From Oculina patagonica (taxonomy: Eukaryota), in assembly GCF_052425735.1 (NCBI RefSeq), contig NC_135761.1, positions 52,266,001-52,330,000 on the forward strand: a stretch of DNA of 64,000 bases, given 5' to 3'. Of this stretch, positions 1-64,000 are shown piece after piece. The notes beneath the pieces are model-generated. The model was not told the origin of the DNA. It saw nothing but the letters and a program-made list of their open reading frames with translations, and did not search any database. The translations under genes were made by a program, and so were the position numbers. Numbering within the stretch: the stretch's first letter is position 1; each line of letters starts with the position of its first letter.

Positions 1-2078
1 ACTTGGGAGAGACTATGAGGAGTAGAGAAAAAGTTCCTGGATGCATTCGATTGCGGTGATGTATGTAAACTTAGACAAGCATTCATCTCTTCATGCATGT
101 CTTAGAAACCGCCCAAGAAAAGCAAAACAGTTTGCCTTTGAAATAAGTATATAAAAATCGATATTTTTTGAAATGAAGTTTGTAGAACTAGTTTGACAAG
201 AGCACAAATTTTGTATTACCCAAGACTATAGCGAATGATGGCAGTATTTGAATAAGTCGTGTTGTTATTAAATAACCGTGTAGCTTCGTATAGGTTTTGC
301 GGTGGGTTCGAGAAGTCATGGCTTTGTTTATTACAGAAATGTGATTTCTCCAGTTTTTGTGATTGTACAGAACAGATATTAAGGTGCTTCTAAATTTCCT
401 GCTGCATTCGCAACGCTAGTCAGCTAGATTGCTTGTTTATAGCAAAGATTTCGTGATCAAGTATTGGCGAGAGTAGGTTATAGCCATTCTTTTAAAAATT
501 CGCAATAAATAGTTATTTCCACTCAATGAATATGGATTGATTAATCGCAGCTTGGGAATGGATTTTGGCCTACTGTTTTAGACTTGTGATCAAAATATTT
601 TTATAAGTGAACTATGGCAGATGTTTCGTTGGCCTTGGACTTCGAACAAGTTATTAAAATGTTTTTCTAACCCTCTAACAGACTGAATGTTGGCTGCCGT
701 TTTTGGCAGCCGTTCGTGATTTCATTTATCGATGTCGTGATAATATTGGCAAACTTTCCTATCCGGTGGGTCGAAATTTTGCTCCCCGTTCGATGTCTCC
801 CGTAATTACTTTAGCAAACATTTTCATTCATCGCTCATCTCCCGCGAGGTAAAAATTTGCAACATATTGCACTCGAATGGTTTATTTGTCACGGAGAATT
901 ATGATGGCTTTTTCGCACTAAGTTGGTTTCTCACTTTTATTGGCGGCAATCGAACGTCGCTTTATTAAAACAAGTAAGACCAGGTATAATTAGTAGCTTT
1001 GTTTACTTCTTCGCCTCTGCATTGCCACTTCTCATCGCCATATTTTTAGTATCTCCTTGACGAAAGAGATGCTGACAGCTCTAAAAACAAGCATTTTTCC
1101 TAGAAATCGTAGATGTCTATGCATTTTAACGTGGGCAAACGAGCGAATAGCTTGTAACACCTTTAAACCCGATTTTAATCCTAAAACATCAATATTCATT
1201 TGACTGAGTAATATGTGCTTGATCTTTTTAACACCTAGTTTTTGTAAATAAATTTCGTTTCTCATTTGTAATATTTACGTAAAAATTTCTAAGCAACGAT
1301 CCCTTTTTGAGCATCGCTTTTTTAACTTCATTTGTAATTGTTCCTGCCTTTACAATACTGTAAATTTTAACGTAGCTATGCATGAGTGGCGCTTCCAAAT
1401 TAATTCTCACGTTTTCTGTAAAATAACGTTTTGCATAACAATTTAACTCCAGGTATTCTTGACCATTAAATTGTTGTCACTCATTCGTTTGCATCGTTCT
1501 TTGTTTTGATGGAAACTGACATCTGAGACATTGTTGTGCCTGCCTACTTTGAGTTTTGAGATGAAAATTATCACTCTCTCCACCGTTTATGTTTTATGTA
1601 AATATTTTCCTTTACCAATTTTGAATGTTTTTTTTTTCTCAACATGATCAGGTCCTTACTTGAATCTGTTTATAAAAGATATTTTTTTTAGTCTTAGGAG
1701 ATGACAACTTTTCACAAAAGCTGGGATGTTCGTCTCTTATGTAAGCACAAAATAATTTCCCAGGCTTCAGTTGCCATGTTTTATGTTTGTACCACAGTTA
1801 TGAATTCTGCCACAATAACCCTCAAATCTATAATGATTTTAGGTCTTCTTGGGGTACATCACACACCCGTAGATGGTAAAATGTGGCAGGATTTCGGTTG
1901 TGGTTGTCAATTTACCCCTTCTTTTTAAAGTCTTGCTGTAATGCTATTGCAAACAGCGATTGGGAGTTCTGCTACAAAAAGAATGGCACCTGTAATATTT
2001 CACACCTGCAAAGTGGATATTTATAAGTATCAGTCATGGCATGTTCTGGACTCATTAGTGCCTTGATAAAAAATAAAT

Positions 2079-2225
2079 NNNNNNNNNNNNNNNNNNNNNN
2101 NNNNNNNNNNNNNNNNNNNNNNNNNNNNNNNNNNNNNNNNNNNNNNNNNNNNNNNNNNNNNNNNNNNNNNNNNNNNNNNNNNNNNNNNNNNNNNNNNNNN
2201 NNNNNNNNNNNNNNNNNNNNNNNNT
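2079..2225. other. Assembly gap (run of N)
   Basis: Run of N characters in the sequence. Confidence 0.99.
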
Positions 2226-4165
2226 TCATAATTTTGTAAAATCAAATTATTACATCAGCACATTTAAGGAGGGATTGTACCTGAATTTGAATGAAATTTT
2301 AAAAGGGTGGCAAAGTAGGGATTGATGAAAGAAGAAAAAAAAATGAAACACCACCAGATAGTTGACCCCCACGCAAAAGCACTCCAGGTTGTAAGGAGAC
2401 TGTCTGGTGTCCGTCTACCAATTTTTAACTAAAAATATTCTAATTTTAAATCACATTAAATCTTCAATATTTGACTTACTTCTCCAAACTTTACTAATCC
2501 TTTGAGAAAGACTTTCTTCTCCCAAAATAACCATTTTTTGTGTGTACACCCAAACAAGTTTAACTTAGCAGGGGATTGTCATTAAAACAATGTCTTTCAC
2601 CAAAATAATGAATTTTGGGGGTGAAACTGACCCACCAAAGGCCCCTTCTCCACTGGTACAGTGATGGCTGATACGTGTATATTTTTAGATAATTTTGTCA
2701 TACTTGGGTTTTTGGTTGACAACATGGTGTGAACATATGGCTGTGCTTGATACCCCATATTATTTAGGAAAATAACTTGTTCAGGCTATAATATGGAAAA
2801 AAGTTATAGAAAACAGATTTTGTTTTATCCATTCATAGCCGAGATGCCTTGCTTCCCTTATAGGCCACGGAATGTTTCATCATTTTCTGTAGTCTTGTGT
2901 TCTGTTCAAGTGAGACAGTTGTGAATGACTTGGTGCGACATGCATTCAGGGAAGGGGGGTTGGTGGCTACTTTCCCATTTCCCCCCCCCCCCCCCCCTCT
3001 CTGCCGGCCTTCTTACTCCCCCTTGCCCCCAATCCGTTTCCAGCATTTCCCTTCAACCCCTTCCCGTCTTGGAAAGCCTGTTCAAAGTCTAGTCTGGTAG
3101 GTTAAGTCTGTTATGTCAAGAAATTATGGGAAGGACAAGAATAAAGGCAAATTAAAATAGAGGGGGGTTACCCACGGAAGACTAAGGCTCATAACTTGTC
3201 AATCAGACCTCCATCAAGAACACTCTTGGGACTTGAAAAAGTGTTCACTTAGGAGAGATGTCTGCTTTGGGAGTGTAAAAGTGTACTGTTTGAATGTGTC
3301 TAGGACCATGCCATTTATTGATTTTACCTACCAGACTAGCCTTGAACAGACTTTCCTAGACAGGGATGTATTGAAGGGACATACTGAACGGGAGCAGGGG
3401 TAAGGGGAGGGGCAGAGAAGGGGTCAGTCATTCACTACTGTCTCACTTGAACAGAATGCAAGACAGGAGTAAAGGATGGACAATAGGAGAGATGTCTGCT
3501 TTTGGAGTTTAAAAGTGTAGTGTTTGAATGGGTCTGGAGCCATTACTTTGTGTCCACTTGCGGGAGGAGTCTTCTCATAGATGCGAATAAATTAAGAAGC
3601 ACAAATTGATCAGCCAAAAAGATCTTGCCACTCAATCATTCATAGTGCCAACAACTTTTTGCTGTAAACGGCGCTAGGGACTATCTTCTTTTTCTTTCTT
3701 CTTATACACTCGCCGCCATATTGGATGGAGTGTTTTTGTCCACAATTTGACGTCATCGGCCGAGTTTGGCAACGCTATTTGGATTCCATTTTTGACCACC
3801 ATATGGCGCGACTAATCTTATCTTTAAAACTCTAAACATTTGAAGTAAGTAAAAACAAATTTCCCTTCATGTGCACTTTCAGGGGCACAAATTGGACAGA
3901 CAAAACGAAAGAAAAAAATGTTTCTCCCTTTCCCTTCATTCCCCCTCTCCCCTCGCGTACTTCGCTTGCGTTCTCCACGATCTTATGAGATTCAGAAAAC
4001 AGGAATTATCTGCAAACAGGTTCTCCCCTTAGCCTTGAAAAGCAATACAGATTGTGCATTGATATTGATCGCCCGCAAAATTGTTTTGGTTCTCAGAGAT
4101 TCTCAACTTTCACACGAGGAGCTTTAATAGTTTAATCAGCTTAATAGCAAAAGCCGAATTTGGCC

Positions 4166-4702
4166 TAACCTGAGATCCCCCTCCCACACTGTGGGGGGGA
4201 GGAGGGAGAATGCTGCGAAGCAGAACCAGATTGTGCTGAGGTCGAGAAACAAACCAATGGAGGGTGTGGACGATGGTGCGATCACGAGACTCGTAGAAGT
4301 GGAGGCAGAGAGTACGTTCGCGGGACGAGTTCTCACGGGAGCCAGACAGTGTACGAAGGAGAACAAAGAGGAGCGACAATGCGAATGGACCGTGAGATGT
4401 GTGCCGACAAAAGAGATGTTGGAATGCAGGACCGATCCACTGCCGTAAACAGTGCGTGACGGGTGAGGAAAAAAGGGACGGACCAGACGAAATGTCGCAC
4501 GCCATCCACCAGCACAAAGCAATCCAACACGGCAAAGAAACAGGCTGACAAGACACTCCAGACGTCACGCGGGACCGAGTCCGAATGCCGCCAACTGCAA
4601 AGAGTGGTGACAGCGACTACACTAGAAGGAGGCGGGGGGCCGAAAAGATCAGGCGTTCTTTCCCCCGCCGTAAAAAGAAAAAAGAACGCCTGATCGCAGG
4701 TT
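4166..4702. mobile_element. Non-autonomous TIR element with TAACCTG...CAGGTTA ends and ~9-bp TSD (AcademH-like by TSD length)
   Basis: Begins taacctgagatc and ends gaacgcctgatcgcaggtta. Flanked by aatttggcc / gatttggcc. The same termini recur at 36913-37000. Confidence 0.6.
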
Positions 4703-5607
4703 AGATTTGGCCTAACCGCAGAAATTTTGATGGCTTGTCACGCTAGGTTTGGCCAAAGTGATTGAAAAAATGTCACACAACACCGTCCAAGAAAGCTATA
4801 AAAAATGATAAGTTTAACGTCAGATGACCGAGAGGCCACTTTTATGCCCCCTCCACGCCCTTGTTAAAATACAGGGTTGAGGACTCTCACATTGAATATC
4901 ACCTGGCAACGTAATGAACATAAGGTTAGCAAAGGAAAATATCAAATTTTAACAGCAAATTTCTATGTATTTTCACAACAACAGAAGGTGGCTAAATCTT
5001 ACCATTTTGTACGCCAGCACCTCGTCTCCTGCTGGATCAAGTAGTAGACCCTTGGGTTTAGGGGCGTGCTAAAGTTACCATTGACAACGCCCAACATGGC
5101 GGATTAAAAAACTTTTGTGGTTTTGCGAGATCTAGCTTTTGCGATAGGAAAGGCTGGTTTTCCGGGCAGGTAATAAATTTTGAGATTTTGTCATGGAAAG
5201 GTACCAATTCAACGCACAACGTACGTGTTCGTAATACTGTTTATTATTCCCAAATAGCGGACCAGACGTCAGTTCGCTTAATTCGCCGAAGTGGTATACA
5301 GTATACTAAAATGTTCTATTGACTTGCGTTAGCGTGTGGCACTTCTTTTTTGCGGGTTTTAGTTTTTTGATTTTTTTTTTTTTTTTTTTTTTTCATAGCC
5401 GGAAATATCAGTACACATCCGATCATCTTTGCATGTGCATCAAAAATATGTTGGTGCCGATTAAAACGTCTCTTTTCGATGGTTTTTTACAATATCATTG
5501 TGCTAAAACCGAAAATACCTGCGCATGATGACTAGAGGGATAACGAATCAAGAGGAACAGAAGTTAATATGATACAGTGACAGAACAGTCAACCATTTAG
5601 AACAATA

Positions 5608-6041
5608 CAGTCGAAGCTCTCTTAACGGACACCTCGTAAGCGGACAGCTCACTTACGGCCACCTTGAGAAACCCCGTTTTTACTCCCATACAAACTCTGA
5701 TTTTTACATTCTCGTAAGCGGACATTCCCGAAGCGGCCGCGGAACTTTCGAGAACGACAGACTTCTGCCGTTTTAGCTCCGAGCGGACCCCAAAGAATCT
5801 AAAAACCCGATGCTATGTTGTATATCAATCAACTTCACATCGCCGTTCGCACATGTTTTACAGTAATACAGTACAAAGTGTTGTGTCGCTCCACGTCGGG
5901 ACATCGAAACTCCACTAACATGCAACCATAGAGGGGCAAGCCCCGAAGCGGCCAATCCCCACACCTAGTGGCCGCACAAGAACCATCCGAAGCGGCCAGC
6001 CCAGTGCGGACCGCGTCCCGAGGGTGTCGAGAGCTTCGACG
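5608..6041. mobile_element. Tc1/mariner-like MITE
   Basis: ta-cagtcgaagctctc ... gagagcttcgacg-ta imperfect TIRs with TA flanks; internal aagcggcc/gcggac repeats. Confidence 0.55.
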
Positions 6042-7734
6042 TATGTTATTGTTATAGATTGTCACTTATTTCGAAACTTTTTAGTATCCGTATGAGGTTT
6101 AACCTGTATTTTGACTTTTACTAAAATAAAAAAAACGAAACTGTTGTGATTTCAATCGAAATAAACTTTCTGAAGATCACAAAAATTAATTCGCTGCAAG
6201 AAAAGCTTTTCTTTACCAATCGCAAAAATTAGTTTACGCGAGACACACAAAAAGGCGAATCCGCAAATTTAAAACACGTGCAGGCTATTTTCTGTCATTT
6301 TCCTTTTCTTAACAGTATTCATCTCCTAAAGGCGAAATGTACTTTAGCGGAATTATTTTTCGTTTTGCGGGAACATTTTTTTGGCAGATCGCGCAAAAAA
6401 CCGCAAAAATGGCAAAAATTAAATAACACCCGCAAACATTTAGTGCCACACAGTAAGGCACATATTTGTCAAAACCTCCTATAATCATTTCGGCTTCACC
6501 ACTGTTCACAAACAAATCACTCCAATATTCCTTTCACTGATCTCTTGTTGTAACAGAAAAAAATGTTGAATTGGAATAGAGAAAGTTTGCTATTTAAATA
6601 AATTGCAAAATGTTGCCTTCTGCGCCCGGCGAGAGCGTAAAAAAACTGAAAGTTCTGCTCCAGGCGAAACAATTCATTGAAATTCTTGAAATTTCATAGT
6701 CGCAGATAATGATTAAATACGTGTGTGCTAAGATCATGTATTATGTGTTAAGTGTCTATAGCTAATCAGAAAGATACAATTGTGAAGGGAATAAGTCAAT
6801 GCTGTGTATTTTTGCAAACCTGGGCCGGGTTGTTCAAGGATTAGCTTGAGCAGGTTTAGATTGAATTTCGACATTTTTTTAACTTTTTAGTGAGGTTTTA
6901 TGTTTATATTTTCTGCTCTCCATTTTTGACATCGACTTATCTCAAACTTCACAAAACATAAGCAATAAAAACACTTTTATAGACGAGATATTGAGCCCTG
7001 GATAAACTTTTAATCCTGGATTAGTGTTAATCGGCTTTTGAACAACGTGGATTTACGCGCAGTAAGCGTGGCTGTCGCGCGAGTGTGTAGATAAGAAAAC
7101 CTCGCATCCCGATGTCGACAATGTGGCTACAAAAGACAAATACAGTATTTGTGGGGTAAAAAATGACTAAAATGTGAGTTTTATTCTATTAAAATGGATG
7201 AGGAGGGCTACAGAATCGATCGAGCTAAATCGATGGAAGCCTCCGCATGGGAAAATGCAATCGCTGTGCAAAGGCTGGGTCGGGTTTATAGTGTAATTTT
7301 ATACAGCTGTAGTGCGTATATACCCATCAAAATTTCCTCCATCAAAAATATTGATTTATCACTCCGTGATCAGCTGTGTCCGACCATAGTAACTATGGTC
7401 CGACAGCGCCTTCACAGCTGTCAGCTTATAAATCAAAAAGCAGCGTTTTGTTCTTCTGGTCTAATACGATAAATATTTTTACTGTGATTGTTAAAGGCAA
7501 GAAGAAAACGCGTCGAGGCGCAAAGTGTTTTCAAAACTGAGCTCTCCATTTTGATGAAAAAGATCTGCGTGCTCTAACGTTTTTCTACTCCATCAGTTCA
7601 CTGGCAGTAATTTCTGGTTGGAGAGAACACAACAGCACTTTCCTGACCAGGACTCGTACGGAAATCCCTTCATTTTCGTTTTGGTCACCATGTGCACTTT
7701 CCCCAAAAAACTCCCGTGTAAGTGTGGACAGGAC

Positions 7735-9818
7735 TCAAGGCTTTAATCTGCTACCAAACCAATAATTAGTCGTGGCGGAATCCCCCGCTGTACATCGGAA
7801 TTCCGGATTTAAACCTTTCTTGTACCGACCGAAGGATTGTTCTGCATTAATATGATCCGGAGTCGCACCACGGTCGCATTCATTGACGTCACTCCGATGA
7901 ACTAAAAATAAATCTGCTTTCTGCCCCCAGGCCGTGGTGCATTGTTGGCAAGCATGACCACGAACGTCAATGTACTCCACTTGTTCGCAGACCCTTCCTG
8001 CCACAAACGTGAGAAGATCAAACTGGGCAAACTCAACGCGCACATAATCTCTGTAGTCTACACCGACCAACGGAAAACTGCAAGTGACTCTCCAGTGGGT
8101 TGAACGGGATCTTAATTCCTCCATTTTGCTTAGTGGAAGCCTATAAGCTTCCCAGTTGGGCATTTTTGCATTTTTTGGCGAATCCACCATCAGACCATCT
8201 TGTGTAAATTGTTCCTCTCTGTTGCGCAGTGACTGAGACATCACCAATGTCCAGGCCCAACCGGGTTCAGAGGCCAGGTCGCAGTACATTTTGTGGAGAT
8301 GGCCGTCGTTGTCTTGGATACAGAAGAAACCTGATGTGCGCGCACCTTTTTCCCAGGCCTCCAAACAGCTTTGTGGTTTCTTTGGATAAATGAAGAAAGA
8401 TGTGTGAAAATATTACATGTACAAAAGGTGATGGTAATGTATTTAACGGGCCACTTAGTGTCCCATACCACGGAAGCTAGTTTATCCCCCTTTCAGTAGC
8501 ATAAAATGACTTGAGTATTTCTACTCCTCCCTGGATGGGATGCTAGTCCAACGCAGGGTAAATCCTCCCTTCACTCCTCCCCCACCCCGCCCTCCGCACG
8601 GCATTAAATTCACTGGTACCCATTCGGGTAGAGAGAGGCACGGTGAGAGTAAAGTCTCTTGTCCAAGAACGTAACACAATGACCCCGGCAAGAACCTGGA
8701 CCACTAGATCCCAGTTCATCGCGCTAACCGTGAAGCCACCGCGCTCTCAAACATGTATAAAATCAAAAGAAACTTTTAATTTAAAGCATTGAAGATTTGT
8801 AAAAGGTTACTGGTCTGAGCGAGTGCAATTTACGTTGACCTTTTAGCTATTAAGTCATTAGATCGTACGAAAAATCGTTTTCCCCATGTTCGGGCCAAAG
8901 ACTGCTTTGGCACATCATGCTAATATTAGTATTATTTTGTAAAGCCGCTTCACGCGGCTTTACAAAGATAACGTGTGTAAATGGAACACAAATATTGGTG
9001 TTAAAACTTGGCGTGTACAAGAAAAAGGGCTGTTATTGTTTTTTATTAAAAGTGTTGTACCCTTTTCAACCATGTGTTAATTCTGTGATGGTGAATTTTG
9101 AACTTGTCTTAGATAACAATCAAATGTATATCACAGTAATAGATCTGACGAAATTGACAAGATTGAGTGTTAGAAAAAATGACATTCAGCTTGATAAAAT
9201 TAAAGCACTTGAAACAAGGAAATAAGGACTTTTTTCGTTTCTTTTATTAAGTATACCGGCTCTTCCTTTGTCTGTATCGTGTCTGAATGTGGGGAAACAA
9301 ATCTATTTCACGGTCGGCCAGAATTGATAACACGAAAAGACATCATGTGACTACAAATAACCGATTCTTAGTCTTTGTCGGAATAATGAATATTTTCGCA
9401 GTGTCTTTGATCACATAAACCGCAAGTGAAAAATAACCCAAATCAGATCTCACAAGCATTCATAAGTGTATGTGTTAATCAATATTATTGTAGGATTCTC
9501 ACTTACTTTTTCATGTCGTACTTGAGCAAAGGCAAAGCCATGTTTTTCAATCAAGTTTTGCTGATTATCCCCGCTTTCACCATTCAACTCACAAACGCCA
9601 TCTTGTGTTGCTGAAGTTTGATAGTTGTAGGACGAACACGAGGACAGAGACAAACATTTGTGAGCGCAGGAGAAAATTCCACGAGTTAAAAACGACTTGA
9701 TAACATGGCCGATCAGAACATGGTCGTACAAAATCGGACTTGTGGTCTCTCGACAGAAGTCCTCGTCGCAAAGACAAAAATATGGAACAAGTAATAAAAG
9801 AAATCCTTCGACTTTCAT
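7735..9818 (-). CDS. Secreted PAN/Apple-domain + fibrinogen-related domain protein (exons ~9818-9507 and 8379-7735)
   Basis: Exon 1: signal peptide MKVEGFLLLLVPYFCLC, then PAN-type cysteine spacing (SCAHKC...CSSYNY...CELN), donor AAA|gtaagt. Exon 2 in phase 0: KPQSCLEAW...SGFFCI...MYCDLASEPGWAWTLV, resembling the start of a fibrinogen-like domain. Confidence 0.75.
8450..8748 (-). mobile_element. tRNA-derived SINE copy (family also at ~20875-21180 and ~51170-51790)
   Basis: Shared core ggatgggatgctagtcc...gagaggcac.gtgagagtaaagt found in three places in the window. Confidence 0.6.
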
Positions 9819-11128
9819 AGCAGAGCTCCTCTTAAACGAAAACCGAGTTCTTCATTGCAAACAAAAACAAAAGTGGCAGATGGCACAGACACACATTCAT
9901 TTTATTTTACAATAACGGAAATGAGATAGACCATACTGTATTATAATGAACCATTTTCATAATAAACAATATTATTTGTACACGGCGCTGATTTTGTTAA
10001 ACAAAAGTAGCTGCTTATGTTATAATCTTCAGTGTGTCCTTTGCAGTGAACAGACGTGGCAAGTCGATCAGAGAAGATCAATTGAAGCCTTTTGTGAATG
10101 TCATCTGAATGTGCCATTGGCTATAACTGAATAGCACCCTTACGTATGACGCAAACTTGACCAAATTAGACATGTATCTTTTCATTACAAAAGACAATTT
10201 GAAGTTTATTCTACCTTGCATAATAAGACCCAGCGGGCAAAGAAAAATAGCAGAGTCTTCTAGACTGACATATAGTAATATCTCTGAAATTTATGACGGT
10301 GTGGGACTCATGAATAAATAATGAATTGTCCTTCAATGAGGCAGGCAAATTGAAATTGAAACAGAAGCTAATTTGTAAGGAGTATTATTTGATTCAAATT
10401 AAGTCTGGTTTTCAGTTGAATTCATTTTCATGTGATAATTTTCGTGACCTCGAGTGATAAAGATTTTTATTAAATTTACACGTAATAGTTTCACCATGCA
10501 AATGGACAAATCCCAGAGAAACAACCGTTAATAATTCAGAGGGACTGACGTATAAGGGGGATCTCCAGATCATTCGAAGAACTTTTAGTTTACGATACAT
10601 TAGTTCTGTGTAAAAGAATTTCTCGCCAAATCCAGTTAGTGTCTATATGGTTGGTGTTTTCATTGTCTGTAGGGTCAGTCGAGTACAAATCAAAACAAAA
10701 AATACGCTGCGTTAGCAATTTGTGTGAAAACGCCCGCTTAAAAGAAACGGCTTTGAGTGAAGGTCAAGTCTACAGAACTTCGTCGCTATGGAAAATAAAA
10801 CCAAACAAGATTCAGTTCATAGAAGTTTATTCAGCTTTTTTTAAAACTTTCAGCTATAGGTTACAGCTAATCAGGGACACCAGCTGATTTCGTTTTCTTT
10901 TTAACAAAGCAGAGCCCGTAGTGGGGTTACTGGGCAATCACTCCCCTGCTTCAACGAACTGTAATCGCTCCAGGACCTTAATTGCGAGTTTGTCAGGACA
11001 GACAGATATTAGAGTCATTAGGTTAAAACTAATACATTATTAATTGCATGAAACTGCACGTGCTTCTATTAAATCAAAACACTTTGACAGCCCGTAGAAC
11101 CCTGAATAGCACGTAATGATATTAATGT

Positions 11129-11217
11129 CAACCTCGTTCCCAGGGCTTTTCCCTTAGCTTCCCTTGGTAAAAATTACCAAATATAATACCAAGGGAAAAG
11201 CCCTGGGAACGAGGTTG
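11129..11217. mobile_element. Short palindromic MITE (CAACCTCGTTCCCAGGG TIR)
   Basis: caacctcgttcccagggcttttccctt ... aagggaaaagccctgggaacgaggttg, flanked by atattaatgt / acattaatgt. A related copy is at ~42468-42555. Confidence 0.7.
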
Positions 11218-11987
11218 ACATTAATGTGTGGTATTTCAAATATTTTCTCTTCTGACCCGATCAATCGACGGATTATACCATTATACCCAGAAAAAAAGCC
11301 TTTTTCACAAGGACTCTCTTTTGAGCTTCCCAAAATAACGTTACCCCCCCCCCCCCCATGCACTAAATAGATAAAAGCCCCTTTACCATAATATCTTTAA
11401 GAGCATGATTTATTTCGGCTTCATGGGTTTACCAAATTTCCTTACCCATGGTGCTATGCTGGCGCACTGCGCGCGCTGGAGCTCCCTAAAAATAAATAAG
11501 TAAATCATGCCCTCGAAAATAATAATTAGAGCGCCGTCGCCAGGTCGTCCATGGAGCAGTCCATAAGGTGGTCCTTGTTATAGGACTTAGCAGCAGGCGT
11601 AATTAAGGGTCTTATAAAAAATCATCGACCTCGCCCATTGCTCCAGAGGCGAACACGAAGAAGCTGGCTAACGATTGCGCCTGAAGCTGTACAGTGACTG
11701 TACAGCCGCCCCCTCCCCTCCCGATTTTGTGCACCCGCCGTTTAACTGATTGGGGAATGGGCACTAATCATCACCACTTGGCACCAGTTTCCTTCTGCAT
11801 TTGCATCCAATATGGCGGCCAACATGTGTTGTTGTGGTCCTTTGTTATCTCGTTAGGATTTCAAGGTAAATACGGCTGCAGAACACACATACGATATAGA
11901 AATTATTTTACCTGCAGGTATACTTCATGTTGATGCGCTTTTTATGAAAATTTTGTTAGTGTTTGAAATAATAGGAAGGAGCTACTA

Positions 11988-12377
11988 CAGATGTTGCCCA
12001 ACCGGACACTGCCACCGACCCACAGCCCGAGCGACACCCACTGTGCTCACTGTGTGAGCTGACCCGGAGAGGCGCCCGAGCCCGGACGACGGCTCCCCGG
12101 ACACGAAAGTAAGGGATGAACGAGCACAGCGGAGCGACGGCGGGAACGGGAGACAGAGACAGACAGGGACCATGACAGCGAGGCGAGCACCCCACGGTGA
12201 GGGGGAGACAAAGCACCAGTCACCAAAACGCGGGCGCGAGGACCGCGACGGACGAAGACACCCCACGAAACGAACCCCACGAGCCAGCCGGGAAAAGAGC
12301 AAACGAAAGCAGACACGCAGCGTGACGCGGAAAAGCGAAGGCAGAAAAGGGGGTCCGGGAAATAGGGCAACATACTG
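11988..12377. mobile_element. GC-rich Tc1/mariner-like MITE in the first intron of C1orf131
   Basis: ta|cagatgttgcccaaccggac ... gtccgggaaatagggcaacatactg|ta imperfect TIRs with TA duplication. Confidence 0.55.
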
Positions 12378-12653
12378 TAGTTGTTTGTCACGAAAGTTTG
12401 AGCTAGTAGAAATCTCAATTTTTCATCGCACTTTAATCCGAATATCGCTGACGATTATAGGTCGTCCGAACAGATATTCACCGAAACGGTCTGTTGGGTG
12501 CCCCTGAAATCAAGGTTTTGAGAAATTGGGATTTCACTGTAAAAAATGTAGTTAGAATAGTATGAGTATTTAGTTAGTTACAGGCCTTTTGGTACAAGAT
12601 CAAGTCATTTTTCTGTTATTTGTGTTCCACATACAGGTTCCTTGAGTACAAGA

Positions 12654-15152
12654 ATGGCCAATCGTCCACCACCAAAAATAATAGAGTTTGTTGAACCAGG
12701 CAAACAGAGAAAAGAAAAGAAAGCTATACCACTAGTATGTACTGACTTTATGAAATATAAATCCAAGTACTGATCTATGTACCTTCAATATCATTGGTTC
12801 ATGAAAGATGGCCTGGACTAGGTTCAAATCTGCAAAAGTCCAGAAGGAACTTGTTGACCATTAATGATTATTATTAAATCTTTTTTACTCATAATCCTGA
12901 TTTTGTGATTTTTTTGAAAAGGTTAAAAGAAAATGGGTACAAGATAAAACCAAATCTTCAAGGTAAATCATGAAATTTTTTATAATAAATTAAGTTCCCA
13001 GGTCAGTTATTGAAATCTTGTTTACAACAAGTTCATGTTGTCACATGCGAGTCTCACAATGCCCTAATTGCAGACAATTACAGTACCATTCCACTGAACA
13101 CAATATGGGTCATCACAAAGTGTGAGGCAGCAAGGCATGCGATCCATTCCGGTTAGCCTAAATAGCACTTCAGTTAGCCTATAAAGGGAACTCCGGTTAG
13201 CCTAAATTACATGCCAGTTAGCCCACAGTTAGCTTTTTAGCCTTTTTATTTGGAGTAGGGATTTCTGCCTCGCATACCTCGCTGCCTTGCGTTACATGCC
13301 TCGCTGCCTCGCACATTTGTAAGACTCACACAGTACACCTTACCAAGATGACCCTGTAATGAGACTTGACATCATCAGCACTAGTTAGGGATATAGTAAA
13401 TTGGACTTACTCAGACCCACCCACCTGAACTTAGTTATTTGTCATTGAAATCCCTGAAATTGCAATATGAACTCCTCATTTCACTCGATATTTGCCCCAT
13501 TTTCAATTTCCAGATTTTACTATTAGAAGGTTTATTACAGTATGGCCAAATTTTTTCAACTCTAGGCAAGACCTCGAGGAGCAAGAATTTAAATCCATTG
13601 CAAGAGAAGTTAGAGAATTTGGTAAGAAGTGTTAATTGCTATTAATATAAGAATTAATATGCTAAGAACTAACTGCTCAACTCTTAATAAGCCTCATCAA
13701 GACCTTGTTGATCATTTTGATTATGACAAAGTTGAAATCACATTGAATGTGTTGTTTCATGTGTTCATTACAGGTGTAACTGGACTCAGTAGAAAAGAAA
13801 AGAAGAAATACGAAGACTGGAAAGCTCAGTCACTTGGAGGAAAAGTAGGTTCCATTAATCAGCTTTTGTTTTAGCCTCTGTCGAGTGGAGTCAGTCTTTC
13901 AAAAACTCATTACATGTAAAAATCCATGAAAAAAGGAAAATACAGTCGACCCCCATTTAAGCAGCCACCCATAAAGTGGCCAGTTATAAAAGTCCCAAAA
14001 CTGTTTACAGTATTATACTGTAAATAAAACCCCTTTTAAATGGCCACCCCTATTAAGCAGCCACTGCCACCTTATTGCTGTCCCAATAAGCGTTCTTCTA
14101 TTGTTTTTGCTCCTATTTAGTGGCCAGCGAGAATGTAACGGTAATATACAATGACTGGCTTTATTTTCAACAAGGTTGGACAGACAAGGGTCTAAAAAAG
14201 AAAGTGATGGCTAATGAAATCATTCAAACACTGGATTTTTGTCATCTTATAATAAAAGTGATTCCAAGATTCCTTTTCACACTATTTTGTATTGAAATAA
14301 TGTGGTCTTTCTAAAAGGCCTTATGCTAATTTCTAATGAACCCTCTTAAGCAGCCAACCTCTGTTAAGCGGCCAGTTGCCATTTTTCTAAGGTTGGCCAC
14401 TTAATAGCGATACTACTGTATACATGACTACATTTCTGCTTTAGTGGCTCGCCTGACAATTTTTCTTAAATTCTCTTTGTAACATATTTAAAACTCCCAA
14501 CTCTAAATTTTGAATAGGCATTATCATGGTGTCAGATATCATTTACTTAAAGAGTCAATTAAAACTTGTTTTATGTTAGGCTCAAAAAGGCCAAAAAATG
14601 CCGTATCCAATGCTGATGCGTCAGATTAAAAGGAGAAAGGAGAGAGAGAAAGAACAAAAAGAAAGAGTAAGTTTACTATGTACAGTCAAACTTTAAGTGG
14701 ACACCTCACACCAATTGAAACCTTTTTCAATTCCCTGTTCAGTCATATTCTTGCTAATTTTACCCTTACTGGCCTTAAAATGTTTTTAAATTTAACAATT
14801 GTCAAGAAAAATGTCTTTTGTAATTATATTTTATCTCATGATTGTTTTTCTCATCTAGGAACATGCCATGGGTATCTTCAAAAAGAAAACAGATAAAAAG
14901 CAAAGTGCTCCTACAAGGTTTGAAATAATTTTACACTTTTTTCTTCTTCTGGGTTGAATGATACATGTACCTGGCAAAACCTGATTTTTTCAATCACCAT
15001 TCGTGTTTTCTTTTTCTCACAGGGCTTCAATGGGTCGCTGGGTGGACAATTCAGCAAAGGGCCTTCAAGTGTCAGTTGGAAAGTACAAAGCTGGTGTACA
15101 GCGTCTGTCCAAAGCTGATCTGCGCAAGATTACCTCCACCAAGAAAAGATAG
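12654..15152 (+). CDS. C1orf131: C1orf131/FSAF1 (DUF4602, Faf1-like small-subunit processome factor) homolog, 7 coding exons
   Basis: GT-AG splicing with consistent phases gives MANRPPPKIIEFVEPGK...EVREFGVTGLSRKEKKKYEDWKAQSLGGKAQKGQKMPYPMLM...VSVGKYKAGVQRLSKADLRKI. This matches the recalled family motifs (EFGITG, LGAKPPK, VGKFKNG.L.LS..DI.KI). Confidence 0.8.
13942..14418. mobile_element. Tc1/mariner-like MITE (degenerate)
   Basis: ta-cagtcgaccccc...actg-ta ends; internal ttaagcagcc/gtggcc repeats like those of the 5.6-kb element. Confidence 0.45.
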
Positions 15153-15979
15153 CAAGATCAAGGTTTTGTGAAGGCTGGAGGGATTGTAAAAAGAGAAAGA
15201 GAACTGAATGACTGTACTCTGGAACTGTCAAACAAAACAATGATCTGCCACAGACTTGTGGGTGGGGTCAAGTTTGGCAGGGTTTGCAAGACTAGACCAA
15301 CATTCATTACAAGAAGAAAGAAGTTAGCAAACAACAGCACTAACAGTAGAAAGAATTCAATTTTTTTTTAACACAACAGACAAAACACTTATCATCCAAA
15401 TCTCTAAATGAGCAACATTGCTTGTGTCTGTGAAAGCTATCATAGATCAAAACTTTGCAGGTAATCATGGTTGTTTGTTCAAACTGTACAATGTGATATC
15501 TGTACAAGCTCAACACAGTACACAAGTTTATGTGCAGCCAGTGCAAAATTCCATTTAAATTGTTCAGATTGGTGCTTAACATTTTTTCTCTACTATTTTT
15601 TACCTGTAATGAGACATAAATACAACTCATTGATTTATAAAACCAGTTGGTTTTTATTTATCATTAAATTATTTATTAAATTATAATATTCTTATTCTCT
15701 TCCCAATTACCTTCTACAAGATAATTTTCTTTGCTTACATTTTATAATTCTGCCAGTGGTCAGACTAATGGTAAACTTTCAAACTTGTAACGTATCAAAC
15801 ATGACAGACATTTTTATTGCATCTCCAAACCTGACATGCAGTGGAGTATTTTTGATTAAATTTGAGGTGTTTGGAAATACAATGAAACACTGTCTCAAGT
15901 GTTTGAGATATCTTGTCAGCTAAAACTAGAACTAAGGAGTAAATAGAGAAATAAAACGGTAAAGATCTATGCTCATTAA

Positions 15980-16340
15980 AGGGGCTAGGTCACCGTATTT
16001 TAGGTAATTCCATTTCTTTTCATTAATTAAGAGCTCTAAACTTCAAATTGGCAAAGCAAAGACTTTATTGGCAAAATCACGGCCGCATTTTAAATGACAC
16101 ATTCATACAAATTGAGATAAACTTTAAAACCATGTTGGGCCGACGTTTTTCAAGTTTACCCGAACACAATCCATTTTAATCTTCTTGAATTTTGCCCATC
16201 CATGCCCCTTTTTGGCCTTTATTTGTTTCTTTTGAGTTCTTCTACAGTTTTAAGCCGTTATTTTGATATTTCAGTTAATTATATGATTGAGCAGTTGGCC
16301 AGTGCCAATTTTTTGCCTAAAATTGTGTGACATAGCCCCT
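15980..16340. mobile_element. Kolobok-like MITE (TTAA TSD, AGGGG termini)
   Basis: ttaa|aggggctaggtcac ... gtgacatagcccct|ttaa. Confidence 0.65.
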
Positions 16341-17612
16341 TTAAGATCAGGTATCCAAACCACCCTCACGGTTATGGCCACCTTTGTTTAAACATGTTGA
16401 ATAAGAAAATATATGATTTTGAGAACAACAAAATCAAGTGTGTGTTAGTTCATTCATGCCTTGATCTTTTAGGCTATGTGTACATGGGACTGGTCCCAAA
16501 TGGTTCCGTTGCAATTTGTGAATATTTAAGCAAGATAATCTCAAGGAGCACAGTGCTATCAAACAGGTCCTGATCAGGCCTGTTTACTCAGGACGAGCCT
16601 CTGTTTACATAGGATTGGTCAGGTACTGGTCCATTACTGGACCAACATGAACAAATCAGCTCTTCCATCAGTTACTCATGCGAATACTATGCATGAAGCA
16701 TTCTTAGACTGGATTCATCTGAGACTGGTCCAATAGCAAAACATAGCAAAAAATTAATTGCACAGCCAGCCCCAAACATGACTGGTCAAGGTGCTCACAT
16801 GGGGCTGGTCCAGTTCAAAACTGGACCTGCTATTTTGTAGGTCCAAAAATTGGTACAGATCAGGACTGGAGAGTTTTCTTAACTTTTTATTTTAACAAAT
16901 TCAGTAAGACTAATTTGCTCTCCTGTGGAGAATTAATAATTATGCTGATTACGGATCTATAAAAATTTTAAGGTCACAGTCATCATAGTGAAGAAATATG
17001 AACAACTAACAAGACGTGCCAAATTGACTGAAGTCTTGATATTTTTAAATTTGTCTTTTGTCCCAACGTCTACTTGGCAATGAGCAGTTTAAGCTTTCAG
17101 GCCCAGTTGTTTAAAGCAGGAAATCTTAAGCCAATCCAAATTAAACTTCAACTTTGAGTTCAGTTTATACACAAAATTCTTCACCATTGTTCTTCAAAAT
17201 TGTTCACATTGACTAACTAAAAACAAACTGTAAGTTAAAATTAACTTTGAAACACAAGAAATAAGAAATATTTTCCCTGCATTCTGGATTAGCCTGCCAT
17301 CAAACAACTGGGTCTATTATAAACAACTTCTGAAAAATATGATTTCTGTGAAAGAACTGATTATGGTTGAGAATTAAGTTGAATAAAAATCATCCAGAAA
17401 TGTGTACAGACTATTGTAACATTTAAGTTTGAAAAGGCTAACTGTATGTAATTCTTATATGATGTAAATTTTATGTAATATAATATTATACTATTCCAAA
17501 AATTTTTTATAAAACCACAACATTCTAACTACCGATATTTCCCAAAAAAATATTAAGAGATTTAAACCTACTACCATTAAAAAAAATTCCCCTGACAATG
17601 GTGTGTAATCTG

Positions 17613-20600
17613 TTACACTGAAATGGAACCCTGCCGAAAGTCAGTTTTTCCAATTAATGCATTAATCAGCACAGCAGTGCTGTCTTTGGCTATGTCTTGG
17701 GCTTTAGACAGCGTTGCATCAATCTCGCTGGTGGACGGGTCACTAAGCAGTAAGCCTTTACCTCCATATCCATCAGCCACTGTGTGATAATCTGTGAACT
17801 GTGAAAAGAAATTCAGTCATGAAGATTTTGAGCGATATTGTGTTGTTCCAAAAAATATCTAACCTCTCCCACAGAAGGATTTTTGGTTTGACATCCCACC
17901 CCTCTGGAAATTTCAGTTTAGCTTCATACTTTCCTTTAATAATTTTGGCTTAGAACTTGCCCCCCCCCCCCCCCCAGCCGACGAACAGGCTTCCAAGTGG
18001 AGCAGGGCTTAAAGTAAATTGGCAAACAAAGTGTACTGAGCATGGCTTCCGCATTTCTTTCTCCCCCAGGCCACGCCTGGCTCACTTTGCTTGCCGGTTT
18101 CTTTTATTCACCCTGTTCCACTCGGGAGCCCCCCACCCCAGAACTTCCAATGACCTTCCTTGGGGTGAGAATGTATATTTCCAGGAAACACATTGTTTTT
18201 CTTTGAACAACATTCAAACACGGTTGATTGTGGAGGTTGAGGATGCAGCGTGGCCAAGAGGTTTTAAGGTGCTGGTGTTATAATCTGGAGGTCCTGGGTC
18301 AAACCCCTCTACCCTGCCACTAGCTGGACTTGTTCTTGGTTGTCCTGAATTCAAATCCTCGGTCACGCTTTGTATTATAGCCAAATGCTCTGTCGCCTGC
18401 CAGCTGGGATTTTTAACCATGTTATGTTAATTTAATTGTTTGTTTCAGTGGAATGCCTGTAAACTACAGTGTCACTATCTTGAAGCCAAGTACATGACCA
18501 CTACAAAACAACATTGTGTTGTTCCAGAAAATATCCATACCCCTCCCGTGGAAGTTTTATTTGGTTTGAATCCCCCCACCCCTTCAAAAATTTTGGCTTT
18601 TGAGACCCGCACCCCCTCAAAATTTCCAATTACCCTAAAATCAACTGGGTGGGAGGCTACCTTACATAAAGCACACAGCTAAATTTTGGTAAAGTAGACC
18701 CAGTTGTTTCTTACCTCTAAGTCACATCCAATACTTGAACCAAACATCGGCACTTGCTCACGAGCAATCTGAGACCAACATGCATCATTACCCACCAGGG
18801 CAATGATTGGAGTCTGAAAACCAACAAAACACCACCATTTACCATTGGCAAAACTCAGAATGTGAAATCTAGCAAAATAGAATAATTTATTATAACATTT
18901 ATTTAATATTTTGATCACTTAAAGCACATGAGGTTGATGACAAACATGAGATAACATGTAAGTGTACGTATCAATAATTTTGTGTCCAGTTGCATTAATG
19001 CTGTAATCATTAATGATTTTAATGATTTACCTTGTGCCTTGTAAAAGTGTCAAACTCGGCTACACTGTAACCCAGAGAGCCATCTCCATAAATAACCCAT
19101 ACTTCAGATTCTGGTCGGCAGAGCTTGGCCCCCAGGGCAAAGCCGCCACCCACTCCAAGGGTACCAAATGCACCTGGGTCCAACCAAGTCAAGGGACCAC
19201 GTGGCCTGAAAAGAGAAGACGCTTCAGCTGTGTACTACAGTGTAAGAGGATAACCTGTTGGGGTATAGCAACCCATTCAGGATGAGGGGAGTATACTCTT
19301 GTCTCTTAACGGAAGGGGGTTAAGGAGCTATGTCATGGTATTTTAAGTCATTTTTCTGATTACTCTCAAATTGAAGGAAACCTCAAAATACCGGTAATTG
19401 GCTGTTCCGAGGTTGCGCAGGGAACTGGGGCGAGTTTCAAATTTTAAGTAATCGATAATCTGACACCACCACATGAAGGAACCCGGTGAGATTGGTCATT
19501 TTACCAAGTTTGATGCTTTTAGGATGAACAGAGACGAAGTTATGGGCCTTGTAACATGGTTAAAAATCCATACAAACGTCTCTTATTTTGAGACAGCGTC
19601 CCCCAAAACCATATAAACTCTTAAAACTTTTATGATTTTTGTGATACTCTTTAAAATGTGCAAACATAGTGATTTTCATCTTAGCTTCTTTCAAATAATG
19701 GATCTTTGGCAGAATTTTACAGCTATCACAAAACGGATAAAAATTTTAAGAGTTTTTTATGGTTTTGCGGGACGCTGGCTCACAATAAGAGACGTTTGTA
19801 TGGATTTTTAACCATGTTTCAAGGTCCATAACTTCGTTTCTGATCATGCTGAAAGCATCAAACTTGGTCAAATAAACAATCTCAACGTGATCTTTCATGT
19901 GGTGGTGTCAGGTTATCGATTACTTAAAATTTGAAACTCGCCCCAGTTCCCTGCGCAACCTCGGAACAGCCAATTGGTTTTCTAATGTAGAAAAATGCCA
20001 ACTGAATAACAACACCCCGAAGATAAACAAGGATGGTTTTGACTGATGCAGATTAAGTCAGATTTTGAATGACAAACCTAAAAAGCTTTGGCTATTTTTT
20101 TGAAGATGCATTGTCCATCAAGCACCGGCTGCATGGGAAGGAGAAGCTCACAACACAATTTACTTTTATCAAATTATGGTATCACGATAAGAGCAGGGTC
20201 TGGACTACTAAACAACACTTTCAGGCCATGTTTTGGGCTGTCATTGAAACAAGAGGAATTGCTCAGGGATGTAGCTAAGAAAATACAAAGCCGGCTCATT
20301 AGCAAGCCCAGCAGGCTTTTCTGGTCTTGGCAGCGTTAAAAGTTACCCAAGCCTTTGTTTTCATGTGAAATTTCAGCCAGATTTAAGTTCTTGTTAAGTC
20401 AGTGAAAAGAGCAAGCAGCCAGCCCCTAGTGCATCCCTGAGTGCTGGGGATTAGGTCTCATCAATGAATCAATCATACTCCAAGATTTTTTCAAGGTTGC
20501 AAATGCACTGCTTAACCCTGTACGCATACAGTTTTCGTTTAAACAGGTGTCCACTTAGGACTATGACAGTATAAACTGACATCCCCTAAAAACTCCAGGC

Positions 20601-23600
20601 ATGATGAATCCTTCCACCCCTCCCCCAATGTACTGTGGCGTACCTCAGGATGTATGCAGCTGTGCCTACAAAGTCTCCTCCATCAGCCACGATGATGCTG
20701 TTATTGGACATGACATTCTCCAGATTGTATAACAGCTTCAGGGGATTCAAGTGTTGTTTGAGAGATTCCTGTGACTTTAGACTGTTAAAAACAGATCAAG
20801 AGACAGTAACATTACTACATTGAAGTGAGGTAAGGCTACTTTGAAGAAGAAGACAAGAGAAGGAAAGGGAAGCCTCGAGCCAAGTGGCCCATACTGCTGG
20901 AGCTTATCCCTGGTATCCCGGTTTTGATAACATTAAGCGGCTAGGAATATTATTTTTTTTACTCCACCCTGGATGGGATGCTAGTCCATCACAGGGTTCT
21001 GCCCCCACCCCTGCCCCAGCATTATTTCCCCGATACCCATTTATACACCTTCTTGGTGGAGAGGGCACTATGAGAGTAAAGTGTCTTACCCAAAAGCACA
21101 ACACAGGGACCCAGCCAGGGCTAAACCTGGACCGTTCAAACTGAAGTCTGGCACTTTTACCATTAGGCCACCATACCTCTCACACACAAGAGAAGGAAAT
21201 CACCCTTTAAAGATTTTGACAATTCAGACAATGCATAAACTAAAAGAAAGATAGATGGATCGGTGGATAGATAGATAGACACAAAGTCACTACCCTAGAT
21301 AAGTACTGGGCTTGATAACCAGCTGCTGTTTGCATTCTCGTCCCCCGAGTCGCTTGTCCCTCTTAGCAGACTGAGGCAGTGAGCCTTTGCATGGGAGAAA
21401 AGTGGCTCTGGGGACACATGATTTGATTGCCTAGACCTCTAAAAAAGGAAATGTAAATTTAGCAAATCAAATCAACCGTTTTAAAATCTTTTTGTTGTAA
21501 TGGATTTTACTAACAGTTGATTTGATTGGCTAGATTTACATTATCTTTGTTAAAAATGTAGCCAATCAAATCATGTGTCCCCAGAGTTACTTGTCCTCGT
21601 GTCCCAGGCTCAGCCAGCTAAAAAGGACAAACGGCTCTGGGGACGAGAATGCTGCTGTTCAGAAAATGAGCCTGTGCTCTCCCCCAGGGAGGAACAAAGA
21701 TCAGATTCAAGAGAGAGGCAGAAATCGAGCCTAGGTAAATACATCTAGTCAATTCACACTACAGAAATAAGAATTCAGCCGTTGCTACATGGCTCACAAG
21801 GCATGAACATGGTCATGAACAGACATTTGTGGTTTGTACCCAGCTAGTAGAACCATCATCAGCAATCACATACTGTACAACAGGTGTGCTAATACAAATA
21901 CCCTCCATCGTGGGACTTGGCTGTCATAAAATAGATTGTTATATGCACATTAATGTACCTGTTAGCCTTCTCTTTTTCAATGTCTCTCTCCTTCAGTGTG
22001 TCCACCCAGTCAGTTGGACAGTTGTATCCTTTGAGACCCTTACAAAGTGATGTCATGAATGTGGCAGGATCACCTAAAACCATGGTAACAAATGAATATG
22101 AAATGGTAATGAATGTAAAAAAAATTTCAGCTCTGTTCACCGCAAAAGTTATTAATAATTAATCAAGGTTTCAAATTTAGTTTTATTTAGGTATTTATTC
22201 TTCTCACCTTGAATAGCAACTGTGGGCTTCCAAAACATGTCTGAATTCTAAAGGTAAGATGGTCATGAGTTATGAACACACAGACAAAAATAGAGTTTGA
22301 TAAAAAATTGTTTCACAAATCACATGCTGCTATGATTTACCTTAAAAAGTTGGCTTTTGTTCCTATTCACAGCAATTATCTTGGACTTTTTATTCAACAC
22401 TCGACCATACGATAACCTAAAGTCACAAACAGTACCTATATCCAACACAAAAAAAGAAGCATTTCAACATCTGCTGGCTTAGCAACTGCCTACAAAGACG
22501 GCATTAATACAGACCGAGTAAGACCTCATAAACGGACCTAACTTCATGTTGAATTTATGATGAATTCCAGTGCAATTGTGTTAAGTGTATAATAACTTCT
22601 TAACAGATTGAATTGGATGTAAATAAATTTCCTGGGTCAACCTTGTTTCGATGGTTTGTTGTACACGAACTGCAACAAGTTAATACTTAACAGTGTAAAC
22701 TACAAGTTTCCAATTAGCAGTATTTATTGTGACAGTCGGCAATTGGTAGTTTTTGTTTTTGTATTAGATGACAGTGCAACCCTTTGGTACTAGTTAAATA
22801 AGGATGTAACAGTAACTATCTTTTGTTCTCCGATGACGGTTCTAAGTCAACTAAACCTATTTTTTTCTTTCACAATTTCCTTAGAACATTTTAACAAATA
22901 AACTGGGGACTGGGTCAACTCAATTTTCTGCTCTGATCTAGCTATCGGATAAAAATAAGTTACACAATTGAATCTTCTCTTTTTTTATTAACCACACCTG
23001 CTAAAATAACAAGATCAGCCTCCTTTAAGGCATCTCTTCTCCGTTGTCTTATATGAAGATTACTATTTCTTCCTAACAGACCACGAGCCATGCCACCAAG
23101 GAAACATGGGATACCTAATCCCTAATAGAGACAGAAAAAAAACTAAGACAACAGGCACCCACATATTAATTATTTTAATTAAAGTTAACAATTAAACATG
23201 AAGTATTTTAGATGATAAGATTATGTACACGTAGATGCATCTCATGCACCTTGCCAGTTTACCACTGAAATGCACGTGTGATTTAGCGTCTGTTACAAGC
23301 ATCTCATAGTGCATCGACAGGTTAATCATACACTGTAAGTCATCTTGCTTTTCAACATTATTGTCAAAAACAATGCAGGGCATCATGCCATAATTTTCTG
23401 AGAATGTGCACCAGGACTAGTTTTGAAACAGAGGGAAAAGCCATCTTGGAAATGGCTAATTTGATTCTCTGACATAGGATTATGGAAATTAAGAACAGAG
23501 AGGAAAACAAAAAGCACACTTAGCAAGGCAGTGTTGTCTCCCATACCTCTAAAGCTTGCCTGAGTTGCTCAGCTGGAACTGGAGGTAGTGTAGACTGACT

Positions 23601-26600
23601 TCCTAATATAATCACTGGCCGAACTGACTTGGACACCAGTCTTACGCATTCATCAACTTTAAAGAAACAAAAATATCAATAAATATTTCATTCACATTTT
23701 GTTTATAATTCGCTCAGAGGGAAAATTTCATATGTCATTGACTGTCATACCTTGTGATGAAATGGGCATTGGAATGTCGACTGGCAATGGATCTTTAGTT
23801 TGCGGGTCCCAGGCTCCAGCAAACAAGCCATGAAGATGGTTAGAAATATACCTTGGAAAGAAGAAGTGCAAATTGATATTAATTAACATTTTAATTCAAA
23901 ATTTAATTAAATTAACTTGTAGCTACCTCACAACCAGTTTTTTACACATTCAAGTGTTAGAAATAATTCAGGAATGTTTAGGAATGAGTTGTTAAAATTC
24001 AAGACAAGTTCCAACATTCCTTCCAAAATGCAAATTCTCTCAAGAAAAACAATTGAAAGTTTATTAATGTTAAGCACTAACAAGAATTTAATATGCTGAC
24101 TTTGGAAACAAAGGTATTAATTAAAAGACAAACTTACCAATTAACTAGGCGCTGAGACAAGCCACGGGGAGCTTCCTGAAAACAACATGTAAATACAGTT
24201 TTTTCTACAAATGTATAATAATAAAACATGTCAGCGTAATAGATGATATACATGTAAACTATGTGACAGTACACTTGTCTGATTGACAAACCTTAAGCCC
24301 AGACTCTTTCTTGACCAGAGGGTAAGGATAAAGTGTATCAATTGGAAACTCCACGAACACAGGACCTGGAAACAGAAAATTTAATGTCTAGTAATCAACT
24401 GAGAATAACTAGTTAATAAAAATTCAATACAACAGAAAATAAAGGTATACTAAAAAGAACAAATTGTGTATCGCCATACAGCTACGATTTTAATAAACTA
24501 CATAGGCCTTTCGACCGTAACGGTCCTCTTCAGTGTAGTAACATTTGAAATGGCAACGACCAGTAACATGATATTACAGTACAGATAGGGTGTGTCGAGA
24601 TATTTATAAAATTAAGTAACGCCGGTGCGTAATGCACACAGATCAACCCTATTAAGGCCATCAGGTTCACTAGTGCGCAACTTACTTATCCAAATGGACT
24701 CTAACTCATTTAACTTCTCAGGAGAAGAATGGCTTAATACTACAAACTTAAATGTTTGGTTAAAAGTGGAATTATGGAAATCTAAATGAATTTTAAGGGC
24801 AGACTCCTTGCTGTTTCTATGCCCAGTTATGCGGTCACGCAACTTTTGGGTTGTGTTACCTACATATTGTTTTTTACAAAATATACATTCTGCCATATAA
24901 ACTAAAGATCTAGAAGTACATGAAGATTTGCAATTAATACGAAAAGAATTCCCTGTAGTGGTACTATTTACGGTGTTGATGGGATTAATTAAATTACAGG
25001 ATAAACATCGTTTAACCCCACATGGAAGTGTCCCTTTGCTCTCACCCGGTATTTTTCCAGGATAAGTGAGTAAAATAAAATAAGTGGAAAATGGTTTTTT
25101 GGCCCACTACTGGGTCTTGGATTAAGGATAGGTCATGCATGTAGCGGACTGGCCCTTGAAGTGGACAGTTTTTACAGTTGTGGCAGTGAAGTAGCATGGC
25201 TAACAGTGGTGAAAATCATAAAAGAAAGATATTTGCCACCCCTTAAAAAATTGTTATATGATGATAATCATGTTACATATAAAATATAAAATTGCACATT
25301 AATTAAAATTGGACATTGGTAACCTAGTAATTTTTACCTGGTGTGCCTGATTGTGCTATCTGAATAGCCTTTCTTAAGATGGGTACAATGTCAGCTACCC
25401 TGATGGCAAAAATTAGTTCTTATTAGTACATTTGGTATATAGCTATTACTTGCTATTTGTGCTTATTTGGGACACTGTAAATGAACTTACCCAACTAGTG
25501 GACTAATAGGAGGCTACCGTAACTTATTGGCCAGTTACAAAACAAGGCAAGAAGTTCAACTTGGGACTACAGAAAACAAATTCAGGCAGTGGCAGGATGT
25601 CCAAAAGATTTGAACCAGGGACCTATAGAAATACACTACTAAAGGCACACCTTGTTCAATGGGGCTTTATTTGCAGAGCCTCCCTGTGTTCCTATGGTAA
25701 CCAAATCTTACCTTGTAACTGTAGCACAGTATTTACATAGGGGCTTAAACAAGCTCATCTGATCAATGTCTTGTAGAGCTCCACGCCCCTGAAAAAAGAA
25801 ATAATAAAATACACTTTTGATTCTTAACATTATTTAACAATGACACAAATATCCTAAGGCTATACTGAGAAACCAATAATAAACTCATCGGCCACCTTCA
25901 GCAAAGATTACAAACCTTTAGCAACGTAGCTGCAGCCCCGCCTAACAACAGGACAGGAGATTCAGCCATTTGTGCATTCTTCACAGCTGTTACAGTATTT
26001 GTTAAACCTGAAATGGTACAAAAAAATTGACAGTCAAATCTCGTAGGCACTACTCAAATGAGATGTTCACTTGTAAGTTTTATAACAGGCTTTACCTTTT
26101 ATAGTAATTGCAACTGTTACGGAAATTGCTACACAAGAGAAGGTTCAATTGTCCAAGAGAAGTGGCTTCTCAGTGAGACACAACTGACTGTACAGTACAT
26201 ATACATGTATAGCTATATTGTAAAACAATAAGTAAACATAGAAAAACATGTCTTTACCAGGACCAGCAGTGACAGCAGCCACTCCCACAACACCTGATAA
26301 CCTTGCAACAGCATCTGCTGCAAATACAGCTGTGACCTATGAATAAAACGATGGTAAAAATATTCATATCACTTGAGATGGTCATCTAGTACCTACATAT
26401 ATCAACTTTCTCTTAGGTATACAGACATGGTCGGGTCAAAAATTGTGTCCAAAAACTCATGCATAATTGACTTAAATGGAAATTTTTACCACAAGCAAAC
26501 ATTACCTCATGTCTTGTATCAATGACTCTGATTCCAAGATTTTGACATGACACCAAAATTGGAGAAATGTGGCCGCCACAGAGTGTGAAGACAAACTTGA

Positions 26601-29600
26601 CCCCATGAGACTGTACAAGGAACAAACTTGTTAGCTGAACATTATTGAATTCTGAAAGTTATAATAATAGCCTACCACAAAACAACATAGGATCATAGGA
26701 AGTGTTTCCAACAAAAACTTAAATAAATTTACCCTGTTAATATCCAAAAACTTGTGTATAAGTATCAGTACTGTAGTTCTAAACAATTTCAACCTGCATT
26801 GTTAAGTGACTTATAAACATTTCACATCAATCAGCCTTGTGGCTTTAATAATATTAATTTTATCATTGCTAATTAATCTAGCTGGGATTATTAATAAATA
26901 ATCTTTTTTAAATAAATGAATGTGTGTCCAGCAGTAGCAATGAAATATATATATGATAATGCAAATGCGGCCTTACACTACTGAAGACCTGAAAAAATTT
27001 TTCAGGCTCTGAGCGGGAGTCGAACCCACGACCTTTGCGTTGCCAGTGCAATGCTCTACCACTGAGCTATCAAAGCCACATGAGAGCGGTCGTATATGGG
27101 TAATCCCTTTATGGTGGACATGATACTCGGCCCAAGTATATGTGAAATAAATGAATGTGTGTCCAGCAGTAGCAATGAAATATATATATGATAATGCAAA
27201 TGCGGCCTTACACTACTGAAGACCTGAAAAAATTTTTCAGGCTCTGAGCGGGAGTCGAACCCACGACCTTTGCGTTGCCAGTGCAATGCTCTACCACTGA
27301 GCTATCAAAGCCACATGAGAAAAGGGATTACCCATATACGACCGCTCTCATGTGGCTTTGATAGCTCAGTGGTAGAGCATTGCACTGGCAACGCAAAGGT
27401 CGTGGGTTCGACTCCCGCTCAGAGCCTGAAAAATTTTTTTTCAGGTCTTCAGTAGTGTAAGGCCGCATTTGCATTATCATATATATATTTCATTGCTACT
27501 GCTGGACACACATTCATTTATTTCACATATACTTGGGCCGAGTATCATGTCCACCATAAAGGGATTACCCATATACGACCGCTCTCATGTGGCTTTGATA
27601 GCTCAGTGGTAGAGCATTGCACTGGCAACGCAAAGGTCGTGGGTTCGACTCCCGCTCAGAGCCTGAAAAATTTTTTCAGGTCTTCAGTAGTGTAAGGCCG
27701 CATTTGCATTATCATATATATATTTCATTGCTACTGCTGGACACACATTCATTTATTTCACATATACTTGGGCCGAGTATCATGTCCACCATAAAGGGAT
27801 TACCCATATACGACCGCTCTCATGTGGCTTTGATAGCTCAGTGGTAGAGCATTGCACTGGCAACGCAAAGGTCGTGGGTTCGACTCCCGCTCAGAGCCTG
27901 AAAAATTTTTTCAGGTCTTCAGTAGTGTAAGGCCGCATTTGCATTATCATATATATATTTCATTGCTACTGCTGGACACACATTCATTTATTTCACATAT
28001 ACTTGGGCCGAGTATCATGTCCACCATAAAGGGATTACCCATATACGACCGCTCTCATGTGGCTTTGATAGCTCAGTGGTAGAGCATTGCACTGGCAACG
28101 CAAAGGTCGTGGGTTCGACTCCCGCTCAGAGCCTGAAAAATTTTTTCAGGTCTTCAGTAGTGTAAGGCCGCATTTGCATTATCATATATATATTTCATTG
28201 CTACTGCTGGACACACATTCATTTATTTCACATATACTTGGGCCGAGTATCATGTCCACCATAAAGGGATTACCCATATACGACCGCTCTCATGTGGCTT
28301 TGATAGCTCAGTGGTAGAGCATTGCACTGGCAACGCAAAGGTCGTGGGTTCGACTCCCGCTCAGAGCCGGAAAAATTTTTTCAGGTCTTCAGTAGTGTAA
28401 GGCCGCATTTGCATTATCATATATATATTTCATTGCTACTGCTGGACACACATTCATTTATTTCACATATACTTGGGCCGAGTATCATGTCCACCATAAA
28501 GGGATTACCCATATACGACCGCTCTCATGTGGCTTTGATAGCTCAGTGGTAGAGCATTGCACTGGCAACGCAAAGGTCGTGGGTTCGACTCCCGCTCAGA
28601 GCCTGAAAAATTTTTTCAGGTCTTCAGTAGTGTAAGGCCGCATTTGCATTATCATATATATATTTCATTGCTACTGCTGGACACACATTCATTTATTTCA
28701 CATATACTTGGGCCGAGTATCATGTCCACCATAAAGGGATTACCCATATACGACCGCTCTCATGTGGCTTTGATAGCTCAGTGGTAGAGCATTGCACTGG
28801 CAACGCAAAGGTCGTGGGTTCGACTCCCGCTCAGAGCCTGAAAAATTTTTTCAGGTCTTCCGTAGTGTAAGGCCGCATTTGCATTATCATATATATAATC
28901 TTTTTTAAATTTATGCATTTTTTAAAATTTTGCTTTTAACTACGTGTATTTCCTGGTTGATTATAAACGTAAAGTGTCTCAGAGCTACTGTCTCAGAGAA
29001 ATATTTCATCAGATCTTGGGAAGGGATCCCAGATTTCATAACATCCAAAGTGCAAAAAACCCTAAAGTTCTTACCCCTTTTTGTTTGAGAAGATTAGAAA
29101 AGTCCAATTTTCACTTTACCCCCTCCCTCTCCCCTCTCTTCTCCTCATCCTACTCCCCTCTTTGAACTTCTCTGCCTTTACCACTAGCTGTCTATCGTAC
29201 ACAGTTCACCATTAAATACATTTCAAAACACATATGGTCACTAACTTGTAAAACTTCACCAACTAACTCCCCACCATGTCTATTGCTGTTTTCATCAAGC
29301 TAGGAGTAAAAAAGGCATTATTATTGTCATATTATGAATATATGTGGCTTTGGGCCTGGAAGAATATGTCAACCTAATGTAGACTTCCATTTCCCTTTTA
29401 ACCCATGCCAGGTTTGCAGATTATTTGGATAAAGCATTTTATTTAGCAATAATTATCCCAGTTGGATTAATTCACTTAATTAAATATCACTCTGGTTACC
29501 ATGAAAGTAATGCATTTTGGCTAAAAATGCAGAAGCCACAGAAAGCTAGCTCGACCGTACCCCCTGCAAACAGGGGACAAAATCCACTTCCTTTCCGGGT

Positions 29601-29947
29601 CCTTAGTATTTTTTGACTGGAGTAAGAGATTTTAAAATGCATAACATAAAATTCTTAAATCAATAAAAATTGCAAGCATAAGCCGTTTATGCCAATCTCG
29701 ATGGTCTCAAGAAAAAAATATAATTGCAAAATATTAGTCATGTGACAAATCTGTTCACATCGATCCATTTACAATTTTCAAGCGAAGAAAAAATAAACTT
29801 TCCATGAAAAAAAAACACTGAAAACTTTCCTACCTTGTAAATGTACCTGTGCAAGATTCTAAGTTTGTATACAAGGAGAGTAATCAAGCCAACAAGGGCT
29901 GTAACAAGACTCATAAACACCGCACAAAATACAGTCAACTCCTCCAT
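17613..29947 (-). CDS. ILVBL: 2-hydroxyacyl-CoA lyase 2 / acetolactate synthase-like protein (ThDP enzyme), ~19 coding exons
   Basis: N-terminal membrane anchor ([27 protein letters not shown]); RHGGELV; [12 protein letters not shown]; DTRHE; [23 protein letters not shown]; [10 protein letters not shown]; [41 protein letters not shown]; ThDP motif GDGS...GND; C-terminus DFRQGSISV*. Confidence 0.95.
18241..18512 (+). mobile_element. tRNA-derived SINE (second family; inverted copy at ~53310-53601)
   Basis: A-box-like gcgtggccaagagg and B-box-like gggtcaaacc; the body matches the reverse complement of 53310-53601. Confidence 0.6.
19400..19971. mobile_element. Foldback MITE with long near-perfect TIRs, AATT flanks, nested in an older repeat
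   Basis: ggctgttccgaggttgcgcagggaactggggcgagtttcaaattttaagtaatcgataa... is mirrored at the right end; the arms stay similar for more than 200 bp. Confidence 0.8.
21334..21651. mobile_element. Palindromic MITE (CATTCTCGTCCCC TIR), apparently nested in another short element
   Basis: cattctcgtcccccgag ... ctctggggacgagaatg, flanked by ctgctgtttg / ctgctgttca. Confidence 0.65.
24430..25045 (-). mobile_element. 5'-truncated Penelope-like retroelement (C-terminal GIY-YIG endonuclease + 3' end) in an ILVBL intron
   Basis: Minus-strand frame reads [10 protein letters not shown]...[36 protein letters not shown]...[19 protein letters not shown], the typical PLE GIY-YIG pattern. It is followed by a hammerhead motif. 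Element boundaries are approximate. Confidence 0.85.
24497..24539 (-). ncRNA. Minimal type I hammerhead ribozyme (PLE-associated)
   Basis: Minus strand ACUACA CUGAAGA G GACCG UUA CGGUC GAAA GGCC UA UGUAGU: stem I, CUGANGA core, stem II, GAAA, palindromic GGCC stem III and a UH cleavage site. Confidence 0.85.
26911..28894. repeat. Tandem array of a 235-bp tRNA-containing unit: ~1.7 inverted units (26911-27320) + ~6.7 direct units (27321-28894), flanked by a 16-bp direct repeat
   Basis: Near-identical units at a 235-bp period; ataatcttttttaaat at 26898-26913 and 28895-28910. Confidence 0.95.
27355..27426 (+). tRNA. tRNA-like gene, anticodon GGC (Ala-like, probably SINE/pseudo-tRNA). Further copies at 27592, 27827, 28062, 28297, 28532, 28767 (+) and 27006-27076, 27241-27311 (-)
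   Basis: Cloverleaf: acceptor GCTTTGA/TCAGAGC; D-arm GCTC-AGTGGTA-GAGC; anticodon arm TTGCA-CTGGCAA-CGCAA (one mismatch); T-arm GTGGG-TTCGACT-CCCGC. Intact A and B boxes; downstream T-run. Confidence 0.7.
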
Positions 29948-30163
29948 TTTCTATTTCCACTGGGAGGGTTGAGACTGGAACTAATGGGACATCCCGCTGA
30001 CTACATAAAAACGCATTTACAGTTGGTTTCCAGTCCAAACACGGTCGACATGGCGGCGACCTGGCTGGCGTTCTTGTAGTGGAAGTTGAACGGCTTTGTG
30101 CAATTAATTTATCTTATGTTATTCACTGATAGTCGTCAAATTGTCACGTCATTTAGACGCAGA
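29948..30163. promoter_or_regulatory. Probable bidirectional promoter of ILVBL and TYW2
   Basis: Only 216 bp separate the divergent ATGs; YY1-like acatggcgg at ~30048 and a CRE-like cacgtca at ~30145. Confidence 0.6.
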
Positions 30164-33100
30164 ATGGCCTGGGTTTATGTCACATCAAAGAAGAATGCCC
30201 AAAAAGCAAAGTAAGTCATGAAATGGCTAGAATGGTGCAAAAGCTATTTACGACCAAACTACTAGGTCCACTAGACTGCTGAAGTTTTGCTTTAAGCCAT
30301 ATATTTTTTTATTTTTATGGATTAAATGGATATAACTTATCAAAATTATCTTCCTAATCCAGGTGGTAAACATATTCAGATTATGTTATCTTTTTTTGAA
30401 AACTGTAACTGAAACCAGCAGTGTATGAGATATGGAACAGAGGGGGTGAGGAGGGGGTGGTTTAAGGTCAGTTGTAAAGACCCGTGACAGGTCTGGTGGA
30501 TTTCCCCTTGTCAAGATCCTAAGATCCTTACTTCCTCTGTCCCCACTCCAATTGTTGGATTGTTGGAACAGAAAGGGAATCCCCTTTATCACTCTCACTT
30601 TACCATCACTTTTTTTGTTCTGTGGAGAAAGTGGAGGGGGATGTGGGGTCTGAACCTCCCACCTCCTGTGCCTTTTACTCTACACAGCAGTCAAACGCCG
30701 TGCGTGTGTGCAGTTCCTGCGCAATTCCCGCCAAATTCTCCATACAAAGTCTTCAACTTTCCGAAAGCTTTCGCTTAAAGCCAAAAGGTTATGCCCTCCC
30801 TGGAAAGTTAAGGTTTATACGCTGCTTATGAATTGGAAATTTGATAACTGATCTCCACTGAGTTTCCTGGCTTGAAATTTTCTTTCACCATACTATTTCT
30901 ATAACAATTTCTTACCAATGTTTGCACACTTTGGAGTCAAATTTAGATAAGAGTTCATCCATTTCCTTGTTAAATGACGATTTATTCGAGCATAACAAAT
31001 CCGAATGATGAACGACTACAAATAACTACACGTGAGGTTTGACCGGGCTAGTCCCAGTCTCTACTTGACATGACATGACACGTCCGGGCTAGTCCCAGTC
31101 TCTATAAAGGTTGACCACATATTTCTCTATCTCCCCCCAAGTCTTTAGTGTTCCTTGCAATTTTAACAGTGCATAGAGTTGTCGGTAAAGACTGATAATA
31201 ACAAAACAATGGAGTATATATAACAGTGTGCATAGTTCAAGTTCATAGTTCAATTTTTCCTTTCTTGTTGTAGTCCCTGAGCCTCTGTAAAGCTAAGGGG
31301 ACTTTCTTCTTAGCGGGGCCTGTGGCTGGGCTGGCTTCAGGCAAAACTGGTGCTGGGGTTGCTTCAGGCAAAACTGGTCCTGAGGTAGCGGCCGGTTGTG
31401 GTTCTGTTCCAGGGGGTTGTGGTATCGCACAAATCCCTGCTTTTGTGGCTCAGGGCTGCTGGGTTTGGTGGTTCGGCTGCATTGGTAGGCTGGTTTGTCG
31501 GAGTCGGGGGTCTTGGTGTGGAGGGTGTGGCTTTGACTGTTGTACCTGCAGGTCTGAGATCATCACTTAGTAGGCGAGGTGGGAGTCTGGCCTGGACTGG
31601 TACATACTTGCGGAGGAATTTGCGGTTTCTGAGTGTCATTCTTCCAGAACCATCAACACGTGTGATGTATTGGTCGAATTGTTTTACTTCCCCGTGATGA
31701 CCCCTATCTTGTCCCACCGCGTTGGGTGGGGTCCGGTCTGGTTCTGGATTCTGACATGGTCCCCTACGGCTAGGGGAGGGAGCCTTTTGGTGTGCTCAGC
31801 CCACCTCTCTGATGCTTGTATGTGGCGGTTTCTCAGGGCTTCTTCCCTCAAAGCGAGGGTGTCACGCCATGTTGGGTGTGGGATGTAGCGCCCAGGGATG
31901 ACAGGTATGAAATCCTTGATAGGTTTTCCGAAGACACATTGTGCAGGGGATAGCTTGGTGTTTGGGTTGGGGGTGTTACGGTACTGCAAGATGGCCTGCT
32001 GGAATGCGTTGGTGTTAAGGTTGCCTTGTGGGTCTGTGTTATTTGTGATTAGCCTCTTGACGGTTTTCACCCCTATCTCAGCCCTGCAGTTGGAGTGTGG
32101 GAATGCAACGGACGAGAGGGGATGGTGTACCCCCCAGTCTTTCAAAAGCTGCTGGGTGGCGTGTGCATTGAACTGTGGTCCTCCATCGGTGGCGCATTCG
32201 TCTGGGATGCCGTATGTGGCAAAGGTACGTCTAAGGCATTCGATAAGGCCAGCAGAGCCTTCGCGTCCTCTTTCGACGATGGGCCAGTTGGAGTATCTGT
32301 CCACTATGAGTAGTGAGTAGGTAATTGACGCCTTTGTGCTGAAAATAATCAGCACAAATGCATTGGAATGGGTATGCTGGTGCCAGTTTTTATCCTAGAG
32401 CTTCATAGTCTTGTGGGTGGATGGAGACGTTAAGCGAGATGTGTGGCTGTGGCTTTGATGCTCGTCGGACCCAGCAATCATTCATGTTGTTGTATAGGTG
32501 ATGGTCCAAAGCAATACCGTAGGTGGCCTCGTGGTCTTCCCTGGCGACGCTGCATAGGCTGTCGAAGATGGCGCCTTCCGCTTGTCTGTTCGTGCTGGCG
32601 GTGTTTGACAATCCTGGCTGGGGCAGCTTGTTGGTGCTCTGGCATGCTGTTGCAAAGTGGTTCTGGCGGCCACATAGTCGACAAATGGTGCCGAAAGCCG
32701 GGCACTCTTGCTTTCGTATTTTGGCGGAGGTTTTGTGGCCATGGCCTAGTTTACCGCAGTAATGACAGGGCTCGCTGTTGAGTTTGTTGTTAGGTTTGTC
32801 ATGAGGCTTTCGACTGGGGTTCTGCTGCTTGCGGTATTGACTTCGCATTGCCTCCGCGCCTTGGGTGTGAAGGAGGCGCCCTGCCGACCGCTTGCCAGAC
32901 TCTTTGGCCTCCACATATTGTAAAACTTCTTCCAATGTCATGTCTTGATGTTTCTCCCCGAGCAGGTCTAATTGGATTTCGTCATCCACCAGGCCTCGGG
33001 TGATGACATCTCGAAGGACGTTTTCCGTGATGTTGACGTCTTTGTCACAATCAGGGCATTTGACGAGAAATTTACATACACCGGCTTGGCCGCGGAGGCG

Positions 33101-36100
33101 GGCACAGAAGTTCCTTATCGTCTCATCTCTATCTTGCCTCATGTTGTGCAGTTGGACCCTGGCCACCATGGCGTTTTCTTCTCTGACTGCGAGCTTTTTA
33201 ATTGCCTCTAGGACTTCCTCTACCGTTTTGTTGGTCAAGGAGCCGCCTGCATTGCGTGTCAGGTCTTTCCTCAGTTGTTCTTCGCAACATTCGAGGAGTT
33301 GGATCACTTTGTCCTTGCCTTGTACCTTCATTGCCTCAGCGTAGTCCGTCCAACGTGTCATGAAGTATGACCACTCTTCGCTCATTCCAGCGCTCGAAAT
33401 TGTAGGTCGGCGAACTTTCTCGATCCTCGCGCATGGACGGAAATAAGTACAGCAGCTAGCTCGTCTGCGACGTTGCCGGTCTCATAGACACACTCGGGGA
33501 AGGGGCACTTGTGTTTCGGCATCGTTTTGGCCAGTCGAAAGTCACGTGGGATTGAAGAATTCGCTTGCGGTAAAATCCAAGATGGCCGCCATTACGTTTC
33601 GCCGACGTTTTCGTCTCGTAGTTCGCCGATTGTCCTCGTTAATGGCTTGTTTTTCCGCGAGATGTTTCTCTTGTGGGTTTCCAAAGGCTGTAGTCGTTCA
33701 TCATAGATAAGAGTTCATCCATTTCCTTGTTAAATGACGATTTATTCGAGCATAACAAATCCGAATGATGAACGACTACAAATAACTACACGTGAGGTTT
33801 GACCGGGCTAGTCGCAGTCTCTACTTGACATGACATGACACGTCCGGGCTAGTCCCAGTCTCTATAAAGGTTGACCACATATTTCTCTAAAATTCTCGAG
33901 GCGGCGAAGACCGGAGATGACATCATTTTTGCGTTTGGCGCTGTGAACTTTTACTTTCGCCTCCTGTATTTTTTCTCCCGCCTCCCACCCCTTTCCATAG
34001 CCATTCTCTCCTCTTTGTCCCATATCTATTGTGAAATATATTGAAATGTTGTGAAATTTTACTTGTAGTCTCCCGGATCCGACCACCTTAGGAGTCCTGC
34101 TTCCTGCCTTCTTTTCTCCCGCTTCCTGCCCCTTTCCCCCCCGACCCTTCCCCTGTCCCCCTCCACAAGAAAGGTCCCAGGAGAAAGACACCTTTACCCC
34201 CCCCCCCCCCACTTTGAGATCCCCCGGACCTTGCACAGATCGTGTATACATACTTGACACACACTTAATCAATAATGTTTTTTCTTTGCCAGGAAATGTT
34301 TGGAGGAGAAAGGATATTATGGTAAAGAAAGAAAAGTGGCAAGGTACACAGAAGAGGAAGTAGCGATTCCAATCAAACAAGGACTGGCTGAACTTTTAAA
34401 AAATGAAATTACAGGAGGAGCTGAGAAATCTTTGTTACTTTCCATTGAAGGGAGGATTGAACAAGGTGGTGAACATGCAGTTAATATAAGACAACACAAA
34501 GTATCCCCCCAAGAAAAACTAAAGCTTGCTATTGAGAACTTGTTACAAATGAAAAGTGTGACATTTGATGGGCTCTTACAAAAGGATATTCCTCATCACT
34601 GGGAGCAGCATGGAGACCTCATTCTATTACCAGAGAATAGCTTCACTTTGGACAAATGGAAACTTTTTGGTGAGGAGCTATGGCAAGTTGTCGCAAAGAG
34701 TTTAGGTGCAGCCAGACTTGCCAAGAAATCAACTATAAACAATGATGGTTTTAGAACTCCCAAAGTGAGCCTGCTTCTCGGTGATAATGGATGGGTGACT
34801 CACACTGATAATGGTATAAAGTACACCTTCGATGTCACTAAATGCATGTTTTCTTCAGGAAATATAACAGAAAAGATCCGAGTTGGAAATTTTGACTGTA
34901 ATGGTCAAACTGTTGTTGATCTTTATGCGGGCATTGGTTACTTTGTTTTGCCGTATCTTGTCCATTCTAAAGCTGCCATAGTTTATGCTTGTGAATGGAA
35001 TGAAAATGCTATACAAGCTTTGAAGAGAAACCTGCAGTTAAATGGTGTTGATAAACAGTGTGTCATATATGAAGGAGACAATCAGAAGGTAACAAGTAGA
35101 CTATTAAAGTATATTTTGTTTTATACATGTAGCTTATAGCAATAACCAGAGAGTGGTTACTTTCCTAATCACCTTCATGTTGGTAATTGTACAGAACATT
35201 ATGGGTGAGTCTTCTTTCATGCAGACAGTCTGTCGTCTGTCTGTCTGTCTGTCTGTCTGTGTATCTGTGAGTCTGTTTGTCTGTCAGTTGGTTTGACAAT
35301 CAGAGAAATAGTCAATCAAGGTACATGTATGAATCAGTCAGTAGGCAGGCTGTCTAGCTGATAGTCATTCAGTCAGCTTTTTAGATTGCCAGATAATTAG
35401 ACAACCAACTAGTGAGATAATCAATAAGACAGTCATTCGGTCAGTCTGTCAGTCATTCATTCAGTCAGTCAGTCAGTTACAGAGTCAGTCGTTTGGTTGG
35501 ACGGTTCAGTGTTAGGTCAGTCAGCCAGTCAGTCAGTCTCGCATCTAATGAACCATGTCTTCTTTGGTTTAAAATCACTTTGACCTGTCCCAACTATTTT
35601 TTTTAATTTAGTTCCCTCTTCAAGGAGTGGCAGATCACGTCAATCTTGGCCTCATCCCATCTAGTGAGGCTGGGTGGCCTGTGGCTTGTGCTGCACTGCG
35701 CTCTGACAAAGGAGGCTGGCTGCATGTACATGGCAATGTTACGTCAGGTCTAACACACAGTGAAAGAACAGTTTCTATGCTATCTTCAACAGAAACATCT
35801 TTCTTAACTTATGTAACAAAGAATCCTAGCACAGCAAGCTTCCAATCTCCTTTACATTGCTCTGAAGTTGCAGCTAGCTGTGACCATTCTCCCGTAGAAA
35901 ACAATGAGATGCCTTCTTGTAACAAGAAAATGAAGGCAGAGTGGTTAGACTGGGGCAAGTATGTGTCGCAAACTATGTTGCAACATCTGAAAAAATCACA
36001 CGACAGCCAAAACTGGAATGTCCATATAAGGCATATTGAACACGTCAAGTCATATGCGCCTCACATTGATCATGTTGTGTTAGATGTGGAGTGCCGTCCT

Positions 36101-36124
36101 GTAAAATTATGTAAATTGAACTAA
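30164..36124 (+). CDS. TRMT12: tRNA wybutosine-synthesizing protein 2 homolog (exons 30164-30210, 34293-35088, 35612-36124)
   Basis: HWEQHGDLILLP, YTFDVTKCMFSSGNITEKIR, SAM motif VVDLYAGIGYF, ADHVNLGLIPSS, HVKSYAPHIDHVVLDVECRP. Exon phases are consistent. Confidence 0.93.
31364..32385 (-). pseudogene. Retrotransposon integrase core + C-terminus, frameshifted
   Basis: PAYPFQCICADYF (alternative frame), IVDRYSNWP, TDGGPQF, PHSNCRAEIGVKTVKR, LQYRNTP, RNRKFLR. Frameshifts at a ctactca duplication (~32310) and near 31690. Confidence 0.85.
32390..33385 (-). CDS. Retrotransposon Gag (two CCHC zinc knuckles), truncated where the protease should start
   Basis: EEWSYFMTRW, QDRDETIRNFCARLR, CHYCGKLGH...C and CPAFGTICRLCGRQNHFATAC. 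Confidence 0.85.
   Translation of the reverse strand: MSEEWSYFMTRWTDYAEAMKVQGKDKVIQLLECCEEQLRKDLTRNAGGSLTNKTVEEVLEAIKKLAVREENAMVARVQLHNMRQDRDETIRNFCARLRGQAGVCKFLVKCPDCDKDVNITENVLRDVITRGLVDDEIQLDLLGEKHQDMTLEEVLQYVEAKESGKRSAGRLLHTQGAEAMRSQYRKQQNPSRKPHDKPNNKLNSEPCHYCGKLGHGHKTSAKIRKQECPAFGTICRLCGRQNHFATACQSTNKLPQPGLSNTASTNRQAEGAIFDSLCSVAREDHEATYGIALDHHLYNNMNDCWVRRASKPQPHISLNVSIHPQDYEALG
35225..35540. repeat. Degenerate (GTCT/GTCA)n tetranucleotide repeat in TYW2 intron 2
   Basis: Runs of ctgt and cagt. Confidence 0.8.
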
Positions 36125-36646
36125 TTTATGAAAATGAAAAAAAAAAAACATAGGATATTAAGTACTTGGCTGAAGAAGGTTTGGTAAAAGAATAGACTAG
36201 TTACCCAATTAAAAGTTTTGTGGACAGTTAAAGGGTGGACAGAAATAAGGAACGGCTTGTTGTATCCTGATCGCTTATTTATCACTGTGAAAATCTCACC
36301 TAACTTTGGCAGGCATAAATAAGTAAGTATTTGGAGCAATAATTGCGTTTGTTACATGTCAGATGATAAAGGCATGGTTGAAGCAATTACTGTGAGGCCG
36401 ACATTGTGGCCAGAAAAGAGGAGAATAAAGAACTTATTTGGGACACTTATCTGTGCATTACAGGGATTATATGTTTTTTTTTCCGCGGACGATTGTAAAA
36501 GGGAACTCTTCGCGCAAAAAATCTTAATCATTTTTTATTTTTTTTTTACTACAAAATAAAAAGACAATTTAGACTTTTGTCCATGTAGTATGATATTTAT
36601 TTTAGGCGGTGTGATATCGTTTCACAACTTGATTCATTTTGCGCTG

Positions 36647-37009
36647 GCCCCAGACTAGCCTGCGAACAGGCTTTCCGGAGCGATCGAACGGACAGCGCAG
36701 AGCGCCGGTCGAGCGCTCCGGAAAGCCTGTTCGCCAGCTAGCCCCAGACTAGCCTGCAGAACAGGCGGTTTATTTTTGCGGGGTTATTGCGAGGTCGCGC
36801 GAAGCGCGACCCAACGAGAGCTCTCCCTCACGTGACCCGCTAAATAAAAAACCTAGCACTTCGCGCTTCGACCCGCAAAATAAACCGCCTGTTCTGCAGG
36901 CTAGCCCCAGACTAACCTGAGATCATGCCCTTGTTCCCTACTTGTCACTTTTTTCCCTCTCCCTTTCGAAAAAGAAAAAAGAACGCCTGATCGCAGGTTA
37001 GCCCCAGGC
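36647..37009. mobile_element. Stack of three different palindromic MITEs separated by the same 9-bp GCCCCAGAC
   Basis: gccccagac at 36647, 36741 and 36904, and gccccaggc at 37001. Cassettes 36656-36740, 36750-36903 and 36913-37000 each have TARCCTG...CAGGYTA-type TIRs. Confidence 0.85.
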
Positions 37010-37172
37010 CCCTGCCCCAGACGACCCCAGACTGGCCCTGGTCCCCAGGGTCCCTCCCACCTCACACCCCCAAGATCTAACAAAGGCTTGGTTACTTTGC
37101 CTCGCTCTTTGAAATCTTCGTCGTTGTTTTCGTCAGTTCTCTGTGTTCCTATTCTCCACTCGGTAAAAAGTC

Positions 37173-40100
37173 ATGGCGGGTCTTGCTCGTCCAGTGTACA
37201 TCGTGGCTGCTAAAAGAACTGCATTCGGTGCATTTGGAGGGAAATTAAAAGGCATATCGGCCACTGTGCTTGGACAACACGCGGCGGTAGCGGCTATGGA
37301 GGCCGGTAACGTTGACCCAGCGATTGTGGACTCTTCAATATTTGGCAACGTGATTCAGGTACAATTTTTAAAGCATAAAGCTTATTTGTGAAGACTGTAG
37401 TAGATTAAACTATCAATGAGTTGAGGAATATAGATAAATTTTACCAGTTGTGGTAATGAAAATCTGATAGACAGGTTTTAAATTCCTTTATGATCACGAA
37501 AACCTGAACTCGTTGTGGACTTTGAACTTTCGTGACTTTGCAGTTTTGACCACGATCTGCCGATATCATCCCAAACAAAACAGCTATAGCTTACACCAGA
37601 TTTTTTAGTCTTGAATTAAGTAATGATATTTGGAAGTGATGATTATATCTTTAGTTGATAAATGCCGATGCCAGTCACTGAATGGGTATAAAATTCGACC
37701 AGGGGATTCCCTCAGCTCTCAGGCGCGACTGCAAGTTTTTTAGTTTTCTTCGTAATAATGTAAGACTTGTGAAAAATGAGTAAATAATAATAAGAAGAAA
37801 GAAAAATATTCCAGTATGTAACTATATAGTAGTAGATTTTGAGGAGTATCTTTGCCTGAGTTCAAGTCCCCGGGGGAGGGGGGGGGGGGACACTCCTATA
37901 TATGAGCTACATAGGTATGTGCCGCTGTGAAGGGTATGGTTTTCAAGCAGTTTAGTCTGGGATAGGGTATAGAAATCAGAGAGTTTTGGTCTAGAATAGG
38001 GTATCATTCGCCGAGAAACTGATCAGTGGTTTGAAGAATTAAGTCCAGAATAGGAATAGAAACTCGGAAGAGAAAGAGGCTTCCCTAGACGTGAATAAAA
38101 TCATTGTGACAATGTTGTTGACAGATGGTTTTGCATTAAAAACAGTTCTAAAAAGAAGCAAGTCTGGGATAGGGTAGGGATTTTCGGTACTTAGTGTAGT
38201 AAAGGGTTGCAAAACCAGCTGAAGATGGTCTGGTATAGGGTAGGGGTTTCAAAGTCCCAGCGGCACACCCCCACCCAAAAATATACAGGGTGCCCCCCCT
38301 GCCCCACGCCCTTACCTGCCCCGTAACCTTACCTTTGGTATTTCTTTCATATTCATTTCACAGAGTGCATCTGATGCAGCATACATTTCAAGACACATTG
38401 CCCTAAAAGCAAATGTTCCAGTTACAACTCCTGCACTAACAGTGAACAGGCTGTGTGGTTCAGGGTTCCAGGCAGTTGTCACGGCAGCCCAGGAGATTCA
38501 GCTTGGTGAGAGCGACGTTGTTTTGTGTGGAGGATCAGAGAACATGACCCAGGCACCTTATGCCCTGAGAGATGCTAGATTTGGAACAAAATTGGGTCTT
38601 GACTTAAAGGTAACATTTCATTGCTGTCACTCATTTAGCTTATTATAGTACTGCAATGAACAGTCATTCATTGGACGATCATGTGGCCAACCCAAATTGT
38701 CTAATGTCCAACAAAATCTCAAACATGGTCAGGCATAATGTCTGATCAATTTTTTTCAAGTGACAAATTGTTTCACACAATATTGTGAATAAGAAGCAAT
38801 TTCCCTTTTTGTACAAAATGAACACAAAAATGAAAAAAATAAATAAAATAAAAATACTTGCAGCCTTGGGTGCAAATAAAAAACTGTGCTTGAAGTTTCT
38901 TACCCCACTAAAAAAGTGGCTTCTGTGTTGACAAAGCTTGGAACCCTGGCTCTTGAATGTATAATCAACAAAAAACAACAACAGAAATAGCAACTGTAGG
39001 AAATTGGCCTCAACGTTAGCCTGAATTTCAGACATCTTCCTTTGGTTGCGCGCTCCCTAGAAAAGACATACAAACCAAATAGCCACTAATGCCATCCAGT
39101 GAAGTCATGATGCTTTTACTTTAATCCATGCAGAAAAGATTCTGCAAGGTCATCACCCGGGGGGGCACTCAACAAAGTTTTATATGGGAAGGCTCCGCTC
39201 CGAGGTCCAACCCTTACCCTTTTATATACTATTTTGACAGAAAAAGTACCCCTTTCGTATACCTTTAACCCATTGACTCCCGAAGGTTTTACGCGCGCAC
39301 CCACCCCCAAATTCCCGGCTCTTTTACAGCATTTAACACAGACGTGCGAGTAGAAAAAATAAACCATATGCGCCGTAAATTCAGACAAATAATTCGTTTC
39401 TGAAGTAAACTTTTAATGCAACTAGACATGTTAAAAGACTAACTTGATCCCAAACCAAGCTTGAAGGCAGAGGAAAAAAATTATTCACTTCCGCGCGTCA
39501 TTTAAAAACTCACAAAAACACGAAATCTTTGAACAAAACATAAAGCAATCTTAAAAAACTCTGATAAAATGTTGGCATATGTTATGTAAAACTGTTACTG
39601 GCATTAATTTAACAGCAATGAAGTATTCTCCTGGTACAGAAAAGCGGTAATTGGAAGTGATAAAATTATTTGCGAATCATGTTGTGAAATAGAGCAAAAC
39701 CGCTTTGCAAAACAACCGAATTCCTTCCACAAAATATACACTCACAATGCTTTCTATAAATCTCAAAGTCAATAAAAATACTTGTTTGAATTTTCTGAAG
39801 TACTGTTGTAAATCTTTTCGCGTTGAAGGTTGTAAAACACAATTAAAATCTTAGCGACTAAATCAACAACGCGACGGCAAGTCTGCCGAAAGAGATGCGT
39901 ATCAGATAACACCGCGTGCACATCAAATCTGTTCGCTTCAAAAGCCTAAAATTCCAAACTAAAGCTGGACAAATGAAAGAAACTTGAAAGAAAGTTTGTT
40001 TAAGATTAATTCTCATTCACGATGAAGCAAATAAATGTCTAAAAAAGCTTAAAATTTCGCAAATTTTAAAGCCGTGATATTCCGCATGCACCATGTTCAA

Positions 40101-43100
40101 ATGAAATATTCGAGCTGAAGTGACAGTGTTTTATTTCAGTGCGACGGCTTTGGAAGGCATTTTTTAGTCAATCACTGTACCGATCTTCCTAAAAATTCCT
40201 TTCAAGTTCGAAGCAAATATTGTACATTACCATTTTGCTTTCTGAAGCTTTGAGAAGCTGCATTAAACCGTGATCAAGGCCGTGAATTGTAGTCAAAACA
40301 CTTTAGAAGCGCCATGACACGAGGTAATCTTGGCAGCCGAAGGAGAGAAAAATTTCTTCACCAAAGCAGTTTTAGCACTCTGTTATCCATTAGTTTCCAT
40401 TTTAGATCCACTTTAAAATCGATCCATGTTTTTTCATTCCATATTTAGCTTAAAAAAGGTGTTTCTCTGTGTCCAGAACGGAAAACAAGACCCTAGAAGT
40501 TTGTAAATACATCCCGCGAGGCGCCATGCTTTTCTTGTACATTTTCAACGCACGTATAAAGGCGAAAAACCTCCTTTCTAGGACCCCTAGAAATCTCTAA
40601 AAATATGCGCAGAAAACGGATTCTGATTGGTTTATTTGCCCTTATTATCTATAGAACAATAGGAGAACTAAAAAAGCTCCAGGGAGGGAGGGAAAGGCCT
40701 TTTGTCAACACGTGGTTTTTACGGCCGGTTGAGGCCGGCACGGGAATTTGGGGGGTGGTTTTCGCGCGGCCGGTTACGGCCGGCACGGGAGCCAATGGGT
40801 TAATAGAAATAAAACAGGACGTTTTCTTGGCATTTTATAAATTAAGACGATAGAGCCATAAGTTGCGTCTGTTCGAAATATTTAATTTATAAGCCTTTTT
40901 AAATATCTAAATGACAGAATTTCCTACCCTTTCATATACTTAAACTTGTGAAATCCCTACCCTTTTATATACCTGAAGCCTGAAAAAGGTACCCCTTTTA
41001 GGCGGAGCCTCCCCGTATATAGGCTGTTATAGGATGTACCCCCCCCCCCCCGAGGGGGGTCATCAGTTTGTGAGAAAAAATCGCTTGAACAACCTTTAGG
41101 ATTACAGGATACAACATTGTTTTGTAATTAGTAATAAGTCAGTCTGTAGAATTTATAACTCAATACAGAACTGTTATTTTGTTGTACTCAGCTGGAAGAC
41201 ACTTTGTGGCAAGGCCTGACAGATTTTCATGCTAAAATGCCAATGGGTGTTACTGGGGAAAACCTTGCTGAGAAATATAACATCACACGACAAGACTGTG
41301 ATGAGTTTGCTCTCTTGTCACAAAAGAGATGGGCTGAAGGTAAAATTATAGTACATGTACAATGTACAATAAAACTGTTACTTTAACAATTTTTTCTTTA
41401 TAATTTATTTTTTTGTTGTAGTTCTTACAATAAATTTTTACATACATTACTGCAGCGTGCAAAGAATTTCATGCCTGATACCCTGGGGCTAGTGGATTTT
41501 GCGGTTGGGCTAGTGAATTTTATCCTTCACTTGCAAGTGAAAATTGATTTTTTTGCACCATGTACTGCAAGTAATTTTTTACATGTGAAAGCAATAAAAA
41601 ATTTCTGCTTTCACGTGGATATAGTTTCCCGACTATCTTTGCTGTGGTTTATATTTGTTTGTGGTTAAAATGTTCTAACAATCTGAAATCTTTAACCCTC
41701 TCAAACCTTCTACATTTTTGTCAGGTCATTTTTTTTGCACTCAGCACAAAACCAATGCTGCCTTTGGTAAAAATTATAGCAAATGTACTCAATGGAAAAT
41801 TAAAATGTTTGGTACTAACTGCCTGACTTGTAGTAGATAGTTTTATGTCTAGAATACAATGTGTGTTCATTTGTCTTTCTTAAATTATATCTAGCTAATG
41901 ACGATGGCCGATTTGTGGAAGAGATTGTTCCAGTAACTGTGAAAGGCAAAAAAGGTCCAGAGGAATTCAAAGTTGATGAACACCCAAAACCGAACAGTAC
42001 AATGGAACAGTTATCAAAGCTTGCACCAGTGTTCAAGAAAGATGGAACAATCACTGCCGCTAATGCTTCTGTAAGACACTTCAGTCTGCTATTACATTGT
42101 ATAATTTTTATTACTAGTTTTGGCAGCCCATAAGGCTCCACAACAATCTTGATTTATTCATAAAATAAATGCTCCAGACTTGCAATTGAATTTTTTGGTA
42201 TAATAATAAATTTATGATATTGGCTAATTCTGGTAAATTTTTGAATTTGAATTGATTTCAAAGAAAAACTGTGATCAATCTAAGACAAATGCCAGTCACC
42301 TTAATTCATCTGTCCTCGTAAACAAAACTAGATTTCTCTGTTAGTACTTAAAATTTGTAAGTTCTCTTTTTGTTACAGAATTCACTTACATGTAACATCA
42401 GTTTTATTCATTATATCCGGAAATTTGCAATGTCTACCTTACATCTTCAAGAGACTATCAAAACTTCCAACTTCATTCGCAGGGTCTCTCTCTCCCCACC
42501 CCCCAGAGTTGGGGTGGGGTTTGGTGGGGAGAGAGAGACCCTGGAAACGAGGTTGGTTATAAAACTTCTACAATCATCTTGATTATTATAATGTAAAATA
42601 TTCCACTGCGTTTCTGTTTGTAGGGTATATGTGATGGAGCAGCAGCACTGATTGTTGTCAGTGAGAAAGCCCTTAAAGAGCATAACTTCACTCCACTGGC
42701 AAGAATTGTTTCGTATTCTGTTGCTGGTGTGGAACCGTCAATCATGGGAATTGGTCCTGTCCCGGCAATCAAGGCTGCACTTAATAAAGCCGGCAAGAGT
42801 CTTCATCACATGGAACTTATTGAGGTAAGTGTACTTACTCATGTACAAATGCTGGATTTTTAAGTTTACACTACTTTACAGTCAAACCAGATTAAGTGTA
42901 CCCCCTTAGATTTCATTAATGAATCGAATTATGTAATGTTTGAAACCATAATTGAATAATGTTTTTTCACGATGTGTTCATGCTTATTAGATGCAACAGA
43001 CAGTAAGACTAATTCAATTCCTCACATTCTCTTTACTTCAAATGTGGCAGCTGTGATCAGAAACCAAATTTTGATTACAACATTGATCCATATTACCAGT

Positions 43101-43868
43101 AATTTTATATTTTTAATAAGATGAATGCATTCTTCAAATTGATTAACAGATTCAAATGTCAAGTAATCGATTCATTTAAGGGGGTATGCTTGAGCTGGCT
43201 TGACTGTAATTTCCTGAACTAATTTAAATTGTTGATACTTGGAGTGTCCAGCTGCTGTTCTGATGAAACCATACACAGAAAAAATCAACCATTTCAGTCA
43301 AGCCTTGAAACAATTTTTTTGAATTCTTTGCTTTGTTCTATCTTGCTATTACATGTAGCCTGCAAACTTGCATAAACTGTTAAATTGCACACATTCAGGT
43401 TGAAAAAGTGGACAACAGGATCAAAGACATGACCCTTTTTCCCCCTCTTTACTTCAAAAGCCATCTTGTCAAATGGGCCAATACTGAATAGAAATTGATG
43501 TTCCCAACTTGAGTTGTTAGTCTAATACTTCAGATTTATATTAGCACACTGCTATAATAAAGAAAGTTTTCGGAATAGGCTACTGACAGCTGGTTGTTTT
43601 GTTATACTGAAATTTGCAATCTCTTCAGGTCAATGAAGCATTTGCCCCACAATTTCTTGCTGTTCAAAGAGAGCTTGAGCTGGACATGGACAAGACAAAT
43701 ATAAATGGAGGTGCAATTGCTTTGGGTCACCCTGTAGGAACCTCTGGAGCGAGAATCACAGCACACTTGGTTCATGAGCTGCGGCGGAGAGGCGCTAAAT
43801 ATGCTGTTGGGTCAGCGTGTATAGGAGGTGGACAAGGAATAGCTATTGTCCTCGAAAATGTACAATGA
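37173..43868 (+). CDS. ACAA2: Mitochondrial 3-ketoacyl-CoA thiolase (exons 37173-37358, 38364-38609, 41192-41339, 41895-42070, 42624-42824, 43629-43868; 398 aa)
   Basis: [25 protein letters not shown] (catalytic Cys), [33 protein letters not shown]. The exons sum to 1197 nt. Confidence 0.96.
37868..38300. mobile_element. CCC(G)GGGG-terminated MITE in ACAA2 intron 1
   Basis: Left end cccgggg...tatgtgccgctg, right end cagcggcacacccc...ccccccc; same terminal style as the elements at 39156 and 49281. Confidence 0.5.
39156..41057. mobile_element. CCCGGGG-terminated MITE with 8-bp TSD, split by a piggyBac-like insertion
   Basis: TSD ggtcatca at 39148-39155 and 41058-41065; inverted aggctccgc / gcggagcct subterminal motif. 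Confidence 0.7.
39269..40799. mobile_element. Non-autonomous piggyBac-like element
   Basis: ttaa|cccattgactcc ... ggagccaatggg|ttaa, plus the subterminal inverted repeat cccccaaattcccg / cgggaatttggggg. No long ORF. Confidence 0.8.
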
Positions 43869-44591
43869 GATTGCTAGCAGTCGAGGAAGTGACACTATGA
43901 ACAATTTCATACAGATGTACCAAAGTGTAGTAAAGATGTGAAAAGGTCTTTGGAAAAAATTTAAACGACAAAGTATTTATGAGTTTGCTTGTTCATCATG
44001 TTGTTGCGGAAAGCCAAGATTGTGAATCATCGAGGCTTGTTTCATCGTAAACCTTCAAAGGTATTAGGAATTAATAAAGCCCTGAAGACTTAATTGTCAC
44101 TAGCCCTAGGTTTTTAGTAAAGCTCAAATAAAAGTGGTGTAAGTGCCAATAATATTTTTGTCAAAGTTGTCTCAGCATGAGAAAAATTGTTGCACACACC
44201 ACTTTTATCCTAACCTTGCCAATTACCCATTAATGTGCTATAATTTGTGAATGGCCGATAAGCAGCAAGAAGCAATTTTCTAAAATTCTTTCATTCAGTT
44301 ACCATGTCAGTAAATTAATGTCTTGAGTTGTTTGTTCAAAAGCAACATGTACAACAACTGGTGAAATAAAAAAAACTTTACCCTATACACGAATTTCATA
44401 TTATTTTATTCCAAAAGAAAAGCTACAGTTAAATGCTGATAACACGAAGCTTGAGAGAAATCGAAAAAGGTTTGGGTTTTTGAGGGTTCGAATTGTTGAG
44501 GGTAAAATTAGTACGAAAATGACCTGGAGGGGAATTAAAAAAGGTTTGAGTTATTGAGGGTCTACTTATCAAGATTTGACCATGTATATGA

Positions 44592-45339
44592 CAGTGCTCG
44601 ACACTAACTTTTTTGGATACTAGGCAATTGGCTAGTAGGTACAAATAATCACTAGCCCACAAGGACAAGTCACTAGCCCCACCCCCCCCCCCCTTTAAAA
44701 AAAATAATAACAGCCAAGTTTGAATCAGCTAATCTCTTAGCACTATATTTGTTTGAGTCCACACAAGTACATCTTTCCTTCACTGAGACGCAGCAACGAT
44801 GCTATCATCCAACTCGGTTAAGAATTTCTTGACCGTGGATCACACTTCTTTTTCTCTTCATGCTGTGTGTGGTCCTCTGGTGAACAATGTAAATCTGGCT
44901 CACGATTATCGGCCCTTGAAGGCAGTTTTCTTGTAGGTAAAGTGTTACAAAAGCTTGAAATCATGCTCGCGCAGTCGCTCGCGTGAAAACCCCAAGATGG
45001 CCGACTTATTATGGCTCTCTCCCAGGTCCCTTTTGGGTGTCATGGAAGCGAGGACAGAGGGTCTTTTCCAAGATGGCGTCAGGTTTGCGAGTTGATCGTA
45101 CGATATAAATCCGTATGCGATGTGGGTCGCAAGCGCTCTGGTTTAAATTACTCAAGCTATGGAAACTAGATCCTGATGAAGGTTTCTGGGAGAAAAACTT
45201 CCCAAGTTATAGAGTTGTAGTTGATTTATTTTTCCACGAATCTTACTAGTCTATGGGCTAGTAGGAAAGTACTTTTACTAGCCAAGCATGAAATTTTACT
45301 AGTCCTGGGCTAGTGTACTAGCGTTAGTGTCGAGCACTG
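44592..45339. mobile_element. hAT-like MITE with 5-bp TSD (hAT5-like)
   Basis: tatga|cagtgctcgacactaac ... gttagtgtcgagcactg|tatga; subterminal actagccc repeats. Confidence 0.7.
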
Positions 45340-45700
45340 TATGACTGACATGTTTAGAAAGGCACAGTTTATAGTTCATGCAAATAATGTACTCCAGTAA
45401 AAAAAATTACCATTTGAAGCTAGTAACTCTTGAACTCTTTAAGAACTAAAAATAAAAAGCATTTCAGTCACTAAAAGGATTTTTTTATTATTAATAGTTT
45501 ATACTAAACACCAAATATGTACATTCTCCACAAACTTTAAATACAAGCTTCACCATCCAATAGATTTATACAAGGTACTGTTCACTAAAGAAGGTACTGT
45601 CTTTGAAAAGCTGGTTGCTCCCCGTTGCAATGTTTATAAAAAAAAAAAAAAACGTTTTCTTTTTTCTGTTGAAATCTTGTTATTTCTATGTTGTCAACTT

Positions 45701-47994
45701 TCACCTCTCCCCACTGTCTTGTGTCTGAAAATCAGTAATTAAAAATAACGAGTAATTTCTTGGATATATATTTTGTTATAAAACTTAATGCTATAAAGTC
45801 ATGACATTTCGACCTCAGGAGAGAAGGTCGAAACGTCGTGACTTTTTGGCATTTAGTTTTAAAACAAAAAAAATAAAAATAACACAGTATAAATTTACCG
45901 TTGACACCATTTTCTATTAGGATATTAAAGCATACCACAAAAGCTCTGTAGGTACCTGGAGCAAGATCAGTGAAGTTCTTTTAAACTAAGATACATCCTT
46001 TGTATTGATTCTCAATAACAGGCTTTGTATTCAAACCATACTTAGGACACATCTAAACCTAGGAGGGCTTCAGGAATCTGACCCCTGGTTCTTTTATGCC
46101 CCTCTCAAATAAAAAATAAATGAAAATAAATAAGTATCAGTGAATTGTTGCTGAAAAAAACTTTTCTGGGAGATAACCTACAATTTTCCATCCAGGATTT
46201 TTTAGGTTGTTCCATTAGGGAAAACCAGTAATGTGAGGGGAATACACCACAAATCTTAACGGCATCACTGTAGTTTGGTCTGCCATCTAAAGCACCATTC
46301 ATCCATTCAGATTAAGAGGTCTAAAATATGTTGGCAACTTTAATTCTTACTGAGGGGTAAGTAAAAAATGAGCAAAAAGTGGTCTTTTTCTGTGGGGAAG
46401 AAGAACATTTAGTAGTTTTCTGAGGGGGGGGGGGGTATGTCAGCACTTTGATTTTTTTTTTTTTTCGAGGGGAAATTCTGACTGACCTTGTCACTGGGGT
46501 GTGTGAATTTTACTTTGGAATGGCCCTGATTGGCTACAGCATGCTTAACATGACAAAGTCAAATGGACGTGTTCAGCCTTTAAGATTTGCTCAACTAAAG
46601 CTAAATGCCGTGAAGCCAAGATTATTACTGCGGTGACTTGATTTACTCAAACCCAGTTGCCCAGCACCATGGTCAATTTGAATGCAGTATGAAAGCTGTA
46701 GAGAACCTAAAGGTTATATATTGGAAGGCAGAAGCTTTATAATTAATTTGATAGATTACCTGAAGGGATGCAGCTTCTCTTCTTAGCTCTTGTACCACTG
46801 ACGCTAGTGCCTCAGGATTTACTCCTGCTTCACATAACTTCACACAGATTGCTAATGATTCAGGATCCAGGCCAGTGTTTAGCAACTTGGATATTTCGAC
46901 CAAAGCTAGAAAAAAATACAACAGAACTTTCAAAGTCATCTGTTTAATGTGGGTCATTCCATTTATATCCACACCACCTTCCCCCCTATAGATGAGATTT
47001 TCTGAAGGGGCTTTGAAAGTTATTTCTGAGGGGGTAACCCTGTTGGCACTCTTTGATCTTTCAAATATATCTGAAGGGGTTAGGGGAAAGTTGTTTTTTT
47101 TTTTTTTCTGAAGGGGTTCTGAAAAACTGGTTTATTTCTGAAGGAGGGGTATCATGTCAGCACTTTAATCTTTTTTCTTAGGGGGTAAATTTTGACCTAC
47201 CTCATAAATGGGGGGGGGGGTTAAATGAAATGGCCCTAGCCTGTATCATAGAAAATAGTGCAAATGATACAACGGACTGCTGTGCGGGAAGTCGTGGGTT
47301 CGAACCCCCAGACCGGACCAACACTCAGGGTTTAAAATAACTGAGGAGAATGTGCTGCCTTTGTAATTACATCTGCAAATTGTAAGACATTCTAGTCTTC
47401 TCGGAAAAGGACGATAAACCGTAGGTCCCGTCTCCTGTATCTTCAGTCTTATAACAGGGGACGTTAAAGAACACACACACTATTCGCAAAGAGTAGGGCA
47501 CAAAGTTCCCGGTGTTGTGGTCTGGCCTTTGTGTAGTAAATTACAGTATGTGTACAGCGCATTTGAACATTACATATGAAAAATGCGCTATATAAATTGA
47601 TTATCATTATCATCATCATCATTATAGGAGACCTCTGTTGGTGTATAGAGCTTTGAAGCCCTTAAACCCTTAAAATCTATTGTGTTATGCCTCGTTCTAC
47701 AAAAGGTCCCGACACATGTACATGAAGTGGCCGGGTATTCTAAAGTTGCTCCGGGTTTAGGTCCAAGAAAGACGACCAGCACTTTTGCAACGAAATCAAT
47801 ATAAAAAATATTGGCTTTATAAATGCAATTTAAATCTGATCAATACGCTAGTAGTAATGGAAAACCACTTTATAGTAACCATAGCTTGAATTTAAGATGT
47901 CCAACGCATGTAATTATGTCGAATAAACGTATAAAAACTTGTGCAACATACCTTCCATCGCTTCCCGCGCAGAAGCGACCCTGTTTTCCGCCAT
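45701..47994 (-). CDS. MZT1: Mitotic-spindle organizing protein 1 (MOZART1); exons 47994-47952, 46905-46760, 45724-45701
   Basis: [63 protein letters not shown] matches the MOZART1 signature. The last exon (TQDSGER*) is less certain. Confidence 0.92.
47275..47600 (+). mobile_element. tRNA-derived SINE (third family) in MZT1 intron 1
   Basis: B-box gggttcgaaccc followed by a SINE-like body and an (atc)n/att tail. Confidence 0.55.
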
Positions 47995-48399
47995 CTTGGA
48001 ATCTTGTGACGAATTTCTGCTGGGCAGCGGAGTTCCACTTCAATGAACCTTGGGAGAAAATACAACAGTAATCACTTGATAAAGTCGTTTCAGATACCCT
48101 GTGTTTACTAAAATCACTATAGATCAACTATAGATTAGCTTCAAAGATATTTGAAAGTAGCATTATATTGTAGTTTTCTTTCAAAATTTTTTTATAACAG
48201 CGCTGATTGATGGTTTCATGCGGTAAAATCGACCTTGATTAATTCTCAATTCTCTCTACCTACAATGTTCTTTTCAATCTCGGCTGAGCGCCAGATTCAA
48301 AATTACTTCACAAACCAGTTTGATCTTTCGGAATTTCGGTGTTTACATCTTATAATTTTCTTGTTTATGTGAACTAGTATTTCTTTAAGCGAGTACAAA

Positions 48400-51300
48400 A
48401 TGGTAGACAGTATGTCTACATGGTCCTCGTTAGAACTCACGCGCAATCCATTCGACAGTAGCCGAGAAGAACGCACAAACTGTCCGGGATTTAGCCCTTC
48501 GATGTTCAGCAACCAAGAAACCCCGGCGAGTCAAAAGGTAAGAGGTTTGCGTTTGAATTAGACGAGGTATTTGGTCCGAAGTTCCATTTTATTTTACTAA
48601 TAGTCCATTTTTCTTTTATTACCTTTCGATTGTCACAGAAACGGCGTAGTTTCAGGTGGTCTATAGAGCAGATTTCACGCCTGGTAAGGTGGCTAGTTTC
48701 GCTTGATCGTTCCAGCCTGTGATCGTTCTAAAAGTTGTGTTTGAAATTGTTCAATTCATATAAGCTTAAATTGAATTAAATCCTCTAAAATTGATGAAAT
48801 TCACATACTTTTATGATCGATGGTCGACTACGATAGCGAGAAATTGACAAGAAAGATACAAGGTGGTTATATTTTTTTGTGAACTGGACCAGTTGTGGAC
48901 AAAACACTGCCTCTATGAGCTTTTCCCCAATGGACTTGGATGGTCTATGGACTGCGGGGAAGTGTTCTGTCCACAACCAACTCACTGATTCAAAGCAAAT
49001 GTTATGTACTTTCATTTTTATTAATAAAAAATTATTAATAATTTAGAATCCTGCTGATATTGATGAATTTCCAAATCAAGAATATAGCAGCACATTTGAG
49101 AGGTTAGTTTTTTGATTTGTTGCCACTGTTTAATACAACATAGCTTACTGTATATGTTGTGGTTTGATTTTTATATCTCCCGTTGTTTCAGATTATGAAA
49201 GTTTTTACGAGCCAGTGAAATATAAAAATTAAACTGGTTTGAAAAACCAACAATGAAATTCAAACCACAACACATACACTCCCAGGGGGGTACTCCGACT
49301 TGTAAATGACGGGGATGATCGAATGAAGGCAAAACTCAGGACCCAAAAAAATCCCTAAGTCTTCCGACATTACCCAAAAAAACCCCTGGACCAAAAATAA
49401 CCCCCCCAAAAATCCTTTGTCACATATTACCCCAAAATTGCCAGGTGGGGCAATAACGCCGAGCCAAAGCACTTTAGTTTGTTTTAAATACCCTAAAAGA
49501 TCCCCTATTTGAATCAAGTCACCCCAAAAAATACTTGCCAAATCTTCTTACCCAAAAAAAATCCCAGAATCGAAAATTTCAAACCCAAAAAAATCCTTCG
49601 ATCATCCCCGTCATTTACAAGCCGGAGTACCCCCCTGGGCATACACTGCTATCTTTTGGGCTTTCACTTCTTATCAGTTTTTATATTTTTTATTATTATT
49701 ATTATTATAATTTTTTTGATCTACTAATGCCGGTTCTAACCGAAAGCGGGAGGCACCATTTCCAACTTTTTGACATTTCTCATGCCAACAACACACACAT
49801 TTCTGCATGGAAATTCACTGAATAACCCTCCCTCCACTTAAGGCCTAATTTCCTCAAATTTTGTGTTTTTAATTTAGGGAAGAGGATGAAATTGCAGCAC
49901 AAAAAGCTGTAGATGAGGTATGTGGTTGATTGGTGTTTTACAAAAAAATAATCAAATGATTAAAAATTAAAATCAACTTTGTTTAACAAGGGTTGCACAT
50001 AACAGTCTTTCGACTGACGAACCTGTGGCCCTTGGATTCCCGATCCAATTGGAATTTAGAAATGTTGGGTTGGAGGAAGGAAAACTGGAGAACCCGGAAA
50101 AAAATCCTCGGAGCAAGGACAAGAACTAACAACAAACTCAACTGACATATAATGCTGGGTGGGTCGATTGACCACATTGGTTGGAAGCAAGCACTCTCAC
50201 CACTGGGCCATCCCTGCTTCCCCATAAAAAGGGTGAAGTTATGAAGAAGGTCAGCTTAATGCTAGGCCACTAAAAATGCTTGGTTTAAATATATTTTGTC
50301 CTGGGTCAGGCAGGTCCATGAGTTCAAGTTTTATTAAATGTCCTTGGCATTAAATCCAGGACATATGGTGAAAGCATTTTCTTGATCTTGCCTAGGACTG
50401 ATTTGTTGATCCAGTTATCTCATGCAGTCTTCTTTGTACATTTCAGTTTTTCTCTCAAAGTTCCATTGTTCCGTCTCCATGGACACCAAACCATGAAGCT
50501 AAACATGTCAAGTTCTCTCCTTTGCCGCCTGCGACTGCCTGTGAGTATGATTGGATGCCGTCTGGAGGGACTTAATGTTCTTTATCAAATAACAGAGTAG
50601 TCTAAGAGTTCCTAGTTGTGCACACTAACTTCAATTTGTTTTTCTCCTGACTGGCAGACATTGAAGCTGAAAGTTCTGTAGAATCCTCTTATTCATCTCC
50701 TAACTCAAGTTGCAAAGCTAAAGCAGATGGTAAGAAACAAAAAAACTCAATATTATGATTGTAATCCATTTATGATGTAAAGTAAAACCAGCATGCATTA
50801 GAAGTGACCAGTCCACCGCAAGATTACAGATTTTTGGATGATGCCAAGGACTCATTCTCTCCCACCCCTTTCACCCCAGGGTCCTAACTTACCATTTTAT
50901 TGTTGGAGCAAGTCAATTAATCATTTTTCTTTTTTCTTAAATTTCAATATTGATAATTTTGTCATATTGTAGATTTCTTTTTTTCTAAAACATTTTTTTC
51001 TCTCTTATTTCAGCAAGCAGCCAGACAAAGCTTTCTCTACCTCCTGACTTTGACTTACAAAATCACTTTGGTAAGCAAAGTGGTGACCCACGTCTAAAAG
51101 TAAAAAATAAAGTATATTAAAAAAAAACTATTCATCTTGCCATGGGTGGAAAGCATGTCTCCAGATCTATCAAGTGGTCCAGGTTTGGGCCTTGGTTGCT
51201 ATAATATTTGTGTTGTGTTTTTGGGTAAGACACTTTACTCTCACAGCACCTTTCTCCACACAGGTGTATAAGTATGTACTGCCAAATTTACTGGTAGGGG

Positions 51301-54300
51301 GTAACCCAGGTGATGCAACCCTCCAAGTTAACTTTTTTTCTTAACGGCCCTTTGGCGACTATCTATTTAGGTGAAGTCGCCAAAAGAAATTTTGGTCGCC
51401 ACAATATAACCATCTGTAAATCTATGCACCAAAAAGCGTAAATGAAACAAAATTTTACCGCGAAATTTTTCCCTGGAAAAATTCAATGAAAGAAACAAAA
51501 AGAATAAAAAAGATCAGTTTATAAAAACCCAGAAACTTTTCAAAGTGAATCTTTTATGTACAGAGCAGTTTTTAATTTGAATTTTCACTAATGATAGTCT
51601 GCTCATCAAGCTCTAAAGCAGTCCTCTTGTTGTCGCCAGGATGGCGACTTGTTCTACAATTTAGTCGCCAGCTCCAAAGTTCTAGTCGCCATGGCGACTA
51701 AAATGGTCGCAACTTGGAGGGTTGTGATGGTCTAGCATGTATCCAGAGAGAGAAGTAGCTATAGCCATACTCTATTACTATGGAAACCAGTATGAACCAG
51801 AATTACAGTAGCATGGGACACGTACATGACACTGATCATCAACATCAAAAAAGCATGCTAGATATTTATTTCAGCTAAATGTTGATAAGGTGTAAAATAG
51901 CCAACATTGTTATTGTTATGACAGAAGACTTTGTAAAAACAAAAATTGTGAGACAATGCATTTCACTTTCAGATCCAGCTTATTACAACCAGGATGGTCT
52001 CAATGGCAGTAAAGACATTTCACTGTCTTCACTAAGACGGAAGCTTTTCACACAAGTAGAAAATAATGTCGCAGAGAAGAATCAACTGCAGATACCAACT
52101 AACATAAAGTAAGCAACACTACAGTGTGTTTATGCATTGGTTTGTGGCATGCCTATTTTGGGCATTATTTTTATTAAATTAGCACCTTTCTTGATCAGAT
52201 TTTTCTATCTCCAAGGAAAAAATAAATTTTGAACAATAACTGAAAAATTATAATTTATTGCTTGCATAGCTGGTCATAATATTATATTTTATTAACTGTT
52301 TTTGTTTTAACCTTTTTATTTGTTACAAATGTAGATCCATCTTAAAGAGTCCCAAAAGTCCTCTTTTGGTAAGTTGATAATTACCGGTAACCTAAAAGTT
52401 TCACCTAATTGTATACAGACACTTAAGTTATGCATGCCCTTTTGGTGTCAGTATTAACCTTTTCCACTGTTTTAAGACTCCTATGCATAGATTACCTCTT
52501 TTAGGCACGGGAAGAAAGTTGCTAAGCCTAGCTTTGCAAATTTTTCTACTTAAGTGGGATAGTTTTCATAGTTTTTTTGGTTAACAGAGAATTGTTGTAG
52601 TCTTACAGAATGAGCTACATGTAAGTGTTTAAACGGGTACAATCTTGTGGTAAATAAATAAAAATAAAAAAGTCACTTACTGTGCTTTTAATCATACACA
52701 GCAGCGTGCCATTTGAAAAAGCTTTTGATTTATTTTTGACAAATTTGGCTTTTGTTTGAACTGGCCAATAAAAGTGTAAGAATTGTGAGAGGCATACATG
52801 TAGTTATCAAGTTCCATGTCTGCTCTATAATATTATTGTCAACTCTGCTTTTATCACTTTTTGCACGATTGGCCAATTGAAACAGAAGTTTTCATAAAGA
52901 TGTCAAAAACTTGTCAAACATTAATAAAAACTTGTGTGATGTGGCAATGGTTCGATGCCCAGGAAGTAATATCACAGGGGACCCAAACGCTGTATTAGTT
53001 ATTCATAATCTTAAAATAAAAATGTTCTTATTTACCTGCGTTCCTGTGTCTTTTTTCACTGGTTTGGGGGCAATTTGAATTTACAAAGGCGGTTTACGTT
53101 GCGAGTTTTAAACGGTAAATCGGTCTAATAGTTAATGTTAGTAACTTGAGTTAATAACAATTGAAACTTGAGGCGCGTTGTATTGACATTGCGACAGATC
53201 GATTAGGCCTGTTTCACACTAGCGACATAACGGCATGGACATAACGACATAAAGAAAAGTTTCAATTCTTTCCTTATGTCGTTATGCTTAAATAAAATAA
53301 AAAATAAAAATAAATATGTGTTTATAGTGGTCATGCACTTAGCTTCATATCTCAACGAGATAGCTAGTTTACAGGCATGCCACTGAAACAGAGGAAACAA
53401 ATAATTTATAAATGAACATAACAGGGTTAAAAATCCCAACTGGTAGGAGGCAGACCAGTTGGCTATATACAAAGCGTGGTCGAGGATTTGAACTCGGGAC
53501 AACCGAGAAACAAATCCAGCTAGTGGCAAGGGCAGGCCTCGAACCGGTGACCTCTGGATTACAACACCAGCGCCCTAAACCACTCGGCCACGCTTGCCTC
53601 CTCCAGCTTATGTCATTATGTTCCAACTATGTCGTTATGTTATGTTGTTCACACTGGTGACATAAAACATCAATGTGAGGTGTTTTTTGCATTTGCAAGA
53701 CCTTGCCGTTATGTCGCTAGTGTGAACCAGGCCTTACCGTTTTCTTTGCTCTGATTCAAACCCTCCAAACCGGTTATATAAAAAAAAACCCACAGGAACG
53801 CAGGTAAATATGAATTTTTATTGTAAGATAATGAATATAACTAATACAGTGTTTGGGTTCCCTGTGGTAATATCAACTTTTTTATAATTTTAAGGTCACA
53901 TCAAGCCCAGTGTCTGACCAATCAACACCAAAACATGCAATGAGGAACAGACACTCAACTGCTAGCACCATGTCAAGTCCAAACATATCTCCAATAAAAC
54001 CATTTATGTCTGTCCCCGAGACACCCACCTCTGCCAGAAAGGTTTATCTTTCAAGACAGAGTATGAGCCCAATGGAGTGTTCAACAAACGTACTTGACTC
54101 ATCTGGGATTGAAATCATAGGCGATGCCCTTCCAGATCTGTCTCCAATCAAAGCAAATACTAAAACAAGCTGCAACCACATTGAGGAAATGAACCTCGCA
54201 AATGGTACGTTATGTAGCTTGCATGAAGTGTTAACCTCTATAACCAAGGAGTCTGGGGTCGACAACAATGTAACGCATCACTGGTCTTCGAGAATAGCGT

Positions 54301-57300
54301 CCTTGGCAATATTTTTGCGTGAATATTTTCAAGTGTTTGTCAACTCGTCCTTGAGCAAACGTTTGGCCTAAGTAATTTATCGTTTGATTAAGGCGATCTA
54401 GTTGAGTTTAACTGAAAATGTAGCAGCGAGTTGCTTTGCGCTGTGTTGCTAAAGTTTTGATGCAAGTTCGATTGAAATCACACGAGAAATAATTGTATGA
54501 TGGAAATCGAAGACGAATCGCCGCATTCCACAGGTTTGGTGATTGTGATAACTTTATGTAAACAAGTCTACTGTAGTTACGCTTTTACACCCCAGTAAAG
54601 CAAATCGAGTGCTATACACAATTTATTTTTAAATTTTCCTTCTTTTATCTTGACAAGTAGTTATCACTCTCAAATGATCAGTCGTGGCTACTATGAAAAT
54701 CGTACAATTTTATGGCGAAATGAGCAATATATAAATTTAAAGTAAAGTATTGGAAAATATTGGCCTTCCAACTACACAATGTTATAACTTCTGCAATATT
54801 TTCATGCATATGCTACTTATTAAGTCTGTAACTTGATCTTACATCCCAGTGGGTCGTGTAAGGGGAGTGATCGCGAAGACCTAGCTGTGTACATGTAGTT
54901 ATATGTATAAAGTACTTAAAGTTTAAACTTCTAGCCATTTTACTTAGAAGATGTACCGGTCGGTAGCTAGTGATTACAGCCATCTCAATTTAGCATTACA
55001 CACTTCCTAAAAGCGGGATTCTAAATATAGGGCCTTTTAAGTGTTTTTCATAGGAAGCCTACGATGGCAGTGCTGAGGGATGTGGCTATATTCACAAGGT
55101 ACAGAGGATACAATACTGTAGTAAAAACTAATGTCTTTATTTTTCAGAAGCAAAAGATGCAGAAAATCCAAATAATTCAATTGATGATGGAGGTCCATTG
55201 GAAGTATCGGCACTGTCTGTAAAGGATGACAACAATGGAGACGACAAGGAAAGAGAAAATATTGATGACGATGATGATGATGATGAGATGCCACCTAAAA
55301 TCACAATGGAGGACTTAGCTGATGATTTAGATTCCACTGAAGAGAACAGCAGTGGCCATGGTACAGATTCGCCACCGATGAAGTTTGAAGAATTGACTCC
55401 AAGGGTGAAACCAGTTCCTGATAAAGCTGTCACAGAAGCTTTGAATGCCGAGAGTTCTGGACATGAAGACATGGCTGTTGAGGAACCCAAGTTTTCAAAG
55501 GAGAGCAGTATGGATGTTGAAGACATTGGCTCACACTTTAGTCAAGAACCTAAGAGTGATGACCACGTAAATGAACATTCAAGACTTAGAAAAGACAATG
55601 CAAGTAGACCCCCTGCAGGTTCCAGCCACAGAAGTTGGCAAACAAGGGATTATAGTACTGCAGAAGGTTTTCATAAATCTATTCATCTTAATGAACTTGA
55701 CGATGATGTTATTATGATGAGAGCGAAAGCTGCATTAAGAAGAGCAAATAGGTTTTCTCCAACTAAAGGTACAAGCAGCTACTCCTTTGATCCACACAGT
55801 TTGACACTGTCGGATTTGAGTTTAAGCGTATCAGCAGCATGGGATCCAGTCCGTATGTCTACACCTCTAGTCCCGCAGCCTGGTGCCTCCAGTAAATACA
55901 GAAGTCATAGAGATCATGACAGTCACTATGGTTACAAATCCATCAGTAGATCACATAGGCATGATAATGCAGGTGTAACGTATGACGAGGAGTCTGGACT
56001 AGGCAGAAGTGCTGGGGACATGGGATCACATCAGTTTAATGGGTTTTCTGGGAAGAGACTATCTCCAGCTGTGGAGGATATAATTCGAAGGAGGAAACTG
56101 CAGGGAGGATTTGAAGGTAAGTCTAAGGAAGCCGCCGGCTTTCGATTTCCAGGGTTCATACGGGTCCTGGAAAACCTGGACAGTCTTGGAATTTTATTGT
56201 GTCGTTTTTCTAGGACTGGAAAGTTCCTGGAAAAAGACTACCAGTCCTGGAAATCTGGAACAACTGAATTCTCACAACTAACATATATATGTGATAGAGT
56301 TAAGCACAGACCTGAGGACAATATGTATTTTTTTATTATTTTTGTGAAGATTGAAGGGTATAAATTAACTAGTTTCAGTCTAATATTTTGAGAAAAATTA
56401 AATAACGAATTCAGGGTGTCCCTTTGTCGGCAGAGAAGTTTCTTTATCTGAAGAATTCATGCAACTTTAATCTTCCGCTTTAAATAACTCTTATTGCCCC
56501 TACCCTACCCTTTCAGTTTGGCCATTTAGTTTTGACAAAACATAAGTTTTTCTAATTTTTGCAGGACGGTACCCATTGTCCACATCTTGGAAGAAATCAA
56601 GTTCTCGTGTGTTCCCTTCCAAGTATGACAGCAAGTGGCAGCTTTCACACACTCATCCCATGTCATATGTAGAATGGAAAGCTCTGTATTGGAGACCTCC
56701 TGGAGATCCTTTAACGCGGAGAGAAAACAACCAGTGTTACACAAGCCAATATGGTTATGAGACAGACTTCAAAAGGTATGTTAAATAACAAAAACTTGAT
56801 TGAACAGCAAGGTTGAAAAGGGTAATTATTTCTTTTATCAAATCAATGAGTTGAAGTCTATCCTTGTGCCAATTTTGTCTGTATCATGTGATTAATATAA
56901 ATTATATTTTTTGATACTGTTTACTAAAATGATACACATAACAGTATTACATTTCACCATCCAGAGACTCTGGAAGGTGAATCTGTTTTGAGAGGAAGTT
57001 ATCCTACTATTATGCAGACTCCAGCACAACTGAAAACCTTTGCCCTTCTTCTTAAAACTATACACCCCTACTGGTGCGTTGTGAGACATAACAGTATTAC
57101 AAGTTTTAAACCTGCTTTTTCTGACTGAGTATTCAACATTTAATCTCTATAATTCAATATAACCTCTGTTGGTGATAACATCAATTTTCCACATATATCA
57201 TCTGGCGATAAAAGTATTTTGAATTAAAGAAAAGATAACTTAGGTATATTGTCTGTTGTTGGTACTGATTTGTCAAGTTACACCCGCTTTTAGTGTTACG

Positions 57301-57995
57301 TGCATAGCGGCTATCTTTTGACTTCCATGTTTCAACATGCTAAACAAACAAGATGGATTAAAATCCACCAATCACAGCCCACTTGCATGACCTTCTGAAC
57401 TTGTGGGCTCATTTGCATAAAACAAACACTGGTATGCATCCAGTCTGGAAAACATGTATGTTACGCCGAAGATCTTGGCGGGGAGCCGATAATTTACGCC
57501 ATCTTCTGGCGTATTTCATAGGGATTTGGCGAAAACTCGGCATATCAAATACGAACTTTCCAGTGTGGGTATGCATCAGTTTTGATTGGCTCATTTTAAA
57601 CAGCACGTCACATTGAAAGACGATGTTGAAAGATGGATGTTGAAAGATGGCCACTGTGTACGTAATACTGAAAGCAGGTGTAAATTTTATCAAGCTTCAG
57701 ATGGAAAAAGTCAAATGACATTTTTTTCTGCAGATCTTCATGGCCACCAAGGTCTTCCTCCTCCAAGATGATCTATGGTTCACGTCCACTGTCCCCCCCT
57801 GTGACCTTCCCACCAGCAAAGATTCCTAGAGCAGTTCCAGGAGGGTTTGTGTCAAAGATTGCCTTGCCTTCTTATCATGATTATAACAGTGACAGTGGTT
57901 ATTCAGAATGGCAGCGGAGCGGCAGTCGATGGGAAAACACAGCAAGAAGTCAACACAGTTCAATGGGTTATGCTGGAGAGTTCCGATACTATTAG
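48400..57995 (+). CDS. BORA: Protein aurora borealis (Aurora-A activator), ~13 coding exons, ~800 aa
   Basis: RNPFD...FSPSMF...TP...FRWSIEQISRLNPADID; AQKAVDEFFSQSSIVPSPWT; SQTKLSLPPDFDL; SLSSLRRKLF; MSSPNISP; terminal-exon DSGYSE degron-like motif. Splice phases were checked for the first and last exons. Confidence 0.88.
49281..49639. mobile_element. MITE with 8-bp TSD in a BORA intron
   Basis: catacact|cccaggggggtactccgacttgtaaatgacggggatgatcgaa ... ttcgatcatccccgtcatttacaagccggagtacccccctggg|catacact. Confidence 0.85.
49985..50221 (-). mobile_element. SINE-like repeat
   Basis: The minus strand starts ggggaagcagggatggcccagtggtgagagtgc (tRNA A-box-like). Confidence 0.5.
51316..51724. mobile_element. 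hAT5-like MITE (5-bp TSD) inserted into a SINE
   Basis: tgatg|caaccctccaagtt ... aacttggagggttg|tgatg; subterminal gtcgcc/ggcgac repeats. The SINE sequence continues on both sides. Confidence 0.75.
52973..53866. mobile_element. P-element-like MITE (7-bp TSD) containing a Harbinger-like MITE and a SINE
   Basis: gtaatat|cacaggggacccaaacgctgtattag ... ctaatacagtgtttgggttccctgtg|gtaatat. Confidence 0.75.
53206..53733. mobile_element. PIF/Harbinger-like MITE (TTA TSD)
   Basis: tta|ggcctgtttcacactagcgacataacggca ... tgccgttatgtcgctagtgtgaaccaggcc|tta. Confidence 0.75.
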
Positions 57996-59320
57996 AGACA
58001 GTACTAAACTTATGAACTGTGTACATGTAGGAAGGCTAAGTATTATTTTTTTGACAGAAATTACTTATTGACTGAGTAGGGGGGCCAGGCAGTACTTTTA
58101 TATTCACTTGACTATTAGTAACGAGAAGGGCCGCATGAGATAGTATTTTTGGATTGAGTAGGGCCTTAAGCCAGATTGATGCATGCTTACTGCCTGAGTA
58201 GGAAGGGTCAGTGAGCAAATCTTTAACTCAAAGCCACGATGACCCACTCAGTGCAGCAAGTTCTATTTAGTTACCAAGACTCAACCAAAATTAGTCAATG
58301 CAGTGTTTTCTCAGAAAGATTTCTTAAGAGCTACATGAGAAGCTGAAGTGCAAAGGACTGGACAGTAATATCCAATGCAGATTTGCCAGGTCCATTGGCA
58401 ATTCTCCTGCAATCCACTTTGACTTGCAAAAACTTTTTAGAACAAGACCATTTCTCCTTTCATTAGGTTGGTTTAAATGTCTCCACAAGATTATGGTTGA
58501 GTGTAAATAGAAAGACATAGTATTTTTCAAGATGGGATGTAGTTATTGCTTACAATTGATTTTGGGATAACTATTGTTAAGTGGTTTTGGTTGTTTTTTT
58601 TTTTTTTTTTTTTCCTCCTTTTTTTTTCCAATGTTAATATTATTGATTCTCAACACAGTCTATTTCAATCATGTTGATTGGCATTGCCTGTTGTATATAC
58701 ATTTCAGTTTTTATTGTAGAACTTCACACTTAGTGGTTTTATAACTCCGTGTTTAATTAACTTTTTTTTATGTTGTGTACATACAGTATTTATCAGTACT
58801 GATAATTTTTTTAAGCAACGTTTATGCACTTTGTGAGTGCTTTAAAGCTCTGTGTATATAGTCTCTTGATTGTTGTCCATTGCTCTGACGTTTTGTACAC
58901 CCACCAGACGAGATTTGCACCAAAACTGATTAGATTAAACAATTCTTTGAATCAGTGTGTTGACCTGTGATTGAAATTCATTAAATTAATATATATTTGT
59001 CTTTTGAACCACTTACAGTTGTAATTTTTGGCTAAGAGAAATATTTATCTTTCAAACATTCATTTTGCATGAAGCTTGTCTATAGTATAGCAGTTTCCAT
59101 ATTTTTATAGCTGTACAAAATAAATAAATTTATATTACAAAATGACATGCAAATAATATTGTTTTTATTTGTTTGAAATAAAGGTGAGATTTACTGTAGG
59201 CTTGTCAGTGACCCATTAACTCCTAAACTGGCCAAAATTAGCCTTCAGGGGCTATTTTCCTCCTGCTAATTGTGATTCCATCACTTTTCATGCCCAGTTT
59301 TTAATAATCGACCAATTTTT

Positions 59321-59993
59321 ATACCTAATCGTACCTTTTTGGTACGCTTCGGCGGCATATCAGGCGAGTTTGGTCGAGCCATGGTTCGTATTTTGGCGAG
59401 ACGCAGTCGAGCCAAAATACCCATGGCGAGACCAAACGAGCCTGATATGCAGTCGAAGCGTACCAAAAAGGTACGATTAGGTATTTACCGTACCCAAATT
59501 CAGCCAAAAGTCCGGTTATATTTTTCGCTCTGTTGAAGCCATGCTTGCAAAAAACGTACTGCAAATTATGTTGACTTGGACTTCAACACTTTTACCAAGT
59601 TCTTCTTCTGCCTTTTTTCCACTCGTTTGTTTAGGGTTTCATTCTCTAAATTTTCAAAATCAAAATCAAGCGAAAAATTTGGAAATTCCGACTCCATTTT
59701 TTCATTTTCATTTTTTACTCGTCGGCAAACATCGTGCAATTGGCAAGCGCACTCAAGTTTAGTTTTGGCGGGAAAGTTTTTCTCTTTTTACGACCGCTAA
59801 ACACCGCTAAATTTAAATTACAAAGTTCTGTTTTTATTGGTAAAACCTCCTCCTTAATTCATCGTACAGTAACACTACTTTACTTCAAAGCGACCGTGAT
59901 ATGGGGCATATCAGGTCAGTGACTTGATATCGTAGGATATCAGGACAGTAGATCGCGCTTCTGATTGGCTACTTGCGAATTTGGGTACGGTAA
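59321..59993. mobile_element. Two adjacent palindromic MITEs
   Basis: atacctaatcgtacctttttggtacgcttcg...cgaagcgtaccaaaaaggtacgattaggtat (59321-59484), then ttaccgtacccaaattc...gaatttgggtacggtaa (59485-59993). Confidence 0.7.
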
Positions 59994-60473
59994 AGTAGTA
60001 AACTGGTATAAGGCATGCCAATACAGTCATGATAGAATAAATAAGCAATAACAAAGTTTCAAAACACATGCAGGCATCAGGAAAAAATCCAATAGTCAAG
60101 TAAGCGAGTAAGACGAGAGATACATACACTGAACTTATTTATTTGAAAATTACCCTTCATCCCTACCATAAACAATTTTGGTTAAAAATGTAAAACTTTT
60201 CTCAATGTTTTGGTGGAACTAAATACCTAAAGGTTACTATTTTTAGCAGCTACTAATTTAGTGATTTTTTCTGAGCAAGATTTAGGGACTAATTAAGTGA
60301 TTTTCCAAAAATTTTAAAAATTTAGTGATAGCTTGTAAACCAATTTTTAAAAAACATACAGCAAGATGGAAATAAATGTTCAGTGAAAGAACAAACTCAC
60401 TTAAAATTAAACCTTTGCATTGCCAGAAAAAAAAACAGTCTCCATATTTTCAAGGAATTTTTCAGTTGATGTT

Positions 60474-60505
<32 letters not shown>

Positions 60506-62005
60506 GGGGGGGATTTAACTACCATAAGTTTCAATCTTGCAAACTTCCTTCATACAGTGGTATACCAATTTCTCAAACCTCCAAGGGAAAGAACATTTGG
60601 TTTGAGAAATTGTGGTAAAATTGCACTGTTTGTCTAAAGGAAGGGAAAACATTTCTCATTTGCATTGTCATGAAGTTGAAAAATCAAGCTGAGGGTTTGA
60701 GAAATTGAGATTCCACTGTACTTCTAAGAGTATAAAGGTCAGGTTCAGCTTCACTTGGAATAATTTGAAATAAGCTTGTGTCACTTATTGAATAACATCT
60801 TCCTCATTGTATTTCTACTCATTTATCATATACCAGTATTTCTTTCCTAACACACATTTGCTTGCATACAGAAAAGTCTTCACACCAGTTTCAGTTCCCT
60901 CGATCTGTTATCCTAGGCAGTAAATAAAGCTGTTATGGACCATTTACCAGGAGGTAAAGTCCTCAAGCTTTATATCTCCGCCTCAGATTTGCGCAGTGTT
61001 TATCATCATCAACTGGTGCAAAGCACTTGCTTAAATAGACTGCCTTATAGTTAATCTATATACACAAAGAATTAGTTTAGATTACTAAAACTAAGCTTAT
61101 CTTAAAAACCAAAAAGAATGATAAACGAAATCAACCACCTTACAAAAAACATTAGCTACAAACTAGAAACAACGACAAAATGAAATTCCCTACAAAGAAG
61201 AGACAGCCTACAACAAAGAAAGAAAAAGAGAAGTAAACAACATTGACAATACGACAAAAAAAAGCAATCACAGGCATCCATAATCTTTTGTCGTCATTTC
61301 AAACAACGTTTGATCGGCTAAGGAAAACATTGACGAATTCATCTGCCCATGAATTAACACAAGTACAAACTATAACAAGAACACGTTACATACAAATAAA
61401 GAATCAGAATGAATTACTTGCTCTTCATTGACCACGAAGGTCTCAGACTTAAACTAAATGAGTAAATGGAAGTTGTAACGAACTCCATTCATCATGGCGG
61501 AAAGTATCTTTTTGAATTTTCCTTTATTGCAAGGCGTTCCTCTCGACCGCGAAAAGCCTGGATACTATTGGACAACCGCTGACTTTTGACCGCGGTCGCT
61601 CTCCAGACTTCTGGGTTGTTCTCATGGTCTCGGAAGTTTTCTTTTCGATTCTTTACTCGTTCTTCAAAATTCAAGAAAAATTGAGAAAAGAAATTCATGG
61701 GAACTAGAATATTGGAGCAAAGTAAGACATTTGTTAGGAAAATTAAGTTTGATGTTACTGACAGAAATTTTGCCTCGTTGATCGAACTTGAGAAGGCTCA
61801 AGGAGGGGCTGGGAAGTTTTTTTCCCTTTTCAGTTTCAATTGTACAAGTTTTTTTTGTGGCTTGTTCCATACATTTCTTTTTAGTCTCTTGCTTTTTGCA
61901 CGATTTTTCCCACGTTTCATCCGTATAGGACGTTTTTCGGTAGTTGCCCATCCCCCCACCCCCTCCCCCCATAATGGAACTAGACTATTGAGCAGTGCGA
62001 ACAAT

Positions 62006-62250
62006 AGGGATCATGAATGGTCCCTCAAAATGTCGCAGTGCTCGCAAATGCTCGCAAAATTTTTGTGGGTGCTCGTTTGCTCGTGCTCGCACAATTTTAC
62101 AAGTGCTCGCATGCTCGGTTTTTAGTGAAGGTAGGTTTTTGAAAAGTGCTCGTTGCTCGCAAGGCTAATTTTTGTCAATGCTCGTGCTCGCAAAGAAAAA
62201 CGCTGTGCTCGCATGCTCGCAAATGCTCGCAAAGACCATTTGATACCCCT
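62006..62250. mobile_element. hAT-like MITE with many TGCTCG subterminal repeats
   Basis: Imperfect TIRs agggatcatgaatggtc / gaccatttgatacccct and more than 10 tgctcg motifs. Confidence 0.55.
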
Positions 62251-64000
62251 AACAATAACTACAATGCCCTCTTGTATTATCACACCGCATCAGATACAAT
62301 CCACTGGTGAAGAGCCTAGTCAAACAAAAGACAATTTTCACTCCTGGTGTGATAAAGGTTTCTAGACAATTTTTTAAAACGTTTGGCAGGCACCCTTACG
62401 TAAAAAGCTTAAAATCTCAAAATTGAGTATTAGAAATCTCACGAAAAAGTTTCAATGCACAAAACCAAAGATTAAAAAAATATATCGCACTGAATGTTGA
62501 ATTTGCGCAAATTCGAGAAGAAGACACCAGACTTGTATACGTAAGACACTTACGTTAGTATAAACCGCAAAACAAAAACTAAATAAATTCATCATGCAAT
62601 CAAAGAAAAGAAGCTAGTGCAAGCGCCCATCAGCCGTGAGAATTCTGCATTTATTGACGTGTCCGATCAGTATGGTCCCCCATTACATACTCTGTACATA
62701 TTCAGTATTTCTGTGTGTAGGAATCATATGTTTCTTCTCTATTTTGTGTTTTCCGATGTCTTTTCATTGAATCTGATAGGTCTACAATAATCTATGAGAT
62801 CCATATAATTTCCGATGAAATAATTTCAATAATACTGATTTTTAAAATATAATCACGAAAATTAGGCTTTTTTTGAACAGGCAGCTAGAAAAGACATTGA
62901 ACAAAGAAGCAAAAAAATTGTTCGCGAAAAATTGCTATAACATTTGCGGTTCCAAGCACGGACAAATACTTTTGAGTTCGTCTTCTTCGAAGAGGCGAAA
63001 TTATCGCCTTTGAGCGTAATCTATTATATTTACGACTTATTTCGTTTAAGGTTTGCTTCTTCACTTCATTGTTTCGATTGACAATTCCTTTTCTGAAATC
63101 ATTATTGTAATTCAAATTCCGTCTATTCTGTCTATGTTACAACAAACGAATCAGTTTGAAGCGCGCCCGAGTCACTTATCAAAATTGTCTCAAATGTAAT
63201 TAACCCAGTTTCTTTATAAGACTTATGTTTGTCTTCGCTTGTGTTTTATTCACAACTTTCACGTTATTGGGAAAACCCATAACAGCTGGTATTTAAATCC
63301 ATAAATGGTGGCAAACGTGGCCGAACGGAGCATGCTCAGTTGTGCTGGGTTGGCCGTTCCGGTGCGAGCGAGCGACCGTGAAAAAATATGGCGGGTAGAA
63401 AATTTTGACATGAGACCGCGAAGACCTGCGAGTTTGCCAGTACTTTTGCGTAGCAATAACTGGCGAGAATGGAATATGAAAAGATGGAGGATGAAAGGTA
63501 AGAGTTTAAATTTCTCCTTCAAGACCATACCGCGAGCGTTGTTGAGTTCGAGGAGAATTATCTTGAAAAATCACGAAATATACTCTTATTAACACCGATC
63601 GAAATTTCGAACCACGTCCCGGCATAATTTTTGAAAGACTGCTGGGTGCTGTCTGGGTCGTGAGTTATCTTCTAGATTGCACAGATCGCTGGAAAACAGG
63701 CGCTTATCGTCAGTTTTGGGCAACGGGTTAATTATATTTTCAGTATTTTTCTTTTATAACGAGCGAAATACTCATGTTTACCATTACATCTCTGATCACC
63801 TGTTTTTAACATCGTTGTTTGGAATCGAATGGTTTTCCCTCGATGACGTCACATGCAGTTACATTTCCAAGAAGAGCTACAATATAAATCTGTAATGGCG
63901 ACTTGCAAAGGAACCCTACACCGGCCGGTTTTCTGAATAAATCTTTAAACTGCCTTGTCAGAATAATATGCAAATATAACCGGTTGACCGGAAAACGAAA

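Follow-up and report, generated by a model that had tools for sequence, protein, structure and literature searches.

Penelope-like elements (PLEs; Penelope/Poseidon, Neptune, and Naiad) leave insertions with head-to-tail partial tandem copies, an adjacent inverted and 5'-truncated copy on the 5' side, a 30- to 40-bp tail that is often present at one end only, and variable duplications at targets biased toward AT-rich sequences and microsatellites (PMC8557442, PMC11167929). A purified PLE protein cleaves and extends both target strands; its reverse transcription begins at two neighboring internal positions, and the interval between them corresponds to the tail (PMC11167929). Metazoan non-LTR retrozymes (PMC7229834; bioRxiv 10.64898/2026.07.22.740005), which are linked to PLEs, are short (170 to 400 bp), noncoding tandem units with low GC content and duplications of >4 bp. 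Their defining features are a type I hammerhead in every unit and abundant circular RNA; in one coral, retrozymes with 225/245-bp units have been described. Nonautonomous Chlamys elements, such as MRC1 of Chlamydomonas (PMC8557442), are also among the closest known systems.

The locus described here lies in a 64-kb window (i.e., the whole stretch of DNA that was analyzed), and its features are as follows.

26611 to 29245, minus strand: host intron holding the insertion, in a minus-strand gene; spliced out in an RNA contig of X32, in which 26610 is followed by 29246
26898 to 26913, no strand: left 16-bp target-site duplication, ATAATCTTTTTTAAAT; two occurrences in the window; site empty in organisms B and C
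26910 to 26945, minus strand: tail, unit positions 203 to 168, at the long end only; the first 4 nt overlap the duplication, and the right end of the array stops at 167
26914 to 27320, minus strand: inverted block, 1.7 units, 5'-truncated at unit position 28
27005 to 27076, minus strand: tRNA-like gene, anticodon GGC, inverted copy 1 (ARAGORN, Rfam)
27240 to 27311, minus strand: tRNA-like gene, inverted copy 2 (ARAGORN, Rfam)
27320 to 27321, no strand: inner junction where the inverted block meets the direct block, unit position 28 abutting 3 without filler
27321 to 28897, plus strand: direct block, 6.7 units, ending at unit position 167 in (AT)n (short end); the last 3 nt overlap the duplication
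27355 to 27426, plus strand: tRNA-like gene, direct copy 1; the T run of its unit has two extra T
27592 to 27663, plus strand: tRNA-like gene, direct copy 2; A box TAGCTCAGTGG, B box GGTTCGACTCC
27662 to 27680, plus strand: A5/T6 palindrome with T run, right after the tRNA (example; in every unit); resembles a Pol III terminator and is a 5'-truncation hot spot
27715 to 27759, plus strand: (AT)n and tail module, unit positions 160 to 204 (example; in every unit); both types of insertion end fall here
27827 to 27898, plus strand: tRNA-like gene, direct copy 3
28062 to 28133, plus strand: tRNA-like gene, direct copy 4
28297 to 28368, plus strand: tRNA-like gene, direct copy 5
28532 to 28603, plus strand: tRNA-like gene, direct copy 6
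28767 to 28838, plus strand: tRNA-like gene, direct copy 7
28895 to 28910, no strand: right 16-bp target-site duplication, same sequence

The array (26914 to 28894) is built of nine 235-bp units that are nearly identical, of which two are inverted and seven direct; each has one tRNA-like gene. This arrangement, proposed in the first-pass annotation from the sequence alone, was recovered independently by ARAGORN and Rfam (nine tRNA-like genes; Rfam, 65.9 bits each) and by TRF (period, 235 bp; 99% matches), and a repeat search returned arms of 411 nt that are 100% complementary and spaced 25 nt apart. The terminus of the inverted block was measured at unit position 28, which is the 9 nt ahead of the tRNA that had been claimed, while the first base of the direct block corresponds to unit position 3, 34 nt ahead of its tRNA. 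There is likewise no poly(A) at the array, as had been stated. The diagnostic feature of the array, which was overlooked in that annotation, is the asymmetry of its outer ends by 36 to 37 nt: the left end extends to unit position 203 and the right end to 167.

The array stems from one recent insertion; its target is duplicated, and the orthologous site in two related taxa is empty. The single 16-bp direct repeat previously noted around the whole array is perfect and occurs exactly twice in the window (0.02 expected), and the duplication overlaps the unit by 4 nt at its left copy and by 3 nt at its right copy. A search for an empty allele had been put forward as a check, and an empty site was found in these two taxa (organisms B and C), from each of which a single contig joins 26907 to 28910. 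The surrounding host intron ends in CT..AC on the plus strand (i.e., GT..AG on the minus strand). Misassembly of the array is unlikely, since short-read contigs of organism A cross both of the flank/array junctions and the same plan recurs at 25 loci.

Genome-wide, the unit family comprises about 500 copies at dozens of loci (at least 302 BLAST matches, 511 tail motifs, and 491 tRNA-arm motifs, on all large contigs; zero matches for the reversed control patterns in the motif count). The first-pass annotation had envisaged a noncoding retroelement that moves as a multimeric transcript. With duplications and inversions scored for each locus, a dispersed, noncoding family whose insertions are multimeric and inverted in their 5' part is supported: the same plan is repeated at 25 loci, and the unit contains no open reading frame (ORF) of >76 amino acids. 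At each of the 25 complete two-block loci whose two ends could be read, a minus block is followed by a plus block, the locus has its own duplication (12 to 19 bp; median, 13 bp), and one short end (~167) is paired with one long end (~204; P = 3e-8 if the ends were independent). Across loci, the short ends fall at unit positions 163 to 176 and the long ends at 196 to 213. Five further loci consist of a single block; ~80% of loci have an inverted block. Blocks at the other loci contain 0.2 to 14 units, with a maximum of 14 or more, and the short-end block is the longer one at 17 of the 25 loci (not significant). The two blocks of one locus carry common subfamily substitutions, which suggests that both derive from the same source.

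The inner junctions differ at each locus, some with filler, and are spread over the unit; those of L048, L055, and L059 are symmetric at palindromes. Because of this spread, the inversion point 9 nt ahead of the tRNA was rejected as the mark of a Pol III start site. Truncation of the 5' ends is concentrated at two places, the A/T hairpin (19 observed versus 7.4 expected; P = 8e-5) and the variable loop/T arm of the tRNA-like gene (12 versus 5.1 expected; P = 0.005). Truncation hot spots include unit positions 81 to 95.

The family prefers a quasi-palindromic target, AAAC|N12-13|(G/T)TTT, and this motif is polar, with the stronger half-site on the short-end side. The dinucleotide AC directly precedes the duplication on that side at 13 of 24 loci (background, 5.6%; P = 7.5e-11), while GT follows the duplication at 7 of 24 (P = 2.6e-4). 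The duplications themselves are 79% AT, compared with 60.5% for the window, and two loci lie inside (AAT)n microsatellites.

Each unit carries a tRNA-like gene that folds into a good cloverleaf and contains an A box, TAGCTCAGTGG, and a B box, GGTTCGACTCC. Functional tRNA-Ala has a G3:U70 identity pair and an A73 discriminator. The U:A at 3:70 and the discriminator C in place of A73 rule against a functional tRNA-Ala gene, and position 31:39 is an A-C mismatch. A run of T6-8 is found 8 nt past the tRNA in 103 of 103 aligned units. Together with the terminator-like T run that accompanies it, the tRNA-like gene has the appearance of a tRNA gene locus that was captured. No hammerhead was found in 2.5 units searched on both strands with Rfam (E <= 10), which returned only tRNA and chance matches, and inspection of the unit by eye showed no CUGANGA...GAAA core in the right arrangement. 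The predicted fold of the unit RNA is not rod-like (z = -1.46; z = -0.40 for the (AT)n and tail module), and a scan for bacterial-type promoters and terminators was empty.

We consider it probable that the array represents one retrotransposition of a nonautonomous, noncoding tandem element, with a PLE reverse transcriptase (RT)/GIY-YIG enzyme acting in trans. The geometry is of the PLE type because a 37-nt tail at one end only is combined with tandem copies and an inverted 5'-truncated copy; the family also has variable duplications at AT-rich/microsatellite targets. The Penelope-like character previously assigned to the tandem-plus-inverted copies is supported, and the one-sided 37-nt tail is added to it. 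From the architecture of the insertions, we infer an RNA intermediate for the family. The genome is rich in PLEs (860 GIY-YIG candidates), at least 20 of them occur as (-)(+) pairs with the same pairing as that of the family, and one intact ORF of 670 amino acids encodes RVT_1 plus GIY-YIG.

The family differs from PLEs in its 235-bp unit without an RT/GIY-YIG ORF, in its tRNA-like gene, and in having up to 14 or more units per block. Canonical PLEs and retrozymes carry a hammerhead, whereas the family unit, like Naiad PLEs, does not. The family shares with retrozymes a short noncoding tandem unit (235 bp), low GC content, a duplication of >4 bp (16 bp at the array), and the link to PLEs; in contrast to them, its unit has neither a ribozyme match nor a rod-like fold. 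It resembles a retrozyme without the ribozyme. Chlamys elements are green-algal and, unlike the family, have no tRNA-like gene. A literature search returned no report of a tRNA-bearing, PLE-dependent tandem element, an absence that is not proof of novelty.

Among the loci examined, there was no autonomous PLE with the (AT)n and tail module of the family. A PLE with a GIY-YIG domain 1.7 kb from a tail motif (L052) was rejected as a partner, since a small family copy harbors this 670-amino-acid RT/EN element at its (AT)n site, within its own 13- to 14-bp duplication. Eleven solitary tail-motif sites considered as partner ends all proved to be small insertions of the tRNA-unit family. The 45 nt of the (AT)n and tail module are 100% identical in a tRNA-less 147-bp repeat and are also found at the end of another insert (L036); both were discarded as partners because, although they have the module in common, they are noncoding.

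The observations can be accommodated by an ordered scheme, in which the endonuclease would nick both target strands 12 to 13 bp apart. Primed by the 3' end at the better-conserved AAAC half-site, cDNA synthesis would begin at ~167 on a tRNA-sense RNA. Because the RNA 3' of ~167 would remain single-stranded, the second target end could prime only at ~204, which would account for an inverted block with a 37-nt tail. Each of the two cDNAs would stop at a different place, often in the tRNA T arm or the A/T hairpin, and they would then be joined, sometimes via palindromic microhomology. Multimers may arise from multimeric transcripts or from repeated/rolling copying of a unit-length template. In the in vitro PLE study, the two start sites were used without evident strand coupling (PMC11167929), so the strict one-tail rule requires an extra assumption in this scheme.

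In the first-pass annotation, the tRNA-like fold would supply the Pol III promoter and/or RNase P/Z processing sites. Synthesis of the insertion template by Pol III appears disfavored, since the T6-8 run of each unit, 8 nt past the tRNA, comes before the module in which the insertions end. The unit sequence occurs in a genuine RNA data set, in which some contigs cross the T run and the unit boundary; these contigs carry no information on strand, ends, or circularity, and they may represent intron or read-through RNA. A rather unlikely reading is that the tRNA-like gene replaces the hammerhead, such that RNase P/RNase Z or other tRNA handling would cut multimers to units, and that the unit RNAs, possibly circularized, would be copied round and round by a PLE RT. 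If true, this reading would define a ribozyme-free "tRNA-retrozyme" class.

Against retrotransposition by PLE enzymes, we weighed the possibility that the family is a LINE-dependent, tRNA-derived SINE whose multimers and inversions arose by L1-style twin priming and local slippage. The family has much in common with such SINEs (i.e., a tRNA-like head with A and B boxes, nonautonomy, dispersal, and target duplications), and duplications of 12 to 19 bp at AT-rich targets are also typical of LINE endonucleases. Its combination of inversion and duplication resembles L1 twin priming, which likewise places an inverted 5' part and a direct 3' part within one duplication, and the first-pass annotation had read the geometry in this way. 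However, L1 twin priming has a variable second site and a poly(A) 3' end, whereas the family has fixed outer ends, one short and one long, that are 37 nt apart and heterotypic at 25 of 25 loci. The L1-style geometry is a misfit because both outer ends are fixed, and no poly(A) is present. The family also differs from tRNA-derived SINEs in having its T run at once after the tRNA, where it would halt a Pol III transcript before the 3' module, and in having no poly(A) or LINE-type 3' tail; the module that defines its ends is PLE-like. Furthermore, the family inserts directly as multimers, a single duplication enclosing each complete array, and ~80% of the loci have an inverted block. On this evidence, a SINE origin is improbable. 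A second tRNA-like match, beside the L041 array, has no relation to the family; it belongs to an ordinary tRNA-derived SINE that ends in a simple repeat.

A process at the DNA level, either a foldback-type transposon or the capture of extrachromosomal/repeat DNA in double-strand-break repair, is hardly plausible. Inverted arrays of tandem units inside a duplication superficially recall foldback transposons (FB and Galileo), which have inverted arrays of tandem subrepeats, and the inner junctions that are symmetric at palindromes (L048, L055, and L059) would also suit such a process. Foldback transposons, however, are moved by a transposase and have symmetric ends and duplications of fixed length, while the termini of the family are not mutual inverted copies (37-nt asymmetry), its inner junction differs from locus to locus and may include fillers, its duplications vary from 12 to 19 bp, and no transposase is associated with it. 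Random capture would not yield the same two ends and target motif at 25 loci.

Tandem tRNA gene arrays occur in several eukaryotes, and each unit has the look of a normal tRNA gene followed by a T run, but the idea of an ordinary tRNA cluster or satellite that expanded locally, its flanking repeat being fortuitous or its inversion an assembly error, is scarcely credible given the perfect 16-bp repeat exactly at the array ends (0.02 expected), the site that is empty in two taxa and the dozens of dispersed loci with a duplication each, both of which contradict local growth, the short-read contigs behind both junctions, and a gene without the G3:U70 pair expected of tRNA-Ala.

Retrotransposition with PLE enzymes in trans, the reading that we prefer, bears on both the host genome and the elements. 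About 500 Pol III-type tRNA-like gene copies are scattered in the genome, many of them intronic, and these may matter for tRNA gene annotation and local chromatin. PLE-dependent tandem elements would need no hammerhead, which would widen the definition by which "retrozymes" are found. The integration of PLEs is still largely obscure; the first in vitro work, in 2024, described two-strand cleavage and two internal starts and left out their coordination. The family is young, short, and high in copy number and preserves dozens of complete insertion events, and it thereby offers an unusually clean natural record of integration. It places three constraints on PLE integration, namely, the one-short-one-long rule (25 of 25 loci), the polar target motif, and the two truncation hot spots, which together suggest an ordered two-nick, one-RNA model.

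The array (window positions 26914 to 28894) comprises nine near-identical 235-bp units in two blocks of opposite orientation. A tRNA-like gene with the anticodon GGC was detected in each unit (65.9 bits; ARAGORN and Rfam), TRF returned a period of 235 bp with 99% matches, and the inverted and direct parts are 100% complementary across 411 nt; the nine tRNA-headed units of the first-pass annotation were thus recovered with these tools. The 16-bp direct repeat that it had placed around the whole array was also borne out, since ATAATCTTTTTTAAAT occurs exactly twice in 64 kb (0.02 expected), at 26898-26913 and 28895-28910. The unit shares 4 nt with this duplication on the left side and 3 nt on the right side. 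As had been claimed, the array has no poly(A). Its longest ORF is at most 76 aa. Its features are as follows (unit position 1 is window position 27556).

Window 26914-28894: 235-bp unit array, nine copies (two on the minus strand, seven on the plus strand)
Unit positions 37-108: tRNA-like gene
Unit positions 107-125: A5/T6 palindrome and T run, directly after the tRNA
Near unit positions 160-170: (AT)n
Unit position 203 (adjoining the left duplication) inward to 28: inverted block
Unit position 3 to 167 (adjoining the right duplication): direct block

Because the left end lies at unit position 203 and the right end at 167, the outer ends differ by 36 to 37 nt, and this asymmetry, which is absent from the first-pass annotation, is the key feature of the array. 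The T run of the first direct unit contains two extra T residues (window 27431-27440; spacing of 237 instead of 235). ARAGORN also called a tRNA-Thr (TGT) at window 53523-53598 (minus strand), below the Rfam gathering score and unrelated to the array.

The array is a recent insertion. In single short-read contigs from two other taxa, organism B (run X3) and organism C (run X5), position 26907 is joined straight to 28910; these contigs represent the orthologous site without the array, whereas the first-pass annotation had proposed to seek an empty allele in other individuals. The sole difference from a perfect empty site is a 5-bp indel in a T/A run (T7 instead of T6-AAAT-TT, leaving the site 5 bp short of what perfect excision would give), which either was present before the array inserted or took place in the other lineage. 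Contigs from organism A span both flank/array junctions (26586-26937 and 28870-29261). A spliced RNA contig (run X32) connects 26610 directly with 29246, and the intron ends are GT..AG on the minus strand; therefore, the array lies within an intron of a minus-strand gene.

The unit belongs to a dispersed family. In the 529-Mb assembly, it has at least 302 BLAST matches, on all large contigs, and copy numbers are lower bounds because some family arrays break the assembly (a 500-N gap at L017:2492-2991 begins within the plus block of an array). A 32-nt tail motif and a 30-nt anticodon-arm motif matched 511 and 491 times genome-wide, respectively, versus 0 for either reversed control pattern. About 45 family loci were readable, and we judged the insertion plan on the 25 two-block loci with both ends readable. 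A minus block precedes a plus block in all 25, with the tRNAs facing outward from the central junction and blocks of 0.2 to 14 units. Each locus has its own target-site duplication of different sequence (median, 13 bp; range, 12 to 19 bp), and the duplications are richer in A+T than the window (79% versus 60.5%). Without exception (25/25), one outer end lies at unit position 163-176 (short end) and the other at 196-213 (long end, with a 37-nt tail); loci with two short or two long ends were absent (0/25; p = 3e-8 if the ends were independent). Sixteen loci have the long end on the left and nine have it on the right; the polarity of the element is thus independent of the insertion strand. Five further loci consist of a single 5'-truncated block, and two loci are set in an (AAT)n microsatellite. 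In contrast to this family, an ordinary tRNA-derived SINE with an (ATC/ATT) simple-repeat tail directly adjoins the array at L041 (L041:5760-6090, minus strand).

The flanks of 24 loci, all oriented with the long end on the left, revealed a preferred target. The four bases preceding the duplication are A (13), A (17), A (17), and C (15 of 24), with AC directly before it in 13 of 24 loci (background, 5.6%; p = 7.5e-11), while those following it are G/T, T, and T (GT in 7 of 24; p = 2.6e-4). Given the bias on both sides, the preferred site is a quasi-palindrome, AAAC|N12-13|(G/T)TTT. From the way in which target-primed synthesis proceeds geometrically, the better-conserved half-site lies at the nick that supplies the 3' primer end for the short-end block.

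We propose that the ribonucleoprotein of a Penelope-like element (PLE) would make the first nick at AAAC, the 3' end of which would prime on (AU)n near unit position 167 of the tRNA-sense RNA (junction microhomology, 0 to 12 nt; median, about 2). Since the RNA 3' of position 167 would stay single-stranded, the second nick, 12 to 13 bp from the first, could prime only near 204 and would generate the tailed inverted block; the two cDNAs would stop at different points and then be joined. This model would account for the one-tail rule (25/25), the stronger half-site on the short-end side, and the tendency (not significant) of the short-end block to exceed the other in length (17/25). The template might be either a multimeric transcript or an RNA of unit length, linear or circular, that is copied repeatedly, and the uniform substitutions and variable A/T runs fit both options.

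PLE insertions are strongly 5' truncated and form partial tandems; an inverted 5'-truncated copy often lies directly at the 5' end, a 30- to 40-bp "tail" is often restricted to one end, and there is a microsatellite bias (Craig et al. 2021, PMC8557442). [quoted passage not shown] 2024, PMC11167929). All of these features that can be read from insertions are present in the family, in a stricter form than published. The genome contains 860 GIY-YIG candidates, at least 20 of which occur in head-to-head (-)(+) pairs 0.5 to 5 kb apart, versus about one (+)(-) pair. The presence of one identical 1371-aa open frame in ten copies suggests that a family was active recently. Degenerate fragments of a PLE endonuclease region (window 24810-25061, minus strand; L042:5503-5787, plus strand; 34 to 38% identity to the ORF of the intact PLE listed below) lie 0.7 to 1.8 kb from two family arrays, a proximity that may be due to chance, as PLEs are abundant.

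The (AT)n and the tail form a module that recurs outside the unit at the first two loci listed here; the third holds a PLE inserted at the (AT)n.

L051:2059-2391: 147-bp tandem repeat, 2.3 copies, no tRNA
L036:4836-6012: 1.18-kb non-coding insert between the unit (AT)n and the terminal tail module
L052:343-3039 (G000:C4:22575200-22580400): intact PLE with a 670-aa RVT_1 and GIY-YIG ORF (396-2408)

In the 147-bp repeat, 45 nt over the module (unit positions 157-201) are 100% identical to the unit, and the remainder is a dispersed segment of ~110 bp found at at least 40 loci; the repeat probably represents the 3' terminus of a further PLE-dependent family. The L036 insert represents either nested integration at the same hot spot or a chimeric cDNA from a second family with the same tail. 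A terminal module common to unrelated non-coding bodies is what would be expected if a reverse transcriptase acting in trans recognized this site and initiated there. The (AT)n is itself a target, as it holds foreign sequence in L036 and L051 and the intact PLE in L052. This PLE, which has its own inverted 3' fragment (401-463 versus 2627-2693), did not emerge as the autonomous partner: its insertion point is precisely the (AT)n of a small family copy that keeps its own 13- to 14-bp duplication, (A)CTCCATGTAGTTA, and it resembles the unit only in parts explained by the nesting. All "solitary" tail-motif matches proved to be small family copies; thus, neither these sites nor the L052 PLE yielded an autonomous element with the module.

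The inner junction differs at every locus (blunt, with a 1- to 7-nt overlap, or with filler consisting of unit fragments or expanded T runs). Inner ends (n = 67) are non-uniform: 19 fall in unit positions 101-126, i.e., the 3' acceptor strand and A/T palindrome (7.4 expected; p = 8e-5), and 12 in positions 79-96, i.e., the variable loop, T stem, and T loop (5.1 expected; p = 0.005). Palindrome-symmetric junctions occur at L048 (83/83), L055 and L059 (107/107), and L017 (93/93). The hot spots of inner ends in the T arm would fit a folded tRNA-like template but are no proof of one. Subfamily substitutions are common to both blocks of a locus, and units within an array vary almost exclusively in A/T-run length; this being the main unit difference at all loci suggests polymerase slippage at each pass.

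RNA contigs from one genuine RNA run cover the unit without a break, including the T run and the boundary between units (summed depth, 196 to 275 versus ~80 for a host exon), although such contigs carry no strand, end, or circularity information. Some continue into sequence that flanks other loci, and their source may thus be read-through or intron RNA. In the tRNA-like gene, the A and B boxes are canonical and the cloverleaf is good. The anticodon GGC is unusual for a eukaryotic tRNA-Ala, and, with regard to tRNA-Ala identity rules, the gene lacks G3:U70, has C as the discriminator, and contains an A-C mismatch at 31:39. A T6-8 run follows within 8 nt in 103/103 aligned units; this is how a genomic tRNA gene that has a terminator of its own is laid out, unlike a SINE head. 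Pol III transcription would thus normally stop ~50 to 90 nt before the insertion-end module, which argues against the Pol III template source suggested in the first-pass annotation. Capture of a tRNA gene locus is the simplest origin; PLEs are known to take host sequences with them (PMC8557442).

Metazoan "non-LTR retrozymes" consist of short non-coding units in tandem and have a link to PLEs; they were first studied in a coral (units of 225/245 bp), and their defining traits are a type I hammerhead per unit and abundant circular RNA (PMC7229834; bioRxiv 10.64898/2026.07.22.740005). Unlike these, the 235-bp unit contains no hammerhead (Rfam, E <= 10, both strands, tRNA only), and its RNA has no rod-like fold (z = -1.46). 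It thus behaves like a non-autonomous PLE derivative and lacks the hammerhead that defines a retrozyme. That the tRNA-like gene stands in for a ribozyme seems improbable. The view of the array as a Penelope-like, non-coding, multimeric retroelement is well supported and likely correct. The element is probably a PLE-dependent tandem element that carries a tRNA-like gene and no hammerhead.

Follow-up and report, generated by a model that had tools for sequence, protein, structure and literature searches.

Self-priming of reverse transcription is established for the LTR retrotransposon Tf1 and has been proposed for Tj1 (PMC4600332). In Tf1 and Tf2 of Schizosaccharomyces pombe and in Tj1 of S. japonicus, the primer-binding site (PBS) adjoins the 5' LTR, and its complement lies further upstream, in an LTR segment thought of as the mRNA's 5' terminus. 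None of these elements has a tRNA-type PBS, and RNase H cleavage of the duplex has been proposed to release the primer (PMC4600332). On the strength of PBS-LTR complementarity, self-priming has also been predicted for Maggy, Skippy, Cft-1, Boty, Grasshopper and Afut1, for the vertebrate sushi group (sushi-ichi) and for the plant element Tcn1 (PMC6934838, PMC6317226). Nor is the prediction confined to Tf1/sushi, as it has already been made for the plant Copia elements TAR, Houba and Osr-1 (PMC6317226).

Here we analyze a retrotransposon in a 64,000-nt stretch of the Oculina patagonica genome (the window, to which plain position numbers refer). A preliminary description of this DNA had read the element as self-primed, with a PBS complementary to its own LTR and not to a tRNA. 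We conclude that this non-autonomous copy arose by deletion from a Ty3/Gypsy (Metaviridae) retrotransposon, and that reverse transcription in its family is most likely self-primed in the manner of Tf1.

RESULTS

Structure of the window element

The whole element occupies positions 30944-33889 on the minus strand, as do all the features described below; it is 2.9 kb long, internally deleted, and bounded by LTRs of 186 bp. The 5' LTR (TAGAG...ATCTA) lies at 33704..33889, and the 3' LTR, its direct repeat, at 30944..31129. A perfect 5-bp target-site duplication, AATTT, stands beside both LTRs, at 33890..33894 on the 5' side and 30939..30943 on the 3' side. The LTR pair has 1 mismatch in 186 positions (33814 versus 31054), and this near-identity points to a fairly recent insertion. 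The termini are TA...TA, not TG...CA, with the 5' LTR ending in ...TTATCTA. Within the LTR, an AATAAA motif at 33741..33746 is, by motif and position, the probable polyadenylation signal. The polypurine tract, ...AAAGACTTGGGGGGAGA (31130..31147), adjoins the 3' LTR, with its final letters, GGGGGGAGA, directly against it; every relative carries this motif ahead of its own 3' LTR.

The Gag region extends over 32390..33522, with the original ATG at 33522, and gives a weak PNMA-type Gag match (E 0.0014). Compared with a 5.7-kb copy elsewhere in the genome (G000:C9:1455732-1461465, hereafter the C9 copy), the frame is broken in the Gag N-terminus by a deletion of ~50 nt. The remaining open reading frame (33385..32390) encodes 331 aa, with a CX2CX4H motif as well as a single full CCHC knuckle (32683..32642). 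Beyond Gag, at 31364..32355, there is a remnant of the integrase core and C-terminal region in two overlapping frames (rve match, E 7.8e-9), with no chromodomain. Alignment to the C9 copy places an internal deletion junction at 32385..32386, at which ~2.6 kb is gone; this deletion had escaped notice in the preliminary description. The same alignment finds the window copy devoid of protease, RT, RNase H and the integrase zinc-binding domain. Because the window copy runs from Gag straight into the integrase core, it cannot itself supply protease, RT or RNase H. With ~2.6 kb missing, it is a non-autonomous derivative, presumably mobilized in trans.

Classification and copies in the host genome

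The C9 copy (locus L017), which is near-full-length and lies on another chromosome, encodes Gag-PR-RT-RH in one frame and integrase in another, and matches the Pfam families RVT_1, RT_RNaseH, RT_RNaseH_2, Integrase_H2C2 and rve. The PR-RT-RH-IN order and the Gypsy-type RT_RNaseH and Integrase_H2C2 matches identify the family as Ty3/Gypsy, and its 5-bp target duplication falls within the 4-6 bp expected for that group. The best match among solved structures is Ty3 Gag-Pol (E 6e-42), which supports assignment to Metaviridae. Family copy number is low in the 529-Mb host genome. The same genome contains related families at 84%, 55%, 38% and 30% RT identity.

The lack of a chromodomain after the integrase, noted earlier for the window copy, holds for more complete elements. 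Indeed, Pfam finds no Chromo domain at E<=0.01 in the C9 copy and none at E<=1 in the full-length relatives P0069, P0044 and P0010, and there is none in the precomputed Pfam lists of the best 120 relatives. Among the nearest neighbors in the ESM Atlas, those with names are called 'K02A2.6-like' and 'Ty3-I', and none bears a Tf2-type name.

Complementarity between the PBS and the LTR

The PBS, TGATGAACGACTACA, occupies 33689..33703, directly following the last base of the LTR. Read on the element strand, 33703..33689 is the exact reverse complement of 33780..33766, a 15-nt segment at LTR positions 110-124 with the sequence TGTAGTCGTTCATCA, which we regard as the putative self-primer and, presumably, the 5' portion of R. 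The last LTR base adds a 16th base pair to the helix. The AATAAA motif (33746..33741) begins 20 nt downstream of the complementary segment. All of the coordinates first reported for this perfect match proved right, as did the absence of TGG from the PBS and the spacing of about 20 nt to AATAAA.

An anchored complement as long as that of the window copy was produced by none of 2000 LTR shuffles, and the chance expectation for a 15-nt complement is 1.6e-7 (~172 positions x 4^-15). The C9 copy likewise has a perfect 15-nt complement (16 bp). An older host copy (C4:36724288) has mismatches on both sides of the helix, resembling CpG-site decay. When the window sequence is folded singly, the 5' end pairs with the PBS (z = -4.8). 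The window LTR contains no TATA-like motif ~30 nt upstream of the proposed transcript start.

Covariation in relatives from other animals

A search with RT-RH returned thousands of relatives. Identity is 73-95% among the best 120, which count among them proteins of Nematostella vectensis, Actinostola, Diadema antillarum, Mizuhopecten yessoensis and Batillaria attramentaria. Elements of the family are 5.2-5.7 kb long and encode ~1600 aa. The preliminary description had suggested asking whether the PBS and its LTR partner covary across related families. For this comparison we used the window element and four relatives from other assemblies (L081, L082, L083 and L085; 76-92% RT-RH identity). In L082 (92% identity, LTR of 158 bp), the PBS TGATGGACGACTA pairs with LTR positions 85-97 (13 nt); where its PBS has A>G in comparison with the window element, its LTR has the compensating T>C. 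In the Nematostella copy L085 (87%, LTR of 132 bp), the PBS TGATAAAGA pairs with LTR positions 64-72, with 9 contiguous pairs only. The PBS of the Diadema element L081 (76%, LTR of 125 bp), TGAACACGGTAT, pairs with LTR positions 53-64 (12 nt), and that of L083 (76%, LTR of 130 bp), TGATGACACTGAACT, with positions 49-63 (15 nt). The PBS sequences of both L081 and L083 are unrelated to that of the window element, and each is complementary to its own LTR. The suggested comparison thus came out positive: four relatives have different PBSs, and each matches the LTR of the element that carries it.

The geometry is also constant. The PBS starts at base 1 after the LTR in all four relatives, and in every element 60-67 nt separate the end of the LTR partner from that of the LTR. 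The implied U3 is only ~50 nt in L081 and L083. Across the five elements there are 9-15 contiguous pairs, equaled by 0-5 of 2000 shuffles. All five have the termini TAGA(G/C)...(C/T)TA, as fixed by target duplications, and canonical TG...CA termini are absent from every one; the duplication is 5 bp in the window element and in L081, L082, L083 and L085 alike. The LTR pairs of three of the four relatives are 100% identical, so the arrangement belongs to recently inserted copies.

We then aligned the R-U5-PBS region of the five elements (107 columns). In a helix of 16 pairs, 91% of cells are paired, compared with 28-49% in controls with the partner displaced by 1-3 columns, and double, compensatory changes occur in 11 of the 16 pairs; none of 500 shuffles reaches the observed values. 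This helix is the sole consensus structure predicted by RNAalifold. The four pairs nearest the LTR/PBS border are invariant in the five elements, and in all of them the primer segment is followed in the LTR by TT (TCA|TT). Complementarity, anchoring at the LTR/PBS border, constant geometry and covariation are thereby seen across five elements, none with a tRNA-type PBS.

Comparison of the PBS with host sequences

The PBS starts with TGA in 5/5 elements and never with TGG, so that no pairing with a CCA end is possible. A check against tRNAs, which had also been suggested, was made through Rfam and the host genome. The element has no match at E<=1 in Rfam, tRNA included. In the 529-Mb host genome, the exact 15-mer occurs only within copies of the family. 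Matches with one mismatch are as frequent as those of a reversed control, and of the 17 such loci examined, none lies in a tRNA gene.

Distribution of the signature

In a maximum-likelihood RT-RH tree, sampled from the relatives found in the present analysis, all elements that bear the signature fall in one clade (support 100/99). Sister families at 48-59% RT-RH identity (L088, L089, L091 and L093) show no clear anchored complement; their sequences are old, tandem, chimeric or truncated. L093 (52%) and L091 (48%) are old copies, with LTR pairs 96% and 93% identical, respectively, and have no anchored complement longer than 6 nt; in both, the LTR end ...TCGA is followed by TGCyCTCTT. L089 (49%) has an 11-nt complement 31 nt upstream, in a tandem array in which the LTR end is not independently fixed, and the contig of L088 (59%) is chimeric and opens with sequencing adapter. 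Among the others, L090 (40%) is without LTRs, the fetched DNA of L086 (Mizuhopecten) contains no LTR pair, and L087, a short Logan contig, starts within U5. The nearest sampled outgroup, an element of the crab Portunus (39% identity), reads ...CA and then TGGCGCAG, a tRNA-type PBS. At the level of sequence, the putative self-priming signature is confirmed for the crown clade only.

Fold-back insertions

At two other host loci, a complete LTR with its 15-nt PBS leads into an LTR in the opposite orientation, running from position 125 to 1, with the switch exactly at the 15-mer. The first (C12:13203602-13203911) ends exactly at the LTR terminus on both sides and is flanked by a 5-bp duplication, CAAAT; the precise LTR ends and the duplication indicate that it was inserted by integrase. 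The second (C14:20240426-20240666) is older and partly deleted. In their order, U3-R-U5-PBS-inverted U3, these loci look like snapped-back plus-strand strong-stop DNA. The 3' PBS end of such a strand would anneal to the LTR segment and be extended to the end of U3, and two snapped-back strands could then form a duplex with two U3 ends usable by integrase. The fold-backs show that the PBS and the LTR segment meet as DNA during reverse transcription; priming from RNA is a separate claim.

DISCUSSION

A model for priming

From the covarying complementarity to the element's own LTR, the lack of a tRNA-type PBS and the fold-back insertions, all of which favor the self-priming originally proposed, we infer the transcription start, the RNase H cut and priming itself as follows. 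The genomic RNA would start at LTR position 110 or slightly before it. The ~15 nt at its 5' end would fold back over an R/U5 loop of 60-67 nt and pair with the PBS adjoining U5. The RNase H of the element would then cut the RNA after the invariant UCA and before UU, as TCA|TT hints, and from the freed 3'-OH, synthesis across U5 and R would yield minus-strand strong-stop DNA. Later steps of the cycle would be as in Tf1. Plus-strand strong-stop DNA would copy the primer, so that the PBS of the new copy would be rewritten from the LTR segment. Such rewriting in each cycle would produce both the perfect complementarity of young copies and the free drift between families.

Alternative explanations

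Could the complementarity in the window be a chance inverted repeat, or a local rearrangement without function? Short inverted repeats are frequent in general, and nothing else speaks for this reading, whose probability we consider negligible. The 2000 shuffles without an equal, the presence of the complement in the independent C9 copy and the covariation in four further elements refute a chance repeat. A more serious alternative is that a host RNA (a tRNA half, a tRNA fragment or another small RNA) primes reverse transcription, and that the complementarity serves circularization, packaging or masking of the PBS. Fragments from within tRNAs do serve as primers in Copia-type elements (PMC6317226), the comparison with host sequences covered Rfam families and loci within one mismatch of the 15-mer, so that tRNA-fragment matches of <=10 nt may exist, and the position of the transcription start is an assumption. 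However, with a host primer the PBS should be conserved and should not covary with the LTR, and between families of different hosts the PBS differs almost wholly, yet always matches its own LTR in the same geometry. Moreover, TGG is never the start of the PBS, the 15-mer and its checked near matches lie outside tRNA genes, and Rfam gives no match. Priming by a host RNA is therefore improbable.

Granted self-priming from the LTR, its origin can be read in two ways. The family may be an offshoot of the Tf1/sushi chromoviruses that has lost its chromodomain, in which case no independent origin is needed. Mechanism and anatomy are as in Tf1 and Tj1 (PMC4600332), loss of a chromodomain is conceivable, and the present tree is without Tf1/sushi references. 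Against this stand the missing Chromo match in the C9 copy, the three full-length relatives and the 120 Pfam lists, the weakly PNMA-type Gag with its zinc knuckles, the TA...TA termini and the canonical CA|TGG tRNA-type PBS of Portunus, the nearest sampled outgroup (39%). The best structural match, to Ty3 Gag-Pol, the absence of a chromodomain and the ESM Atlas neighbors, 'K02A2.6-like' and 'Ty3-I', likewise argue against membership of Tf1/sushi, and we regard such a derivation as rather unlikely. It is quite possible, although we would stop short of calling it probable, that a chromodomain-less Metaviridae lineage with TA...TA termini, very short LTRs and 74-95% RT-RH identity across cnidarians, echinoderms and molluscs evolved Tf1-style self-priming independently, leaving LTR fold-backs inserted by integrase as a diagnostic by-product. 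Were the lineage separate from Tf1/sushi, the trick would have more than one origin among Gypsy elements, in line with the suggestion made for Copia TAR in plants.

Comparison with known systems

Self-priming entails no dependence on a particular host tRNA, and would suit a family that is nearly unchanged across phyla. The fold-back insertions, for their part, would be a natural record of a side reaction of reverse transcription, and could serve to mark self-priming elements in genomes. Snap-back self-priming is familiar from retroviruses, as the minus-strand strong-stop DNA of HIV-1 folds on TAR. Common to both cases would be a strong-stop DNA that anneals to a complement within itself and is elongated into a dead-end hairpin. 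In the present family, in contrast to HIV-1, it would be the plus-strand strong-stop DNA that folds, the complement is the pair of putative self-primer and PBS, and the products were inserted into the genome, with a target duplication.

Two other animal lineages resemble the family in part. Steamer-like elements of bivalves are also marine-invertebrate Ty3/Gypsy elements with short LTRs, a single Gag-Pol ORF and cross-phylum relatives; one of them, MchSLE1, has a tRNA-Asn PBS, a length of 4.8 kb and an ORF of 4134 bp (PMC11046912). The present family, at 5.2-5.7 kb, ~1600 aa and with an LTR-complementary PBS, is set apart from them by this description, and we rejected identity on the type of PBS. 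Troyka is another lineage of animal LTR elements with non-canonical LTR termini, in that case CG...CG, with 3-bp duplications (PMC12440569). Identity with Troyka was rejected as well, in view of the TA...TA termini and 5-bp duplications found here. LTR finders will overlook or mis-score this family if they demand TG...CA termini and a PBS that matches a tRNA.

A literature search found no report of self-priming in an invertebrate, chromodomain-less Gypsy family. The Gypsy elements of Tf1/sushi type for which it has been predicted are chromoviruses, and TAR is a Copia element, whereas the present family is Gypsy without a chromodomain. The Tf1 primer, in the work of Levin (1995/1996), is reportedly 11 nt long; the duplex described here is 15-16 bp at most. 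In contrast to Tf1, Tf2 and Tj1, the present family inhabits marine animals, lacks a chromodomain, and has LTRs of 125-186 bp with TA...TA termini and zinc knuckles in Gag. What it adds to the mechanism known from Tf1 is a TA...TA family common to several phyla at high identity, together with integrated LTR fold-backs.

LTR fold-back insertions

Integrated LTR fold-backs are present at two loci of the host genome, C12:13203602-13203911 (positions 603-912 of locus L019) and C14:20240426-20240666 (locus L020). Both have the same layout, in which a full LTR and the 15-nt PBS are followed by an inverted LTR running from position 125 back to position 1, and at both loci the junction is the PBS/LTR complementarity itself. 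The C12 fold-back is flanked by a clean 5-bp duplication, CAAAT, and its arms differ at 2 of 124 positions. The C14 fold-back, in which the PBS has one mismatch and the U3 repeat has collapsed in the inverted arm, is older than the C12 copy. A tRNA-Ala(GGC)-like gene is carried by a 235-bp unit that forms a tandem array of nine copies, two of them inverted, at window positions 26898-28910; this array is without relation to the PBS.

Structure of the family

All family members have LTRs with the termini TAGA(G/C)...(A/T)T(C/T)TA (window 33889/33704 and 31129/30944; related elements L081, L082, L083 and L085 from other assemblies). The LTR ends are thus TA...TA, with boundaries fixed by 5-bp target duplications. 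TG...CA termini are near-universal among LTRs, and the family would escape standard LTR finders that require them. Downstream of the integrase is a proline-rich tandem repeat with units like PEATPAPVL, located in the 5.7-kb C9 copy at the C-terminus of the integrase ORF (L017:1033-1300); the C9 and window copies carry unequal numbers of units.

The window copy lacks approximately 2.6 kb of pol (at 32385-32386) and has a broken Gag N-terminus (33385-33522). Despite these defects, its two LTRs are identical but for one base and its PBS is perfect, which suggests that it was mobilized in trans by a complete element. The host genome also contains at least 14 copies of a different Gypsy family with 38% RT identity (e.g., C3:9932541, C4:6368586, and C7:17112106). 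Judged from their identical scores and uninterrupted 1431-aa frames, this second family looks recently active.

Relatives in other phyla

Among the best 120 RT-RH relatives (P0001-P0120), identity is 74-95% among the sea anemones Nematostella and Actinostola, the sea urchin Diadema, the scallop Mizuhopecten and the snail Batillaria. LTR pairs are 100% identical in three fetched elements among L081-L085. In L089, a TARA metagenome scaffold, a more distant relative (49% identity) is repeated in tandem every 5861 bp, with at least two and a half copies present. The Illumina/Nextera adapter sequence at the start of L088 (L088:1-75), a contig from a 59%-identity sister family, is an assembly artifact. 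That the RT-RH sequences are so alike across phyla suggests that the family may have moved between them by horizontal transfer, as has been reported for Steamer-like elements.
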